Source of the DNA: Verrucomicrobiia bacterium | GTDB taxonomy: Bacteria; Verrucomicrobiota; Verrucomicrobiia; Palsa-1439 | Length of the DNA: 63,502 nt | NCBI GenBank assembly: GCA_050013395.1 | Contig: JBEKFI010000010.1 | Span: 1-63,502, forward strand | Direction: 5' to 3' | Part shown: positions 1-63,502 of the stretch, one piece after another | Position numbering within the stretch: position 1 is the first letter of the stretch | How the letters are laid out: every line of letters starts with the position of its first letter | The notes under the pieces: model-generated | What the model was told of the DNA's origin: nothing | Databases searched by the model: none | The model's input: the letters and a program-made list of their open reading frames with translations, nothing else | Made by a program: the position numbers and the translations under genes

Positions 1-2481
1 CGGCGTACCGTCCTCGAACAGCCCGACAGTGATGTAGCCTTCGTGACCGGCGATGTCGAACTTGTGGGTGATTGCCTGGCGCGTGTCGGGCAGGCGATGC
101 CGTGCAGGTGCCGCCGAGCGTTCGCGCTGCTCCTTGATCTCTTTTTCGAGTTCGAGGATGCGAGCTTTTAGCTCTTCGACTTCCTTGGCCGCGGCGGCAG
201 CTTGCGTCGAGCCGTTACTCTTCGAGGTGCTGAGTGGCTGGGAACGCTTCGAACCGTCGCGATAGATCGCCACGGCTTTCAAACCGAGTTTCCAACCCTC
301 GATGTAGCTCTGCATGATGTCCTCGACGGTGGACTCCTGCAGCATGTTCACCGTCTTGGAGATCGCGCCGCTGAGGAACGGCTGGACGGCGGCCATCATC
401 TTCAGGTGCGCCATGTAATGGATGCTGCGTTTGCCTTTGGCGGGCTTGAACGCGCAGTCGAACACGGGCAGATGTTTCTCCTGCAAGTGCGGCGCGCCCT
501 CGATCATATCGTTCTCGTCGATGTACTTCACGATGTCAGCAATCTGCTGCTCGTTGTAGCCTCGACTCGAATCCTTCGAGCCAAGTTTCTGCAGCGCCAT
601 TGGCACGGTGCGGTTGACGATCTTTAGCATGCCGCCGCCCGCGAGCAGCTTGTATTTCACCAGCGCGATGTCGGGTTCGACGCCCGTGGTGTCGCAGTCC
701 ATCATGAAGGCGATCGTGCCCGTCGGGGCAAGCACCGTGACCTGCGAGTTGCGGTAGCCGTAGCGGCGACCGAGTTCGACGGCTTCATCACCGCAGCGTT
801 GCGCCGCGTCACGCAAGTAGGTGGGGCAACTTGCGTGGATGTGCTTCACGGCGTCGCGGTGCATCTCCATGACGCCAAGCATCGGTTCGCGGTTTCGGGC
901 GAAGCCTTCGAATGCGCCAGTGCGCTCGGCCATTCGTGCCGAGTGCTTGTAAGCATGAAGGTGCATGATGGCGGTGATAGCGCCCGCCACACCGCGGCCT
1001 TCGTCGGTGTCGTAAGGCAGACCGACCGCCATGATCAACGAGCCGAGGTTGGCGTAGCCGAGACCCAGCGGGCGAAACAGATGACTGTTCAACGTGATTT
1101 CCTCGGTCGGGTAGCTCGCGTTGTCCACGATAATTTCCTGCGCAGTGATGAAGATTTCCACCGCAGCTTTGAAGCGTTCCACGTCGAACGTGCCGTCGTC
1201 GCGGAGGAATTTCATCAGGTTTAGCGACGCCAGGTTGCAGGAGCTGTTGTCGAGAAACATGTACTCGCTGCACGGATTGCTGGAGTTGATGGGCGCGGAG
1301 TTCTTGCAGGTGTGCCAGCGTTGGATTGTGTCTTCGTACTGGACGCCGGGATCGCCGCAAGTCCATGTGCCCTCCGCGATGCCCAACATCAGCTCGCGCG
1401 CCTTGTAGGTCGGCCCGGGCTTCTTCGGGTCGGTCACCCAATGCGTGTGCCAGTCCCGGTCTTCAAGGACGGCGCGCATGAAGTCGTCGGAAACGCGCAC
1501 GGTGAGGTTCTCGTTCTGGAAACAGACCGAGCCGTAGGCATCGCCGTTGAAGTCGCCGGAGTAGCCCTGCGCGATCAATGCCCACGCCTTCTTCTCCTCG
1601 TTGGGCTTGGCCTCAATGAACTCCTTGATGTCGGGATGCCAGCATTTGAGCGTGTTCATCTTGGCGGCACGCCGCGTCTTGCCGCCCGATTTCACGACGC
1701 TGGCAATCGAATCGTACACTTTCAGGAACGACATCGGGCCGCTGGGCCGTCCGCCACCTGAGAGTTTTTCCCGTTTACTGCGCAGCGTGGACAGGTCGGT
1801 GCCCGTGCCACTGCCGTACTTGAATAGCATCGCCTCGCTGCGGGCCAACTCCATGATGTTTTCCATCGTGTCGCCGACCGACTGGATGAAGCAGGCCGAG
1901 CACTGCGGGTACTCGTACTGAGTGGTGGCCTGTTTCACTTTGCCTTCGGATTTATCGAAGTGGAAGTTGCCCGCGCTGCTGTCTCTGCCGACGCCGTACT
2001 GATGATAAAGGCCGCAATTAAACCATACGGGCGAATTGAACGAGCCATACTGATTGACACAGAGCCAAGTCAGTTCGTCGTAAAACGTCTCCGCATCCTT
2101 GTCGCTTGCGAAATAGCCGTCGGCCTTGCCCCAACTGGCAATCGTACGCGCGACGCGATGAATCAGTTGGCGCGCGCTCTGTTCCCGCTCGGGCGTGCCG
2201 TTCTCGCCGTAAAAGTATTTCGAGACAACCACCTTCGTCGCGAGAATCGACCAGCTTTTCGGGACTTCGACATTCTCCTGCTTGAAAATCACTTTGCCCG
2301 CCTCATCGGTGATTTCGGCGGTGCGATGTTCCCACTCGAGTTGGTCGAACGGTTTCACGTCTGCCCGGCTAAACACGCGTGGTACGCTCAGGCCGCTGCT
2401 CCTTGGCACAGCGGTCTGAACAGCCCGCGAGGACTGGCCGCTGCGCTTCGCGCGTTTGCCCGATTCGTTCACGGTTGGCAT
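1..2481 (-). CDS. nrdJ: Class II (adenosylcobalamin-dependent) ribonucleotide reductase; the C-terminal end lies beyond the window start
   Basis: Missing from the ORF track because it is open at the window edge. My minus-strand translation from ATG 2481 reads MPTVNESGKR...YPQCSACFIQSVGD...GSGTGTDLSTLRSKREKLSGGGRPSGPMSF...SNPCSEYMFLDNSSCNLASLNL...HKFDIAGHEGYITVGLFEDGTP with no stop down to position 1. These blocks are typical of NrdJ. Confidence 0.9.
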   Translation of the reverse strand, partial: MPTVNESGKRAKRSGQSSRAVQTAVPRSSGLSVPRVFSRADVKPFDQLEWEHRTAEITDEAGKVIFKQENVEVPKSWSILATKVVVSKYFYGENGTPEREQSARQLIHRVARTIASWGKADGYFASDKDAETFYDELTWLCVNQYGSFNSPVWFNCGLYHQYGVGRDSSAGNFHFDKSEGKVKQATTQYEYPQCSACFIQSVGDTMENIMELARSEAMLFKYGSGTGTDLSTLRSKREKLSGGGRPSGPMSFLKVYDSIASVVKSGGKTRRAAKMNTLKCWHPDIKEFIEAKPNEEKKAWALIAQGYSGDFNGDAYGSVCFQNENLTVRVSDDFMRAVLEDRDWHTHWVTDPKKPGPTYKARELMLGIAEGTWTCGDPGVQYEDTIQRWHTCKNSAPINSSNPCSEYMFLDNSSCNLASLNLMKFLRDDGTFDVERFKAAVEIFITAQEIIVDNASYPTEEITLNSHLFRPLGLGYANLGSLIMAVGLPYDTDEGRGVAGAITAIMHLHAYKHSARMAERTGAFEGFARNREPMLGVMEMHRDAVKHIHASCPTYLRDAAQRCGDEAVELGRRYGYRNSQVTVLAPTGTIAFMMDCDTTGVEPDIALVKYKLLAGGGMLKIVNRTVPMALQKLGSKDSSRGYNEQQIADIVKYIDENDMIEGAPHLQEKHLPVFDCAFKPAKGKRSIHYMAHLKMMAAVQPFLSGAISKTVNMLQESTVEDIMQSYIEGWKLGLKAVAIYRDGSKRSQPLSTSKSNGSTQAAAAAKEVEELKARILELEKEIKEQRERSAAPARHRLPDTRQAITHKFDIAGHEGYITVGLFEDGTP

Positions 2482-2621
2482 ACTGACAACAATTTCCTTG
2501 CCTGCCGTCTTGGTCTTTCCAGCGAAATGTTCCCCTATTCCCTGTTTCAAATGGATCACTGCTGCCCCCCTTATTCGTGATGCTTTGCGACACTGAGGAT
2601 GGGAAACGACTTGGTTTCGAA

Positions 2622-2669
2622 CCACCTCTTATTGTGATGGGCTGTAGTCTATGACACTACATATTGTGT
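2622..2669. promoter_or_regulatory. Tandem NrdR-box-like palindromes upstream of nrdJ
   Basis: ACACTACATATTGTGT (2654-2669) matches 15 of 16 positions of the NrdR-box consensus acaCwAtATaTwgtgt. A weaker copy CCACCTCTTATTGTGA (2622-2637) lies exactly 32 bp away, which is the usual tandem spacing. Both sit 140-190 bp upstream of the nrdJ ATG. Confidence 0.5.
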
Positions 2670-2687
2670 TTCAAGCAAAAAGTACTC

Positions 2688-4130
2688 TCACCTGCATTTT
2701 TTTACAAATCCACTGCCTTCCGTTTGCCTTTCCGCGAATTTTCGGCGCTCTCGCTGGCGCAGATTCAGGCGGATCGGACAGCCCCTAAACCCCCACGCGG
2801 CCCTGATCTTATCAACCAAGAACCGCTCGTAATGGGGCGTCAGACAATGCGCATCGTTGACGAACAACGTCAGCGTCGGCGGACGTGAAGATTTTTGAAA
2901 CGCGTACAAAACTTTGAACCGCTTTCCGTGAACAAACGGCGGCGGATAGGACTCGAGGGCGTGCGTCAACAGCTTGTTCAACTGGGGCGTGTCGATGTGC
3001 TTTGCCATTTCCTGTTCGATCACCTCGATCTCCCCGAACAAATCATTCACGCCCTTCCCTGTTTTTGCCGATACGAACAGGACCGGCGCCCAATCCAGGA
3101 AGAACAGTTCGCGTCGCAACGCCTCCAAGTACTCCTCCCGAAATGGCTTTTTATTCTTCCGCCCTCTTCCTTCTTCGCTCTTCTCTTTTGTCTCTTCCTC
3201 CACGGCCAGATCCCATTTGTTCACCAAGATCATGCATCCACGAGCCGCTTCGCAAATTTGTCCCGCGATCTTCTTGTCCTGTTTCGTCACGCCATCGACG
3301 GCATCCAACACCAACACAGCCACGTCGCAATCGCGGATGCTGCGTTCCGCTCGCATCAAGCCGAACTGATCGACCGAGGTTTTTATCTTTCGCTTGTGCC
3401 GTAGTCCTGCCGTATCGATGAGCACGTAGGGTTTATCATTGAAAATAAATGGCACGTCGATGGAGTCGCGCGTCGTGCGGGGAATCTCGCTGACGATCGT
3501 GCGCTCGCTCTTCAAAATGGAATTGATCAGCGACGACTTCCCCACGTTCGGCCGCCCAACAATGGCAATCCGACTCGGCCTGCCCGTCTCCTCGGCCGAG
3601 GACGAGGTGAATTGTTCCGTTGCTGCGTCGAGCAGCGCCGGTACGCCCAGGCCATGGATCGCCGCGATGGGAAACAGTTTTTCGAAACCAAGCTCGGTGA
3701 ACTCAGTCACGTTTTCCTCGCGCATCTGATTGTCCACCTTGTTCACAGCGAGAAAAACTCTTTTCCCGCTTGCGCGGAGCTTGCGAGCGGTCTCGATGTC
3801 GAGAGGCGTGACGCCGTCCGTAACGTCCACGACCATCACCAGCGCGCTGGCTATTTCAATCGCGATCTCGGCTTGCCGCCGTGTCGCCGCAGCCAGCGCG
3901 TCAGAAGTCTTTTCCTCGTCCATGAACGCGATGCCACCCGTGTCCACGACCTCGAACGTTCTCTCGCGCCACTTCGCCATCGCGCTGACACGGTCGCGCG
4001 TGACGCCCGCTTCTTCGTGCACGATGGCGATGCGCCGCCCCGCGATCCGGTTGAACAGCGCGCTCTTACCGACGTTGGGGCGGCCAACGATGGCGAGAAC
4101 CGGAATGGAGTGATGGAGTGTTGGAGTCAT
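2688..4130 (-). CDS. der: Ribosome-associated GTPase Der/EngA
   Basis: Two tandem GTPase domains (GRPNVGKSALFNR..DTGG..NKVD and GRPNVGKSSLINS..DTAG..NKWD) followed by a C-terminal KH-like region. Confidence 0.92.
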   Translation of the reverse strand: MTPTLHHSIPVLAIVGRPNVGKSALFNRIAGRRIAIVHEEAGVTRDRVSAMAKWRERTFEVVDTGGIAFMDEEKTSDALAAATRRQAEIAIEIASALVMVVDVTDGVTPLDIETARKLRASGKRVFLAVNKVDNQMREENVTEFTELGFEKLFPIAAIHGLGVPALLDAATEQFTSSSAEETGRPSRIAIVGRPNVGKSSLINSILKSERTIVSEIPRTTRDSIDVPFIFNDKPYVLIDTAGLRHKRKIKTSVDQFGLMRAERSIRDCDVAVLVLDAVDGVTKQDKKIAGQICEAARGCMILVNKWDLAVEEETKEKSEEGRGRKNKKPFREEYLEALRRELFFLDWAPVLFVSAKTGKGVNDLFGEIEVIEQEMAKHIDTPQLNKLLTHALESYPPPFVHGKRFKVLYAFQKSSRPPTLTLFVNDAHCLTPHYERFLVDKIRAAWGFRGCPIRLNLRQRERRKFAERQTEGSGFVKKCR

Positions 4131-4382
4131 GGAGTAATGGGCTTCTCAACAATACCCTAACACTCCAGCACTCCACTACTCCAATCTGCTTACAGATGTA
4201 CCCACTCTCGCCGTGCTGCGCTCGCCGTCAGCAAGACAATGAGACACCCCAGCCACCGTGTGTATCTTTTCATGTAGTCCTCCCCTCTTTGTGGAAACTG
4301 TGGGCGCGATTCTGGACGCCCGCTGGTCAAACTCAAGTTGATTGTGCTCGCCTCGAATCCGCTTCGCGGCTAGCCTCGCCGC

Positions 4383-5651
4383 GTGAATGCGCGGGAGACA
4401 GCGTTTGACTTGCTCATCCGCTGGCGGCGGTCGCGCTTGCTTGCCGACGAGTTGCTGAATGATCGGTTGGAGCACGCCACAATTTCGGCCGCCGACCGCG
4501 CGCTGAGCACGGAATTGTTTTACGGTTGTCTCCGTAACAAATTGGCGCTGGAATATTTGCTTTCGCAAGTCGCCGCCAAAAAACCTCGCTCCGCCGTTGC
4601 TGCGATCCTCATGCTCGGCCTGTATCAAATCTTCTTCCTGGAAAGAATTCCCGCCCACGCCGCCGTCCACGAAACGGTAGAACTGGCCAAATCCCGCCAC
4701 GGCGGGACCAGCGCCGCCGAAGTAGGATTCGTCAACGCCGCCCTGCGACGCGCGCTGAACGAGCGCGAGACGCTCGCCGCAAAATTGGGCGCGACGCGTG
4801 ACTGCGAGCCGTGGGTGTATTATTCGCATCCGCGCTGGTTGTTTGAGCGCTGGCAATCTCGATGGGGCAAGAAGGAGTCACTGGCGCTCTGCGAGTGGAA
4901 CAACACGCCTCCTTCCATCCACATAAGGATCAACGCACTGAAAATCGCAGGCAAACCGGCCGACCTCGACGCTGAACCCACCGTATTCCATCCACTTGCC
5001 TGGAAGATCACCAGTTCCGCAAAAATCTTTCAGACAAGCTCATGGGTCAACGGCGAGTTCTACGTCCAAGACCCATCCACGCTTTTGGCCGTCGATGTTC
5101 TCGACCCGCAACCGGGCGAATCGGTGCTGGACATGTGCGCCGCGCCGGGCGGAAAGACGACCTACATCGCCCAGAGAATGCAGAACCGCGGTCAAATCAT
5201 CGCCGCCGACTCCTCGAGTTCTCGTCTTGGCCTTGTCGGGGAGAACTGCAGGCGACTAGGCGTCAACATTGTGGCAACCATCGCCTGCGATGGCACTCGT
5301 TTGGATCGTTGCTTGCGAAGGACGGATTTTGACCGTGTGCTGGTGGACGCGCCGTGTTCGAACACCGGCGTGCTGCGACGGCGGGCGGACCTGCGCTGGC
5401 GAATTGAAGAGAAGGAAATCATCCGATTGGCCGTTCTCCAGCTCAAACTCCTGAACGTGGCGGCGCGATTCACAAAATCGGGTGGCGTGCTCGTTTACAG
5501 CACTTGCAGTCTCGAACTGGAAGAAAACGAACGCGTCGTCGAGCGGTTCCGCGAAACGCATCCGCAGTTCACGCTCGAAACGACGCGTTCGACTTTTCCG
5601 CCGCGCGACGGTGTGGACGGTGCTTTCGTCGCGCGGTTCAGTCGTAAGTAA
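4383..5651 (+). CDS. rsmB: 16S rRNA (cytosine-C5) methyltransferase, RsmB/Sun family
   Basis: NusB-like N-terminus, then SAM-methyltransferase motifs DMCAAPGGKT, DRVLVDAPCSNTGVLRRR and YSTCS. GTG start. Confidence 0.85.
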   Translation: MNARETAFDLLIRWRRSRLLADELLNDRLEHATISAADRALSTELFYGCLRNKLALEYLLSQVAAKKPRSAVAAILMLGLYQIFFLERIPAHAAVHETVELAKSRHGGTSAAEVGFVNAALRRALNERETLAAKLGATRDCEPWVYYSHPRWLFERWQSRWGKKESLALCEWNNTPPSIHIRINALKIAGKPADLDAEPTVFHPLAWKITSSAKIFQTSSWVNGEFYVQDPSTLLAVDVLDPQPGESVLDMCAAPGGKTTYIAQRMQNRGQIIAADSSSSRLGLVGENCRRLGVNIVATIACDGTRLDRCLRRTDFDRVLVDAPCSNTGVLRRRADLRWRIEEKEIIRLAVLQLKLLNVAARFTKSGGVLVYSTCSLELEENERVVERFRETHPQFTLETTRSTFPPRDGVDGAFVARFSRK

Positions 5652-5660
5652 CGGTTCCCG

Positions 5661-6185
5661 TCAGTTGCCGCCACCCGGAGGAGGCGGAGGAGGACCGCCG
5701 GGGCCACCACGACGCCCGCCGCCACGGCGATTCGCCATTTGCTGCAACGCGTCGTCGAGCTTCTTCTTCTGCTCATCGGTCAGGCTCTTGCGGAACTCGT
5801 CCTGGTACTTCTTTTGCAAGTCCTGCTGGGGTTGCATGAGTTCCTGAAGTTTCCCGCGGAGCTCCCCTACTTTGGCCTGATCGCCGGCATCGCGAGCGGC
5901 TGTCATGTCCGCACGCACTTTGGCGATATCGTTGGTGGCGGCCTTCTGCTTTTCAAGCAGTTGGTCACGTTCCTTGATGAACTTCGCGTCCAAGTCCTTC
6001 AACTTGGCTTGCTGATCGGCCGTCAGCGACAATTGATCCACTACCGACTGAGGCAAAACAGAGCCTATATTCTGCATGAATCCGCCTCTTCCGCCTCGCC
6101 GTGGAGCCGGGGGCTGGTCCTGGGCGCGGACACCGGATGCTGTGAGCAACGCCATCACAGCCACGATCGTTAACCACTGTCTCAT
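5661..6185 (-). CDS. Periplasmic Spy/CpxP-like (LTXXQ motif) protein
   Basis: Internal ATG at 6185 preceded by GGAGAA. Signal peptide MRQWLTIVAVMALLTASGVRA. LTADQQAKL and LTDEQKKKL motifs, and a Gly/Pro-rich tail. The 74 upstream codons of the track ORF look non-coding. Confidence 0.6.
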   Translation of the reverse strand: MRQWLTIVAVMALLTASGVRAQDQPPAPRRGGRGGFMQNIGSVLPQSVVDQLSLTADQQAKLKDLDAKFIKERDQLLEKQKAATNDIAKVRADMTAARDAGDQAKVGELRGKLQELMQPQQDLQKKYQDEFRKSLTDEQKKKLDDALQQMANRRGGGRRGGPGGPPPPPPGGGN

Positions 6186-6258
6186 CTGGTTCTCCTTTTG
6201 TTGGTTGGTTTTGGTTGGTGCTTCTATTTCATCGCGCTTTCGATGCGGATGAAAATGG

Positions 6259-6765
6259 TCAGTCTCCCTCTTGCGTGGGTGGCGGAGGACGCGGGTCCGG
6301 CGGCGCGCCACCTCGGAAAGGGAATGGCGGAACCTCCTCGCCGGGGTGTTCCTTGCGCCATTTCTCTTCAAACTCTTTACGGCGCTTGCGAAATTCTTCC
6401 CGGGCACGCTGCCGTTCCTCGGTGGTCATTTCCTGCCACCGCTGATAATTCTGTCGAAGCTTCTCGCGTTCCTGCGGCGACATCTTCAGGACACGGTCGA
6501 TCCGTTCATTGATAGATTTGCGTTCGTCAGGCGGCAGCTCGCGCAACCCCCGGTGGAGGCGCATCACGCGCATCTTTTCCTCAAGCGGCATCGAAGTCCA
6601 AGCGTTGTTCAGCCGTTCCTCCAGCGCCGCGCGGTCCTGGTCACTTTGCGGGACGCCTCCGCGGTTCGAACCGCGACGAGTTGGCTGCTCATCCGCGCGA
6701 GCGGCAATTCCCAAGCCGATCACCGCTGCCGCGCAACTCAGCGCAAGGAAAACGTGGCGTTTCAT
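6259..6765 (-). CDS. Secreted Glu/Arg-rich helical protein (DUF3106-like), part of the ECF module
   Basis: Signal peptide MKRHVFLALSCAAAVIGLGIAARA. Repeated motifs PPDERKSINERI, SPQEREKLRQNYQRW and TTEERQRAREEF. Overlaps the anti-sigma stop by 4 nt. Confidence 0.5.
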   Translation of the reverse strand: MKRHVFLALSCAAAVIGLGIAARADEQPTRRGSNRGGVPQSDQDRAALEERLNNAWTSMPLEEKMRVMRLHRGLRELPPDERKSINERIDRVLKMSPQEREKLRQNYQRWQEMTTEERQRAREEFRKRRKEFEEKWRKEHPGEEVPPFPFRGGAPPDPRPPPPTQEGD

Positions 6766-7205
6766 AGTTCGTTGTCTCCGTTCAGTTGATCCAGCGAGGC
6801 GATGACTTCAAAATCCTCGCCAAAAAAATCTACTTCGTGAACCGCCACATAAATCTGCGCCTGCTTGTTCCCCTGGTAATGCCGCCAGCCAACCCGGCCG
6901 CCAAGTCCGATGGCGATGACGACCGTGGTCAGCATCGCCCATCGGAACACCGGCAGCCGCCACCGTGCGGGAGCAACGACTGTTTCCGGCTCGTCGAGCC
7001 GCCGCAGCGTGCGCTCGACGAAACCAAAGGATGGTTCAATGGCTTCGTGCCGCAGCAGCGTTTGCCAGGCGGCGGCGTGCGCTTGCCATTCGCGTCGACA
7101 CTCGGCGCAGGCGGCAATGTGAGCGTCGAACTCCTGCTGCCGCACCGCATCGAGCCGACCGTCAAGTCGCTCGTCAAAGCTCGCTTGGATCTTTCTGCAG
7201 CTCAT
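6762..7205 (-). CDS. Anti-sigma factor (zf-HC2 type), single-pass membrane protein
   Basis: H-x3-C-x2-C pattern (HIAACAECRREW) and one TM segment (WAMLTTVVIAIGLGG). Lies directly downstream of the ECF sigma gene. ATG at 7205 (MSCRK) chosen over GTG at 7217. Confidence 0.7.
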   Translation of the reverse strand: MSCRKIQASFDERLDGRLDAVRQQEFDAHIAACAECRREWQAHAAAWQTLLRHEAIEPSFGFVERTLRRLDEPETVVAPARWRLPVFRWAMLTTVVIAIGLGGRVGWRHYQGNKQAQIYVAVHEVDFFGEDFEVIASLDQLNGDNEL

Positions 7206-7253
7206 CGTAAGCCTCACTGTTAATGAACACCGTTGCTGAGAAAATGTTGCGTA

Positions 7254-7835
7254 TCAATAATACCCCCTCAACTCGTCCTTCAATGTCAGGCGCGCCCGGT
7301 GCAGCAGCGATTTGACCGCGGAGACCGAACACTGAAGCACCCGGGCAATTCCCTCGTACGACAGCCCCTCGTATCGGCACAGAATCACGGCGGTGCGCTG
7401 TTGATCGGGCAGGCGACCAACCGCTTCCTTGACTCTTTCCTGCAGCTCGCGGTGCGCCGCCTCGTGCGCGGGATCGGCGGCGCTGGAATCGGCCACTTGC
7501 ACGTTCGCCTCTGCGGGATTCTCCGGTTGCGCCAGCGCTTCCAGCGACTCGGTCGCATGACGAGCGCGACGGCGGTGCTCATTTAGCACCGCGTTGTGAA
7601 CGATCGTGAACAGCCACGTCGTGAATTTCGCCGTCGGCTTGTAGCGCGGAGCGGAGCGATAGACCTGCACGAACACGCGTTGCGCCAGGTCTTCCGCCTC
7701 CCACGCGTCGCCGATGCTGCGGTAGATGACGTTGATCACGGCCCGCTGGTGGCGCTCGACCAATTCCCGAAATGCCTCTTCGTCGCCGTCTCTGATGCGC
7801 TGCATCAGCGCGACGTCCGATTCATTGGAAGCCAT
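7254..7835 (-). CDS. ECF-type RNA polymerase sigma-70 factor
   Basis: Region 2 and region 4 blocks: DEEAFRELVERHQRAV, FTTWLFTIVHNAVLNEHRR, LPDQQRTAVILCRYEGLSYEGIARVLQCSVSAVKSLLHRAR. Start set at MASNESD because the 40-codon upstream extension runs through a REP-like repeat. Confidence 0.88.
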   Translation of the reverse strand: MASNESDVALMQRIRDGDEEAFRELVERHQRAVINVIYRSIGDAWEAEDLAQRVFVQVYRSAPRYKPTAKFTTWLFTIVHNAVLNEHRRRARHATESLEALAQPENPAEANVQVADSSAADPAHEAAHRELQERVKEAVGRLPDQQRTAVILCRYEGLSYEGIARVLQCSVSAVKSLLHRARLTLKDELRGYY

Positions 7836-7916
7836 CACCTGCCAGCGTACCGCAAGCCATGCGGCACTGCAACGGCAGCGAAGTTGCGCGGGGCGCATCT
7901 GGGCGCTCCCACCGAA

Positions 7917-7994
7917 TTGTAGCCCCGAAAGCCTTCGGGGCAAGTCGTACCTCATCAGCCACCGCGAAAGCCGCGAGCAGGCTCGCGGCTACAA
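7917..7994. repeat. REP-like composite palindrome, family 1 (TTGTAGC ... GCTACAA)
   Basis: TTGTAGC-CCCGAAAGCCTTCGGGG-...-GCCGCGAGCAGGCTCGCGGC-TACAA. The same hairpin modules recur at 33310, 41512 and 46660. Confidence 0.8.
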
Positions 7995-8051
7995 TTACGC
8001 TGACCGGACACTTGCCCGATGCGGCGGCGAAGTATAAAATCATCTCCCGTT

Positions 8052-8357
8052 ATGTTGATCGTCCACGTCCACGTTCATGTGAAACCGGAGTGCGTAGAGG
8101 CGTTTCGGCAGGCGACCGTCGAGAACGCGCGCCAAAGCGTGAAGGAACCCGGCATCGCCCGCTTTGATGTCGTCCAGCAGACCGACGACCCGACGCGATT
8201 CGTGTTGGTCGAGGTCTATCGCACCGCCGACGCGCCCGCCAAACACAAGGAAACTGCTCACTACGCGAAATGGCGCGACACCGTTGCCGATATGATGGCT
8301 GAGCCGCGCACCAGCGTGAAGTACGCGAATGTGTTCCCCAATGATGCAGGCTGGTAA
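8052..8357 (+). CDS. Antibiotic-biosynthesis-monooxygenase (ABM) domain protein
   Basis: About 100 aa, [51 protein letters not shown]. This is the typical ABM ferredoxin-like fold signature. Confidence 0.7.
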
Positions 8358-8445
8358 TAGTAGGGTGGGCGTCTCGCCCGCCTGCCGTTCCTGCGACGCG
8401 CGAACACGACTGGGAGACCAAACGGGCGGGACGCCCGCGCTACTA
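8358..8445. repeat. REP-like palindrome (TAGTAGG ... CGCTACTA)
   Basis: GGGTGGGCGTCTCGCCCGCC pairs with GGCGGGACGCCCGC across a spacer of about 40 nt. The ends, GTAG and CTAC, resemble family 1. Confidence 0.6.
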
Positions 8446-9638
8446 TGAACTTCGACTTCGCCACCGCTGCACTCATCGTTTTCGGCGCGGGCAGGCTGCG
8501 CGAGGTCGGCGCGATGGCCCGCGAACTTGGCCGACGCGCCTTCGTGGTAACTGGCAGTTCGACTGAGCGGGCGAAACCGCTTCTCGCCGCGCTGGCAAGT
8601 CACGATGTCGAGTCCGTAACGTTTCCCGTTGCAGGCGAGCCGACAACGGAGGTCGTGCAAAGAGGAACACAATCCGCTCGCGAACAAAGATGCGAACTGG
8701 TCATTGGTTTCGGCGGCGGCAGCGCCATCGACACGGCCAAGGCCGTTGCCGCGTTACTGACCAACGGCGGCGACTTGCTCGATTACCTCGAAGTGATCGG
8801 CAAAGGCAAACCGCTGGCCAAACCTTCCGCGCCCTACGTCGCCATTCCGACAACCGCCGGCACCGGCTCCGAAGTGACGCGCAACGCCGTTTTGGGATCG
8901 CCCGATCACAGGGTCAAGGTCAGCCTGCGCAGTCCGTTGATGCTGCCGCGCGTGGCATTGGTGGATCCCGAACTCACCTACGACCTGCCGCGTGAAGTGA
9001 CTGCGAGCACCGGACTCGATGCGCTCACGCAACTCATCGAGGCATTCGTGTCGAACCGCGCGAACCCGATGACCGACGCGCTTTGCCGCGAAGGGATTCG
9101 GCGCGTGGCCCGTTCATTGCGCCCCGCCTACGAGACGACCGACGATCCGCCTTCGCTGGAGCTTCGGCGGACAGGTGCATCGGCGCGCGAGGACATGTCG
9201 CTGGCTGCGTTGTTCAGTGGACTGGCACTGGCAAACGCCGGACTCGGTGCGGTCCACGGATTCGCTGCGCCGATTGGCGGGATGTTTCACGCGCCGCACG
9301 GCGCGGTGTGCGCGACGTTGTTGCCACACGTGATGGAAGTCAACCTCCGCGCGCTCCGGGCACGCCAGCCCCGAACAGCGGTTCGGGGCAAGCCCGAGAG
9401 CGAAGCGCTGCGCCGGTACGAAGAGATCGACCGCGTGTTCGGCGGCGAAGCGATCGCGTGGATTCATGAGACGTGCCGCTCGATGAAAATTCCGCCGCTG
9501 TCGAAGTACGGTGTTCGAGAAAAAGATTTTCCAGTGTTGGTTGAAAAAGCAGCTATCGCCAGCAGCATGCGGAGAAATCCGATCACCCTGACACCCGATG
9601 AACTGTGCGAGATTCTGGAACGCGAAGCCGCTGCATAG
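8445..9638 (+). CDS. Iron-containing (group III) alcohol dehydrogenase
   Basis: GFGGGSAIDTAK and PTTAGTGSEVT motifs, a His-rich metal site (HGFAAPIGGMFHAPHGAVCA), 397 aa. Confidence 0.85.
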   Translation: MNFDFATAALIVFGAGRLREVGAMARELGRRAFVVTGSSTERAKPLLAALASHDVESVTFPVAGEPTTEVVQRGTQSAREQRCELVIGFGGGSAIDTAKAVAALLTNGGDLLDYLEVIGKGKPLAKPSAPYVAIPTTAGTGSEVTRNAVLGSPDHRVKVSLRSPLMLPRVALVDPELTYDLPREVTASTGLDALTQLIEAFVSNRANPMTDALCREGIRRVARSLRPAYETTDDPPSLELRRTGASAREDMSLAALFSGLALANAGLGAVHGFAAPIGGMFHAPHGAVCATLLPHVMEVNLRALRARQPRTAVRGKPESEALRRYEEIDRVFGGEAIAWIHETCRSMKIPPLSKYGVREKDFPVLVEKAAIASSMRRNPITLTPDELCEILEREAAA

Positions 9639-9722
9639 CCTGCCAGTTCATCCCCTCCGTCCTCAGTCGCCTAAAGACTGACTCACGATACAACCGCTAC
9701 GCTGGTGCATTGGGCGCAGCGA

Positions 9723-10481
9723 TCAGCGCCGCCAGCCTCGCGCTGCCTTGACTCCGGCGGCAACTGCCCCGAAAGCCAGCACCAACTGAAAAGTGGTCGG
9801 TTCCGGCACCGGCTGGATCGCAAAGGCATCGTAATTGATGAAGTACGACGCGGTCTTCGTGTTCCGGACGCCCAGTGTGTAACTACCGGGATCGCCGATG
9901 CTAAAAACCGCGCTGTACGAATCCCAGCCCGATCCTGTGGGAACGGTGTGTAGGCTGCCAATCGCCGTGTTCCCGACGGTGAACGTGAACTCGCCGTCCT
10001 CGAGTGTCAGCGTGCCGACCGTCGGGATGGTCACTGAACCGGCCGGAGCGGCAGCGTACACGGAGATCACATAATCTCCCGCTGTGTCAAACGAAACCGC
10101 CTGACGGATGGTATCAATGGCGGCGTATGTGCTGGCATACTGTTGTCCCTCCGGCGCGGAAAACATGGCTGACCATGTGTACAGTGCGCCGGTGGACGAG
10201 TTGCTCGCGTAAGGCTCGACCACGCCGGCATCGTTGCTGAACATCCACGGTCCAGAAACGGGTTTCACAAAACCGCCGCTGCTCACCTCGTAGTTTTCAA
10301 AACCGGGGTCAGTAAAGGATTGGCCTTGCACGACGCTGACCGCGGCGGCAAACGAGGCGACGACAACCGCGAGTTGTGCCCAACGAGAAACAGCCGAGCG
10401 ATGGCGGAGACCGAGCGCGACGACTATTCCGAGAGCAATGCGCCTCATGCCAATTCTACTGCTCATTTGTTTGGTCTGCAT
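9723..10481 (-). CDS. PEP-CTERM sorting-domain secreted protein
   Basis: C-terminus reads VPEPTTFQLVLAFGAVAAGVKAARGWRR (PEP motif, TM segment, basic tail). N-terminal signal/TM segment present. Confidence 0.75.
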   Translation of the reverse strand: MQTKQMSSRIGMRRIALGIVVALGLRHRSAVSRWAQLAVVVASFAAAVSVVQGQSFTDPGFENYEVSSGGFVKPVSGPWMFSNDAGVVEPYASNSSTGALYTWSAMFSAPEGQQYASTYAAIDTIRQAVSFDTAGDYVISVYAAAPAGSVTIPTVGTLTLEDGEFTFTVGNTAIGSLHTVPTGSGWDSYSAVFSIGDPGSYTLGVRNTKTASYFINYDAFAIQPVPEPTTFQLVLAFGAVAAGVKAARGWRR

Positions 10482-10737
10482 GACGCGACGAGGTATTCAT
10501 TGGAGCCGCTCTTCATTCTCGCTTCCAGCCAATTGGAGCGACTCGCAGTATGTCCCACCAAATGCACGTATCTGCTCACCTGAAACTGAACGGAGGCTAC
10601 CACGGCGGCAGGCCGCAAAGCAAGGAAATTCTGTGGTTTCAAGCCATGGAGGGCCGCGCCTGCGTGCGGCCGGAACCGGGCACAGCCTGTCAATTGCCCG
10701 ACATGCCAAAACCACCTAACACAACTCGACTTTGGTC

Positions 10738-10799
10738 TGTAGCCGCACCCTTTAGGGTGCGTGAATGGCGCAACTGCGCAGGCTGAAGCCTGCGGCTAC
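10738..10799. repeat. REP-like composite palindrome, family 1
   Basis: TGTAGCCGCACCCTTTAGGGTGCG ... CGCAGGCTGAAGCCTGCGGCTAC. Confidence 0.7.
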
Positions 10800-10846
10800 G
10801 GGTTTCGTTTGGCGAGCCAAGCGCTTTTGGTGGCTCGGACGGCGCG

Positions 10847-11524
10847 CTACAGCAGATTCTGGAGAAACCGGTCGAATCGGGGGCGCCAGTAGTGTTCGCG
10901 GTCGAACGAGAGTGCCACCGTTGTCGCCCGACCCACGATCACGTCGCGCGAGACAAGCCCAAAGTACCGGGAATCGAAACTGTTGTCGCGGTTGTCGCCC
11001 ATGACGAAGTAGCGCCCGGTGGGCACGTGGACCGGGCCGAACGACCGCAGCGCGCGTTGCGACGGACAAATCATCACCGGATGCGTCCGGCCCGCCACGG
11101 TCTCGTCGAACACGAGCGCGGATTCGCCGGCGATTGCGTCCGAGGCTTCGTAGCTCGCGGGTTGGCCGTTCAGGAAGAGCCGGTCGTTCCGCATCTCGAT
11201 CACGTCGCCGGGCACTGCCGCCACCCGTTTCACGAGCCGTTTGCCGTCGGCTGGTGAACGAAACACAATGATGTCGCCGCGTTGCGGATCCGACCACGTC
11301 GCAAGACGCATTGTGCTGAACGGAACCTTCAGGTCGTACGCAAGCTTGTTGACCAGAATGCGATCTCCAACCAGGATCGTCGGCCGCATCGAACCGCTTG
11401 GCACGTCATTCCAATCCGCGACCACCGACCGCAACGGAGCCACGATTGCTACCGCAATGAGCAATGGCTTCACCCACTCCCGCCAGAATCTCCCCAGCTT
11501 CTTTCTCATGCGCGCCTTAGACAA
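10847..11524 (-). CDS. lepB: Signal peptidase I
   Basis: SGSMRPTILVGDRILVNK (catalytic Ser box), a KRV box and GDNRDNSFDSRYFG. Confidence 0.9.
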   Translation of the reverse strand: MSKARMRKKLGRFWREWVKPLLIAVAIVAPLRSVVADWNDVPSGSMRPTILVGDRILVNKLAYDLKVPFSTMRLATWSDPQRGDIIVFRSPADGKRLVKRVAAVPGDVIEMRNDRLFLNGQPASYEASDAIAGESALVFDETVAGRTHPVMICPSQRALRSFGPVHVPTGRYFVMGDNRDNSFDSRYFGLVSRDVIVGRATTVALSFDREHYWRPRFDRFLQNLL

Positions 11525-11746
11525 TGAAGCGCCAAGCCGCGTTCACGTCCGGCGGAGGCCGTTGGTAGGGCGGCTTGGCCCAAGCCGCCGTAGTCTCCAG
11601 CCACCGCGATTAACCCCCCCACTTTTAATCGCACCTGCTGCTACAGCAGCCATTGCTTCCGCTTGCAGACATGTAGCGCCTTTGTCATATCCACGCGCCA
11701 TGAAACGCTGCTCGGTGGCCTGATTGCTGCTATTCACAAAGCCACT

Positions 11747-13141
11747 ATGCGGAATCCTCTTCTCAGCGCCATGAACCGCTGCTCGTGGCATCTTCTCTTC
11801 GCCACGAGCTTGATGTTGGCCGCCACAGTTCGGGCCGAAACCGAGTCAATTGATCTCAAGGCGCTCGCCAAGAAGGCGCGACCGGCGGTGCTGCTGCTGG
11901 TCGTCTCCGACGCCACCGGCAAGGAAATCGCCACCGGCACCGGCTTCCTCGTCTCCAGCGACGGCAAGCTCATTACCAATCACCACGTCATCGAAAATGC
12001 CGCCAGCGCCGTCGCCAAAGCCGAGAACGGCGCCCTGTTCCCCGTCGAAGGCGTTTTGGCTGACGATCCGAAGAACGACCTCGTGCTGTTGAAGCTCAAA
12101 GGCAAAGCCGAGTCCGACGAGACGCAGCCCATTCATCCTGCTGCAAACCTGCCGTTCCTGCCGCTCGGCAATAGCGACAAGGTCGAAGTCGGCACGCGCA
12201 TCGCCGTTATCGGTAGCCCGCTGGGATTGGAAGGCACGTTATCGGAAGGCATTGTCTCCGCCGTGCGCGAGTTTATGGGCGATCAACGCTTGTTGCAGGT
12301 CACGGCAGCCATCTCGCCGGGTTCCAGCGGCTCTCCCGTATTGAGCGCGAAAGGCAATGTCGTCGGCGTCGCGTCGGCACTGCTGCGCGGGGGACAATCG
12401 CTGAATTTTGCTGTGCCAGCCGAAATCGCCAGAAAATTGCTGCAAGCAGACGCAAACGTGACAGCCAAATCGCTGACCAGTTTTCGGGACACACCTAGCG
12501 ACTCGGATTCGGAGGTTTACCAGTCCTCTGAATACCGAGAAACAAATGCGGCGTTTGTATCTGCGGACTGGGTGGCCATGCTCAAGGCAAGCCAGGCTTT
12601 GGTTCAGAAATTTCCCGAAAGCTGGGTCGGTTATTCCAATCTGGGCCTTGCGTATGAACAGATGCACTTCTTTGACGACGCCGTAGCCGCCCATCGCCAA
12701 GCGATCAAGCTCAAGCCCAACTTCGCCGGTGAGTGGTATAACTTGGGAGCTGTTTACCTCCAGCAACGCAATTACGACGACGCCATTGCCGCTTGTCGCC
12801 AAGCGATTAAACTCGCGCCTGATTTCTACCTCCCGTGGCACAACTTGGGAGGTGCTTACCTTCTGCAACACAAGTACGACGACGCCATCGCCGCCTCGCG
12901 CCAAGCTATCGATCTCAAGCCTGACGATGCCAAGGCGTGGTTCCTCCTTGGGGACGCATATGACAAGTCTGGGCGCACCGACGACGCGATTGCGGCCTTT
13001 CGGCAAGCAATCAAGCTGAAGCCCGATGATGCCGACGTATGGTACTTTTTAGGCATCGCGTTTCGCAGAGCTGGTCGCTCCAAGGACGCGACTGATGCGT
13101 TCCAACAGGCCAAGAAGTTGAAACCCGAATGGTTTAAGTGA
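11747..13141 (+). CDS. Secreted trypsin-like (S1C) serine protease fused to five TPR repeats
   Basis: TGFLVSSDGKLITNHHV (His box), DLVLLKL (Asp) and SPGSSGSPVL (Ser box). The C-terminal half has 34-aa repeats (AxxxYxxAIxLKPD). Signal peptide follows ATG 11747. Confidence 0.8.
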   Translation: MRNPLLSAMNRCSWHLLFATSLMLAATVRAETESIDLKALAKKARPAVLLLVVSDATGKEIATGTGFLVSSDGKLITNHHVIENAASAVAKAENGALFPVEGVLADDPKNDLVLLKLKGKAESDETQPIHPAANLPFLPLGNSDKVEVGTRIAVIGSPLGLEGTLSEGIVSAVREFMGDQRLLQVTAAISPGSSGSPVLSAKGNVVGVASALLRGGQSLNFAVPAEIARKLLQADANVTAKSLTSFRDTPSDSDSEVYQSSEYRETNAAFVSADWVAMLKASQALVQKFPESWVGYSNLGLAYEQMHFFDDAVAAHRQAIKLKPNFAGEWYNLGAVYLQQRNYDDAIAACRQAIKLAPDFYLPWHNLGGAYLLQHKYDDAIAASRQAIDLKPDDAKAWFLLGDAYDKSGRTDDAIAAFRQAIKLKPDDADVWYFLGIAFRRAGRSKDATDAFQQAKKLKPEWFK

Positions 13142-13608
13142 CAGTTACGACGCGAAAACTGCTGGCCTTACTGAGGACGCTGTGCCCTCGCAGGTGGTAT
13201 CTTAAATTCTACTTGGATTGCATAAACCGTGCTTACCGAAGGGAGATCGCGGCTGTAAGGAAGACAGGGAATCGCGATGAAGTTGATCGCATTGGTGGCG
13301 CGTGGGTCGGCGAATCTGCACAGATCGAGGAGGAACTCAATCTGCTTGAGACCAGAAGGTTGGTCAATGAAGCACAGCGACTACGGCTTCCAGTTCCCGA
13401 CAAGCCCACTGGCGATACCGAGGACGACAATTGGATTCGGGGAGATTTATCTGAGCAGTGGTGTCTTAAAGCTGAAGGCTATTCCAAGATTCGGGCGCAA
13501 ATACGCATCGAGCGCGAAGAACGCCGTGAGGCTTTAATGGCGTTGGCGACTATCATCACAGGAATAATAGGGGCGCTAATGGGGCTTGTCGCAGTCTGGC
13601 GGCGGTGA
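13138..13608 (+). CDS. Hypothetical protein with a C-terminal membrane anchor
   Basis: GTG start overlaps the protease stop (GTGA). Charged coiled-coil-like body and a hydrophobic tail, ALMALATIITGIIGALMGLVAVW. Located in a low-GC stretch. Confidence 0.4.
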   Translation: MTVTTRKLLALLRTLCPRRWYLKFYLDCINRAYRREIAAVRKTGNRDEVDRIGGAWVGESAQIEEELNLLETRRLVNEAQRLRLPVPDKPTGDTEDDNWIRGDLSEQWCLKAEGYSKIRAQIRIEREERREALMALATIITGIIGALMGLVAVWRR

Positions 13609-13760
13609 TCCCTCGGAGTGAGGATTGCCGGTGCAGTGCGGCCAGCGGTATGATGACGTTTGTGAACAAAATGGATCGACTACCTTCTTCGGGTCTTTGG
13701 TGGTACGCCGAACACTTCTGCCAAGCAGGATCGCTTGTGGCGGAATGCCCAAACCAACCC

Positions 13761-14780
13761 TCAGCAAGTCCCATCCTTCGTGCTTAACGGGAAAAGCCGC
13801 TCAAGAATAGATTCCCCGTCGTTACAGGGCAGCGTTTCGAGAACACGGACTGGTGGCTCACCGAAATCCGTTTGGATGACGGCCACGCCAGTTACATCTG
13901 GTGGGGGTTTAAGCGCTATATTTGAATATTCAGGTAAACGGCGCAGTTCCCAAGCGTCCGTGTGGCGGAATAGACTGAATGTGCGCACGTCCAGCACTAT
14001 GAAATACATTTGACCCTGCTGGATGGTCTTCTTCTTGCGTTTTTCGTCTATATCACGCTGCAAGATCCCCATCAACTTTTCGACACCAAAGGGACTTCGG
14101 TCGAGCAAATCTGTTATTTGAGGGTCTCTCGTGGGGCCCTCTGCTATCACTTTTAGATATTTGCGACCGAAAACTGTGCCCGGCCCAAGCGCTGAATAAT
14201 CCAGTTCTCTGAGGCGTTCCTCAAACTGTTTGATTTCACGATGCAATTCTTGCACGTCACCCTTGTTGGCGAGAAGAAAGCATCTGCGATCCCAATTATC
14301 TTTCAGTGTGATATGGTTTCCGATTTGATTCAACCGGGCGTTTCCTTCATGAAGCAGCGCATCAATCTCCAGGTCGCGCGCGAACTCACGCATCACTAAT
14401 TTGGTTTCGATCAGCACTCTATTGCCGTCCAGCGTGACTTCAAAATCAGGCGGTTTCTGCAAACTCGTATCGTCGAACCGTGTCGAATCCGCCCGCCGCG
14501 AAAGATGATTTGCGATAGCCAACTCGGAGAGGCAGGGCCACAGATTATTGAGCTTGTTCAGAGGTTGAAATCGTCTCGATAACCACGAGCTAAAGTCCAA
14601 TAGCTTGCGAGATTTCTCTGCCTCCTTGGCATTCCTTAGCCAGCTTTCGACTGCGTCGAATACTTTACAGCGGGTTGATTCGCAGAAATCCCTGTAAAAA
14701 CTGATCAGCGGATGCGTTTCAGGTAGGCAAGAGAGCATTGGCCATCTCTCAACTTCATGAGGTGTGTGCATCAGCACCAT
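13761..14780 (-). CDS. Hypothetical protein with a candidate PD-(D/E)xK nuclease motif
   Basis: 339-aa ORF in a stretch of about 47-50% GC. It contains KPPDFEVTLDGNRVLIETK, i.e. a PD ... ExK arrangement. I recognise no other family signature. Confidence 0.5.
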   Translation of the reverse strand: MVLMHTPHEVERWPMLSCLPETHPLISFYRDFCESTRCKVFDAVESWLRNAKEAEKSRKLLDFSSWLSRRFQPLNKLNNLWPCLSELAIANHLSRRADSTRFDDTSLQKPPDFEVTLDGNRVLIETKLVMREFARDLEIDALLHEGNARLNQIGNHITLKDNWDRRCFLLANKGDVQELHREIKQFEERLRELDYSALGPGTVFGRKYLKVIAEGPTRDPQITDLLDRSPFGVEKLMGILQRDIDEKRKKKTIQQGQMYFIVLDVRTFSLFRHTDAWELRRLPEYSNIALKPPPDVTGVAVIQTDFGEPPVRVLETLPCNDGESILERLFPLSTKDGTC

Positions 14781-14933
14781 GCATTCTTATCCGAAATTCC
14801 AGAATTTGTCACGCTGGCAGTCGGTATGGCCAATTCTCCACTCGACACGCTCAGTCCTCGGCGGGCCGTCCGTGTTCGCCGTGGCGGAGGTTCTCCACGA
14901 TTTGGCGGGAGGACTTGCTGCGGACCAGGCCAG

Positions 14934-15467
14934 CTACCACTTCACCTTGACACTGCGTTTCTGGCCGAGGCGATCGGTGAAGGAGACTTCGCCGTGACGT
15001 TGGCCGTGTTCGTGAAGTTCCTTGGTGATCTTCACGTCGAAACAACAGTACTCGGCGATCTCCATGATCCTGCCTTCCTTCCACCATTTCAACGCCATCA
15101 TGCCGTCGGCGACCTTCGGTGCGTTGAGCGTGGTTTTGGCAACGGCATCCAGAGAGATGCGGTGCCCGAGTTTGGCTTCAAGATCGGCCATCAAATCGAG
15201 AGTGGGCACGGCATGGAGGTCCAACGGGGTGTAGCCGTGCAGCACTTCGTAGTCGAAGTTAATGATGTTGAACCCCACGACGAGATCGGCGCGCATCAGT
15301 TGTTTGACGAGATCGTTGACGTGGGCTTCGTCGTAGATTCTGTATTGACCGTCGGCGGTGCTGAAAGTCACGCCGACCGACATCAGCATGTCGCGTTTGC
15401 GATCCCAGCCGCCCACATCGGCAGCGCTTCTCTGCGTTTCCAAATCGAAATAGACGATGTTCTTCAT
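14934..15467 (-). CDS. RNase H-like / DEDD-type 3-prime-5-prime exonuclease domain protein
   Basis: MKNIVYFDLETQ (Exo I DxE), VVGFNIINFDYEVL (Exo II) and EYCCFDVKITKELHEH (Exo III-like). Start taken at MKNIV. Confidence 0.65.
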   Translation of the reverse strand: MKNIVYFDLETQRSAADVGGWDRKRDMLMSVGVTFSTADGQYRIYDEAHVNDLVKQLMRADLVVGFNIINFDYEVLHGYTPLDLHAVPTLDLMADLEAKLGHRISLDAVAKTTLNAPKVADGMMALKWWKEGRIMEIAEYCCFDVKITKELHEHGQRHGEVSFTDRLGQKRSVKVKW

Positions 15468-15476
15468 TCGCATTTC

Positions 15477-15536
15477 TGTAGGCCGACTCTGCGAGTCGGC
15501 GCTTCCACAACGCCGCTTCACAGAAGCGGCCTACAA
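15477..15536. repeat. REP-like composite palindrome, family 1
   Basis: TGTAGGCCGACTCTGCGAGTCGGC ... GCCGCTTCACAGAAGCGGCCTACAA. Confidence 0.8.
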
Positions 15537-15758
15537 CGACTCATTCTCACGGCGCGATGCGCGGCAATGCCAGCGTCCGCATTGTGTGCAAGCCGGGTTT
15601 CGCTTTGACAAGATGCGGAATCATGTTCACCAAAACCGGCGGCGCGCCGCCCCGCGCCCAATTGCGCCCAAAGCATATTGAATGGTACGAATCGGTTTGC
15701 TCACGCAACGAGTTTAGTGGCATCCCCCGCCCGCATCAACGAGAAAGCTGGCATGGGT

Positions 15759-17333
15759 TCATGGTGCTGACGAAGGAGTGGCGCGATACCCGTAGCAGTT
15801 GACCACGTAAAACGTGCGCGAGCGCGATGGACCGGTCGCCACCTCGATCCGACGAGGTTCGTCCATGTGGTCAAAGCCATGACTCAACTCCGCGAGCGAT
15901 CCGATGTGGAGATTGTTTAGCACCGCGACAGCCGGAAGTCCTTCAAGCTGTCGGAGGTCTGTCCAGTAGCGATATCCAAGCCCTTGCTTGCCCAAGGCAA
16001 AGGTGTTGACTTGTTCATCAGGCTCTCGCGTATAGAAACCCAGCTCGGCAGCCAGGGGGTATTTGTCGGTGCCGATAGTGAAGACCTTCCGGCCCGTGCG
16101 TTTCTCCAAGTTCTCCTCGGCGGCCTCGATTGTTCGTCCAAGCTCTCGCCAGCCCCCCGCATCGTGATAGACCAATGCTTTCGGAACGACCCAGACCAAG
16201 CTGCCCATGGGCAGGAGAAATACCGCTCCGCAGACCGCAGCAGTGAAAAGACCGCCCGCGCGCCACCAACGGACCCGACCCGGTCGCGTGTCATCGAGTC
16301 CTTCCGCAAACACAGCGGCGCCCGCCAGCGTCAGCGACAGATAGGCTGGCGCGGTCCAGTTAATGTGCACGTCGGTGGTGAAACTCGCCTTCACGAAGAC
16401 GAGAAACAGCGGCACAAAGAACGATGCCACGAAATTCCACCGATCGTCTCGTTGCCACCAGCCGGATTTGATCGCGTGCCAGGCCGCCACGATGAACAAC
16501 GCGAACAACATCGGCGTGAGGGCGCCCACCTGCATGCCCCAGAAGTTAAGGACATCCGTCAGGGTGTCCGGGTTCGGTTGCGAAGAGCGCAACGTCTGAA
16601 ATCGGAATGAGGCCCAGTCGTGCTGCGCGTTCCAGATGATAACGGGGGCGAATACTAACAGCGCGATAATCAACGCAATCCACGGTTGGGCACGACGCAG
16701 CCAGACGCGGTGTTCGCGCGAGAACAGGAGGAATAATGCCAGAGAAGGTCCCAACATCACCGCCGTGTATTTCGATAGCAAGGCCAGCCCGAATGCAAGG
16801 CCAGCCAATAGCCAGTACAGGGTTCGTCGCGTGCGGCCCGCGTTTGCTCCGGCGAAGGGCCGCGGCGCAACGCCTCTGGCATGAATCGCTTTGGAAACCA
16901 GATACAATGTCAGCAGCCAGAAAAAAATCAGCGGCCCATCGGGGAAAGCAAGCGTGCCTGTTCCAACGAAAATGGGCAGAATCGCGAACAAAAAGGCTGC
17001 CCACAAGGCGGCTTGTCGGCCAAACCAGATGCGTCCCGTCAGAAAGATCAGCCAACACGAACCCAGCGACAGGATGATCGTTCCCAACCGCACCCCCAAC
17101 TCCGTGTCGCCAAGCAGCGCAGTGCCCAACGCAATCACCCAGGCGACCATCGGCGGATGATCGTAATAGCTCAGGGCGGGATGTTGCAGATAGGTCCAAT
17201 AGTAGGCCTCCTCCGGCAACAACTCCGCGCGCGCGGCGTAAAACAGCCGCATCGCACCCAACAAAACCACCGCCGCGATCACGCCGAAGCGCAACCGGTC
17301 GCGGGCCCACAGATCATACACAACGTTTGTCAC
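15759..17333 (-). CDS. Glycosyltransferase family 39 (ArnT/PMT-like) integral membrane protein
   Basis: ELLPEEAYYWTYLQHPALSYYDHPPMVAW loop motif, more than 10 TM segments and a C-terminal soluble domain. Confidence 0.85.
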   Translation of the reverse strand: MTNVVYDLWARDRLRFGVIAAVVLLGAMRLFYAARAELLPEEAYYWTYLQHPALSYYDHPPMVAWVIALGTALLGDTELGVRLGTIILSLGSCWLIFLTGRIWFGRQAALWAAFLFAILPIFVGTGTLAFPDGPLIFFWLLTLYLVSKAIHARGVAPRPFAGANAGRTRRTLYWLLAGLAFGLALLSKYTAVMLGPSLALFLLFSREHRVWLRRAQPWIALIIALLVFAPVIIWNAQHDWASFRFQTLRSSQPNPDTLTDVLNFWGMQVGALTPMLFALFIVAAWHAIKSGWWQRDDRWNFVASFFVPLFLVFVKASFTTDVHINWTAPAYLSLTLAGAAVFAEGLDDTRPGRVRWWRAGGLFTAAVCGAVFLLPMGSLVWVVPKALVYHDAGGWRELGRTIEAAEENLEKRTGRKVFTIGTDKYPLAAELGFYTREPDEQVNTFALGKQGLGYRYWTDLRQLEGLPAVAVLNNLHIGSLAELSHGFDHMDEPRRIEVATGPSRSRTFYVVNCYGYRATPSSAP

Positions 17334-17412
17334 GTCCGCCGATGCCTCTTTCTTGCCATCACCACGTCATTCGACCATGCGGCTCTGGCTTCCGTTCGAT
17401 TGTAATGATTGT

Positions 17413-18606
17413 TCAGTCCCGGCGCAGCCACCAGACCGCCACAGTGCCCGCGGTGAACAATATCGTGCTGTACGCGAATGCCACTTGCGTCCCCCACGCC
17501 GTCCACAACGCGCCCACCACGACGCTCGAAACGAAATCGCCGACGCCGTTGACCGTTGCCAACACGCCGAAACCCATACCGTGATGTTCCTTGTCCACCA
17601 ACTCCGCCGCCAACGAATCCTCCAGCGCTTCTTCGGTGGCAACGTAGATGCCGGCGAGAATGAACACCACGACGAGTATGGCTAGGTTTATCCCGCTCCG
17701 AGCGGGATTCATCGGCGCAAACATCAGCACCAGCCCCATCACTGCCGCCAACGCATAACCGCCTGCCAACAGCGCGCGTTTGTCGAAATGATCGGCCAGC
17801 CAGCCCGCAACGAAGGCGAACCCTGCATACAGCACGTTGTGCAGCACGTACAACGACACCGCAATAGTGGCGGCTCCGCCTGCCCCGTACTGCGGTTTCA
17901 GCTTCTGCGTCGCCAACAGAATCAACATCGTATGCGCGAAATCGCCGGCACCGAACAATCCCACCGCCAGCAGGAACCGCTGAAACGGTTTCGGCAACGC
18001 CGTCAGCCGCGCGCGGAAGGAAATGTACTTCACGTGGATGCGTTCCTTTTCCTCGACCAGAAACGCAATCGCCACTGCCGCCAGCAAGCCCGGGATGAGC
18101 GTCACCAGCAGGACGCGGGGAAAATTGCCGCCGAAGACAACCAACAGAACCGTCGCGGTCACCGGACCGACAATCGCGCCGCACGTATCCATCATCCGTT
18201 CGAACCCGAACGCGCGTCCGTAGGTTTCGGGCGTGACCGCCGCCGCGAGCAACGCCTTCCGCACCGGCGTGCGCACCCCGCGTCCCAGCCACGCGCTCGA
18301 GCGACACAGCAACACATGCCACGCCTGCGTCGCCAAACCGATGCACGCCGTCCCCGTGGCCGTGACGATGTAACCGACGACTGCAATCGGTTTACGGCGC
18401 TTCAAATGATCGGTGAAATAGCCGGAGCCCATCTTGGCGAAGCTCGACAGACCGTCGGACACGCCTTCGATGACGCCGAGCCACGCTGCCGCCGCGCCCA
18501 TTGTGGCGAGGAACGCCGGCATCACCGCGGTGGCAATTTCGTGCGACCAATCGCTGAGCAATGACGCCAGCCCGATGCCGAGCACCGTGCGATTCAACCA
18601 ACGCAT
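17413..18606 (-). CDS. MFS transporter
   Basis: 397 aa, about 12 hydrophobic segments and an MFS-type loop GYFTDHLKRRKP. Confidence 0.85.
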   Translation of the reverse strand: MRWLNRTVLGIGLASLLSDWSHEIATAVMPAFLATMGAAAAWLGVIEGVSDGLSSFAKMGSGYFTDHLKRRKPIAVVGYIVTATGTACIGLATQAWHVLLCRSSAWLGRGVRTPVRKALLAAAVTPETYGRAFGFERMMDTCGAIVGPVTATVLLVVFGGNFPRVLLVTLIPGLLAAVAIAFLVEEKERIHVKYISFRARLTALPKPFQRFLLAVGLFGAGDFAHTMLILLATQKLKPQYGAGGAATIAVSLYVLHNVLYAGFAFVAGWLADHFDKRALLAGGYALAAVMGLVLMFAPMNPARSGINLAILVVVFILAGIYVATEEALEDSLAAELVDKEHHGMGFGVLATVNGVGDFVSSVVVGALWTAWGTQVAFAYSTILFTAGTVAVWWLRRD

Positions 18607-18756
18607 CTTGTGCCCGTGTTAACCAGTTGATTCAGCACCGCTTTCATTGGTGACCTTGATGCCTTTCAGATTCAGTTTATCAATGCGGTGGTCCAACTCT
18701 ACCAGTTGCGTAGCGATGTGGCCAGCAATTCGGGGGTGAAACATCTTTACAGTTCG

Positions 18757-20925
18757 TCAGAATCGGAACGTTGCCCCAACCTTCAAGACTAGCTCGCTTG
18801 TAAGCCGTTGGAACCGCCACGCATCAAAATTCCATCCTTGGTTGGCGACTAGAAACAGGTCGCTGCCGGTACGGTAGGTCCATCGGACCCGACTGTTCAG
18901 ACCCACCTCGCTGGAGAGGTTGTCATACTGGACGATGGTGTTCCATGACAGGTCGGGTGTGAACGAGAGATTCAGCTTGGCGCTGGCAATCCGCACGTTG
19001 AAGTCGCCTTCGCGCAGCCGGATTTCATCCAGTTCGTAGCTGACGCCCATGGTCATGTAGCGTGAAGGCCGCCAGTCGAGCGTGCCTTTGTAGTCGCGCT
19101 CGGTGCCGGTGTAGAAATCACCTGTGCTGAACTCGAAGCCCACGCTGATGGGGCGTGCCGGGCTGCTTTGGAAGGAGGATTTGAATTGGCCGTAGCGGTA
19201 ATTGCCGGGCGGAATCACGATGCCGGGCAGGATGTCGAACGGTTCGTCCACTGCATCGCGAGTGAGATTGTATTCCAAGGTCAACTTGTCCTCAGCGGGT
19301 GTGCTCAGGGTCAAAACGGGCACGCTGTGGTCTTCGGCAACCGGCCGATTGTCGAGGTCGGTGGTGAAATGAGGCTCAGCGCCGAGAGAAATGCTGCGGA
19401 GCCAGGCGGTGTTCGGTCGCCAAGTGTATGTCGCCGAGCCGATGTATTCGCGGATGCCCTCCCGCTCGATGAACCCGAGACCGGGGTCAAACTTCTTGCC
19501 GATTTGTCGAAAGATAACCTCCGCTTCGAGCGGCTCGTTCGGAAAATCCAAGTCGCCACCGAACGCCGCGTCCTCGCCGCCCGCGCAGTCGGAGGAAGTG
19601 CCCATGACCCATGCGTGTCCCACGAGCGTCTTGTCATCCGTCAGGTGGCTGTTGAGATAGTTGAAGTCGAGTCCAGCCAGCGTGTTGTCACCGTTGGACA
19701 ACGGGTCGCCGTGCGTGAAAATCATGCCGGCATTGGACTCGTCCAACACCAGCATCGAGACGCGGCCGACGAAGAGATTTTTCGACTGGATGTGGTTCGT
19801 CGGATTGATGCTGTATCCGTCCTGCTGCACGTCCAGCAATGCGACGCTGGTGTTGCCGATGCGTCCCGTGAGCCGCCCGCCTGCAATAAGGTTCACCGGC
19901 TGGCCGTTTTCACTGAGGCCGATGCGCCGAGAGTAGTAAGGCAAGACCGATTCATCCAGACCGCCGAATCTGAACAACGACGAATCTTGCAGAAAGAAAT
20001 CGCGCTTTTCCGGGAAGAACAGCGGGAAACGGGTCAGGTTCACTTTGCGCTCGTCAACGTCCGCTTCGGCAAAATCGGTGTTGAACGTGGCGTTGGCTTT
20101 GAGCGACGGCGTGATGCTATAGGTGATGTCACCACCCGTCTTGAACTTCCAGCCGGAATCGTGCGTCGTAGCGTCATCGTGGTACTTGAGGCTGACGTAG
20201 GGTTTGACTTCCAATCCCAAGCCCTGCTTCATGCCTTCTAGACCGCGCAGTTCCCCGAAGTCAGCCAAAGAAGTCATGTCCTTTGCCCGCGAGAGGGCCG
20301 TCCAGCGCGCGGTTTCCTGTTTGCGGCGCATAACGCGCTCGATGTTGCAGCCCCACGCGTCGCGCTGCGGGTCGAACGAGAGGCTCTTGAACGGAATGGC
20401 GATCTCCGCCGTCCAGCCTTGCTCGTCAATGCGCGCGCGAGCCTGCCAGATCGTGTCCCAAAGCCCGTTTTCCTCGGAGAAGTTCTCGATGAGTCCTTCC
20501 GTGCGAGCGCCCGCTGGATTCACGGCGAAAAAGTAACCGTCGCGCTGACGGAAAAACGTGTCGAAAGCGATCTTCACGAAGTCGTCGGAATCGAAGGAAC
20601 TATCGTGCTGCATCTGCTTGGCGATAATCTTGGCTGGCTCGCTGTCAAAGCAGCGCACCGCGATGTAGAGGCAGTCGCGGTCGTAAAGGAAACGGACTTC
20701 GGTGCGCTCGGTCGGCGGTGCGCCCTCGACAGGGAGAACCTGAGTGAAGTTGGTCAGCGCGGGCGCGTCCTGCCAACAAGAATCGTCAAGTTTGCCGTCG
20801 ATAACGGGTGGTTTCGCAGTTGCGCGAATCTCAAAAACCGGGCGGACCGGTTCAGCTAGAGTGGAGGGAACCCCCAGCGACAGACCGGTTAAAAACAAAA
20901 GGGCCTTATAGAAAACGCAGCGCAT
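18757..20925 (-). CDS. Secreted CBM9-like / DUF5916-like beta-rich protein
   Basis: Signal peptide after ATG 20925 (MRCVFYKALLFLTGLSLG). N-terminal IDGKLDDSCWQDA..RFLYDRDCLYIAVRC is typical of the CBM9/DOMON-like module. The C-terminus ends with an aromatic residue (ATFRF), as in outer-membrane barrels. Confidence 0.65.
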   Translation of the reverse strand: MRCVFYKALLFLTGLSLGVPSTLAEPVRPVFEIRATAKPPVIDGKLDDSCWQDAPALTNFTQVLPVEGAPPTERTEVRFLYDRDCLYIAVRCFDSEPAKIIAKQMQHDSSFDSDDFVKIAFDTFFRQRDGYFFAVNPAGARTEGLIENFSEENGLWDTIWQARARIDEQGWTAEIAIPFKSLSFDPQRDAWGCNIERVMRRKQETARWTALSRAKDMTSLADFGELRGLEGMKQGLGLEVKPYVSLKYHDDATTHDSGWKFKTGGDITYSITPSLKANATFNTDFAEADVDERKVNLTRFPLFFPEKRDFFLQDSSLFRFGGLDESVLPYYSRRIGLSENGQPVNLIAGGRLTGRIGNTSVALLDVQQDGYSINPTNHIQSKNLFVGRVSMLVLDESNAGMIFTHGDPLSNGDNTLAGLDFNYLNSHLTDDKTLVGHAWVMGTSSDCAGGEDAAFGGDLDFPNEPLEAEVIFRQIGKKFDPGLGFIEREGIREYIGSATYTWRPNTAWLRSISLGAEPHFTTDLDNRPVAEDHSVPVLTLSTPAEDKLTLEYNLTRDAVDEPFDILPGIVIPPGNYRYGQFKSSFQSSPARPISVGFEFSTGDFYTGTERDYKGTLDWRPSRYMTMGVSYELDEIRLREGDFNVRIASAKLNLSFTPDLSWNTIVQYDNLSSEVGLNSRVRWTYRTGSDLFLVANQGWNFDAWRFQRLTSELVLKVGATFRF

Positions 20926-21039
20926 TATTTGATATAGGCTATTACTTGCTGCGGGGTTCCCCGCGGCGGGCTGCATCTTCGCCGAAGGAACATTACCGGG
21001 TCATTACCGCTGCCATGAAGTATCCAAAGAGGGTTGCCA

Positions 21040-22458
21040 CTACGCAGCCATCCGAGCTTCCAGCGAAAGCACGAGTATGTCAGGGCCGACGAGGTCGGCG
21101 CGGATCTTCATTCCGAGCAATTCGGTAAACGCTTTGGCCAGGGACAGTCCCAAGCCCGCGTGCTCGGGGGAAGTGCGCGAGGCATCCTTGCGCCAGAACC
21201 GTTCAAACAGATGCGGGAGATCGTGTGGACCAAGATTATCAACGGTGTTGGCCACCGACAATCTGAACTGGCCGTTGTGCTGTTCGGCGCTGACGCGAAC
21301 GGTGCCGGCGACTGGTGTGTACTCGACCGCATTGGAGAAGAGGTTGGCGAGGACCAGACCGAGCAAAGCGCGATCAGTGGCGAGATGGATGTCCGAAGGG
21401 ACCTCAAGAGCGACGTGAAGTTGTCTGCGGCCGGCTTGGTCAGCCAATGGATGCCAACTCTCATCAACCAATTCCTTGACTGCGACCGGTTCCCGCCTGA
21501 CCGTCTGCTTGCCTGCCTCGCATCGAGCGAGGCTCAAAAGCCCGATGGCAACGGCCTCCATTTTTCGGGCGATCTCGAGCGCGTCACGGAAAGACTGGGT
21601 CGTGGTTTCGGTGCCTTCCGGCCATTTGAGGGCAACCTCGGCCAACGAGCGCAGCTCGGCGATTGGCGTGCGGAGTTCGTGGGCGGCGTCGGCGGTGAAC
21701 TGCCGTTCCCGCTCGAAGGACAACTCCAGCCGCGCGAGCAGGTCGTTGAGGCGGTGGCCGATGGGCAGCAACTCGACGGGCAACGAATCCGTGGGAAATC
21801 GCAATCCCAACGATGAGGCATCGATGCGGGCCGCGTGGTCAGCGACACCCGCCAGCGGCGCCAGTCCTCGGCGGACAATAAGACGTACGACGACAACCAT
21901 TCCGGCGAGGACGACTGCGGCTGCCAGCAGAAGGGCGCCGGTCAACGCGTCGAGCGTCCGCGCCACACTGCGCAGGCTGCTGGCGACCACGAGCGTGACG
22001 GTGGGATCGGTTGCCGTCGCCGATGGCTGCTGCTCGTCGGTCTCGTTGCGCTCCGGGGAAAACTGGAACCCGATGGCCCGCCCCGGTCGACCGTTGGGCA
22101 GCTTAAGATTCCAGAATCGCGGAGAGCCGGTTGTGCCGAACCAGCGGGGCAGATCGTTGGTTCCCAACGACGGCGACCGTTCGAGCGGCTTGCCGTTGGA
22201 ATCCCAAATCTGAAAGTAGTCGGTTGAATGCGGGCGCGAGAATTCTTGCAGGAGTTCGTCGGCAGAGTCCAATTCGACTCGGCCCTTGTCCACCTTGGTC
22301 ACGGCAGCCAGCGCCATGGCCTTTGCGCGCAGCGTGGAATCGAATTCACGGAACAACAGTGTGCGCGTGGCGAAATGGATCACTGCCGCGCCGATGCCGA
22401 GGATCAGCAAGCTGCTCCCCAGCAGCCCGATCGTCAGATGTGTTTGAATGGATTTCAT
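21040..22458 (-). CDS. Two-component sensor histidine kinase
   Basis: Two TM segments and a HAMP region. H-box AAHELRTPIAEL, N-box LFSNAVEY, G-box GLGLSLAKA. Confidence 0.88.
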   Translation of the reverse strand: MKSIQTHLTIGLLGSSLLILGIGAAVIHFATRTLLFREFDSTLRAKAMALAAVTKVDKGRVELDSADELLQEFSRPHSTDYFQIWDSNGKPLERSPSLGTNDLPRWFGTTGSPRFWNLKLPNGRPGRAIGFQFSPERNETDEQQPSATATDPTVTLVVASSLRSVARTLDALTGALLLAAAVVLAGMVVVVRLIVRRGLAPLAGVADHAARIDASSLGLRFPTDSLPVELLPIGHRLNDLLARLELSFERERQFTADAAHELRTPIAELRSLAEVALKWPEGTETTTQSFRDALEIARKMEAVAIGLLSLARCEAGKQTVRREPVAVKELVDESWHPLADQAGRRQLHVALEVPSDIHLATDRALLGLVLANLFSNAVEYTPVAGTVRVSAEQHNGQFRLSVANTVDNLGPHDLPHLFERFWRKDASRTSPEHAGLGLSLAKAFTELLGMKIRADLVGPDILVLSLEARMAA

Positions 22459-23132
22459 TCGGTCGGGGCATCCATCACGTAGCCGAGGCCGCGTTTGGTA
22501 ACGATGAGCGGCGCTTGGCCGGCCGGGGTGATTTTCTTGCGGAGCACGCAGATCGTGGAATCCACCACGTTACTGAGTGGATCCACCGACTCGCCGTAAA
22601 TGTGTTCTTCGATTTCGCTGCGCGACACCACTTCGCCGCGGCGAAGGGCGAGATATTCCAGCAAACGGTATTCGCGGGCGGTCAAGTCGATGACGTCGCC
22701 GGCGCGCGTCACAGTTCTGGCCGCCATGTCGATTTCCATGTCGGCGATGCGGAGGCGAGAGGTCTTCCGTCCATACCCGCGTCGGCAAAGCGCCTGGACG
22801 CGCGCCAGCAATTCCTCCAAGGCAAACGGTTTCACCAGATAATCGTCCGCCCCGGACTGCAATCCGCGCACGCGGTCCGGGACGGTATCTTTCGCCGTGA
22901 GGATGAGGACATGAGTGTCCTTGCCCTGGGTGCGCAGGCGACGTAACAACGTCAAGCCATCCAGTCCCGGCAGCATCAGGTCGAGGACAATCACGTCGTA
23001 CTGGTTGGATTCCGCATACCAGAGGCCTTCCGCGCCGTCGCCGGTGACGTCCACGGCGTAGCCAGCCTTCCTCAGGCCCATTCCCACCGAGCGCTGCAGC
23101 AGCTTGGAATCCTCAACCAACAAAACTTTCAT
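22455..23132 (-). CDS. OmpR-family response regulator
   Basis: MKVLLVEDS..DVIVLDLMLPGLDG receiver domain plus a winged-helix domain (LTAREYRLLEYLALRRGEVVSR). Overlaps the kinase start by 4 nt. Confidence 0.9.
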   Translation of the reverse strand: MKVLLVEDSKLLQRSVGMGLRKAGYAVDVTGDGAEGLWYAESNQYDVIVLDLMLPGLDGLTLLRRLRTQGKDTHVLILTAKDTVPDRVRGLQSGADDYLVKPFALEELLARVQALCRRGYGRKTSRLRIADMEIDMAARTVTRAGDVIDLTAREYRLLEYLALRRGEVVSRSEIEEHIYGESVDPLSNVVDSTICVLRKKITPAGQAPLIVTKRGLGYVMDAPTE

Positions 23133-23219
23133 CCGTCGGCCCTCGATGAATGCGACGAGTTCTGGAGCGAATTCATTCGCCCCAGAACCGCGCCCGCAAG
23201 GCAATGTCCGTTTGCCTGT

Positions 23220-24254
23220 TCAGTTTTTTGCGTCCTTTCCCTTTGTCTTTTCGTCTTTTTCCTTTGCCTTTGCCCCTGCGCCAGTTTGTAGTTTACCATC
23301 GGGGGTAACCGCGATTTCAACGTCCTTGCCGTCCTTGGTCACCAGTGCTTCATAGGTGACTTTCCCGTCCACGGTAACCTTCTCGACCGTCTTGATCTCG
23401 CCCGTGCCCGCCTGCGCCTGAATGGTCTTGCGCACCGCCGTGGGAACGTCCTTCAGCGAAGTCATTTCCTCCGAGCTCAGCAGCTTGCCGTCGGGGTCGA
23501 CGCTAATATCGGTGTCTTTGCCGTCCTTCGTGATTACGGCTTCGAAAACCGGTTTTCCGTTGTCTTCGCCTTTCACAATCTTCCCGATCTTACCGTCGCC
23601 CGCTTGCGCTTTGATGGTCGCCTGGACCGCTGCCGGCGCCTGCGACAAAGAGACGACTTCGTCTTTCTCTCCGGCTTTCTCTTCGGCTTTTCCGGTTCCC
23701 TTCTCTTCCTTCTCCTCGCCGGCGTTCTCCGTATCCAGAATCTTCCCATCGGCGGCAATGGTCAATTCGGACTTCTTGCCGTCCTTGATGATCTCGGCTT
23801 CGTACACGACCGTCCCGTTCTCGTCGGCCTTCACGATCTTTACGATCTGATCTGGAGACGCTTGCGCCTTGATGGTCGCCCGGACCGCTACCGGTGCCTG
23901 CGACAAAGAGACGAATTCGTCTTTCTCTTCCGCTTTTCCGTGTCCCTTCTCTTCCTTGTCGTCGGCGTCCTCAGGCTTGACCTTCCCGTCGGCAGTAATG
24001 GTCAATTCGGACTTCTTGCCGTCCTTGGTGATCTCGGCTTCGTACACGACCGTCCCGTTCTCGTCGCCCTTTTCGATCTTTCCAACCGTGCCCCCAGCAG
24101 CCTGCTGGTTGATGGTGTCTTGGACTACCTGAGGCACTTGCGACAACGCGACTGTCTCGTCCTTCCCGCCTTTTTCCTCGGCGTAGGCTTGTACTGCGAT
24201 TCCCGTGACGGCGGCCAAGGCCGCCATGCACGCGATGATGTTGCGTACCTTCAT
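23220..24254 (-). CDS. Secreted protein with four PepSY-like repeats
   Basis: ATG 24254 preceded by AAAGGAGAG. Signal peptide MKVRNIIACMAALAAVTGIAVQAYA. Four modules of 80-86 aa (LSQ.P..V..TI..QA....I.KI.K....G..VYEAEI.KDGK..E....DGK) separated by Glu/Lys linkers. The DNA repeats with a period of 240-258 bp. Confidence 0.7.
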   Translation of the reverse strand: MKVRNIIACMAALAAVTGIAVQAYAEEKGGKDETVALSQVPQVVQDTINQQAAGGTVGKIEKGDENGTVVYEAEITKDGKKSELTITADGKVKPEDADDKEEKGHGKAEEKDEFVSLSQAPVAVRATIKAQASPDQIVKIVKADENGTVVYEAEIIKDGKKSELTIAADGKILDTENAGEEKEEKGTGKAEEKAGEKDEVVSLSQAPAAVQATIKAQAGDGKIGKIVKGEDNGKPVFEAVITKDGKDTDISVDPDGKLLSSEEMTSLKDVPTAVRKTIQAQAGTGEIKTVEKVTVDGKVTYEALVTKDGKDVEIAVTPDGKLQTGAGAKAKEKDEKTKGKDAKN

Positions 24255-24807
24255 GATCCTCTCTCCTTTTAGCGAACGACTGGTTTGTTTCGACGAATCC
24301 GTCCACTGCGGATCCGCGAGTCGGTCTCCTGACCAAACTGGCGCGCATGATGCCAAGTGCCACATTATACAAGGATTACGCAACGAATGGAATCGGCGCA
24401 AGTTCACGGACGCAAACAACAGCAGTTGCCGCTTCGGCGACCGCGGCAGTGATCGGCGAGTGCGAAGTTTAAAAGGAGAAGGAAAGCCTGTAAACCAAAA
24501 CGGAAAACCCGCCGCTTTTGCCCTTGTGCCCACGCGGGACACGACACCGGACGCGGGGATGGAGGAGGGCGCCGAATTGTCAGCCGCATAATCTTTCCGT
24601 AATGTTGCTCCTGACATCATCTACCAAGCTTGGTCGGAGGACCTAACGGCGAGTCCGCACAGAAGCGGGTTCGTGCAAGCAACAGAACATGTGGCGGGAG
24701 TTCGGAGGATGGAGGCACGCGCAATTGAGCCGGGCTTTTGCCCTTGAATAGGGGGCATTTCGAGCCTTACTCTCCTGCCAAACCTCAACGGGAGATCTGG
24801 TGGCTAT

Positions 24808-25851
24808 ATGAAGACAAAACATCTGCAGTTTATTGGCGCGATTGCATTCGGCATCGCAGGCATCGTGGCAGCTCCGCTTTACGGCGCGGACGGTCCGTAT
24901 CACTTATTGAAGGAAATCCCGGTCGGCGGCGACGGCGGATGGGATTATCTGTCGGTTGACATAGCGGGTCGCCGGCTGTACGTCAGCCATGCCACCAAGG
25001 TGGTCGTGATCAATCTCGACAAGGACGTGGTCGCAGGCGAGATCACCAACACTCCGGGCGTTCACGGGCTCGCGGTCGCGCCCGATCTACAGCGTGGGTT
25101 CACCAGCAACGGGCGTTCGAATACGGCGAGCATCGTTGATCTGAAGACGCTGACTACGCTGTCGCAGGTGGACACGGGTCAGAACCCGGATGGTATGCTC
25201 TACGAGCCGGGGCGACAGGAAGTTTATATGTTCAACGGGCGCGGCCAATCGGCGACGGTGATCGACGCGAAAACGGGCAAGGTCGTTGCCACCATCCCGC
25301 TGGGAGGCAGGCCGGAGTTTGCTGCCGCCGACACGAAGGCGGGACGCGTCTATAACAATATCGAAGACAAAAACGAAGTCGTCGCGATTGATACCAAGAC
25401 GCACCAAGTCGTGAACCATTGGCCGATCGCGCCCGGCGAAGGCGCCACGGGCATGGCGATTGACGTGGCGCATCATCGGCTGTTTCTCGGTTGCAGCAAC
25501 AAGTTGATGGTCATGATGGATAGCGAGAATGGCAAAGTCGTCGGCTCGGTGCCCATCGGACAGGGTGTGGATGCCAATGAGTTTGATCCCGGTACGCAGT
25601 ATGCCTTCGCTTCCTGCGGTACCGGGACGGTGACGATTGCGCACGAAGACGCACCGGACAAACTGACGGTGGTGCAGACGCTGGCGACCGAACGCGGCTC
25701 GCGCACGATGGCGCTCGATCCAAAGACGCACAAGATTTACCTCGGCGCAGCCAAATACGAGGCACCGGCAGAGGGAGCGCCCGCCGGTGGTCGCGGACGT
25801 CCGCGGATGGTTCCCGGCACCTTCAAGATCCTCGTATACGGCATGAAGTGA
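24808..25851 (+). CDS. YncE-like (YVTN) beta-propeller protein
   Basis: Signal peptide, then repeated blocks of the type GGWDYLSVD..RRLYVSH, PGVHGLAVAP, NPDGMLYEP, PEFAAADTKAGRVY, GATGMAIDVAHHRLFLG. Confidence 0.75.
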   Translation: MKTKHLQFIGAIAFGIAGIVAAPLYGADGPYHLLKEIPVGGDGGWDYLSVDIAGRRLYVSHATKVVVINLDKDVVAGEITNTPGVHGLAVAPDLQRGFTSNGRSNTASIVDLKTLTTLSQVDTGQNPDGMLYEPGRQEVYMFNGRGQSATVIDAKTGKVVATIPLGGRPEFAAADTKAGRVYNNIEDKNEVVAIDTKTHQVVNHWPIAPGEGATGMAIDVAHHRLFLGCSNKLMVMMDSENGKVVGSVPIGQGVDANEFDPGTQYAFASCGTGTVTIAHEDAPDKLTVVQTLATERGSRTMALDPKTHKIYLGAAKYEAPAEGAPAGGRGRPRMVPGTFKILVYGMK

Positions 25852-26018
25852 GCAAACGCCGTAGGTAGAAAAACCGTCGCGTCGCGGTCGGAATCCAGTG
25901 CCGCGACTGCGGCATCCGTTGCGCCAAAGCCGGCAAGGAAGTTGTCAATACTATTGACTGACCCTTTTACCTTTATGGCGACACCGTGCAAGCGGCGAAA
26001 AATCACAGATGGCAATAC

Positions 26019-27218
26019 TCAAGGCGCACGACGAATTGTCGACTCGGCAAAGATCTTCAAGATGTGAGCTGAAGGATAGGTCGAAAGCGATGCGACACCA
26101 TGCGCCAGTTCGATCGGCAAGAGAGCGCCTTCGTGGCGATTGCTCAGAATCTTCGGGATTGTGGCGAATATCCTCTCCACACCAATCAACTCCGATGAAG
26201 TAGGGTTTGCCTTGTGCTCAGCGGTGGGAATGTTGAGAACCATTTGGTGGTATTGGTTCAGTTTGACGAACACCTTCGCGCCGTAGTTCGTGTCTTTCCC
26301 GTAGACAGCGCCAGTGCTCGGCCGGTGTTGTATCTCCTCTTTGATGTAGAGGTCGCCGGGAACGCAGAGATGTTCTAAAGGTGCGCCTCGGCCTATCAAC
26401 TGAAGATGGTCGAAAAAAGTACCGGATTTCTCTTGTCCGATAATGTGGACAGGGCAGTTTGTGTCCTTGGCGTGTGACAGAAAGCGTCGAATCGGGGCTA
26501 CGAGTTTTGAGTATTGTGCGCGGATCGACAACGGCCCATCCTTCACAAACAGGCACTGTGACAGTGCAGCCTTGTTGTGCTCCCAGAAGTACCGAATGCC
26601 TGTGAACAACAGCAGTGTTTCATGAATCGCCATATAAGAAGAAGCAATTGAATCAGGTGCGGAATCCACCGCCATCTACAGGTGGAAACCGAGCATGTCT
26701 GTGAGGAAAAGATGCCCCCCACATTCGGCACAGTTTCCTTCTTCAGTATCATACGGCAGAGTCGCATTGCTCCGTCCGTGCCCGCAGTGGGGGCATTCGA
26801 ATGGAGGCAGGCCCTTGTTCCGCCCATCCCACTTTTCATAGGCGATCCATTTCAGCGTCTCCATGGGTTCGCCATGCAGCGAGGCATCCTTGACGGATTC
26901 AAAGATCGCTTGTCGTATTGCGTCATACGTTGACATGCCGGGAACAACCACGTGTCTCAAGGGGAACACTGTCGCGTGGTACAACGCGGAATCCGCCAAA
27001 ATATCTCGCAGGGCAAAGGGGTGCGGAGAATCCTTGTCGATGGAAGAGAGGGCGGCCTGATCGAGTCTCAACAGAGCCGTCTTCACAAAGCCGAGCGCCT
27101 TGTGTGGCGGGGTTTCCGACTCGATAATCTGTAGCGAGCCATCAATGCCAAACACCAACGTGAGCGGTTCTCCGTTGGCTGGTATCTTCTCCCACACTGG
27201 GTTTGCTGATACGGCCAC
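26019..27218 (-). pseudogene. NurA-like nuclease with an inserted zinc ribbon, split by an in-frame TAG
   Basis: Track ORFs 26676..27218 and 26019..26675 are in the same frame and are separated only by TAG (26676-26678), followed directly by ATG. The N-terminal part has LVFGIDGS plus CPHCGH..CAECGG. The C-terminal part has FVKDGPL, IIGQEKSG and LLPIELAHGVASLS, matching the NurA motif order as I remember it. GC is about 50%. Confidence 0.55.
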
Positions 27219-27576
27219 TTGATTAGAGCCGAAGTGAATCTTTGATCTCCTGATAAGCCATCATCGCCATCAGGCGTGAGTATGAGGGAAAGGCCTTTTG
27301 CATGCAAGGATTGGGAAGTCTTCGGGCATGGTTGCGTGGCGCGCAGATGCGGTCGGTCGCCGGCCATCGTCGGCGGTGCTGCGATTCGTTCAATGACAGT
27401 GGTTCGTCAGACGACCTGGCCGATGTGGATTTTGATCGCGTCCACGTCAACCAAGTTGATGCTGCCGGTTTTTGACCACGCTGGTTAAGAGTCCGCCGCC
27501 GTTCGCCGTTGCGTGACGACCGCAAAAAACCGCAAGCGGTTGCGAAACGGCCTGTTGTAGCTTTCACAAACTCACT

Positions 27577-27591
27577 TGGCATAACGCCTGC
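27577..27591 (+). promoter_or_regulatory. Candidate sigma-54 (-24/-12) promoter for the porin-amt cluster
   Basis: TGGCATaacgcCTGC compared with the consensus TGGCAC-N5-TTGC. It lies 74 nt upstream of the porin ATG, and nitrogen-regulated genes follow. Confidence 0.4.
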
Positions 27592-27664
27592 GAACGGGTG
27601 CGGTCGTGCGAGTTGTATTTTCAGAAAAACCAATGCAAGAACGAGAACCCAAACAGGAGGACAA

Positions 27665-28955
27665 ATGAGCGTTCGTGCGCAGAGGTTGAAGGTGATCGGG
27701 TTGTGCCTGGCGGCCGCGGTGGTGTTGGGCCAGACGCAGGCTCGCGCCGACGAGCAGCAGTTGATGGATCGAATCAAAGCGCTCGAAGACAAAATCGCCG
27801 TCTTGGAGGGCAAGAGCACCCAGACGGTGACACAGGCCAGCGTAGCATCCGCGACCCTCGACTTTCTCAATCAGGTTAATCTGAGCGGGTTTGTCTCGGC
27901 GTCGTATTTCTACGACTTCAGCAAGGGCACCGTGGGTGGAGCGAATCCGATGATTGCGGGCCGGTTGTTTGATGCGAACAACAATTCGTTCATTCCCGAC
28001 AAGTTCAAGCTCACGCTGGAAAAACCGGTCGACTTTAGCCCGACGAACTAGGAACGTGGGCTTCCGTGCCGACCTGATCGCCGGCAAAGACGCCGAGGCG
28101 ATTCACTCGACCGGCCTGTTTGGCGGTCCCGGCAGTTCGCAGAGCATTGATCTGGAGCAAGCCTACGTGAAGTTCAACGTTCCGGTCGGCAACGGCCTGA
28201 CGGTCCTCTTCGGCAAGCACGTCACCATGATGGGCGTGGAGGTGGTTGAAGAGGTCGCCAACCCGAACTGGTCGATCGGCAATCAGTTCATGTTTGTGGA
28301 GAACACCACGGAGACCGGGGTGCTGCTCGCCTATAAGTGGAATGACAAGTGGGAGACAGATTTTTGCGTGATCAATGGCTGGGATCAGGTCACGGACGTG
28401 AACGCCTCCAAGACCTTCATGGGCCGAGTGGTCTGGACCATCGACGACAAGGAGAACCTCAGTTTGCTTGGCTACGGCGGCCCCGAGCAACCTAGTGACA
28501 ATCACGATTGGCGCACGGGTACGGACATCGTGTTCAACCGCAAATTCACTGACAAACTGAATAGCTGGGTGCAGCTTGATTACGGGCACGAAGATAACGC
28601 GCCTCTCGCCGACGGCTCGGGCACGACAACGGCGAACGCCGACTGGTATGCGGCCGGCTTGTGGTTGACCTACGACTTCACCGACAAGGTGGAGTTGGCG
28701 TTCCGCGGCGACTACCTGCGCGACAAGGACGGCGTGCGCACGCCCAACACCGCAGGCGGTCCGATCACCACGCCGGTGACCTTCACCGTTGCGCCGAAGG
28801 AACTGTACAGCGCGACGTTGACGCTGAACCTCAAACCGATGCCGAGTCTGCAAGTCCGTCCCGAAGTTCGCTACGACCGCGCTTCGGCGGACACCGCGTT
28901 CAACGGCAGGAAGGATCAATTCACGGCCGGCGTCGGCGTCGCCTATCTGTACTAG
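27665..28955 (+). pseudogene. Outer-membrane beta-barrel porin (OmpL/porin_2-like), interrupted by a 1-nt frameshift
   Basis: ATG 27665 with an AGGAGGA RBS and the signal peptide MSVRAQRLKVIGLCLAAAVVLGQTQARA. The frame stops at TAG 28049-28051 (..DFSPTN*). The +1 frame continues NVGFRADLIAGKD... to a C-terminal aromatic residue (VGVAYLY). Deleting A28050 restores ..SPTNWNVGFRADL. Confidence 0.65.
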
Positions 28956-28987
28956 GGAAAACTCAATCAGTAAAGAGAACCAAACGA

Positions 28988-30730
28988 ATGAAACCAATAC
29001 GCCGCACTACAACATGGCTCGGTGTGCTCTTGCTGGCAGTCGCGATTTTTTCGCGGCTGACGGCGCACGCCTGGGGCGATGATGCACCGAAACCCGATCC
29101 CGCAGACACCGCGACCGGCAACGCCAGTGACGTTCAGGATGCGAGCGGTACTCACTTCGTCGTGACGGCGCCCGCGGATCTGGGCGCGGACGACGCGAAG
29201 GACCCTCAAAAAGCGAAGACTTACGCGGAAGCGAAGAAGGCCTACGACGAGTATCTCGCACAGATGAAGGCCGAACCGCTAGCGGTCAAGCTCGCCGATG
29301 GGGTCGGACACAACCGCGTGGCCATTAACTTCATGTGGACGCTCGTTACGGGCTTCCTCGTCATGTTCATGCAAGCAGGCTTCGCATTGGTGGAAACGGG
29401 TCTGTGTCGCGCGAAGAACGCGGCGCACACGATGTCCATGAACTTGCTGATCTATCCGCTTGGCATGCTCGGATTCTATGTCTGCGGATTTGCCTTCATG
29501 TTCGGTGGCTTGGGGCCGATCGCGACGATGGGCGGCTACGGCGGGCTGAATCATGAATTCACCATCAACCTCTTCGGGAAACCGTTCGGCCTGTGCGGGC
29601 TGACAGGGTTCTTCCTCAAGGGCAGTTCATATGACGCCTCGGTGTTCGCGCTGTTCCTGTTCCAAATGGTGTTTATGGACACGACGGCGACAATCCCGAC
29701 GGGCGCGTGCGCGGAACGCTGGAAGTTCTCCTCGTTTTGCCTCTACGGCGCATTTGTCGGCTCGGTGATGTATCCGTTCTTCGGCAACTGGGTCTGGGGC
29801 GGCGGCTGGCTGGCGATGCTCGGCCAGAACTTCGGCCTCGGTCACGGTCACGTGGACTTCGCCGGCAGCTCGGTGGTGCACATGACCGGTGGCGTCATCG
29901 GTCTCATCTGGGCGTGGCTGCTCGGGCCGCGTTACGGTAAGTTTAACAAGGACGGCAGTGTCAATCCGATGCCGGCGCACAACGTGGTGTTCGCCATTCT
30001 CGGCACGTTTATTCTCGCGTTCGGCTGGTTCGGGTTCAACCCGGGCTCAACGCTGGCGGGCACCGACCTCCGCATCGCCGTCGTGGCGACTAACACGATG
30101 TTGGCTTCGGCCACGGGCGCAATGTCGTCGTGCCTATATATGTGGTGGTTCAAGACCAAGAAACCAGACCCGACAATGATGTGCAACGGGATGCTCGCAG
30201 GTCTGGTAGCCATCACCGCGCCCTGCGCATTCGTTGGCTCAGGCGGCGCCTGCATTATCGGTTTGGTCGCGGGCATTCTGGTGGTTGAGTCGGTGTTCTT
30301 CTGGGACAAGCGTGGCATTGACGATCCCGTCGGCGCGATCAGCGTGCACGGTGTGAACGGTGCTTGGGGCTGCTTGTCCATCGGTTTGTTCGCCGACGGC
30401 ACGTATGGCGACGGCTGGAACGGCGTCGCTGGCACGGTCAAAGGCTTGTTCTACGGTGGCGGCATCTCGCAGTTCTGGGCGGAGTTGATCGGCGTCACGA
30501 CCAACTTCGTCGTCATCGGCCTGACGACAGCTATCGTTTTCAAGATCGTGAGCCTGCTCTCGGGCGGCACCCAACGACCTGAAGAGGCGATTGAAATCGA
30601 AGGCGTGGACATCCCCGAAATGGGCGTCCACGGCTACCATGGCTTCGTGATGGACAAGGAAGTAGAGACTCCGCATCCAAGGGGTTATCCCAGTGCGGCC
30701 AACTCGAAATCAGCCGTGTCAGCGCACTAG
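28988..30730 (+). CDS. amtB: Ammonium transporter (Amt family) with a signal peptide and an N-terminal extension
   Basis: MKPIRRTTTWLGVLLLAVAIFS.. and an Amt core (FAGSSVVHMTGG, FGWFGFNPGS, ISVHGVNGAWG). The internal ATG at 28988 is used because the upstream part of the track ORF overlaps the porin gene. Confidence 0.9.
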   Translation: MKPIRRTTTWLGVLLLAVAIFSRLTAHAWGDDAPKPDPADTATGNASDVQDASGTHFVVTAPADLGADDAKDPQKAKTYAEAKKAYDEYLAQMKAEPLAVKLADGVGHNRVAINFMWTLVTGFLVMFMQAGFALVETGLCRAKNAAHTMSMNLLIYPLGMLGFYVCGFAFMFGGLGPIATMGGYGGLNHEFTINLFGKPFGLCGLTGFFLKGSSYDASVFALFLFQMVFMDTTATIPTGACAERWKFSSFCLYGAFVGSVMYPFFGNWVWGGGWLAMLGQNFGLGHGHVDFAGSSVVHMTGGVIGLIWAWLLGPRYGKFNKDGSVNPMPAHNVVFAILGTFILAFGWFGFNPGSTLAGTDLRIAVVATNTMLASATGAMSSCLYMWWFKTKKPDPTMMCNGMLAGLVAITAPCAFVGSGGACIIGLVAGILVVESVFFWDKRGIDDPVGAISVHGVNGAWGCLSIGLFADGTYGDGWNGVAGTVKGLFYGGGISQFWAELIGVTTNFVVIGLTTAIVFKIVSLLSGGTQRPEEAIEIEGVDIPEMGVHGYHGFVMDKEVETPHPRGYPSAANSKSAVSAH

Positions 30731-30783
30731 CCAAATCAAGTGGCGGCTGAGGGCTGCAAGTGCGGCCCTCGGCCACCCAATAG

Positions 30784-31137
<354 letters not shown>

Positions 31138-31152
31138 AGCGACAATCTAAGT

Positions 31153-31167
31153 TGGCGCAGACATAGC
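31153..31167 (+). promoter_or_regulatory. Weak candidate sigma-54 promoter upstream of the second amtB
   Basis: TGGCGCagacaTAGC has GG and GC at the canonical spacing. It lies about 215 nt upstream of ATG 31384. Confidence 0.25.
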
Positions 31168-31383
31168 TCGCCACATTCGGCGTGGTGGCGAGATGTGACC
31201 ACTCTGGTCAAGAACCAACTGACCGGAGCTCGGTTTCTTTGCCCCGCAAAAGCCGGAACTCCTTGCGAAACCAGCGATTGCGCATTTCGCACTCTCGCTC
31301 GGCACAATCATTGCCTACCGAACGTGGGTTCGTCTCTTAACTGTGTCGACGGGATTAAAACTTATCCACGGAGATCATCTCTT

Positions 31384-32838
31384 ATGAACCGAAGAATCGT
31401 GGCGGTGTTTGTCGGGATGCTTCTGTCAGTCGCGGGTGGATGGCTTTGTCCCGTGCGCGCAGGCGCGGCAGTTACAGTGTCTGCCGAGCCGACACTGGAG
31501 CAGCGCGTTGAGGACCTCGAAGCATACGTCAACAACGCGGCGCGCGGCGCAAATGCCGCCGATGCGAAAGTGACCACGAAGATCGCCGGCCCAGGCCCCG
31601 GGCACAACGCGTGGATGATGACCTCGTCGGCGCTGGTGCTGTTCATGACGTTGCCCGGCCTGGCGCTGTTTTACGGCGGTCTTGTGCGTCGCAAGAACGT
31701 GTTGTCCGTGCTCGCGCAATGTCTCGGCATCGCCGGATTGGTGACGGTGTTGTGGTGGGCGGTCGGATACAGTTTCGCGTTCGCGCCCGGCAAACCGTTT
31801 CTTGGCGGGTTGAAATACGCTTTCCTGCGCGGTGTGGACGGCGCGCCGAACACCGACTACGCCTACTGGGTCTCACACAATGTTTTCTCCATGTATCAAC
31901 TGATGTTTGCCATCATCACGCCGGCGTTGATCATCGGCGCGATTGCCGAGCGCGTGAGGTTTTTGTCCGTGCTGGCGTTTGTCGGCCTGTGGATGTTTGT
32001 CGTCTATTTCCCCCTCGCACACATGGTCTGGGGGATCGACGGGCTGATGAACGGCGTGTGGAACGCCAACGCGAAAATCAAGGCCATCGATTTCGCCGGC
32101 GGCACGGTAGTCCACATGTCGTCGGGCTGGTCGGCGTTAATCCTGTGCCTGATTCTCGGCAAGCGACTTGGGTTCGGCAAAGAGATCATGGCCCCGCACA
32201 ACATGGTGCTCTGCATGGTCGGCACCGGCATGTTGTGGGTCGGCTGGTATGGGTTCAACGCGGGCAGCGCGCTAGGGGCCGACGGGATCGCAGGCAATGC
32301 GTTCATGACGACGACCATCGCCGCGGCGGTTGCCTCCGCGACATGGGCGGTTGCCGAACTCGTAATGCGCGGCAAGGCCAGCATCCTCGGGTTCTGCTCC
32401 GGTGTGGTGGCGGGGCTGGTGGTGATCACGCCCGCCGCGGGTTTCGTCACGGCGACCGGCGCGGTGATCATCGGTTTGCTGGCAGGTCTGGTGCCATTCT
32501 TCGCCGTCGTGAAACTGAGAGGGTGGTTGGGCTACGATGACGCGCTCGACACGTTTGGCGTGCACGCCATCGGCGGCACGCTCGGCGCGTTTCTCACCGG
32601 GCTGTTGGCCACCAGCGACGCAAACCCGAACGTGCTGACGAATCTCAAAGGCATCGTGGGACACACGTTGTGGCTGCACCAACTCGGGGCGATTGGCGTT
32701 ACGCTCGTTCTGGCTGTTGTGGGAACGACCATCATCGCCTTGGTGGTCAAAGCCGTCATCGGATTGCGTCCCGACCCGGAAGAGGAAACCCAGGGGCTCG
32801 ACATTGCCGAGCACGGCGAAGAGGGCTACGTCTTATAA
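31384..32838 (+). CDS. amtB: Ammonium transporter (AmtB type)
   Basis: Signal peptide MNRRIVAVFVGMLLSVAGG, then DFAGGTVVHMSSGW, WYGFNAGSA and FGVHAIGGTLGA. Confidence 0.9.
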   Translation: MNRRIVAVFVGMLLSVAGGWLCPVRAGAAVTVSAEPTLEQRVEDLEAYVNNAARGANAADAKVTTKIAGPGPGHNAWMMTSSALVLFMTLPGLALFYGGLVRRKNVLSVLAQCLGIAGLVTVLWWAVGYSFAFAPGKPFLGGLKYAFLRGVDGAPNTDYAYWVSHNVFSMYQLMFAIITPALIIGAIAERVRFLSVLAFVGLWMFVVYFPLAHMVWGIDGLMNGVWNANAKIKAIDFAGGTVVHMSSGWSALILCLILGKRLGFGKEIMAPHNMVLCMVGTGMLWVGWYGFNAGSALGADGIAGNAFMTTTIAAAVASATWAVAELVMRGKASILGFCSGVVAGLVVITPAAGFVTATGAVIIGLLAGLVPFFAVVKLRGWLGYDDALDTFGVHAIGGTLGAFLTGLLATSDANPNVLTNLKGIVGHTLWLHQLGAIGVTLVLAVVGTTIIALVVKAVIGLRPDPEEETQGLDIAEHGEEGYVL

Positions 32839-33192
<354 letters not shown>

Positions 33193-33218
33193 GACGGCCG
33201 CCATTCAACAACGAAGAA

Positions 33219-33252
33219 CTGCGCGAGCCCATACGGCTCGCGCAGTTTCTTT
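33219..33252 (+). terminator. Rho-independent terminator after glnK
   Basis: CTGCGCGAGCC-catac-GGCTCGCGCAG followed by TTTCTTT. Confidence 0.6.
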
Positions 33253-33309
33253 CCCCCGGAGGGGCGCATCTGATACCACCACCGACATCGTCCATAACCG
33301 ATAGGGTGG

Positions 33310-33387
33310 TTGTAGCTGCGAGCCTGCTCGCGGCCTTTGCGATGGCCGATGAGGTACGACTTGCCGCGAGCAGGCTCGCGGCTACAA
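33310..33387. repeat. REP-like composite palindrome, family 1
   Basis: TTGTAGCTGCGAGCCTGCTCGCGGC ... GCCGCGAGCAGGCTCGCGGCTACAA. The right arm is identical to the one at 7971-7994. Confidence 0.85.
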
Positions 33388-33539
33388 TCAGGTGGTAGTG
33401 CCGAGATGCGCCTGTTCTTTCCCGCCGGTACTTTTTTGCGTGAACATTGCCGCGTTGTCTGGCATACGTTTTGACCGGGCGGCGCGGTTGCCGGTGTGTT
33501 CGCCCAAATACAAACGGAGAAACTAGGACTCGCGCAAAA

Positions 33540-35033
33540 ATGAGCGCTGCAATTGTTCCCTCCTTAACGTCGCTGGCCACGCCCGGAGCGTGGCTGGCGG
33601 TTGTGGGCACGCCGACCGAACCGCACCCGCTGATGGTATTGCCGTTCGTGCTGTTGCTGCTGGCCATCGCGCTGGTGCCATTCATCCACAAGCATCACTG
33701 GGAAAACCACTATCCGAAAGTGGCGATCGGGCTGGGACTGGTAACGGTGCTGTACTACGTCGCCGTGTTGCACAACGCGCCGCGCATGTTGACGAGCCTG
33801 GTGGAATACATGGGGTTCATGGCGCTGATTGGCTCGTTGTTTGTCATCGCCGGCGGCATTCACATCAAGATGACGGGGCGCTCGACTCCAATGGTCAACA
33901 CCGGGCTGCTCGCGTTGGGCGCGTTGCTCGCAAACCTTATCGGCACGACGGGCGCGTCGATGCTGCTCATTCGCCCGTTTCTGCGGATCAACAAGTATCG
34001 CGCCGCACCGTTTCAGGTCGTCTTCTTCATTTTCATCGTCAGCAACATCGGCGGGGCGCTCACGCCCATCGGCGATCCGCCGCTGTTTCTCGGATACCTG
34101 AAGGGCGTGCCTTTTTTCTGGCTGCTGCAAGTCCCACAAGTGGTGGTCTCGTGGCTGCTGTGTATCGGAGTGCTGCTGACGCTGTTTTTCATCATCGACT
34201 CGCGCGACTTCCAGAAACACAAAAAGGAGGTCAAGCGGCGCGCGGAAGACCGGGTGGAACTGGAGGGGACGCACAATTTCATCTGGTTGTTCGTCATTAT
34301 CGGCTTGGTGCTCGCGCAGAAGGCGGAATGGTTCAAGGAACTCGAACGCTGGCTGTTGTTTCGCGCGCTGGGAGAGGTGCTGGGCTGGGGCGCGACGAAG
34401 GCGGTCGAGAGTTTCGTTACGGTGGCAGTCGCCGGTTTGATGATCGCCACAGCGTACGCGGCCTATCGATTCAGCAACCAAGACGCGCTCTATGAAAACG
34501 AATTCAGTTTCGGCCCAGTCCGGGAGGTCGGTTTCCTGTTTGTTGGCATCTTTGCGACGATGGTGCCCGCGCTCGATCTTCTGGAAAAACACGCGGCCGG
34601 ACTCGGCATCAACACCGTCCGTCAATTCTTCTGGGGCAGCGGCGTGCTTTCCAGCGTGCTTGACAACGCGCCGACGTATCTCAACTTCCTGACAGCGGCG
34701 TTCGGCTTGCAGCATATGTCGCTGGAAAACCCGATTCACGTGCAGGCGCTGCTCAATCCCGATATCGTCAACCAGTATTCGCCGCGGCAGTTGGTTGATC
34801 TCGGCCTGCACAAGCTCGATCCGAAGGCATGGGAGTTAATTGTCGCTGTCTCGCTCGGCTCGGTCTTCTTCGGTGCGTGTACGTACATCGGCAACGGCCC
34901 GAATTTCATGGTCAAGAGCATCGCCGAGTCGAGCGGAGTGAAATGCCCCAGTTTTTTCGGCTATGTCGTGAAGTACACGTTGCCGATTCTGATCCCGTTG
35001 TTCGTGCTCGTCTCGTGGCTGCTGCTGCGGTGA
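33540..35033 (+). CDS. Ion transporter superfamily permease (NhaD/ArsB/citrate-transporter-like)
   Basis: About 497 aa from ATG 33540 with more than 10 TM segments. Motifs SNIGGALTPIGDPP and SSVLDNAPTYL are typical of this family. Confidence 0.7.
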   Translation: MSAAIVPSLTSLATPGAWLAVVGTPTEPHPLMVLPFVLLLLAIALVPFIHKHHWENHYPKVAIGLGLVTVLYYVAVLHNAPRMLTSLVEYMGFMALIGSLFVIAGGIHIKMTGRSTPMVNTGLLALGALLANLIGTTGASMLLIRPFLRINKYRAAPFQVVFFIFIVSNIGGALTPIGDPPLFLGYLKGVPFFWLLQVPQVVVSWLLCIGVLLTLFFIIDSRDFQKHKKEVKRRAEDRVELEGTHNFIWLFVIIGLVLAQKAEWFKELERWLLFRALGEVLGWGATKAVESFVTVAVAGLMIATAYAAYRFSNQDALYENEFSFGPVREVGFLFVGIFATMVPALDLLEKHAAGLGINTVRQFFWGSGVLSSVLDNAPTYLNFLTAAFGLQHMSLENPIHVQALLNPDIVNQYSPRQLVDLGLHKLDPKAWELIVAVSLGSVFFGACTYIGNGPNFMVKSIAESSGVKCPSFFGYVVKYTLPILIPLFVLVSWLLLR

Positions 35034-35098
35034 CCACTCGATTGTCGGCCAGGTTCCGGGTTGACTTCCAGATGGATTGCCATTAGTGAGGCGACAAA

Positions 35099-36835
35099 AT
35101 GCGTTCGCGAAAACCTGCCATGAGCCGTACCACGAAGGAACGATTGGGACAGCCTGATCGGCTGCGCCGGTTCGAGTTGCTCGCCCGCGTCAGCAACGTC
35201 ATCAATTCCTCGCTTGAGCCGAAAACGGTTCTCAACCTAGTTCTCCGCGAAGCAGTGGACATCATGCACGCCACAAGCGGCTCGATCGTCCTTATCGACC
35301 CTCACACGCAGCTCCTCGAAATCGAAGTCGCCATCGGACTCAGCAAGGAAGCCCGGAAACTGAAGCTGGCCATCGGGCGCGGCGTGACGGGCTGGGTCGC
35401 CAAGACCGGCAAGCCGTTGCGCGTCCCCGACGTCACGGCCGATCCGCGCTATGTTTCCGTCCGCAAAGACATCCGCAGCGAGCTCGCCGTGCCGCTGCTC
35501 CTCGACGGCACGTTGATCGGCGTGCTCAACGTGGATTCCACGCGCAAGGACGCGTTCAGTGTGGAGGACGAGGAATTGCTCGTCGCGCTCGGGAATCAAG
35601 CCGCGCAGGTCATTCATAATTCCTGGCTGTACCAAACCGTCGCCCACAGTGCGCGGAAACTCGAGTCACTGTTCCGCATCGCGCAATCGATTATCTCTTC
35701 GCTGAATCTGGAGGAGATCCTGCACCGCATCACGGTCGATGCCTGCCAGCTCATGGAGACGAAAGTTTGCTCGCTCATGTTGCTCAGTCCGGGACGCGAC
35801 AAGCTCGACCTGTGCGCCTGCCACGGGGCCGGTCCAGATTATCTGAGCAAACCGCCGTTGAGCGTGGACGACAGTCTCATCGGCAACGTGGTCCGCCGCG
35901 GCAAACCGACGCAGGTCTACAACGTCCAAGAGCACGACGCCTATCGACACATCGAACTGGCCCGCAAGGAAGGGTTGGTGTCACTGCTGTCGGTGCCGAT
36001 GGTGGTCGGCGACACGATCATCGGCGCGCTCAGTGTGTACACAGGGCTGCCGTATCGTTACTCGACGCAGGACATCAATATTCTCTCGACGCTGGCCAAT
36101 CTCTCCGCCGTCGCCATCGAAAACGCGCGGTTGCACCAGAAAATGGTGGGAGTCGAGGAGCAATTGCGCCACAACGAGCGCCTGAGCACGCTCGGCCTTC
36201 TCTCCGCCGAGGTCGCCCACGAAATCCGCAATCCGCTGACGGTAATGAAAATGTTGTTTCATTCCCTCGACCTGAAGTTCCCGGCGTCGGACCCCCGGGC
36301 GCGCGATGCCGAGATCATGGCCGAGAAGATGGATCACTTGAACAAGATCATGGACCAATTGCTCGGCTACGCGCGCTCCAACGAGCCAACGTTCGAGTTG
36401 GCGGACATCAACGGGCTGCTCGAAGACGTGCTGCTGCTGACCCGGCACAAACTCAGCCAACAGAAGATCGTGCTGAAGACCGCGTTGGCCAAAGAACTGC
36501 CCAAGGTCCGCATCGACCGGGGCCAGATTGAACAAGCCTGCCTGAATCTGATTCTCAACGCCGCCGAAGCCATGCCGCGCGGCGGCATGCTGACAGTTTC
36601 CACCGCCCTTCATCCCTCATCCCTCATCCTTCTCATTTTCCAGGACACCGGTGTCGGCATGTCGCCGGAGAAACAGAAACAACTTTTCGAGCCGTTCCTG
36701 ACCACAAAGGCACATGGCACCGGCCTCGGCCTCGCCATCGTCCACAAAATCGTCGTCGACGCCCACCGTGGCCAGATCGAAGTCGAGAGCGCCCCGAAAA
36801 AGGGAACGACTTTCCGCCTCCTCCTGCCTGTATGA
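35099..36835 (+). CDS. Cytoplasmic histidine kinase with two GAF domains (no adjacent response regulator)
   Basis: Two GAF-like blocks (SGSIVLID..GVTGWVAKTGKPLRVPDV; KVCSLMLL..LLSVPMVV). H-box SAEVAHEIRNPLT and G-box GTGLGLAIVHKIV. Confidence 0.85.
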   Translation: MRSRKPAMSRTTKERLGQPDRLRRFELLARVSNVINSSLEPKTVLNLVLREAVDIMHATSGSIVLIDPHTQLLEIEVAIGLSKEARKLKLAIGRGVTGWVAKTGKPLRVPDVTADPRYVSVRKDIRSELAVPLLLDGTLIGVLNVDSTRKDAFSVEDEELLVALGNQAAQVIHNSWLYQTVAHSARKLESLFRIAQSIISSLNLEEILHRITVDACQLMETKVCSLMLLSPGRDKLDLCACHGAGPDYLSKPPLSVDDSLIGNVVRRGKPTQVYNVQEHDAYRHIELARKEGLVSLLSVPMVVGDTIIGALSVYTGLPYRYSTQDINILSTLANLSAVAIENARLHQKMVGVEEQLRHNERLSTLGLLSAEVAHEIRNPLTVMKMLFHSLDLKFPASDPRARDAEIMAEKMDHLNKIMDQLLGYARSNEPTFELADINGLLEDVLLLTRHKLSQQKIVLKTALAKELPKVRIDRGQIEQACLNLILNAAEAMPRGGMLTVSTALHPSSLILLIFQDTGVGMSPEKQKQLFEPFLTTKAHGTGLGLAIVHKIVVDAHRGQIEVESAPKKGTTFRLLLPV

Positions 36836-37204
36836 AGAACCCGCCTCCGTCCCGCAGGCGCGGGACTGCGGCGGACAAGTCCGCACCGGTGAAGGCGCAA
36901 CAGCAATCAAAGCTCGGAAGCGCGGGCAGAGGACATCGGTTCTGCGTTGCAGGTGATCGGGCTAACGGCACTCAGCCCGATGCGGCTGACGGGCGGATAG
37001 CAGGATGAGCTTTCCCGACAGTTCGGGAAACGCCAGCGGGGGCGGAGACGCAACCACGAAAACGCAGAAAGGAAACAAAACCAAAAGCTGCGCTCCGCTC
37101 CGCGCTTTTAGGAAAAGAAATGAAAGACCCGTTTACCTAGCCCGGATTATTCACGAGACGCTCAAATCCGTAACAGTGCGTAACCGCGCGAACCCTCACC
37201 CTGA

Positions 37205-37260
37205 CCCTCTCCCTTGGAAAGGGAGAGGGGAAATCTCCTCGCCCCGCGTGCGGGGAGAGG
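37205..37260. repeat. Pair of GC-rich hairpins (REP-like)
   Basis: CCCTCTCCCttggaaaGGGAGAGGG and CTCGCCCCGcgtgCGGGGAG. Confidence 0.5.
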
Positions 37261-37346
37261 CAAAACTTCATGAATAAGTCAGGCCAAACAACTCGCTGGA
37301 GCTAACCACTACCCGCTGCGTGACTCGCGGCGGCTGAGCTTGACCG

Positions 37347-37493
37347 TTACAACGCCTGCAGTATCTCTTCCGGCACTTTTTAGATGCGGTCGATGCGCAG
37401 CTTTTGTGGGCCGCTTTCGCCGGCTGCTTCGACGACATCCCAGACATTCTTGTTGAGCAGCACCCGACTTGTCACGTTTGGCGTGATGTGCGT
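37347..37493 (-). pseudogene. Remnant of the 3-prime end of a greA-like gene (paralogous to 38592-38735)
   Basis: The minus-strand frame reads ..ITPNVTSRVLLNKNVWDVVEAAGESGPQKLRIDRI*KVPEEILQAL*. The intact gene ends ..ISYPAALAQTLLNKRVGDTVEASGETGPQELRIDRIEKVSAEILQTL*. The remnant has an in-frame TAA and no start codon. Confidence 0.65.
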
Positions 37494-37514
37494 CGAGATC
37501 CATGTGCTATTGGC

Positions 37515-37847
37515 ATGATTCCGAAAGAACTTGTGGCGGCGTCTTCCGAGGCGCTGATTCTGTCTCTCCTCGCCAAAGGTGAGAGTTACGGGTACGCGAT
37601 CATTCAGGAGATCAAAACCCGCTCCGACGGACACCTGCAGTGGACCGACGGCATGCTGTATCCGGTGTTGCATCGGATGGAACACGAAGGCTGGATTAAA
37701 TCGCGGTGGGTGAAAATCGAGAACGGACGCAAGCGCAAATATTACTCGCTCAAGAAGGGCGGCAAGCGCGCGCTGGACGAGCAACGCAAACAATGGCTGA
37801 AAGTCCACGATGTCCTGACCCAGTTATGGAAGGAGCAATATGTTTAA
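37515..37847 (+). CDS. PadR-family transcriptional regulator
   Basis: SSEALILSLLAKGESYGYAIIQEI...DGMLYPVLHRMEHEGWIKS..RKYYSLKKGGKRAL. Confidence 0.85.
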   Translation: MIPKELVAASSEALILSLLAKGESYGYAIIQEIKTRSDGHLQWTDGMLYPVLHRMEHEGWIKSRWVKIENGRKRKYYSLKKGGKRALDEQRKQWLKVHDVLTQLWKEQYV

Positions 37848-38505
37848 TCTCGACAAAGCTGTCGCAGACTGGCGGCGGCAAATGGCCGCCGGTGGAATCA
37901 AGACGGCAGAAGTGCTCGACGAACTGGAAAGTCATCTGCGCGACGACGTGGAGCAGCAGATGCGGTCGGGGTCAAACGCGCAGCAGGCTTTCGAAGCTGC
38001 CGTCCAGCGGATCGGCCAAGCCGGCGCGCTCCAAGCGGAGTTCGCAAGGGCTGGCGGGACAAAGGAAGCGAGACGGTGGATACTGGTCGGAATGGTTTAT
38101 TCCACGGTCGCGAGTGTTTTTTCACTGGCGATGTTGCTCGGCCTTTTCGCCTGGAGCGGCGTGAGTGTGGCGGCGCGATTGTTCGGGTCGGCGGCGGTCG
38201 CAATCACGATTCTGTCTTTCTTTGGCTGGCGGTATGGCCACAGGTTTCTTCCTGTGATCCGCAACAAGCGTGTCAGGACGGCAGTCGAAATTGCATGCGG
38301 CCTGTCGGGTGCCGTTTGGATGGCGCTCTTCAGCACGCTCGTCGTGGCGCATTTCTTCGACACATGCGACCGCGTTGATGTACGTCGCGTGGTCCAGTTC
38401 GCGATTGTGTACCTGTGGGCAATGACCCTGATGGCAATTCTTGGCGGCGTCGCTTACGGGCTGGAAGAAGCCGCCCGCCGACAGACCACGACTGCTGGTT
38501 CTTGA
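37840..38505 (+). CDS. Membrane protein with a PadR-associated N-terminal helical prefix domain
   Basis: Overlaps the padR stop by 8 nt. The N-terminal 75 aa (LDKAVADWRRQMAAGGIKTAEVLDELESHLRDDVE) resemble the prefix domain commonly encoded after PadR genes. Four TM segments follow. Confidence 0.6.
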   Translation: MFNLDKAVADWRRQMAAGGIKTAEVLDELESHLRDDVEQQMRSGSNAQQAFEAAVQRIGQAGALQAEFARAGGTKEARRWILVGMVYSTVASVFSLAMLLGLFAWSGVSVAARLFGSAAVAITILSFFGWRYGHRFLPVIRNKRVRTAVEIACGLSGAVWMALFSTLVVAHFFDTCDRVDVRRVVQFAIVYLWAMTLMAILGGVAYGLEEAARRQTTTAGS

Positions 38506-38591
38506 AAAAACAGTTTCCGTCTGAATTCGCAGTCCATTCTGTTTGTCACCTACTTCATCAGAGGCATCACGTTCATCTCTTTACAGACTGG

Positions 38592-40739
38592 CTACAGCGT
38601 TTGCAGGATTTCGGCAGAAACTTTTTCGATGCGGTCGATGCGGAGCTCTTGCGGGCCGGTTTCGCCGCTGGCCTCGACGGTGTCGCCGACGCGTTTGTTG
38701 AGGAGAGTTTGGGCGAGAGCGGCGGGGTAGCTGATGATGCCACGGGCGGGGTCGCTGTCCCATGCGCCGAGGATGTGGTGGGTGTGTTGCTGGCTGGTGG
38801 CGGGATCGGTGACGGTGACGCTGGTGCCGATGCCGACGGTATCGGTTTTGGCGTCGGCGAAATCTTTTGCCTGGGCGCGGTAGAGGAGAATCTCCAGTTC
38901 GGCGCGGCGGCGCATGAGCAGCTTTTGCATGTCTTTGGCGGCCTTGTACTCAAAGTTCTCGCTGAGGTCACCGTAGCTGCGCGCTTGCGCAATCTCCTTG
39001 CTGTTTTGCGGGATTTTTTTTCGGATGATGTCGTCGAGTTCCGCTTGGCGCTTGTGATAGCTGGCCCACGAGACGATCAACGGCTGCTCCTTCACGGTCT
39101 TGGTGACGACGAATTCCTGTACGAACGGGAACTCTTTGATCAGCCGCGCCATCAGCGAACGGCGGTCGAGTTCGTCGAAGGCGGAACTGGCCATGAGCTG
39201 GCGCGCGATGCCGCGGACGGTCTCTGTGTCGGTGTTGGCGAGCAGGTCCACCAACAGCGACGCGTCGTCGAGCAGAAGGTCGTGGAGTTTCTTTGTCGAT
39301 TTGCCCGAACCTGATTCCAGCACGCTGAAGACGGCCAGCGCGAGCGGCACACTTTGCAGCGGCTGAAGCCAATCGGTCGAGGAGATGTTTTTGCAGATCC
39401 AGCAGAGTAGTTCTGGGTTGGCGCTCTGGTTCTGGACAAGTTGAGCGATCTGCACCGACGCTTGTGGGAGAAGATCGGCCATCTCGTCCAGGATTTTGGC
39501 GGAGAAATAATTGATGGTCTTCAGCAGGCGATCTGCTTGGGAGACTTTGAGGGCGGCCATCGCCCGTTTCTGGGCCGCGGCGCTCAGGTTCTCCAAGACG
39601 CCGGGCAGGTTTTCGATTCGGCCCAGGATTTCGGCCACAAGCTGCGGCGTATCCTCGGTCGGCGTGCGCTGGTGGGCGCGAAGTTCTTCGAGGAGAAGCG
39701 CGGCTTCGAGCCGTTCGGCTTGATAGCTGGCTTTGGTTTTGCCGATCGCGTCCAGCAGGCCATCCTGAAATTCTTGGAGCAACAGTTCCGGATCGCTGAT
39801 TTCGTCCAAGATCTTCAGGAACTGGCGCGCGATATTGGTCTTTTGCTTCAAGCTTGGCGCGGTCCGAAACGCTTCAAGAAGTTCGTCCTGCTGCGACACG
39901 GGCGCGGTGCGGAGGACGACGGGATCGGTCTTCTTGGCGGGCCAGACAAAGTGTGGATCGCGTTTGGCCAGTTTTCTTACGTTGTCCAACCATCTTCTCC
40001 AGTCGGCGGTTGGGATGACTGAGCCGGAAAGGATCGTTTCGAGTCGATCGGCTGTGACGGCGTGGTTGTAACCGACCAGCACGATGTGGAGAAGATCAAG
40101 TGGATCGTTGGCCGCCAGTTGCTTCAGACTGTCCATGTCGGTGATCTTGCGAACCTCGATATGGTCGGCGCTGACGGGCGTCAGACTTTCGGCGGCATAC
40201 GAGAGCTGCATGGCGTGGTCGGGATTGTGCGGGAACGCCACAACAATGCGGCTCAAGGTGGTGTCGAACGCTTTGACGCGACCGAAACCCCAGCTTTTAT
40301 GCTGACAAAACGCGCCGACACTGAGCGCCAAGAGTGTGTCTGCCTTGGTGATTGCAGCAGGCAGAGGCGAGCGTTCCAATTCTGCGATGCCCAGAATCGT
40401 TCTCAGACGCGGATCGGACTGGTAAATCTGCTGATACGCCTCGGTCAACTCGGCACGCAGCAGTTTATCATTCGGCTTGGCGGCTGCCTGTAACTTCAAT
40501 GCATAAAGCCATTCGTGAAGTTTGCCTGCTGACTTCAGATCGGGAACGAGAAGTGACGCCAACTCCGCAGCGGACGCGCCCTGCCCGACGTCGGCGAAGT
40601 CCTTGACGAGCAGCAGCAGAAACTCCGGCTGACCAGCCAGTTTCTCGGCCAACTCCAGCCACAATGTCTGGCCAGCTTCCCACTCGCCGCGAGCAAGCAA
40701 ATCCTTCAACTGCTGATGATAACCCTCAGTGGCAGCCAT
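38592..40739 (-). CDS. Large protein with a complete C-terminal GreA/GreB-like module
   Basis: ATG 40739 (MAATEGYHQQL). The last 150 aa or so contain SYGDLSENFEYKAAKDMQ (coiled-coil acidic tip) and an FKBP-like GreA C-domain (GIGTSVTV..ISYPAALAQTLLNKRVGDTVE). The helical N-terminus of about 560 aa is of unknown family. Confidence 0.75.
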   Translation of the reverse strand: MAATEGYHQQLKDLLARGEWEAGQTLWLELAEKLAGQPEFLLLLVKDFADVGQGASAAELASLLVPDLKSAGKLHEWLYALKLQAAAKPNDKLLRAELTEAYQQIYQSDPRLRTILGIAELERSPLPAAITKADTLLALSVGAFCQHKSWGFGRVKAFDTTLSRIVVAFPHNPDHAMQLSYAAESLTPVSADHIEVRKITDMDSLKQLAANDPLDLLHIVLVGYNHAVTADRLETILSGSVIPTADWRRWLDNVRKLAKRDPHFVWPAKKTDPVVLRTAPVSQQDELLEAFRTAPSLKQKTNIARQFLKILDEISDPELLLQEFQDGLLDAIGKTKASYQAERLEAALLLEELRAHQRTPTEDTPQLVAEILGRIENLPGVLENLSAAAQKRAMAALKVSQADRLLKTINYFSAKILDEMADLLPQASVQIAQLVQNQSANPELLCWICKNISSTDWLQPLQSVPLALAVFSVLESGSGKSTKKLHDLLLDDASLLVDLLANTDTETVRGIARQLMASSAFDELDRRSLMARLIKEFPFVQEFVVTKTVKEQPLIVSWASYHKRQAELDDIIRKKIPQNSKEIAQARSYGDLSENFEYKAAKDMQKLLMRRRAELEILLYRAQAKDFADAKTDTVGIGTSVTVTDPATSQQHTHHILGAWDSDPARGIISYPAALAQTLLNKRVGDTVEASGETGPQELRIDRIEKVSAEILQTL

Positions 40740-40882
40740 AGCGCAAAAGGCCCGATTGTAATGGAGACGCGGCCATTGCCAAACTAAAAACGCCCCACAA
40801 TCTAGCGAGCGGATTTTTGCTGGGCAACCATAAGGGCGCGACCGATAACAGAGCCGCCGCCAAAACGCCGGTGCTTTGGAGT

Positions 40883-40962
40883 GCGCCGACTTGTCGGCGC
40901 TTTGTTGTTCGGCTGTTGTCGATCTGCGGTCAGAACACGGCAAAGCGGTGACAAGTCACCGC
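40883..40962. repeat. Two GC-rich hairpins in opposite orientation
   Basis: GCGCCGACTTGTCGGCGC (40883-40900) and GCGGTGACAAGTCACCGC (40945-40962). Confidence 0.6.
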
Positions 40963-40971
40963 ACGCCAAGA

Positions 40972-41451
40972 CTACACGTCGAAAATCACCGTCGCGCGCC
41001 ACCGGCCGTCGGCTGTCTGCTCCACGCGCAACTGGTGATAGGTCACCGCTTTGATCTCTTCGTTGGTTTGAGAACGAGAGAAATCAATCGTGCCGCCGCT
41101 CAACGTCGCATGCAACTCAAATGTGGGAACGGCATCCTCGCCGCGATTCACCGTGCCCTTCGCGCCGGGGACGGCGCTCCCACAAACGGTGAGTGACGCA
41201 ATCTCATCAAAAAGAACGTGGTTGGCTTCGACTTCGTACAGCAGTTCCGCCAGCCAGTCGTGCAGCAAGTCCTCCAGCGATTCCGCCCGCAGTTCTATTG
41301 ACTTCTGAGTTCTGACCCCTGTCGTCTCCAGTTTCCCCAGCACCTCGTACATCGCCTGCGCGGCGTTGCTGAACAACTCCGGCAACGTCGCCCCGTAGAT
41401 GTGGACGCCGACATCGGCGGTGTGGTCGAAAAACTCGTAGGGTTTCGGCAT
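40972..41451 (-). CDS. Archease
   Basis: YEFFDHTADVGVHIYGATLPELFSNAAQAM at the N-terminus and IKAVTYHQLRVEQ near the C-terminus. Confidence 0.85.
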   Translation of the reverse strand: MPKPYEFFDHTADVGVHIYGATLPELFSNAAQAMYEVLGKLETTGVRTQKSIELRAESLEDLLHDWLAELLYEVEANHVLFDEIASLTVCGSAVPGAKGTVNRGEDAVPTFELHATLSGGTIDFSRSQTNEEIKAVTYHQLRVEQTADGRWRATVIFDV

Positions 41452-41511
41452 CGACCCGATTCTGACCTACTTTTCGGCTTCTGACCACTTCGCTTTTTAT
41501 GTCTCGGTTCG

Positions 41512-41612
41512 TTGTAGCTGCGCTTCTATGAAGCGCAGGCCATGGCGATACGTGCGCGGGATTGGCGCTTCGTTCACCCCGAAAGCTTTCGGGGCAGGGA
41601 AGCGCCGCTACA
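41512..41612. repeat. REP-like composite palindrome, family 1
   Basis: TTGTAGCTGCGCTTCTATGAAGCGCAG...GCTTCGTTCACCCCGAAAGCTTTCGGGGCAGGGAAGCGCCGCTACA. The last 50 nt or so are nearly identical to 46722-46773. Confidence 0.85.
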
Positions 41613-42693
41613 CCTTCTCATGCTGCAGGCGCAGTTGTCCGCAAGCAGCGTTGATGTCGGTGCCTTTCTCGATGCGCAACGTGGCGGCGATGCCGTGCTC
41701 GCGCAGGGTGTGCTGGAACATCTTGCAGCGGTCGCGATCAGGGCGCTTCCACGGCAGACCTTCCACGGGGTTGCAGGGAATCAGATTCACCTTCGCGCGA
41801 AGCCGACGAGCCATCGCGCCGAGCTTGTGCGCCTGTTCGAGCGTGTCGTTGACGCCGTCGATGAGGATGTACTCGAAGGTCATCATGCGGTGCTTCGTGT
41901 TGCAGTAGTAATCGCAAGCGGCGAGCAATTCCTTGAGCGGATACTTCTTGTTCACGGGCATGATGCGTTCGCGGACTTGGTCGGTCGCACCGTGCAGCGA
42001 AACCGCAAGGCGAATCTGCATCGGGTCATCGGCCAGTTGTTTGATGCGCGGCGCGACGCCGGCGGTGGAGACGGTGATCTTGCGCGCGCCGATGCCAAGC
42101 GCCCACGGCGCGTTGAGAATGCGGAGTGCGCGCATGACGGCGTCGTAGTTGGCCAGCGGTTCGCCCATGCCCATAACAACCACGTTCGTGGGGCGTTGAA
42201 GCGTTAAGCGTTGAAGCGCGACGACCTGATCGACGATCTCGGCGGCGGAGAGGTTGCGTTTCACGCCTTCCAAGCCGCTCGCGCAGAACTTGCAGCCATA
42301 AGCGCAACCCACCTGCGTGGACACGCACACCGTGTGGCGATCACTGCTCGTGGTCAGTCCCGGCGTCGCGGGGATGAGCACGGTCTCGATGAGCGAATGA
42401 TCGTGCAGCTCGAACAGGAACTTCTCCGTCGTATCGGTCGAACTTCGCGTCCGCACATTGCGCACGGCGCACAACTCAAAGCTCTCCGCCAGTTTCTGGC
42501 GCAGCGGGGCAGGCAGATTGCTCATCTGGTCGAACAATTCGACTTGCTTTTGGTAAATCCACTGCAAGACTTGGTCGGCGCGATACGCCGGTTCGCGCCA
42601 CCCGGCGAGCCTGGCAGCCAGTTCATCGCGGAAGAGCGATTTGATGTCGGTTTTCGCAGCCACAGATGCACAAAGATTAGCATGGATTGCCAA
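41608..42693 (-). CDS. rlmN: 23S rRNA/tRNA adenine-C2 methyltransferase (radical SAM)
   Basis: CVSTQVGCAYGCKFCASG (CxxxCxxC), VVMGMGEPLANYD and SLHGATDQVR. Confidence 0.92.
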   Translation of the reverse strand: MAIHANLCASVAAKTDIKSLFRDELAARLAGWREPAYRADQVLQWIYQKQVELFDQMSNLPAPLRQKLAESFELCAVRNVRTRSSTDTTEKFLFELHDHSLIETVLIPATPGLTTSSDRHTVCVSTQVGCAYGCKFCASGLEGVKRNLSAAEIVDQVVALQRLTLQRPTNVVVMGMGEPLANYDAVMRALRILNAPWALGIGARKITVSTAGVAPRIKQLADDPMQIRLAVSLHGATDQVRERIMPVNKKYPLKELLAACDYYCNTKHRMMTFEYILIDGVNDTLEQAHKLGAMARRLRAKVNLIPCNPVEGLPWKRPDRDRCKMFQHTLREHGIAATLRIEKGTDINAACGQLRLQHEKV

Positions 42694-43102
42694 CGACTGT
42701 CATGCCGGGCTAATCAAACCATCGTCCCAGTTGTCGCGATGATACCCTCCAGAGGAGGGTACCATGCTGGCCGACAGCGAACCAGAATGCAGAAGGAAGA
42801 GATCTGACCCCGCTACCACGCGGGTTCCCATGCCCGGTCCGGTCCCACGGCCTGATTTTCGTGAGGCCCGATAGGTATTAATCCTTGCACCACAGATCAA
42901 AGCAGTTGCGTGAGCAAAACGGGTTCCCGTGGCGGTTGTGGTGGCGGAACGCACAGGGTGCGGAGTTGGGCGGAAGTTTCGCTGCGGTGTGAACCAAGAA
43001 TTGGAACTTCACATTCAGGAGACTGCGGTCGTAACATCGACCCTCGCGGGCGTCACCGGGGACGTCAGGCTTGGCGCCACCAGTGAGGCCCGCAACTGTG
43101 GA

Positions 43103-43162
43103 CTAACGTTTCTTCTTTCCAGCCTTCTTCTTACCCTTCACGCCTTTTTTCTTCGCTGCCAT
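43103..43162 (-). CDS. Possible 19-aa lysine-rich micro-ORF
   Basis: ATGGCAGCGAAGAAAAAAGGC... encodes MAAKKKGVKGKKKAGKKKR*, with GGGGGTGA 6 nt upstream of the ATG. I can cite no homology, so this is speculative. Confidence 0.2.
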   Translation of the reverse strand: MAAKKKGVKGKKKAGKKKR

Positions 43163-43423
43163 TGGACGTCACCCCCGTTTCTGCCCTGTGAAGAGCTATT
43201 GCACGCCACCATGAACGTGCTCACGCAATTACACCAGCACAAAGAAGCGAAAATAAAGAATTCTTTTCGAGCGGTTTTGTTAAACGTGATCGCGCTGCGC
43301 TTTGACAGAAGGATCAGGACAGCGAAGCGAACTTCTCAAGTTACAAGATTTGGCCCGACGACCATGCTGGGTTTTCGCCCTGTCGCGTTGCAGCTTGTGA
43401 CCACCTTAACCGACGGGCAAACC

Positions 43424-43520
43424 GCTCCTACGAACGGCAAAGAGGACAGAGGTTCTTCGCCCGCCCCGAAAGCCCCGACTGTGTCGGGGTGAACCTTCGA
43501 GCTAAACTCAGAATGACAGC
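43424..43520. repeat. REP/MITE-like repeat, family 2
   Basis: GCTCCTACGAACGGCAAAGAGGACAGAGG..CCCCGAAAGCCCCGACTGTGTCGGGG..CTCAGAATGACAG. Related copies lie at 43654 and 51583. Confidence 0.6.
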
Positions 43521-43653
43521 GATTGGAGAATTGCTACTCTTCGTGTGCTTCGTGCGCTTCGTGGTGAATGACAGCCTGGATCGCAGCAGAGCCTGTCCTG
43601 AGTCCGTCGAAAGTCCTGCCGGCGGGCAGATCCGCCTGCTGGCGGAGAATGCC

Positions 43654-43706
43654 GCTCCCACGAACGGCAACGACAGAGACCCTTCGACTTCGCTCAGGGT
43701 GACAAC
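43654..43706. repeat. REP/MITE-like repeat, family 2
   Basis: GCTCCCACGAACGGCAACGACAGAGACCCTTCGACTTCGCTCAGGGTGACAAC. Confidence 0.6.
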
Positions 43707-43777
43707 CGACACGGAAGCCGTCGCGCGGAATCGCGACCTTCCAAGGCCCTGTGGCCTCTGTGTCTCTGTGGTGAGAA

Positions 43778-46246
<2,469 letters not shown>

Positions 46247-46255
46247 GATTGGGTC

Positions 46256-46648
46256 CTATTGTTTGGCTAAGAAAAGTTTTGTAGTCGTCAGGAAACTCTC
46301 GGCATCCACCAGCAACTCGGTGAGCCGGCCAGCGTCGGGCGGGGCGTCGGATCCGAGGTCTGCGTCGTGATGGAGTTGGGTGGCGCGTTTGAAGCGGTCG
46401 CCGATTTCGTGCGGGACCAGTCCCGTCTTGACGAACTCGCGTTGGAATTTGGCTGCAACGCCGCCGTCGCGCGACGGGCCGAATTCCTTCGTGGCCAGCA
46501 GCGCGCAGGCGCAGTAGAACATCGCGAAATAGATACGATCCATCGCGCCGCGCCGCATGTCTTTCTCGACCAACAGACGCGCCTCGGTCAGGCTTTCGGT
46601 CGCCTGCGCGATCCGCATGTCGATCAAATCGTTGGCCTCGGGTGTCAT
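46256..46648 (-). CDS. HEPN-domain protein (no nucleotidyltransferase partner in the window)
   Basis: 130-aa all-helical protein. ATESLTEARLLVEKDMRRGAMDRIYFAMFYCACALL is typical of a HEPN N-helix. An R-x4-H motif is present (RATQLH). The stop is 9 nt from the gyrA ATG. Confidence 0.7.
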   Translation of the reverse strand: MTPEANDLIDMRIAQATESLTEARLLVEKDMRRGAMDRIYFAMFYCACALLATKEFGPSRDGGVAAKFQREFVKTGLVPHEIGDRFKRATQLHHDADLGSDAPPDAGRLTELLVDAESFLTTTKLFLAKQ

Positions 46649-46659
46649 ACCGCAAATAG

Positions 46660-46773
46660 TTGTAGGCCGACTCTTTGCCCCGACATCCGATGTCGGGGTG
46701 AATGAGTCGGCGTTCCCTCCCGCGCCGCTTCGTTCACCCCGAAAGCTTTCGGGGCAGGGAAGCGGCCTACAAA
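46660..46773. repeat. REP-like composite palindrome, family 1 (longest copy)
   Basis: TTGTAGGCCGACTC..CCCCGACATCCGATGTCGGGG..GAGTCGGC..GCTTCGTTCACCCCGAAAGCTTTCGGGGCAGGGAAGCGGCCTACAA. Confidence 0.85.
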
Positions 46774-46786
46774 ACCTTGAGCCAGC

Positions 46787-49612
<2,826 letters not shown>

Positions 49613-49643
49613 TGTGCAAGTTAAGCGATGTACTAATGATTAT

Positions 49644-50063
49644 ATGAAGGTGTCTGTAAAGGCCGATTATGCATGCCGAGCCGTGGAGGCATTGTCGCTT
49701 CATCATCCAAACAATCGACCGCTGCGGATCGAGCAGATTGCTCAGCGTGAAGCTATTCCTTCGAACTACCTGGTGCAGATTCTGATCGAGTTGAAGAGTA
49801 AGGGGTTGATCAAGAGCCACCGTGGCAAGGCAGGAGGGTATGTATTAGCGAAACCTCCCAAGGAAATCACGGTCGGCGATGTGGTTCGGGCTGTTCATGG
49901 AGAACTGGTGGAGCTTTCGGCCCTGGCGGATTCGGCCTGCCCACAGGAAATCCAAAAGGTCTGGAGGCGAATCAAGTTTGCCGCTGAAGAAGTGGCGAAC
50001 AACGCGACGTTTGAAGCGATTTGCGCGGAAGCCACCAGTCGAACGCAAATGTATTACATCTAG
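49644..50063 (+). CDS. Rrf2-family transcriptional regulator (IscR/CymR-like)
   Basis: MKVSVKADYACRAVEALSL..IEQIAQREAIPSNYLVQILIELKSKGLIKSHRGKAGGYVLAKPPKEITVGDVVRAV. Confidence 0.85.
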   Translation: MKVSVKADYACRAVEALSLHHPNNRPLRIEQIAQREAIPSNYLVQILIELKSKGLIKSHRGKAGGYVLAKPPKEITVGDVVRAVHGELVELSALADSACPQEIQKVWRRIKFAAEEVANNATFEAICAEATSRTQMYYI

Positions 50064-50074
50064 GATTTCAGTTA

Positions 50075-50102
50075 TTGACAGGTTTTTGTTCTTTGATATA
50101 GT
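50075..50102 (+). promoter_or_regulatory. Candidate sigma-70 promoter for the riboswitch-led operon
   Basis: TTGACA, 16 nt spacer, TATAGT. It lies about 35 nt upstream of the riboswitch P1 stem. Confidence 0.45.
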
Positions 50103-50136
50103 TCCCCCGCGTCGTTCCGCGTAAAGCCGAACGACA

Positions 50137-50272
50137 CCTCTTATCAAGAGCGGTCGAGGGACTGGCCCTGTGAAGCCGCGGCAACCGTCCCCCGAAGGAA
50201 TTCGGGGGAGACAAGGTGCCAATTCCAACTCCGAATCCCGATGAACTGTCGGGTAGCGGGGGAAGATGAGGG
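50137..50272 (+). promoter_or_regulatory. SAM-I (S-box) riboswitch
   Basis: CCTCTTATCAAGAGCGGTCGAGGGACTGGCCCTGTGAAGCCGCGGCAACC...GGTGCCAATTCC...AGATGAGGG matches the S-box core (CUUAUCAAGAG.GG.GGAGGGACUGGCCC.AUGAA.CC.GCAACC ... GGUGC.AAUUCC ... AGAUGAG). Confidence 0.85.
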
Positions 50273-50292
50273 AGAGACAAGTGTCATTTGGT

Positions 50293-50347
50293 TGCCTCTT
50301 CACTGCTTGCCCCGTCAAATCGGGGAGGCTGACGAGGCAGTTTTTTT
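50293..50347 (+). terminator. Riboswitch expression-platform terminator
   Basis: TGCCTC..CCCCGtcaaatCGGGG..GAGGCA followed by TTTTTTT (50341-50347). It lies 42 nt before the ThrC-like ATG. Confidence 0.65.
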
Positions 50348-50388
50348 GCCCTTCAGCGGACGAGTCTTTGTGGAGAAGAAAGGTGTGC

Positions 50389-51303
50389 ATGAAAGCGAAA
50401 CACGGTTTCTTCACTAGTCTGAAATGCCGCGAATGCGGGCGCCGCTACCGGAAGGAAGCGCTCCACGTCTGCGAATTCTGCTTCGGTCCGCTCGAGGTTG
50501 ATTACGACTACGACGCGATCAGGTCGGTACTGACGCGCGATCGCATCCTATCCCGTTCTCAAACGATGTGGCGTTACCGCGAGTTGTTGCCGATCGATGG
50601 CGAGGCAACGGTAGGGTTTCAGGTCGGATTTACCCCTCTCGTCAAAGCGGACTGCTTGGCCAAACGATTTGGGCTGCGCGAGGTGTGGGTGAAAAACGAC
50701 ACCGTCAATTACCCCACCTTGTCGTTCAAGGATCGCGTGGTCAGCGTGGGGTTGTCGCGGGCGCGGGAGATGGGATTCGAGATCGTCGCCTGCGCTTCGA
50801 CGGGCAACTTGGCCAACTCTGTTGCGGCGAACGCGGCCAGCGTTGGGCTGAAGAACCATGTGTTCTTCCCTGCCGACCTAGAGACGGGTAAAGTGGTCGG
50901 CTCGCTGGTGTGTGGCTCGAACGTCATTGGGATTCACGGCATGTATGACGAGGTCAACCGCCTTTGCAGCGAAATCGCAGGCAAGTACGGTTGGGCGTTC
51001 GTGAACGTGAATATCCGGCCTTACTATGCGGAAGGCTCAAAGGCGATGGGGTTTGAGATCGCTGAGCAACTCGGGTGGACGTTGCCCGATCACGTCGCCG
51101 TGCCGATGGCTGGCGGCTCGCTGATTACCAAGATTCACAAGTCGTTCAAAGAGTTCGTCAAGCTCGGGTTGGTGGACAAACACGACGTGCACATTCACGG
51201 CGCACAAGCAGAAGGCTGTGCTCCCATCGTCAACGCCATGAAGGACGGGCGACGAAATCTCGATTATCCCCGCCATCGCGGGCGGGTGTCGTTAACCTTT
51301 TGA
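50389..51303 (+). CDS. Threonine-synthase-like PLP enzyme with an N-terminal zinc ribbon (MetM-like candidate), apparently C-terminally truncated
   Basis: CRECG..CEFCFGPLEVDYDY zinc ribbon, PLP-lysine motif YPTLSFKDR, and ASTGNLANS. Collinear with archaeal-type ThrC only up to GAQAEGCAPIVNAMKDG, then a divergent 18-aa tail and a stop. About 130 aa of the expected C-terminal domain are absent. Confidence 0.7.
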   Translation: MKAKHGFFTSLKCRECGRRYRKEALHVCEFCFGPLEVDYDYDAIRSVLTRDRILSRSQTMWRYRELLPIDGEATVGFQVGFTPLVKADCLAKRFGLREVWVKNDTVNYPTLSFKDRVVSVGLSRAREMGFEIVACASTGNLANSVAANAASVGLKNHVFFPADLETGKVVGSLVCGSNVIGIHGMYDEVNRLCSEIAGKYGWAFVNVNIRPYYAEGSKAMGFEIAEQLGWTLPDHVAVPMAGGSLITKIHKSFKEFVKLGLVDKHDVHIHGAQAEGCAPIVNAMKDGRRNLDYPRHRGRVSLTF

Positions 51304-51312
51304 AAGGACAAC

Positions 51313-51570
51313 ATGGCGAAAGCAGCGAAGGAAACAAAACGGTTGTGGCTGACATATCCAAAAAAAGTGATTCAACGACCTGTGATTTACGAGCTCGGGC
51401 ACAAATTCAAAGTGGTAACCAACATCCGACAGGCGAGCGTAACCAAAGACGTTGGCATTGTCTCGTTGGAACTTGAAGGTGAGCGCTCGGAAATCAAGAA
51501 AGCTATCAAATGGCTTGAGGGCGTCGGTGTCAAAGTCGAGCCCGTCGGGATCAACGTAATCGAAAGTTGA
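51313..51570 (+). CDS. NIL-domain small protein (MetO-like candidate)
   Basis: 85 aa, RLWLTYPKKVIQRPVIYELGHKFKVVTNIRQASVTKDVGIVSLELEGERSEIKKAIKWLEGVGVKVEP. This matches the NIL (MetN C-terminal-like) fold pattern. RBS AAAGGA. Confidence 0.7.
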   Translation: MAKAAKETKRLWLTYPKKVIQRPVIYELGHKFKVVTNIRQASVTKDVGIVSLELEGERSEIKKAIKWLEGVGVKVEPVGINVIES

Positions 51571-51582
51571 CACGCTGCGCGT

Positions 51583-51660
51583 GTCACCCTGACCCCGCTG
51601 AAGCGTGGAAAGGGTTTAGCCCCAAACAAGCGAGATTCTTCGCTTCGCTCAGAATGACAG
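51583..51660. repeat. REP/MITE-like repeat, family 2, with inverted ends
   Basis: GTCACCCTGA...CTTCGCTTCGCTCAGAATGACAG. The ends GTCACCCTGA and TCAGAATGAC are imperfect inverted repeats. Confidence 0.6.
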
Positions 51661-51682
51661 ACTCGGGAAAGAGAATAATCTT

Positions 51683-52483
51683 ATGGATCACCTGGACAAA
51701 CTGGAGAACCAAAGCATCTTCATCATCCGCGAGGCGTTCAATAAGATCGAGCGGCTGGCGATGCTCTGGAGCGTCGGCAAAGACTCAATGACGCTGGTGT
51801 GGCTGGCGCGCAAGGCGTTCTTTGGCCGCGTGCCAATCCCTTGTGTCTTCATGGAGACGAGTTTCGACATGCCCGAACTGATCGAACTCCGCGGCCGCCT
51901 CACCCGCGAGTGGAATCTCAATCTCGTCATCGCCCGCAACGACGAAGCACTCGCCCAAGGCATGAACCACACCCGCGGCCGCGTCGTCTGCTGCTCGGCG
52001 CTGTTGAAGGAGAACCTTAAGAAGATCGTCGAGCGCGAAAAATATGGCGGCCTCATCGTCGGCGTTCGCCGCGACGAAGATCCGACGCGCGCGAAAGAGC
52101 GTTACTTCTCGCCGCGCGACAAGCACATGGAATGGAACGTCGAAGACCAGCCGCCCGAGTTGTGGGATCAATTCAACACCGACCTCGCCGTCGGCACGCA
52201 TCTGCGCGTCCATCCGCTCTTGCACTGGACCGAGATGAACGTCTGGGAATACGCCGAGCGCGAGAAGATCCCGATGGTGCATCTGTATTTCGCCAAGAAC
52301 GGCAAACGCTGCCGCAGTCTTGGTTGCACGCCGTGCACCTTTGCCATCGACTCAAACGCCGACACGTTTGAAAAAGTCAGAGAGGAACTGCGCACCACCA
52401 AGAAAAGCGAGCGCAGCGTCCGCGCCCAGGACCAAGAGAGCGAAGACGCGTTCGAGAAGTTGAGGCGCGATGGATACATGTGA
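51683..52483 (+). CDS. cysD: Sulfate adenylyltransferase subunit 2
   Basis: MDHLDKLENQSIFIIREA, WSVGKDS (PP-loop), RRDEDPTRAKERYFSPRD and a C-terminal KLRRDGYM. Confidence 0.92.
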   Translation: MDHLDKLENQSIFIIREAFNKIERLAMLWSVGKDSMTLVWLARKAFFGRVPIPCVFMETSFDMPELIELRGRLTREWNLNLVIARNDEALAQGMNHTRGRVVCCSALLKENLKKIVEREKYGGLIVGVRRDEDPTRAKERYFSPRDKHMEWNVEDQPPELWDQFNTDLAVGTHLRVHPLLHWTEMNVWEYAEREKIPMVHLYFAKNGKRCRSLGCTPCTFAIDSNADTFEKVREELRTTKKSERSVRAQDQESEDAFEKLRRDGYM

Positions 52484-52556
52484 GTGAGAGTTAAATCACC
52501 AAGAGCACGAAGCCCACGAAGTCTTCGTGTTCTTCGTGAGCTTTGTGGTGAATTTC

Positions 52557-54437
52557 ATGCAGCAGACAGCACAGCCAAGCGAACAACTGAAGATCGTCAT
52601 CGTCGGCCATGTCGATCACGGCAAGTCCACATTTGTCGGCCGATTATTTCACGACACGGGTTCATTGCCCGACGGCAAATACGAAAAGATCAAGGCCGCG
52701 TGCGAGCGGCGCGGTGTCCCGTTCGAGTGGGCGTTTCTGACGGACGGCCTGCAGGTTGAGCGCGATCAAAACATCACCATCGACACCGCGCAAATCTGGT
52801 TTCGCACGCCGAAACGCCAATACGTGATCATCGACGCGCCGGGTCACAAGGAATTCCTGAAAAACATGGTCACGGGCGCGGCCAACGCCGAAGCCGCCTT
52901 GCTCCTCATCGACGCCACGGAAGGCGTGCAAGAGCAATCGCGTCGCCACGGCTATCTGTTGCACCTGCTCGGCATCGACCAGATCGCTGTGCTCGTCAAC
53001 AAGATGGACTTGAAGGGATACAGCGACAAGGTCTTCAAGAGCATTGAGAAACAATATCGCGAATTTCTCGGTCAGCTCGGCGTCGTTCCAAAGCTGTTCA
53101 TTCCGATCTCCGCCAAACTCGGCGACAACATCGCGACGAAATCGGCCAATATGCCGTGGTATTCAGGGCGAACAGTCCTTCAGGCGCTCGATGATTTGCA
53201 GATCGCGGAGAAGCCGCACAACCTTCCGCTGCGATTTCCGATCCAGGACGTCTACCGTTTCGACGAACGGCGCATTCTGGCTGGCCGCATCGAGTCAGGC
53301 ACGTTGCGGGTCGGCGACAGGCTGGTTTTCTCGCCGCGCAACAAAACCAGCACCGTCAAAAGCATCGAGTGCCGGAACGCGCCGCCGCGAACCGAAGCCA
53401 ACACCGGCGAATCGATCGGAATCACGCTTACCGAACAGATCTTCGTCAATCGCGGGCAGGTCGCCTCGCACGAACAGGACGCGCCGGTGGAAACCGACGT
53501 GTTCAACGCGAAACTGTTCTGGCTGGGGCGGCAGAACCTGGAAGTCGGGCGCAATGTCAAGCTCAAGCTGACGACCGAGGAAATCGAGTGCCAGGTTCAG
53601 TCGATTGAAAAGATCATCGATGCTTCGACGTTGGCCGAGATCGACAGTTCCCAGCGCAACTACATCGCCCGTAACGACGTGGCCGAAGTAACCATTCGCA
53701 CGAAATCTCCCATTGCCTTCGATCGTTACGATCGCATTGTCCCAACAGGACGCTTCGTGATTGTCGATGGCAGGCAGGTGTGCGGCGGCGGCATCATCTC
53801 GAAAGGCGAATATCCCGACCGCCGCCAATTGTTGTCGGGCATCAAGAGCACGAACATTTTCTGGACGACCGGTAAAGTTACACGCGCCGAGCGCGAACGT
53901 CGCAATACGCACAAGGGCGCCGTGATCTGGCTCACGGGCTTGTCGGCTGCGGGCAAGTCCACCATCGCGACGGAGTTGGAGCGGGAGTTGTTCAGTATGG
54001 GCCTGCACACGTATGTGCTCGACGGCGACAACGTCCGCCACGGGTTGAGCGCCAACCTCGGGTTCTCGCCTGAAGACCGCACGGAGAACATCCGCCGCGT
54101 CAGCGAGGTGGCAAGGCTTTTTGCCGACGCGGGGGTGCTCGTCGTTACAGCATTTATTTCGCCCTATCGCGACGACCGGCGACTCGTGCGCGAGTTGCTG
54201 CAGGACGGGGAGTTCATCGAGGTATGGGTGAATGCGCCGCTGGAGGTGTGCGAGGCGCGCGACAACAAGGGCCTGTACAAGAAAGCGCGCGCCGGACAGA
54301 TTCAAAACTTCACGGGCGTATCCGCGCCGTACGAACCGCCTGAGAAAGCTGAGATCGTCGTGCACACGGATCGTCAGACCGTGAAGGAATCCGTCGCGCA
54401 GATCATTGATTTTCTGAAGATTTCGCATATTGCCTAG
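52557..54437 (+). CDS. cysNC: Bifunctional sulfate adenylyltransferase subunit 1 / adenylylsulfate kinase
   Basis: GTPase motifs [14 protein letters not shown] and NKMD. The C-terminal APS kinase has GLSAAGKST and [10 protein letters not shown]. Confidence 0.92.
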
Positions 54438-54501
54438 GATTACTCGATTTAAAACCTTGCCAGCGCGCCTGATTGCGTTACAGTAGGCGCGCGAGGAGAT
54501 C

Positions 54502-54972
54502 ATGACCGAAGTCACCCCGAAAACGACCGAGGCATTGCGTCCGCCGCTGGTGAAGCAGTTTTCCGTCTTCCTCGAAAACAAAGTCGGAGCACTCCTCAAT
54601 CTGACACGCACACTTGGCGAGGCCAACGTGCACATTTGCGGCCTGTCGGTCGTGGACACGGCAGATTCCGCGGTGGTTCGGATGGTGGTGGACGACCCCG
54701 ATCAATGCCGCGAAGCACTGCACAAAGCGCGGGTGCCCGTGAATGAATGCAGCCTCGTCGTGGTGGAACTGCCGCGCGGCCCTGAAAAACTCGACAGCGT
54801 CCTGCAGCATCTCGTGGCTGCTGAAGTGAATGTGCAGTACACTTACTCGCTGATGGTGCGACCGCGCGACAAGGCGCTGCTGGCGCTGCACTGCGAAGAC
54901 TCTGAGTACGCGCGCGATGTTCTCACCAAGGCGGGGTTCGCGGTGATCAGCCAGAAGGACATTTCCCGCTGA
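54502..54972 (+). CDS. Tandem ACT-domain protein
   Basis: Two small-ligand-binding-like units of about 70 aa (QFSVFLENKVGALLNLTRTLGEANVHICGLSV.. and LVVVELPRGPEKLDSVLQHLVAAEVNVQY). Confidence 0.65.
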   Translation: MTEVTPKTTEALRPPLVKQFSVFLENKVGALLNLTRTLGEANVHICGLSVVDTADSAVVRMVVDDPDQCREALHKARVPVNECSLVVVELPRGPEKLDSVLQHLVAAEVNVQYTYSLMVRPRDKALLALHCEDSEYARDVLTKAGFAVISQKDISR

Positions 54973-55409
54973 TGGCCGCTGAAAAATCTTCGCCGACGGG
55001 TTTGGCCATCGTGGTCTGCGACCAGATCATCGACGACAAGTTCACCAACAAGAAATCGCTGATCGGCATTTTCAACAACATTGCTAGCACCAACTTTCCC
55101 TGCCACCACCCGCAGATAAGCGTCTTTGTTTCCCTGACCGAAGGGCGCGGCTCTTACACGGCGCGATTGCGCATCGTGAATGAGGAGACGGAAAAGGTCG
55201 TGGCAGACGTCAACGGCCAGATTGAGTTTCCCGACATTCACACCGTGGTGGAGCTGAATTTCAATCTCGTCGGGCTTGTTTTTCCGCAGCCCGGTTTGTA
55301 TTCAATCGAATTTTACTGCGACGATGCGCTCGTACTGGAGCGCCGATTCCACGTGACACAAATCGAACAACAAGCGCCGCCCAAAGGCCCTCCGCCCGAG
55401 GAGATGTAG
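54972..55409 (+). CDS. Hypothetical protein (beta-rich, Pro-rich tail)
   Basis: Its start overlaps the ACT gene stop. I am confident of no family assignment. Confidence 0.5.
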   Translation: MAAEKSSPTGLAIVVCDQIIDDKFTNKKSLIGIFNNIASTNFPCHHPQISVFVSLTEGRGSYTARLRIVNEETEKVVADVNGQIEFPDIHTVVELNFNLVGLVFPQPGLYSIEFYCDDALVLERRFHVTQIEQQAPPKGPPPEEM

Positions 55410-55650
55410 GGCAAGCTTCGCGCCGTCGCCAAAGCGCTATGGCGCGTCGGCGACCAGCTTGCCGCCGTTGGGGCAATGGATGACAGGCGGCCAGCCGGAT
55501 CGCCCATTGCGGTTTCGTCACTGACAGTAACTTCAGAGGCGAACATGATCAGTTCGTCAACACGGCGGCGAGCGTCGCCCTGCCGCTGCTGTGCGTCGCC
55601 ACTCGGCACCCCCTCTTTTCGTACCCGGAAGGGATGTGGTTTTGCCGTGA

Positions 55651-55695
55651 TGTAGCGATGAAGTGATTGATGCGCTTCGCTGAAGCGCAGCTACA
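55651..55695. repeat. REP-like palindrome, family 1 (short copy)
   Basis: TGTAGCGATGAAGTGATTGATGCGCTTCGCTGAAGCGCAGCTACA. Confidence 0.7.
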
Positions 55696-56005
55696 GTGTC
55701 TTCAACAGTTCCTCCAATTCCTCCCGCGGGCCGTCGTGGTGTTGGGCGACTGCGAGTTCATGGGCGTGTTCGAGGATCGGTTTGGCTTCGGCACCGCGGT
55801 CGGGAGCGATCAGCGATTTGCCGAGAAGAATGTGCACGACCATCCAGTCGTTCTTCTTTGCACAGAGAGGACGCAGATGCCGGCAGCGTTTACGTAAGCC
55901 GCCGGCATCGAAATACGCTTGCGCCAAGCTGTAACGAGCCAAATCGTTGTCGGGAAACTTTTGGAGGAGTTCCAACGCTTTGGCGATTCGGTCGTTGCTC
56001 ATCAC
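55691..56005 (-). CDS. Small TPR-like helical protein
   Basis: 104 aa, AKALELLQKFPDNDLARYSLAQAYFDAG...LLGKSLIAPDRGAEAKPILEHAHELA. The pattern is helical-repeat-like. Confidence 0.45.
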   Translation of the reverse strand: MMSNDRIAKALELLQKFPDNDLARYSLAQAYFDAGGLRKRCRHLRPLCAKKNDWMVVHILLGKSLIAPDRGAEAKPILEHAHELAVAQHHDGPREELEELLKTL

Positions 56006-56022
56006 GGTTCTTCTAGCTAGGC

Positions 56023-56736
56023 TTGCGTGCCGTGCAAAGCAGATTCTGCCAACCCGACGAGAATCGTGCGGAGAAGGTGCACGAGTTGTTTGCCACTATC
56101 GCGCGCCGCTACGATTTGCTCAATGACATCATGAGCGCTGCTCAGCATCGGCGCTGGAAGCGGCGGCTCATCGAGATGGCTGGCGAGCCGCGGGCCGTCC
56201 TCGACCTGTGCTGCGGCACGGGTGATCTGGCCTTGCACTTCCTGCGACGCGAGCCGCCGCCGCGCGCCGTCGGAGCGGATTTCACGATGGAAATGCTCCG
56301 CGTTGCGCGCACCCGCAACGGGAACGTCGGATGGATACAAGCCGATGCGTTGCGCTTACCACTTCCTGACAATTCGTTCGACGCAGTCAGCATCGGCTAC
56401 GGGTTGCGCAACCTCGCTGACATCGAAGCGGGCTTGCGCGAGATCCTACGGGTGCTGCGGCCCGGCGGGAAATTGTTGTCGCTTGATTTTGGCAAGCCCG
56501 AGTCGACGTTGTGGCGTAGTGTGTACTTCTGGTATTTGCGGGTTGTGCTGCCGCTGTTGGGCGGAATTTTTTGCGGCGACCCCGACACCCATGGTTACAT
56601 TCTGGCTTCGTTGCAGGAATATCCGGCGCAGCGGGGGATCAAATCGCTGATGGAATCGTGCGGCTACCGCGACTGCGGGTTCGAAGAGTTTGTCGGCGGC
56701 GCGATGGCGATAAATTTTGGAAGCAAACCGTGCTGA
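56023..56736 (+). CDS. ubiE: Demethylmenaquinone/ubiquinone methyltransferase
   Basis: FATIARRYDLLNDIMS, VLDLCCGTGD (SAM motif I) and LRPGGKLLSLDFGKP. TTG start in the track frame. Confidence 0.85.
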   Translation: MRAVQSRFCQPDENRAEKVHELFATIARRYDLLNDIMSAAQHRRWKRRLIEMAGEPRAVLDLCCGTGDLALHFLRREPPPRAVGADFTMEMLRVARTRNGNVGWIQADALRLPLPDNSFDAVSIGYGLRNLADIEAGLREILRVLRPGGKLLSLDFGKPESTLWRSVYFWYLRVVLPLLGGIFCGDPDTHGYILASLQEYPAQRGIKSLMESCGYRDCGFEEFVGGAMAINFGSKPC

Positions 56737-56768
56737 AATTGTGGTATGGTTTGCACGCCTGCCGGAAG

Positions 56769-56858
56769 CGGAGAGGTGGCAGAGTGGTCGAATGCGGCGG
56801 TCTTGAAAACCGTTGGACGCGCGAGCGTCCCGGGGGTTCGAATCCCTCCCTCTCCGCC
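56769..56858 (+). tRNA. tRNA-Ser (anticodon UGA)
   Basis: GGAGAGG acceptor stem pairs with CCTCTCC. Anticodon loop CTTGAAA, long variable arm, TPsiC arm GGGGGTTCGAATCCCTC, and an encoded CCA. Confidence 0.95.
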
Positions 56859-56973
56859 AGTTTCACTTTCATGGAGAAACTGGGGCGACGGTGACGAATC
56901 CAGTTTGGTTCGTGCCGAGGAAGAAGCCGACGCCGATGTTTCGCTTCTTGGCTCCTCACCCATTTACTTCTTG

Positions 56974-57207
56974 ATGTTCGCAACGAACACGGAATCTCTT
57001 TCTTGGCCGGGTATATCCCTTGCGACCGAGCGGAAGGGTGTAACTTTCATTCAGACCTACAAGTATCAAAGCGAAGATGTGCGCGCTATTCCGGCGATGC
57101 TTTTCAAGGCCTTCACGGATATTGATATGTACACACAATTCTTGGGTACAACGAACCTTGTGAAACCCGGAGAGTGGGCGATTTTCGTTTCCCCAAAACA
57201 GTTTTGA
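56974..57207 (+). CDS. Short ORF, possibly an SRPBCC/AHSA1-like fragment
   Basis: 77 aa in a low-GC stretch after tRNA-Ser. VRAIPAMLFKAFTDIDMYTQFLG resembles the N-terminal helix of SRPBCC proteins, but the ORF is only about half the domain length. Confidence 0.25.
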   Translation: MFATNTESLSWPGISLATERKGVTFIQTYKYQSEDVRAIPAMLFKAFTDIDMYTQFLGTTNLVKPGEWAIFVSPKQF

Positions 57208-57513
57208 CCTTTCTCCATTTTCATGATGGAGAATATCGGGGCAGGCTTCGCCCTGTAAAGGTGCAGAGAAACCCAAATTAGGGCACTGCCGGAAAAAGCT
57301 TTGACAGCGTGCACGCGTCTCTGCTAAGAATGCGGTGGCTTTAGGCTGTATGATATGGATTAGGTTTTGCAACTGGACCGTTCGAGATTGGGAGGATTTG
57401 AGTTGGATGTGTGAGTGACCGTGGTCGCCCGTGAGGGGGTGGCGCACGGTTTTTTTGTTTCCTGAAACAGAAGTAAGTCAGGCTGTGAGAGGCGTTGAGG
57501 AGGTGAGCAACAC

Positions 57514-57714
57514 ATGGCACGCGGTACGGTGAAGTGGTTCAACGAGAAGAAAGGGTACGGCTTCATCCAGCAGGAAGGCGGAGCGGATATTTTCGTCCAC
57601 TTTTCGGCCATCCTGGGTGACGGATTCAAGACGCTCGCCGAAGGCCAAGCGGTCGAGTTTGAGATCATCCAGGATGCCAAAGGAGCAAGAGCCCAGAACG
57701 TTCAGAGAGTGTAG
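57514..57714 (+). CDS. cspA: Cold-shock protein
   Basis: [33 protein letters not shown] (RNP1 and RNP2 motifs). 66 aa. Confidence 0.93.
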
Positions 57715-58029
57715 CCTCATCGAAGTCGGCAACTGAGAGCTTGCGGCTAAGAACCGGGGTCGTTAGCCAGGACCGCTGGCAAAGCTTGCCCAGCGCACTT
57801 GTTTTTCCTCGTTCGGCTGAGGGAGAGGGCCATTCCGTTTTCGCTCGGCTCGTGTCCTGCTCCTGGCAAAAAAGATCAGAATCACTGGCGGATGGCCGTG
57901 AATATTGGGATTTGGCGCGACGAGAGACGAGGATTTCGCTAAAAAGTTGTTGCAATGACCTTCGGGAATGAGTATTTCTCTCCCCATTCCGCAGAAGGCG
58001 GTCGTACCGGAAGATTTTCTGCGGAGGCA

Positions 58030-58058
58030 TTGACAGGCGACGGAACTGGGAGTAAATA
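58030..58058 (+). promoter_or_regulatory. Candidate rrn promoter
   Basis: TTGACA, 17 nt spacer, TAAATA. It lies about 280 nt upstream of the 16S 5-prime end. Confidence 0.35.
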
Positions 58059-58334
58059 GACGCTGCTCGCGCGGGGAAGAAAGGATAGTTCTTTAGGAGT
58101 AACCAATTTTTGCTTGGCACGGCGCGGCTGTGCTGTCGTCGTGTCGGGTTTTTTGTCGTCCACGCGGGCGACAAGCGGTTCTTTGAAAATTGAATTGTGC
58201 GATACGTGAGAGCCCACGTTCGTTCCGATCACAAGTCGGAGCGAGCTTTGAGTAAAGTAAGTAGATCGATCGGTTAGCCCCGATCGGTCGGCTCAAAGTG
58301 AGATCGATCAGATCTTCGGGTCTGAGAGATTTTT

Positions 58335-59906
<1,572 letters not shown>

Positions 59907-60098
59907 CCTTGATCCGAGATTCTCGTAATCTCGGGTCGGATCCTAGGTCGAATCCCGCACTTTGCTTGCAAAGTGTGGGGAGCTTGATCGTATCGCACAC
60001 TTCAGTTTTCGAGGAACTGATGTTCTTTTCAAACGTGAAGTACTGGAAATAATGCCTTCTGGGGCATAGCCCAGACGGGAGTTTGGAGTGAACCTTTT

Positions 60099-60174
60099 GG
60101 GGCCGTAGCTCAGTTGGGAGAGCGCCTGGTTTGCAACCAGGAGGTCACGAGTTCAAACCTCGTCGGCTCCACCA
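60099..60174 (+). tRNA. tRNA-Ala (anticodon UGC)
   Basis: Acceptor stem GGGGCCG/CGGCTCC with G3:U70, anticodon loop TTTGCAA, and an encoded CCA. Confidence 0.97.
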
Positions 60175-60194
60175 ACCGGCCACGCACTCCGCTG

Positions 60195-60271
60195 GGGCGC
60201 GTAGCTCAGTTGGTTAGAGCATGCGCTTGATAAGCGCAGGGTCATAGGTTCGAATCCTATCGCGCCCACCA
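60195..60271 (+). tRNA. tRNA-Ile (anticodon GAU)
   Basis: Acceptor stem GGGCGCG/CGCGCCC, anticodon loop TTGATAA, and an encoded CCA. Confidence 0.97.
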
Positions 60272-60288
60272 GTTCTTTGCGGGAAGGC

Positions 60289-60381
60289 GTTAAAAATGTT
60301 AAAATCGTTACAACCGTTAGAAGCTCGGCGAGAGCTACGGTTGGAGTTTTAACAATTTTAACCTCTTTAACGGTTTTAACG
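60289..60381. repeat. Inverted pair of four 9-nt AT-rich tandem repeats in the tRNA-Ile/23S spacer
   Basis: Left arm: GTTAAAAAT GTTAAAATC GTTACAACC GTTAGAAGC (60289-60324). Right arm: GTTTTAACA ATTTTAACC TCTTTAACG GTTTTAACG (60346-60381). The arms are about 70% complementary. Confidence 0.7.
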
Positions 60382-60988
60382 ATTTCCTCGACGCTTTGCG
60401 TCGCGGATGTTCTTTGACAATTGCATACAGTGTAGTGGGTAAAACTACAACAATGCTGAGAATATTCGGTCTGGAACTCCGAAAGGAGAACCGGACGGAT
60501 AGTTTGTGATCAAGCTACTAAGAGCGCAGGGCGGATGCCTTGGCGACAAGAGGCGAAGAAGGACGTAGTAAGTTGCGAAAAGCCACGGGGAGCGGCAAAC
60601 ACGCTTTGATCCGTGGATGTCCGAATGGGGGAACCCATCCATAGTAATATCTGGATACAGTGGTCTGAATTCAATAGGACCATATGAGCCATACCCGGTG
60701 AAGTGAAACATCTCAGTAACCGGAGGAATAGAAAGAGCACATCGATTCCCTGAGTAGTGGCGAGCGAAACGGGAACAGCCTAAACCTCGACACTTGTGTC
60801 GGGGGGTTGCGGGACCGCGGTGTGGTACGCAGAGAGTTAGCAGAAGGCTTTGGAAACAGCCCCCAAAGAGTGTGAGAGGCACGTAAGCAAAAACTCAAAG
60901 CGGCCTAGCGGTATCCCAAGTAAGACGGCACACGTGAAACGTTGTCTGAATCCGCGCCGACCACGGCGTAAGGCTAAATACTCCTTGT

Positions 60989-61047
<59 letters not shown>

Positions 61048-61086
61048 CAAAAGAACCTGAAACCCTGTGCTTACAATGTGTCATAG

Positions 61087-61378
61087 CCCAGCCCTTTCTG
61101 GGGCTACAAACGAAAACTATGCATTAGGTGTATGTGCTGAAGAAGCCAAAGAGCGACGCTCTCTATTACGGGTATACGTCGGATCTCCGACGCCGACTGC
61201 GAGAGCACCAAGCATCCGAGCATCGGGGATGGGACTTGGTGTACTACGAAGCCTACCGTGATGAGTGTGACGCTCGCGGGCGTGAACAGATGCAGAAGCA
61301 TTATGGTTCAGCGCGTGGAAAGCTCAAAGCGCGTCTCAGAAGCATAGTTTGAAGGTTGAAGACTTAGAAAGGGCTGGG
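61087..61378 (+). other. Intervening sequence (IVS) replacing the helix-25 tip of 23S rRNA
   Basis: Flanked by CTGAAACCCTGTGCTTACAATGTGTCATAG and TGATGGCCTGCCTTTTGCATAATGAG, which align to E. coli positions around 510-580. Closed by the perfect inverted repeat CCCAGCCCTTT / AAAGGGCTGGG plus an extended inner stem. Confidence 0.8.
61128..61352 (+). CDS. Small GIY-YIG nuclease-family protein encoded inside the 23S IVS
   Basis: The 74-aa protein is MYVLKKPKSDALYYGYTSDLRRRLREHQASEHRGWDLVYYEAYRDECDARGREQMQKHYGSARGKLKARL. This follows the Y-x-L / Y-x-G-x-T / R-R-x-x-E-H / V-Y-x-E / RE-x-x-x-K order of COG2827-type GIY-YIG proteins. GTG start. Confidence 0.65.
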   Translation: MYVLKKPKSDALYYGYTSDLRRRLREHQASEHRGWDLVYYEAYRDECDARGREQMQKHYGSARGKLKARLRSIV

Positions 61379-62310
61379 TGATGGCCTGCCTTTTGCATAA
61401 TGAGTCTGCGAGTTATTGTCAGTGGCAAGGCTAATCCCGCTAGGAGCGGGAGGAGCCGCAGCGAAAGCGAGTCTGAATAGGGCGACCAGTCGCTGGCAAT
61501 AGACCCGAAGCGGAGGCGATCTACGCTTGGCCAGGGTGAAGGCTGGGTAACACCAGCTGGAGGCCCGAACGGGTGAATGTTGAAAAATTCTCCGATGAGT
61601 TGAGCGTAGGAGCGAAAGACTAAACAAGCCCCGTCATAGCTGGTTCTCCCCGAAATATATTGAGGTATAGCGTCCGGCCACTAGCGCGCGGAGGTAGAGC
61701 ACTGGATGGGATAGGAGCCTTACCGGGCTACCGAATCCAACCAAACTCCGAATGCCGCGTTGCACTACCCGGGCAGTCAGACGGTGGGGGATAAGCTTCA
61801 TCGTCGAGAGTGAAACATAAACAGACTATCAGCTAAGGTGCCTAAATGACGTTTAGTGGAAAGGATGTGAGGTTGCTAAGACAGTGAGGATGTTGGCTTA
61901 GAGGCAGCCATCATTTAAACAGTGCGTAACAGCTGACTCATCGAGCGATCTCGCGCCGAAAATGATTGGCGATCAAACGTCATACCGAAGCTATGGATTC
62001 ATTCCCGCCTCGGCGGGAGTGAGTGGTAGGGGAGCGTTCCAAGTACATTGAAGGTGGAAGGTGACTGAAACTGGAGTGCTTGGAAGTGAGAATGCAGACA
62101 CGAGTAGCGATAAAGTCGGTTAAATTCCGACTCGCCGTAAACCCAAGGTTTCCTGGGGAAGGTTCGTCCGCCCAGGGTTAGTCGGGACCTAAGTCGAGGC
62201 CGTAAGGCGTAGATGATGGACGGTTGGTTAATATTCCAACACCACCTTGGTTTAAGCTGTAAGGAACCCAGAAGGGAAAGCGGGCCACCGATTGAAAGTG
62301 GTGGTCGTTG

Positions 62311-62409
62311 CCCAGCCCTTTTAGCTGCTTTCAAGGTTCGTGAGCTAGTCGAAGCACTTGATCGTGCGCAATCTAGCGAGCGACTTGCAAGGCGGTTAAA
62401 AGGGCTGGG
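62311..62409 (+). other. Second 23S insertion with the same terminal inverted repeat as the helix-25 IVS
   Basis: CCCAGCCCTTTT ... AAAAGGGCTGGG encloses 75 nt of imperfect hairpin. It lies in the domain III variable hairpin region between GGTTAATATTCC and AAACCGACACAGGTGG. No ORF. Confidence 0.7.
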
Positions 62410-62788
62410 TGAAGGACGTGGCGACTACGGTCAAAGCGGATCCGCCGCACTCACGCTGGCGAGAAAAGCCTTGCAGTGTTCACCAGGGTGCCCGTACCGG
62501 AAACCGACACAGGTGGGTGAGATGAGTATTCTCAGGCGCGCGAGTGAAATCTCTCTAAGGAACTCGGCACATTAGCCCCGTAACTTCGGAAGAAGGGGCG
62601 CCCCGGAGGGTCAGATTATATCAAAGCCCATTGGGGCCGCAGTGAAAGGCGCTCTACGACTGTTTAACAAAAACACAGCTCTGTGCGAACTCGCAAGAGA
62701 CGGTATACAGAGTGACAAGTGACCAATGCGGAAAGATTAAGGCAAGGGGTCAGTCCCGCGCAAGCGGGGCGAAGCTCTGAACTTAAGT

Positions 62789-62868
<80 letters not shown>

Positions 62869-63384
62869 TTGTAACGAGAGAGCGACTGTCTCGGAGAGAG
62901 GCTCGGCGAAACTGTAGTGGCGGTGAAGATGCCGCCTACCCGCAGTAGGACGGAAAGACCCCGTGCACCTTTACTGTAAGCTGATATTGGACTTTGGTGT
63001 GTGATGCGTAGCGTAGGTGGGACCCTTTGAAACCGAGCTCTCGGGTTCGGCGGAGGGGACAATGAAACACCACTCTTCGCTCATTAAGGTTCTAACCTCG
63101 CGCCGTAATCCGGCCGAGGGACCGTGTCAGCGGGTCAGTTTGACTGGGGCGGTTTCCTCCCAAAGAGTAACGGAGGAGCGCGAAGCTTGGCTCAGCTTGG
63201 TTGGCAATCAAGCGTTGAGGGTATGCCTACAAGCCAGGCTCACTGTGAGACCTACAAGTCGAGCAGACACGAAAGTGGGCGCAAGTGATCCGGCGGTAGA
63301 ATGTGGAATTGCCGTCGCTCATCGGACAAAAGGTACGCCGGGGATAACAGGCTTATCGGGCCCAAGAGTTCACATCGACGGCCC

Positions 63385-63425
<41 letters not shown>

Positions 63426-63457
63426 GAGAAGGTCCCAAGGGTCCGGCTGTTCGCCGG

Positions 63458-63502
<45 letters not shown>

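Follow-up and report, generated by a model that had tools for sequence, protein, structure and literature searches.

The window, that is, the whole 63,502-nt stretch of contig JBEKFI010000010.1 from a Verrucomicrobiia bacterium that was analysed, ends within a 23S rRNA gene, which is truncated by the window end and is host to two inserts (Table 1). The larger insert had been placed at the tip of helix 25 (H25) in a preliminary description as a block of 292 nt, and two alignments agree with this position. About 290 nt were left unaligned within the hairpin after model position 583 when 60508-63502 was compared with the Rfam bacterial LSU model, and a MAFFT alignment with E. coli 23S rRNA located the block between E. 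coli positions ~528/540 and 552, which is the tip of helix 25 (the E. coli hairpin of ~533-560). The native H25 5' strand (61080-61086) is invariant across four orthologous loci, and its GUCAU pairs with AUGGC at 61381-61385 in the MFE fold. An Rfam cmscan of the whole window gave no above-threshold match to any group I or group II intron family, in line with the earlier view of the block as a stem-loop intervening sequence (IVS) and not a group I intron.

Table 1. Positions of the two inserts and their parts within the 23S rRNA gene of the window.
Feature	Position	Strand	Basis or remark
23S rRNA gene	60508..63502	+	Rfam RF02541, 2334.5 bits; model positions 1-2632 of 2925
Native H25 stem, 5' strand, GUCAUAG	61080..61086	+	MFE fold, E. 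coli 23S alignment
Helix-25 IVS element, 292 nt, in place of the H25 tip (E. coli ~540-552)	61087..61378	+	
5' terminal inverted repeat CCCAGCCCTTTCT	61087..61099	+	RNA stem extends via G-U pairs to ~61103; rRNA-type end consensus CCC[A/C]GC.C.T.c
Inner stem, 5' side, AAACUAUGC	61114..61122	+	Pairs with GCAUAGUUU at 61342-61350 (MFE fold)
Relic of ancestral start, ATG-CAT-TAG	61119..61127	+	Orthologues ATG-xAx-TAC, same frame
74-codon ORF, GTG start to TGA, single-domain GIY-YIG nuclease	61128..61352	+	Pfam PF01541
3' terminal inverted repeat AGAAAGGGCTGGG	61366..61378	+	
Second IVS, of 99 nt and without an ORF, at the E. coli ~1484 hairpin (helix 58)	62311..62409	+	

The perfect 11-bp stem reported to close the block is indeed exact: CCCAGCCCTTT (61087-61097) is matched at every position by its reverse complement, which lies at 61368-61378, and the only further copies of CCCAGCCCTTT in the 63.5-kb window lie at 62311/62399. 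Folding of the block, suggested in the preliminary description, gave a long closing duplex. The MFE fold of 61075-61395 has an energy of -134.7 kcal/mol, with z = -6.2; none of 100 shuffled sequences folded as stably. Read from the outside inward, it consists of 5 bp of native H25 stem followed by a 17-bp run that includes G-U pairs and the 11 bp above. An inward extension of this stem had also been proposed. In the MFE fold AAACUAUGC and GCAUAGUUU are paired as stated, and the remainder of the extension is loosely paired. Through this pairing the ancestral ATG is sequestered and the stop codon is overlapped. Comparison of four sequences gave a closing stem of at least 24 bp, with 24 consensus pairs, none of them broken and 4 compensatory; the closing stem is thus conserved through compensatory change.

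The ORF runs from GTG 61128 to TGA 61352 as described. Its product matched the Pfam GIY-YIG profile PF01541 with an E-value of 7.7e-8 and 33.0 bits (gathering score 22.6), which agrees with its earlier assignment to the minimal GIY-YIG nucleases; another Pfam match, T5orf172, was sub-threshold. The profile of the S23p family (23S_rRNA_IVP, PF05635), to which the protein had been said to be unrelated, gave no match in the Pfam search. The catalytic order Tyr (GIY), Tyr (YIG), Arg, His, Glu is conserved as Y2, Y13, R23, H27 and E53, and these residues line up with those of BH0048 and I-TevI. Across 9 divergent members 20 columns are invariant, the catalytic residues among them, and the invariant family residues include Y2, Y13, G15, R23, H27, E41 and E53. 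The best PDB sequence matches were UPF0213 BH0048 (E 7e-7), I-TevI and SLX1. An AF2 model based on a 4-sequence alignment, with a mediocre pLDDT of 73, shows the element order beta-beta-alpha-beta-alpha. Its top two Foldseek hits are the GIY-YIG domains of I-TevI (TM 0.50) and BH0048, at non-significant E-values of 0.5-0.9. The window protein, with 74 aa, is a single domain without a separate DNA-binding domain, and its relatives mostly measure 75-130 aa. The NCBIfam search of the ORF returned only noise. A phage or defence origin was considered and is unsupported, because neither PHROGs nor PADLOC matched the ORF and IMG/VR viral contigs contained no relative of it.

One point was absent from the preliminary description. 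The ATG at 61119 is the start codon in orthologues, but the window has a TAG in the same frame at 61125 where they have TAC, so any translation must begin at GTG 61128 or 61134. No clear Shine-Dalgarno sequence lies upstream of the window GTG start. The C-terminus is shorter than those of two orthologues, L001 and L002, and the ORF of a third, L009, has a 1-nt deletion (pseudogene or long-read error).

The block occupies the same H25 site in L001, L002, L009 and L031-L036. At least 10 contigs, which come from different samples and one of which is a 119-kb long-read contig, contain orthologous H25 blocks; since the relatives were gathered through ORF similarity in genome and metagenome scans, all carry the element by construction, and no IVS-less H25 allele of a close relative was found among them. 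In related 23S genes the copies at this site have dN/dS values of 0.14-0.20 where computable, with saturated pS (0.67-0.78) against a pN of 0.22-0.27 (pN/pS 0.29-0.40), although dN/dS among such distant copies is blind to very recent inactivation. These ratios indicate that the ORF is kept by purifying selection and that its frame is conserved in homologous IVS copies, a point on which the preliminary description had made its reading depend. The module is retained throughout one verrucomicrobial clade, with 23S flanks of 90-96% and a 16S identity of 93% to a Verrucomicrobiae MAG.

The second insert carries no ORF. It has the same ends as the helix-25 element, CCCAGCCCTTTT at 62311-62322 and AAAAGGGCTGGG at 62398-62409, and its fold has z = -9.35. 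A helix-45 IVS was considered here and ruled out, as helix 58 (H58, a label that follows our own numbering) is indicated both by the E. coli alignment (~1484) and by a local cmscan, the latter placing the insert at model positions ~1516-1560 between the H57 and H59 hairpins. It is present in L031 and has no counterpart in L009, a close relative, or in L034 and L043. Hairpins that lack an ORF and bear the ends of the resident element itself were found in the window and L031 (H58) and in L046, L069, L087, L103 and L106, with four such cognate hairpins within 5 kb in L069. The H58 hairpin bears the window lineage's own end variant, an A at position 4, which argues for activity after the lineage split.

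To describe the family we used 109 loci with relatives of the window ORF, of which 103 were testable for inverted repeats; many of them are short metagenome rRNA contigs, which are prone to chimeric assembly. An enclosing inverted repeat with a score of at least 12 was found in 82 of the 103 testable loci, compared with 0.3% of shuffles. In these 82 loci the terminal inverted repeats are 12-26 bp long, start with CCC and end with GGG. The elements measure 258-333 nt, with the end consensus.aG|CCCaGC.CtT ... G.GCtGGG|Tga. Ends of the rRNA type, CCC[A/C]GC.C.TTC / GAA.G.GC[T/G]GGG, are common to Verrucomicrobia and Patescibacteria; the window-type hairpin arms are CCCAGCCCTTTC ... GAAAGGGCTGGG, and a C-type variant of the ends reads CCCCGCTCATTC. 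The same ends are found at H25 in Verrucomicrobiae (L009) and Kazan (L010), at H63 in Saccharimonadales (L004), at H52 in Microgenomates (L007) and at H68 in L054, as well as within 16S rRNA (L083, L090) and RNase P RNA (L103, L109). Elements also abut tRNA 5' ends directly, and in 6 of 7 tRNA-abutting copies 10-12 nt of the tRNA 5' end are directly repeated. Target-site duplications are clear only at these copies; none at rRNA sites is convincing. Some hosts have multiple copies per rRNA gene. In the protein tree, elements from H25, H63 and H68 are mixed in one clade and the end type tracks the protein clade, while the element ends are conserved across sites and the flanks are not. The window insert is a discrete module, and near-identical ends bracket related ORFs across phyla and sites. 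Its confinement to hairpin tips may reflect survivorship rather than targeting.

IVSs that are excised by RNase III from helix 25 or helix 45 of 23S rRNA occur in Salmonella, Yersinia, Proteus, Campylobacter and others, and the classic enterobacterial ones are about 90-110 nt long and gene-free. With them the window insert shares the replacement of the H25 tip, a long perfect or near-perfect duplex, the lack of a self-splicing intron and a sporadic distribution. It belongs to the helix-25 class of stem-loop IVSs, having a replaced H25 tip, no intron and a closing duplex that spans at least some two helical turns, as in RNase III-type substrates. It differs from the classic IVSs in carrying a conserved nuclease gene and in having ends that recur at other hairpins and RNA genes. 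ORFs of the S23p family sit in IVSs of Leptospira and Coxiella, and S23p has no known catalytic activity. These IVSs resemble the window insert as 23S stem-loops with a small conserved ORF and inverted-repeat bounds, whereas the window protein is a GIY-YIG nuclease without a PF05635 match.

A closer counterpart comes from CPR bacteria, in which GIY-YIG ORFs within non-group I/II rRNA inserts have been catalogued and left uncharacterised (Tsurumaki et al. 2024, PMC11270868). The paper gives credit for the first identification of these ORFs to its reference 2, lists the CPR insert ORFs by Pfam domain only, and describes a sporadic distribution of stem-loop 23S IVSs that suggests horizontal spread (PMC11270868). 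The text of the paper contains neither 'inverted repeat' nor 'palindrom', and the passages considered were found to mention neither cognate hairpins that lack an ORF nor any tRNA or RNase P RNA copies. The window ORF has relatives in 23S genes of Saccharimonadales, Microgenomates and Kazan, so the same phenomenon is concerned, with the difference that the window host is verrucomicrobial and the catalogue covers CPR bacteria only. The statement in the preliminary description that such an insert had not been characterised must accordingly be narrowed: inserts of this kind were already catalogued, though not characterised.

Among characterised systems the closest analogue is Ssn/SRM (CDD cd10448). 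SsnA of Neisseria meningitidis, a 94-aa single-domain GIY-YIG protein, binds its cognate hairpin repeat only as ssDNA and cleaves beside it (Chenal et al. 2025, PMC11893778). It neither binds nor cuts RNA and modulates transformation in Neisseria, and ssn genes are usually repeat-flanked 'like an IS' (PMC11893778); the words rRNA and tRNA do not occur in the text of that paper. The window family and Ssn/SRM have in common a single-domain GIY-YIG protein of less than 100 aa that co-varies with its repeat, a gene bracketed by a lineage-specific hairpin-forming repeat with extra ORF-less copies elsewhere, and a hairpin core that is CCCGC/GCGGG-like. They differ in architecture, the window-family gene lying inside one long hairpin whose halves flank it and ssn lying between two separate small hairpins, and in the residence of the window-family elements inside stable-RNA genes. 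A search with the SRM motif HGTCWYN(0-2)YYVSBRHN(0-5)WNVSBRGN(0-2)RNCYNB gave 0 matches across the window and at distances of up to 80 nt from the 109 elements; as a control, the same expression found NTS and four SRMs around a Shinella plasmid GIY-YIG gene. The family aligned to SRM-flanked Ssn-like proteins with an hhalign probability of 98.9% (E 2e-17) and 33% identity, about equal to its identity with UPF0213 BH0048 (31%), and lacks their C-terminal ...MNPxW.DL tail. Because the SRM motif and this tail are absent, Ssn-like behaviour is only an analogy for the window family.

Two further systems can be compared. REP/BIME repeats and their RAYT, an IS200/IS605-like Y1 transposase, form 'REPtrons', in which the REPs are extragenic and of high copy number. 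Like these, the window family combines a lone nuclease gene within its own inverted palindromic repeats with non-autonomous repeat copies, and recognition of a hairpin on one DNA strand is plausible for it. Unlike these, it has a predicted GIY-YIG instead of an HUH/Y1 fold, and its copies are few and inside RNA genes. With the homing endonucleases I-TevI and I-BmoI of group I introns it shares the motif order, the embedding in a conserved host gene and probably the catalytic fold. What sets it apart is the lack of a DNA-binding domain, of a self-splicing intron and of a constant target, so that neither the extra DNA-binding domain(s) nor the one conserved target with host-defined ends of an I-TevI-type enzyme is present.

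On these grounds we regard the helix-25 IVS as probably one copy of a family of ~260-330 bp GIY-YIG/inverted-repeat modules, for which we propose excision from the rRNA and copying through a hairpin nick. Judging from helix-25/45 IVSs, RNase III would cut the stem of at least 24 bp in the precursor rRNA and the ends would stay unjoined. This would split the mature 23S rRNA into fragments of about 579 nt and about 932 nt plus the rest of the molecule, and the excised ~290-nt RNA, or the precursor, could serve as message for the nuclease. By analogy with Ssn/SRM, the protein may recognise its own cognate hairpin in sense-strand ssDNA and nick beside it. Such a nick would cause the hairpin to be copied, either alone or together with the gene, to new hairpin-forming sites and to empty alleles, and insertions in essential stable-RNA genes would survive only where the hairpin is tolerable or trimmable.

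A wider version of this proposal, which we put forward tentatively and hold to be on balance doubtful, would take the stem-loop IVSs together with the inserts in RNase P RNA, 16S, conserved leader RNAs and tRNA 5' ends as footprints of one unrecognised mobile element of ~290 bp. It would comprise a GIY-YIG 'transposase' acting on its own hairpin in ssDNA, non-autonomous hairpins, and persistence in stable-RNA genes because RNase III or RNase P can trim the hairpin. If true, this would supply a mechanism for how IVSs, whose origin has been unexplained, arise and spread so patchily. The hairpin-bounded GIY-YIG modules of rRNA, tRNA and RNase P RNA genes form a widespread and hardly described family, and may explain the rise and spread of rRNA inserts. 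Fragmentation of 23S rRNA by stem-loop IVSs is long established, and one IVS family is now tied to a defined module that carries a gene and has conserved ends. The module is also linked, by analogy, to the Ssn ssDNA nucleases, the only characterised single-domain GIY-YIG enzymes. GIY-YIG rRNA inserts are extended from CPR bacteria to Verrucomicrobia, and the same module is found in RNase P RNA, 16S and tRNA genes. The question is thereby reduced to an experimental scale, a protein of 74-86 aa and a hairpin of 30 nt; should these proteins be hairpin-specific ssDNA nucleases of many distinct specificities, they would be candidate tools as well.

The preliminary description had favoured an enzyme of the homing type, and classic homing, in which a dsDNA endonuclease cuts IVS-less H25 rDNA and gene conversion spreads the IVS between rrn copies and lineages, is only partly supported; we consider it unlikely. 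rDNA is an ideal conserved homing target, and H25 is occupied by related elements in a range of hosts that includes Verrucomicrobia and Kazan. Two element lineages with proteins of only ~59-62% identity are found in hosts whose rRNA flanks are 95-98% identical, and between L001 and L035 the ORF is 78% identical with flanks of only 82% identity. This incongruence of flank and ORF suggests re-invasion of the H25 site, although part of it comes from short, possibly chimeric metagenome contigs. The recurrence at H25 in several phyla and the two lineages in near-identical flanks thus leave room for site-directed re-invasion. Against homing, the 74-aa domain comes without the I-TevI-type linker and DNA-binding modules that confer specificity, and the closest protein relatives are at H63, H68 and H52, so that one clade has several targets. 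Conservation resides in the element ends and not in the flanks, and ORF-less copies with the same ends lie at unrelated sites. Constant ends with a varying target (H25, H52, H63, H68, 16S, RNase P RNA, tRNA 5') point to a transposon-like or Ssn-like hairpin module and not to a site-specific homing enzyme.

Long-term purifying selection at saturated synonymous sites is unlike a selfish cycle of gain, decay and loss, and together with retention in a whole verrucomicrobial clade it would suit an immobile, domesticated gene that serves the host, for example in DNA repair, recombination, restriction of incoming ssDNA as has been proposed for SsnA in Neisseria, or rRNA-precursor processing, with the operon supplying strong transcription. 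The role of SsnA in transformation would also fit (PMC11893778). We nevertheless judge this improbable: the sporadic occurrence across phyla and sites, the presence in some hosts of more than one copy in an rRNA gene and the cognate ORF-less copies speak for ongoing or recent mobility, the loss of the ancestral start in the window and the L009 frameshift are unexpected for an essential function, and SsnA is inactive on RNA (PMC11893778). The same in-frame TAG after the ancestral ATG, seen in the window and its identical twin L031, could instead mark a decaying relic, an inactive remnant that is now an RNase III-trimmed expansion of H25 with an ORF open by inheritance. The short C-terminus, the lack of a clear ribosome-binding site and the insensitivity of distant-copy dN/dS to very recent inactivation are compatible with this. 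It is very unlikely all the same, as every catalytic and family-invariant residue is intact in the window copy, a GTG placed exactly where the conserved domain begins opens a frame of 74 codons, and the A4 end variant on the H58 hairpin argues for activity after the split. Finally, rRNA operons are hard to assemble from metagenomes, and an assembly chimera, or an ORF and stem that arose by chance, had to be considered. This is effectively refuted and its probability is negligible: L031 is an independent contig with a block identical to that of the window, orthologous blocks occupy the same site in the other contigs mentioned above, and the HMM match, the covariation and the dN/dS values are far from chance. 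The module reading, a GIY-YIG/inverted-repeat element at H25, remains the one we prefer.

Some minor observations concern the family as a whole. In 48 of 66 elements the stem formed by the sense strand exceeds its antisense counterpart in stability, an asymmetry whose p-value is optimistic because the sequences are related and not independent. This is the one indirect hint at a putative cleavage of ssDNA beside the cognate hairpin. A tblastn search of PLSDB plasmids yielded four distant GIY-YIG genes (37-43% identity), of use as Ssn-like controls only. Two groups of loci, L037/39/55/59/64/93/99 and L008/80/96, have host RNAs that received no Rfam name at E <= 0.01, and within each group the loci share conserved non-coding flanks.

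The window ends in an rRNA operon whose 23S gene scored 2334 bits against the bacterial LSU covariance model; about 290 nt of it, in the hairpin following model position 583, were left over as an insertion. Alignment to the annotated E. coli 23S (L030) mapped these nucleotides to the interval from E. coli ~528/540 to 552, so that the insertion at the tip of helix 25 (H25) proposed in the preliminary description was borne out by both comparisons. The 11-bp closing stem also lies exactly where it had been placed, with the 11-mer CCCAGCCCTTT at 61087-61097 and its exact complement at 61368-61378. As anticipated, the region folded stably (-134.7 kcal/mol, z = -6.2), with 5 bp of native H25 stem outermost, then a 17-bp run and a 9-bp inner stem (61114-61122 / 61342-61350), and the insert is not an intron, no intron model matching anywhere in the window. 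Helix-25 intervening sequences (IVSs) cut by RNase III are a classic type of insert, which the window insert matches in anatomy; by analogy, it may be excised in the window organism. In the 16S-23S spacer tRNA-Ala precedes tRNA-Ile, whereas Ile-Ala is the usual order, and ARAGORN called an antisense tRNA-Gln overlapping tRNA-Ala, which is probably spurious. The window also holds a SAM-I riboswitch (RF00162, 82 bits, 50138-50272, + strand) and a tRNA-Ser(tga) at 56770-56859.

ORF-bearing IVSs with S23p/23S_rRNA_IVP are already known. The window ORF matched Pfam GIY-YIG above the cut-off and not the S23p/23S_rRNA_IVP family, which upheld its description as a 74-aa GIY-YIG ORF starting at GTG and unrelated to S23p. 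Its catalytic residues align with those of BH0048/UPF0213 and I-TevI, and among nine divergent members the Tyr of "GIY", the Tyr of "YIG", Arg, His and Glu are found among 20 invariant columns. A word-indexed protein search revealed three relatives, including the orthologous proteins P0001 (70% identity) and P0002 (65%), both encoded within 23S genes on short contigs, with the insert at the identical place. An equivalent arrangement was found by scanning GTDB species genomes on L009, a 119-kb Verrucomicrobiae MAG contig with a 16S 93% identical to that of the window, which makes a verrucomicrobial source for the window most likely. Across the window, L001, L002 and L009, none of the 24 closing base pairs is broken and four are altered on both sides, as in the compensatory variants CCCAGCCCTTT/AAAGGGCTGGG and CCCCGCTCATT/AATGAGCGGGG. 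In the same four loci, pS was 0.67-0.78 (synonymous sites saturated), pN 0.22-0.27 and, where computable, dN/dS 0.14-0.20. Insert and ORF are thus kept in relatives, as a conserved, hairpin-bounded GIY-YIG module under selection at the H25 tip.

The main new result of the analysis is that this module has its own ends. We compiled 109 loci encoding relatives of the ORF (26 from genomes, 80 from metagenomes, and L001-L003 from the first protein search). Of the 103 loci whose flanks were long enough, 82 have the ORF enclosed by an inverted repeat with a score of at least 12, as against 0.3% for shuffled flanks. Elements are 258-333 nt long, mostly 278-300 nt, start with CCC and finish with GGG, and the ORF often runs into the 3' repeat (GAA AGG GCT GGG TGA, giving ...ERAG-stop). 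In the rRNA-type clade, ends are near-identical from one phylum and one hairpin to another, while other clades, with different CCC...GGG ends, occupy 16S, RNase P RNA, two conserved non-coding contexts and tRNA 5' ends. In a neighbour-joining protein tree of low resolution (74 columns), H25, H63 and H68 copies were mixed within one clade, and end type tracked protein clade. Two ORF-bearing GIY-YIG elements occur together in some Patescibacteria-like 23S genes, each at its own hairpin (H25+H63, ~276+H52 or H63+H68).

Coordinates of the operon, the elements and their ORF-less hairpins (numbering of the window or of each locus)
Feature	Locus	Positions	Site or context	Details
16S rRNA	window	58333-59897	rRNA operon, end of window	
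tRNA-Ala(tgc)	window	60099-60174	16S-23S spacer	
tRNA-Ile(gat)	window	60195-60271	16S-23S spacer, after tRNA-Ala	
23S rRNA	window	60508 to window end		bacterial LSU covariance model
H25 element	window	61087-61378	H25	ends CCCAGCCCTTTC / GAAAGGGCTGGG
GIY-YIG ORF	window	61128-61352		GTG start, 74 aa; Pfam GIY-YIG, 33 bits (cut-off 22.6)
Second 23S insert	window	62311-62409		99 nt, no ORF, fold z = -9.35
Element	L010, Kazan		H25	ends CCCCGCCATTTT / AAAATGGCGGGG
Element	L004, Saccharimonadales		E. coli 1702-1769, H63	ends CCCCGCCCTTTC / GAAAGGGCGGGG
Element	L007, Microgenomates		~1362, H52	ends CCCCGCTCTTTC / GAAAGAGCGGGG
Element	L054		1853-1890, H68	ends CCCAGCCCATTC / GAATGGGCTGGG
Two elements	L004	1306-1494, 2696-2953	23S	
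Two elements	L007/L072-75		23S	
Two elements	L040-42		23S	
Two elements	L046	3366-3614, 4777-5007	23S	
ORF-less hairpins	L069	777-888, 2790-2830, 3740-3780, 4325-4365		41-112 nt; ends CCCCGCACTTTC...GAAAGTGCGGGG
Element	L011	3969-4271	abuts tRNA-Ile 5' end	
Element	L014	2249-2532	abuts tRNA-Tyr 5' end	
Element	L016	3968-4254	abuts tRNA-Pro 5' end	
Element	L071	2481-2785	abuts tRNA-Val 5' end	
Element	L089	3463-3761	abuts tRNA-Val 5' end	
Element	L100	1925-2242	abuts tRNA-Ala 5' end	
Element	L103	2936-3762	in or abutting RNase P RNA	
Element	L109	3476-4117	in or abutting RNase P RNA	
Element	L083	686-987	inside 16S, E. coli ~180-190, V2 region	between ...AAUACCCGAUAGU and UAAAGUCGCAAGAC
Element	L090	135-439	inside 16S, E. 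coli ~180-190, V2 region	between ...AAUACCCGAUAGU and UAAAGUCGCAAGAC

The second insert of the window 23S shares its 12-bp ends with the H25 element, down to the A at position 4 that is specific to the lineage. Its site, at E. coli ~1484, is in a hairpin between H57 and H59 of the model that we take, in our own numbering, to be helix 58; this placement rules out helix 45 as its site. It is missing from the close relative L009 and from L034 and L043. One extra hairpin with the resident element's own ends was found in each of L046 and L087, and two in the RNase P RNA of L103 (about 3044-3170 and 3359-3421), which explains the unusual length of that RNA. At the non-rRNA locus L069 (ORF element at 1343-1625), a stretch of 5 kb has four extra hairpins placed at the ends of genes, in a REP-like arrangement. 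The elements thus form a module family with constant ends, variable targets and cognate ORF-less hairpins. The sense-strand stem was the more stable in 48 of 66 elements, which are not independent data, because of G-U (G-T) pairs; this asymmetry fits a structure that works either at the level of the transcript or on just one strand of the DNA.

Where an element abuts a tRNA gene, its terminal GGG also begins the tRNA. In six of seven distinct cases a direct repeat of 10-12 nt on the upstream side of the element contains the first 7-11 nt of the tRNA once more (null expectation for at least 9 nt, 0.14%), and an intact tRNA therefore stays downstream. This repeat looks like a target-site duplication regenerating the tRNA.

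Among 13 H25 carriers, ORF identity correlated with rRNA-flank identity (Spearman 0.78), so much of the element history is vertical. Exceptions are L001 and L034, with flanks 98% identical and ORFs 59% identical, and L001 and L035, with ORFs 78% identical and flanks just 82%; A-type and C-type lineages, named for two variants of the element ends, thus both occupy H25 in near-identical hosts. This suggests that H25 was re-invaded by a second element lineage, with the proviso that short rRNA contigs from metagenomes can be chimeras.

The 94-aa single-domain GIY-YIG enzymes named Ssn bind their cognate hairpin repeat (NTS/SRM) in ssDNA form only and cleave next to it; the repeat usually flanks ssn genes, an arrangement "identical to ... 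insertion sequences" (Chenal et al. 2025, PMC11893778). That article makes no mention of rRNA or tRNA. The window family is alike in logic and resembles SRM-flanked proteins in profile (hhalign 98.9%, E 2e-17), and it is about equally similar to UPF0213. It differs in lacking their C-terminal NPxW tail and the SRM motif, which our search did find in its positive control, a locus on plasmid pShin-01 of Shinella sp. HZN7 (L111 1330-1932). This is a textbook Ssn-type locus, with four canonical SRM hairpins (CGTCATCCTCGGGCTTGACCCGAGGATCC) flanking a 94-aa GIY-YIG gene. A similar gene lies between an MmeI-type R-M gene and DISARM drmA on Planktothrix agardhii plasmid p1 (L114). The novelty claimed in the preliminary description was too strong: Tsurumaki et al. 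2024 (PMC11270868), citing earlier work (their reference 2), recorded GIY-YIG ORFs in CPR rRNA insertions and reported all of them to lie in non-intron inserts. Inverted repeats and palindromes are not mentioned in their text. The present analysis adds that the inserts are modules, that their ends are conserved from site to site and from phylum to phylum, that cognate hairpins occur without an ORF, and that the family is linked to Ssn-like enzymes.

We propose that RNase III would remove the stem-loop from pre-23S, making the insert tolerable to the ribosome, and that the released RNA or its precursor would be the template for nuclease translation. The nuclease would recognise its own hairpin in ssDNA and nick next to it, and the nick could seed copying of the hairpin into new sites, with or without the gene; among insertions in essential RNA genes, only those at positions that can be trimmed would survive. 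Together with the established parts, these steps form a chain that we consider somewhat more probable than not as a whole. Classic homing is unlikely; with I-TevI-type homing enzymes the window protein shares the predicted catalytic fold only. The earlier core reading, an H25 IVS carrying a GIY-YIG gene with an implied means of mobility, stands; the term "homing" is probably mistaken as to the mechanism.

A domesticated host function ranks lower still. Improbable, too, is that this particular copy, the one in the window, is an inactive relic. Both the window and an independent contig with the identical insert (L031) have an in-frame TAG after the ancestral ATG at 61119, so translation would have to start at GTG 61128 or 61134. 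The orthologous ORF of L009 (about 4080-4090) lacks 1 nt after codon ~27, which brings in an early stop and is either a pseudogene mutation or a long-read indel error; the codons downstream, with a dN/dS of 0.14 versus L002, look as if they were still under selection. To an artefact, given same-site copies on separate contigs, we attach almost no weight. The module copied through its own hairpin remains our preferred reading.

Two conserved non-coding sequences also host elements. One, shared by L008, L080 and L096, reads ...GTCTAAATTTT..GAACAAAATTTAG..AAAACCTTT (element) GCTCAATGTTGTAG... and gave no Rfam match. The other is a common leader with the element in one of its hairpins (L037, L039, L055, L059, L064, L099 and, weakly, L093), reading ...CACATGAGGCC..ACTTAyGGA..GAAGCGA..TAAGTTGT..GGCyGAATGTG (element) TCAATTCGG...GGCTCCGTAAC..GTG..CTCATTGAAGGAGG, then ATG. 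It matched no Rfam family at E <= 0.01 and may be an undescribed cis-regulatory RNA.

Follow-up and report, generated by a model that had tools for sequence, protein, structure and literature searches.

A 99-nt insertion in 23S rRNA helix 58 shares its terminal inverted repeat with a GIY-YIG-encoding helix-25 insertion and with a widespread family of palindromic elements

The 23S rRNA gene of a Verrucomicrobiia MAG carries two insertions closed by the same 11-nt inverted repeat: an ORF-less block in helix 58 (block 2) and an ORF-bearing block in helix 25 (IVS1). We read them as the short and the long form of one widespread family of palindromic insertions, whose spread would be driven by the encoded GIY-YIG nuclease and whose copies in rRNA would be excised by RNase III, and we give this reading as a whole a probability of roughly 0.62. 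The evidence presented below supports the family itself, in which long and short elements have the same ends; the mobility mechanism, the role of the nuclease and the excision from RNA are proposed on that basis.

The host 23S rRNA gene occupies positions 60508..63502 on the + strand of the window, i.e., the whole 63.5-kb stretch of DNA that was analysed, and is cut by the window end (Rfam RF02541, 2334 bits, model positions 1-2632). IVS1 (61087..61378, + strand, 292 nt, E. coli junction 539/554) replaces the tip of helix 25 and is closed by 11-mers at 61087-61097 and 61368-61378. The same pair closes block 2 (62311..62409, + strand, 99 nt), the termini of which, CCCAGCCCTTTT...AAAAGGGCTGGG, form an exact terminal inverted repeat. 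An earlier note on this DNA had described a 99-nt block in domain III bounded by the 11-nt termini of the helix-25 insertion, and the exact positions bear this out. The Rfam LSU alignment places block 2 in the long middle hairpin of three (model positions ~1514-1566), which we take, from the E. coli secondary structure, to be helix 58; the tip of this helix measures 63 nt in the window versus 10 nt in the Rfam LSU model. The sequence CCCAGCCCTTT or its complement occurs at exactly four places in the 63.5 kb, even with up to one mismatch allowed, confirming that the 11-mer is absent elsewhere in the window. These four copies are the closing pairs of the 292-nt helix-25 insert and the 99-nt block 2, and the paired pattern never arose in shuffled sequence. 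A search for further family-like hairpins in the 63.5-kb window found none, leaving only these two copies on the contig. The 23S portion in the window is 2995 nt long, 363 nt more than the Rfam consensus has for the same stretch (model positions 1-2632). The earlier note had put the excess over E. coli at about 390 nt, most of it in the two blocks; against the Rfam consensus, these supply 355 of the 363 nt. Both blocks are present with identical sequence in an independent metagenome assembly (L116, Ga0187886_1018683), and therefore they are not an assembly artefact.

Species-representative genomes were scanned with an internal 23S 33-mer, which yielded ten Verrucomicrobiae rRNA loci. The closest relative found (L007) differs from the window by 35 mismatches over 2,721 aligned 23S bases (~98.7% identity). 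Its helix 25 reads GTCATAG-CCTGGAA-GCAA-TTCCGGG-TGATGG, where the window has 287 nt in place of 13, and its helix 58 reads GTCGTTG-CCCCGAC-GCAA-GTCGGGG-TGAAGG, where the window has 93 nt in place of 12; both are plain 7-bp hairpins with a GCAA cap. The native helix-58 base is identical in L007 and the window on both the 5′ side (GTCGTTG, 62304..62310, + strand) and the 3′ side (TGAAGGAC, 62410..62417, + strand). At either site, element and native stem have nothing in common but the outer CC(C)/GG(G), and the likeness of the flanks of the two sites (GTCnTnG / TGAnGG) belongs to the native sequence outside the element. Helix 58 is a short tetraloop hairpin in all nine relatives whose sequence reaches it (L007 and eight others). 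The helix-25 insert has a patchy distribution: L001, L002, and L009 carry it, whereas L004-L008 and L010-L013 lack it; L009 combines a filled helix 25 with an empty helix 58. Because the two sites in L007 are plain hairpins, the shared ends are not native to the helices, and the comparison with these relatives establishes that both blocks are insertions that replaced the tetraloop tips of rRNA helices.

Metagenomes were then searched with the pattern CCCAGCCCTTT-N(40-100)-AAAGGGCTGGG, which allows total lengths of 62-122 nt. At least 120 loci, in rRNA genes and elsewhere, carry the exact 22 terminal bases, versus ~2 loci expected by chance for 22 fixed bases, a rough estimate that assumes ~5e11 bases scanned. 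The earlier note had proposed such a search for paired ends, and for empty sites, in the genome and its relatives. The result upholds its suggestion of a repeat family at rRNA hairpin tips insofar as there is a family with the same ends, but members also occur outside rRNA. The two outcomes that the earlier note had named as refuting its reading are both contradicted: the termini are native to neither helix, and the boundaries recur well beyond this genome. Among the matches listed, lengths show a sharp peak at 92-102 nt, and interiors are mutually unrelated, save for orthologous copies, and follow the G+C of the host. Neighbouring copies in the same loci, ~95-105 nt long, have self-complementary variant ends, commonly CCCCGCCCTTT, and also CCCCGCTCTTT, CCCAGCCCTTC, and CCGAGCACTTT. 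In extended form, the arm consensus is CCCAGCCCTTT-C-T-R, usually with A...T flanks, and the terminal stem of the family can be written (A)CCC[A/C]GC[C/T]CTTT-C-T-R plus its complement. Viral contigs are nearly free of these ends (0, 1, and 0 matches for three end patterns), and the element itself matches no known RNA family, in the window or in 20 loci. One locus (L065, 2706-2795) contains two tandem 35-nt mini-hairpins with family ends, an 8-nt loop and a 20-nt spacer.

The element catalogue is bimodal, with size classes of 90-110 nt and 240-320 nt. Members of the long class (243-316 nt) have the same or near-identical ends, and a homologous GIY-YIG ORF is always present between them. In IVS1 this is a stand-alone GIY-YIG nuclease ORF of 74 amino acids (61128..61352, + strand, GTG start; Pfam PF01541, E = 7.7e-8) in the rRNA sense orientation. 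Five more long elements (L024, L073, L127, L130, and L133) encode ORFs of 75-95 amino acids, all above the PF01541 cut-off, and in rRNA hosts the long-element ORFs are always in the sense orientation of the host RNA. An 18-bp stem, CCCGCACACTTATTTTGC, which begins CCCGC and contains one G.U, closes a GIY-YIG element outside rRNA (L003, 213-520) that is flanked on both sides by TTAT. The earlier note had viewed the two window blocks as an autonomous and a MITE-like member of one element family. The sharing of ends between GIY-YIG-encoding and short classes agrees with that view; the short element is not a deletion derivative of the long one, however, and neither window site has a target-site duplication. 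A comparison of block 2 with the IVS1 interior scored 15 on either strand versus a null of 16 ± 2, with the same outcome in six other loci. The idea that short interiors are decayed tRNAs, which arose from the 75-nt interior and from two tRNA-bracketing copies, was rejected: ARAGORN found tRNAs in 2 of 122 elements, excluding one catalogue false positive, and relaxed thresholds performed no better than shuffles.

Comparison of the window ORF with those of L001 and L002 gives pN of 0.22-0.26 and pS of 0.67-0.78, and the L001-L002 ORF pair has a dN/dS of 0.19, values that demonstrate constraint at the protein level by purifying selection, as judged from the aligned sequences. The ends show constraint as well: the IVS1 interior is 70% identical between the window and L001, and all 22 terminal bases are identical. 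The ends of L002 and L009, CCCCGCTCATT/AATGAGCGGGG, amount to three compensatory changes in the stem. In two helix-25 elements the ORF is frameshifted (L009, 5646-5928) or apparently degenerate (L056, 735-1023), and in both the terminal stem is intact. Together these comparisons establish that the family ends are under selection. The ORF start of L001, ATG TAT TAC GTG..., reads ATG CAT TAG in the window (61117-61130), so the window ORF must start with the GTG at 61128; this may represent early decay or simply GTG usage. The nearest solved structure to the ORF is the UPF0213 protein 1zg2 (107 amino acids), followed by the structure-specific nuclease SLX1 and the I-TevI catalytic domain. The family ORFs, at 74-95 amino acids, represent the GIY-YIG catalytic domain alone, with no separate DNA-binding domain. 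The GIY-YIG subfamily is large, 8,409 clusters reaching E ≤ 1e-3 and 781 reaching E ≤ 1e-10, and neither NCBIfam nor PHROGs provides a specific name for the ORF. An initial protein search recovered only three relatives, as an ORF located within an rRNA gene is seldom called.

To describe where the copies sit, we use the matches listed, and all site counts and statements of exclusivity refer to these. Sites in 23S rRNA (E. coli numbering) are ~272, 539/554 (helix 25), 609/619, 1163/1186 (helix 45), 1706/1751, 1866/1875, ~2200, and near the 3′ end; those in 16S rRNA are 183/208, 453/479, 1130/1144, 1146/1176 (ten loci), and 1435/1466. The helix-58 copy is found only in the window organism (the block is also in L116). 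Helix 25, helix 68 (1866/1875), and 16S helix 44 (1435/1466) are each used in different hosts by long members and by ~97-nt ORF-less members. A single 5.8-kb rRNA locus (L130, 1-5826) has at least seven family members, six short and one GIY-YIG-encoding, at different 16S and 23S helix tips. RNase P RNA genes are hosts in six loci (L014, L026, L058, L082, L106, and L131), often with two copies per gene; L014 and L106 have a common site with different interiors. In two loci the ends bracket a whole tRNA gene, Val-GAC in L110 (3991-4096) and Thr-CGU in L120 (2978-3082), each complete, of normal score and spaced 4-8 nt from the ends. Most of the remaining copies lie between ORFs. The proposition that copies always sit at hairpin tips holds for those in RNA genes but not for the intergenic ones, and the complementarity of flanks is slightly above the null (5.4 versus 4.9 of 12). 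In two intergenic interiors (L016, 2946-3041; L020, 9853-9947) a T run follows a G+C-rich hairpin, resembling an intrinsic terminator, and two identical inverted copies in L100 (46-146 and 6811-6911), flanks included, bound ~6.7 kb. Judged by neighbouring proteins, the hosts are Patescibacteria, Paceibacterota, Parcubacteria, Saccharimonadales, and Planctomycetota, with many loci from the CPR; the window organism is a Verrucomicrobiia MAG.

Some copies lie in frame within protein genes, i.e., an iPGM-like gene (L027/L091/L117) and a gene in L044. The elements at L027 5197-5291 and L044 1102-1196 have interiors that are 90% identical, with unrelated flanks in unrelated genes, which establishes from the alignment that the same element occurs at unrelated sites. 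Both are 99-nt net inserts encoding the same 33-amino acid peptide, TQPFPxNDTxSK...SATSIRNEAERAGL. The L027 host gene encodes an iPGM-like phosphoglycerate mutase of a Planctomycetota MAG, and no empty allele of the interrupted gene was found in its 90% cluster. At the junctions, a TCAA direct repeat is seen in L044, and TTCA and CTCA in L027. Across 136 elements, a 4-bp direct repeat occurs at the junctions of five, versus 0.9 expected, a weak signal that does not amount to a consistent target-site duplication; neither window site has one, the hairpin tip being replaced there.

The terminal stem pairs without a gap over a median of 22 bp. In block 2 it is formed by a 5′ arm at 62311..62335 (+ strand), whose first 11-12 nt make up the conserved end of the family, and a 3′ arm at 62384..62409 (+ strand), as delimited by fold prediction and stem walk; it includes a 21-bp ungapped stem with three G.U, all on the rRNA sense strand (fold, and stem walk on L116). 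Block 2 is predicted to fold into a self-contained extended stem-loop (MFE -74 kcal/mol, z = -8), and IVS1 likewise into a long self-contained hairpin (z = -6.8). Each element thus forms a long hairpin of its own, by which the host helix is merely made longer. Non-Watson-Crick positions in the stem are strand-asymmetric (p = 0.0025): among copies in rRNA or RNase P RNA that have three or more of them, 50 G.U are on the host sense strand versus nine on the other strand. This asymmetry in the sequences establishes an RNA-level constraint on the stem.

The same asymmetry is the starting point for a different explanation, that the conserved stem is chiefly an RNA module, a sequence-specific processing or excision signal for a host or element RNase, and that the elements are cassettes rather than DNA parasites. 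The strong enrichment in stable RNA genes, the conservation of the ends across phyla, and the position of the ends around whole tRNA genes in L110 and L120, where they resemble processing stems, would also fit. Nevertheless, we consider it unlikely as the main explanation. The two in-frame copies in protein genes encode the same peptide, and therefore they are read through and not removed from mRNA. The nearest structures to the encoded protein are UPF0213, SLX1, and I-TevI, and GIY-YIG enzymes are known as DNA nucleases. An RNA module would also leave the spread to many sites unexplained, so it complements DNA mobility and does not replace it. A much less probable origin for block 2 is ectopic gene conversion or template switching within this gene, between the similar hairpin bases GTCrTwGCC...GGTGAwGG, by which helix 58 would have received a copy of the IVS1 stem. 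The similar native flanks and the joint occurrence of both blocks in this lineage and in L116 are what such copying would produce, but the interiors of block 2 and IVS1 have nothing in common, the flank homology of the two sites is only 4-6 bp, and more than 100 short elements have the same ends in loci that contain no such neighbour; given these family data, the copying is unnecessary. Least credible of all is that both blocks are ordinary lineage-specific expansions with stems that match by chance or by convergence as RNase III substrates, for although helix 25, like helix 58, is a variable surface helix and an RNase III substrate is expected to have a long stem, the 11-mer pairing never appears in shuffles, the sites are empty in a near-identical relative, and the same 22 bases bound at least 120 unrelated loci beyond this genome with a fixed length mode, which agrees with the earlier judgment that expansion-segment drift could hardly produce identical termini.

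In the reading that we favour, the hairpin fold may be the reason why the ribosome tolerates the element. By analogy with classical 23S intervening sequences, the ~21-25-bp stem would probably be cut out by RNase III, leaving a fragmented 23S rRNA and freeing the mRNA for the GIY-YIG protein from the precursor. DNA-level spread would most likely be driven in trans by the minimal GIY-YIG nuclease encoded by the element, of the UPF0213/SLX1-like branch, with the conserved ends or extruded hairpin DNA as its target and with repair copying the element into the break. Such spread in trans would explain how short elements keep the ends of long elements and share nothing inside, and structure-specific action on hairpin DNA would fit the bias to helix tips. 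From the occurrence of a 90%-identical interior at unrelated flanks (L027 and L044) and the patchy presence in close relatives, we infer that the elements are mobile. The in-frame inserts in protein genes argue against general RNA splicing and would be compatible with RNase III removal from rRNA.

Several observations count against parts of this reading. The short interiors are unrelated to the long ones, which differs from typical transposon/MITE pairs, and the tRNA-bracketing ends in two loci are not predicted by a simple selfish-insertion model. The ORF has no DNA-binding domain, target-site duplications are absent from both window sites and give a weak signal elsewhere, the sharp length mode at ~97 nt is not accounted for, and the contig itself holds no more than two copies. 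A broader formulation, that of a cross-phylum palindromic superfamily spread by a minimal structure-specific GIY-YIG nuclease with a preference for hairpins extruded from structured-RNA genes, is put forward tentatively, as one that may well prove too wide.

Classical 23S intervening sequences occur in helix 25/45 of Salmonella, Yersinia, Campylobacter, Leptospira, and Coxiella, and are removed by RNase III without re-ligation. The elements described here resemble them in replacing helix tips with an extended stem-loop, in their sporadic distribution, in the presence of a small ORF in some, and in the use of helix 25/45. They differ in that helix 58 is not a classical site and that the ORF encodes a GIY-YIG protein rather than the 23S_rRNA_IVP four-helix-bundle protein. 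At the RNA level the element seems to behave like an intervening sequence, with excision proposed by analogy. To our knowledge, there is no report of one end sequence common to different sites, host RNAs and phyla. Excerpts of Tsurumaki et al. 2024 (PMC11270868) describe short non-intron insertions at classical intervening-sequence sites in CPR rRNA genes, and report CPR GIY-YIG ORFs only in non-intron insertions, scattered over several sites; the same excerpts do not mention a shared terminal stem, a pairing of long and short elements, or copies outside rRNA or outside the CPR.

The closest parallel in architecture is with REPIN/RAYT, which also consist of ~100-nt hairpins, often in tandem, with two conserved inverted ends, a variable middle and one small enzyme gene found between the same ends. 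The enzyme in that system is an HUH/Y1 tyrosine transposase, whereas the gene flanked here encodes a GIY-YIG protein and not a RAYT, which excludes the elements from that class; the present copies also occur in rRNA, RNase P RNA and ORFs, with ends common to several phyla. Rickettsia palindromic elements are likewise palindromic (~100-150 nt) and are found in frame in protein genes and also in RNA genes, but they are restricted to Rickettsia and have no known enzyme; the likeness lies in the in-frame insertion into proteins. Pairs of MITEs and autonomous transposons similarly have terminal inverted repeats common to ORF-bearing and ORF-less classes. Assignment to the MITE class was rejected: the short interior does not derive from the long one, and the protein is not a known transposase; the signal for a target-site duplication is weak and not consistent. 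[quoted passage not shown] So was a canonical GIY-YIG homing endonuclease, as the catalytic domain is present and an I-TevI-type DNA-binding domain is absent.

Literature searches with the exact end strings returned primer matches only; those combining GIY-YIG with MITEs, palindromic elements or CPR/Patescibacteria returned no description of shared ends, and none tied helix 58 to intervening sequences. The family is probably undescribed, although not certainly so because the literature searched was incomplete. How non-intron insertions originate and spread in the rRNA of bacteria has hitherto lacked an explanation, both for classical intervening sequences and for the many insertions of the CPR, and one end sequence with a nuclease gene always between the same ends offers a concrete, testable candidate mechanism. 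If correct, the superfamily would parallel REPIN/RAYT with a different enzyme, and would explain helix-tip insertions in rRNA and RNase P RNA, many CPR non-intron insertions, and some intervening sequences of the classical type. The end motif provides a simple search key for masking insertions in rRNA phylogeny, for primer design, and for MAG quality checks.

The window has further features outside the 23S rRNA gene. In the 16S-23S spacer (60099-60271), tRNA-Ala(UGC) precedes tRNA-Ile(GAU), the reverse of the E. coli rrnH order (Ile before Ala), which is found in L134. Elsewhere, a SAM riboswitch (50138-50272, 82 bits) reaches into the beginning of an ORF (50266-51303), which is followed by the gene for sulfate adenylyltransferase subunit CysD at 51683-52483.
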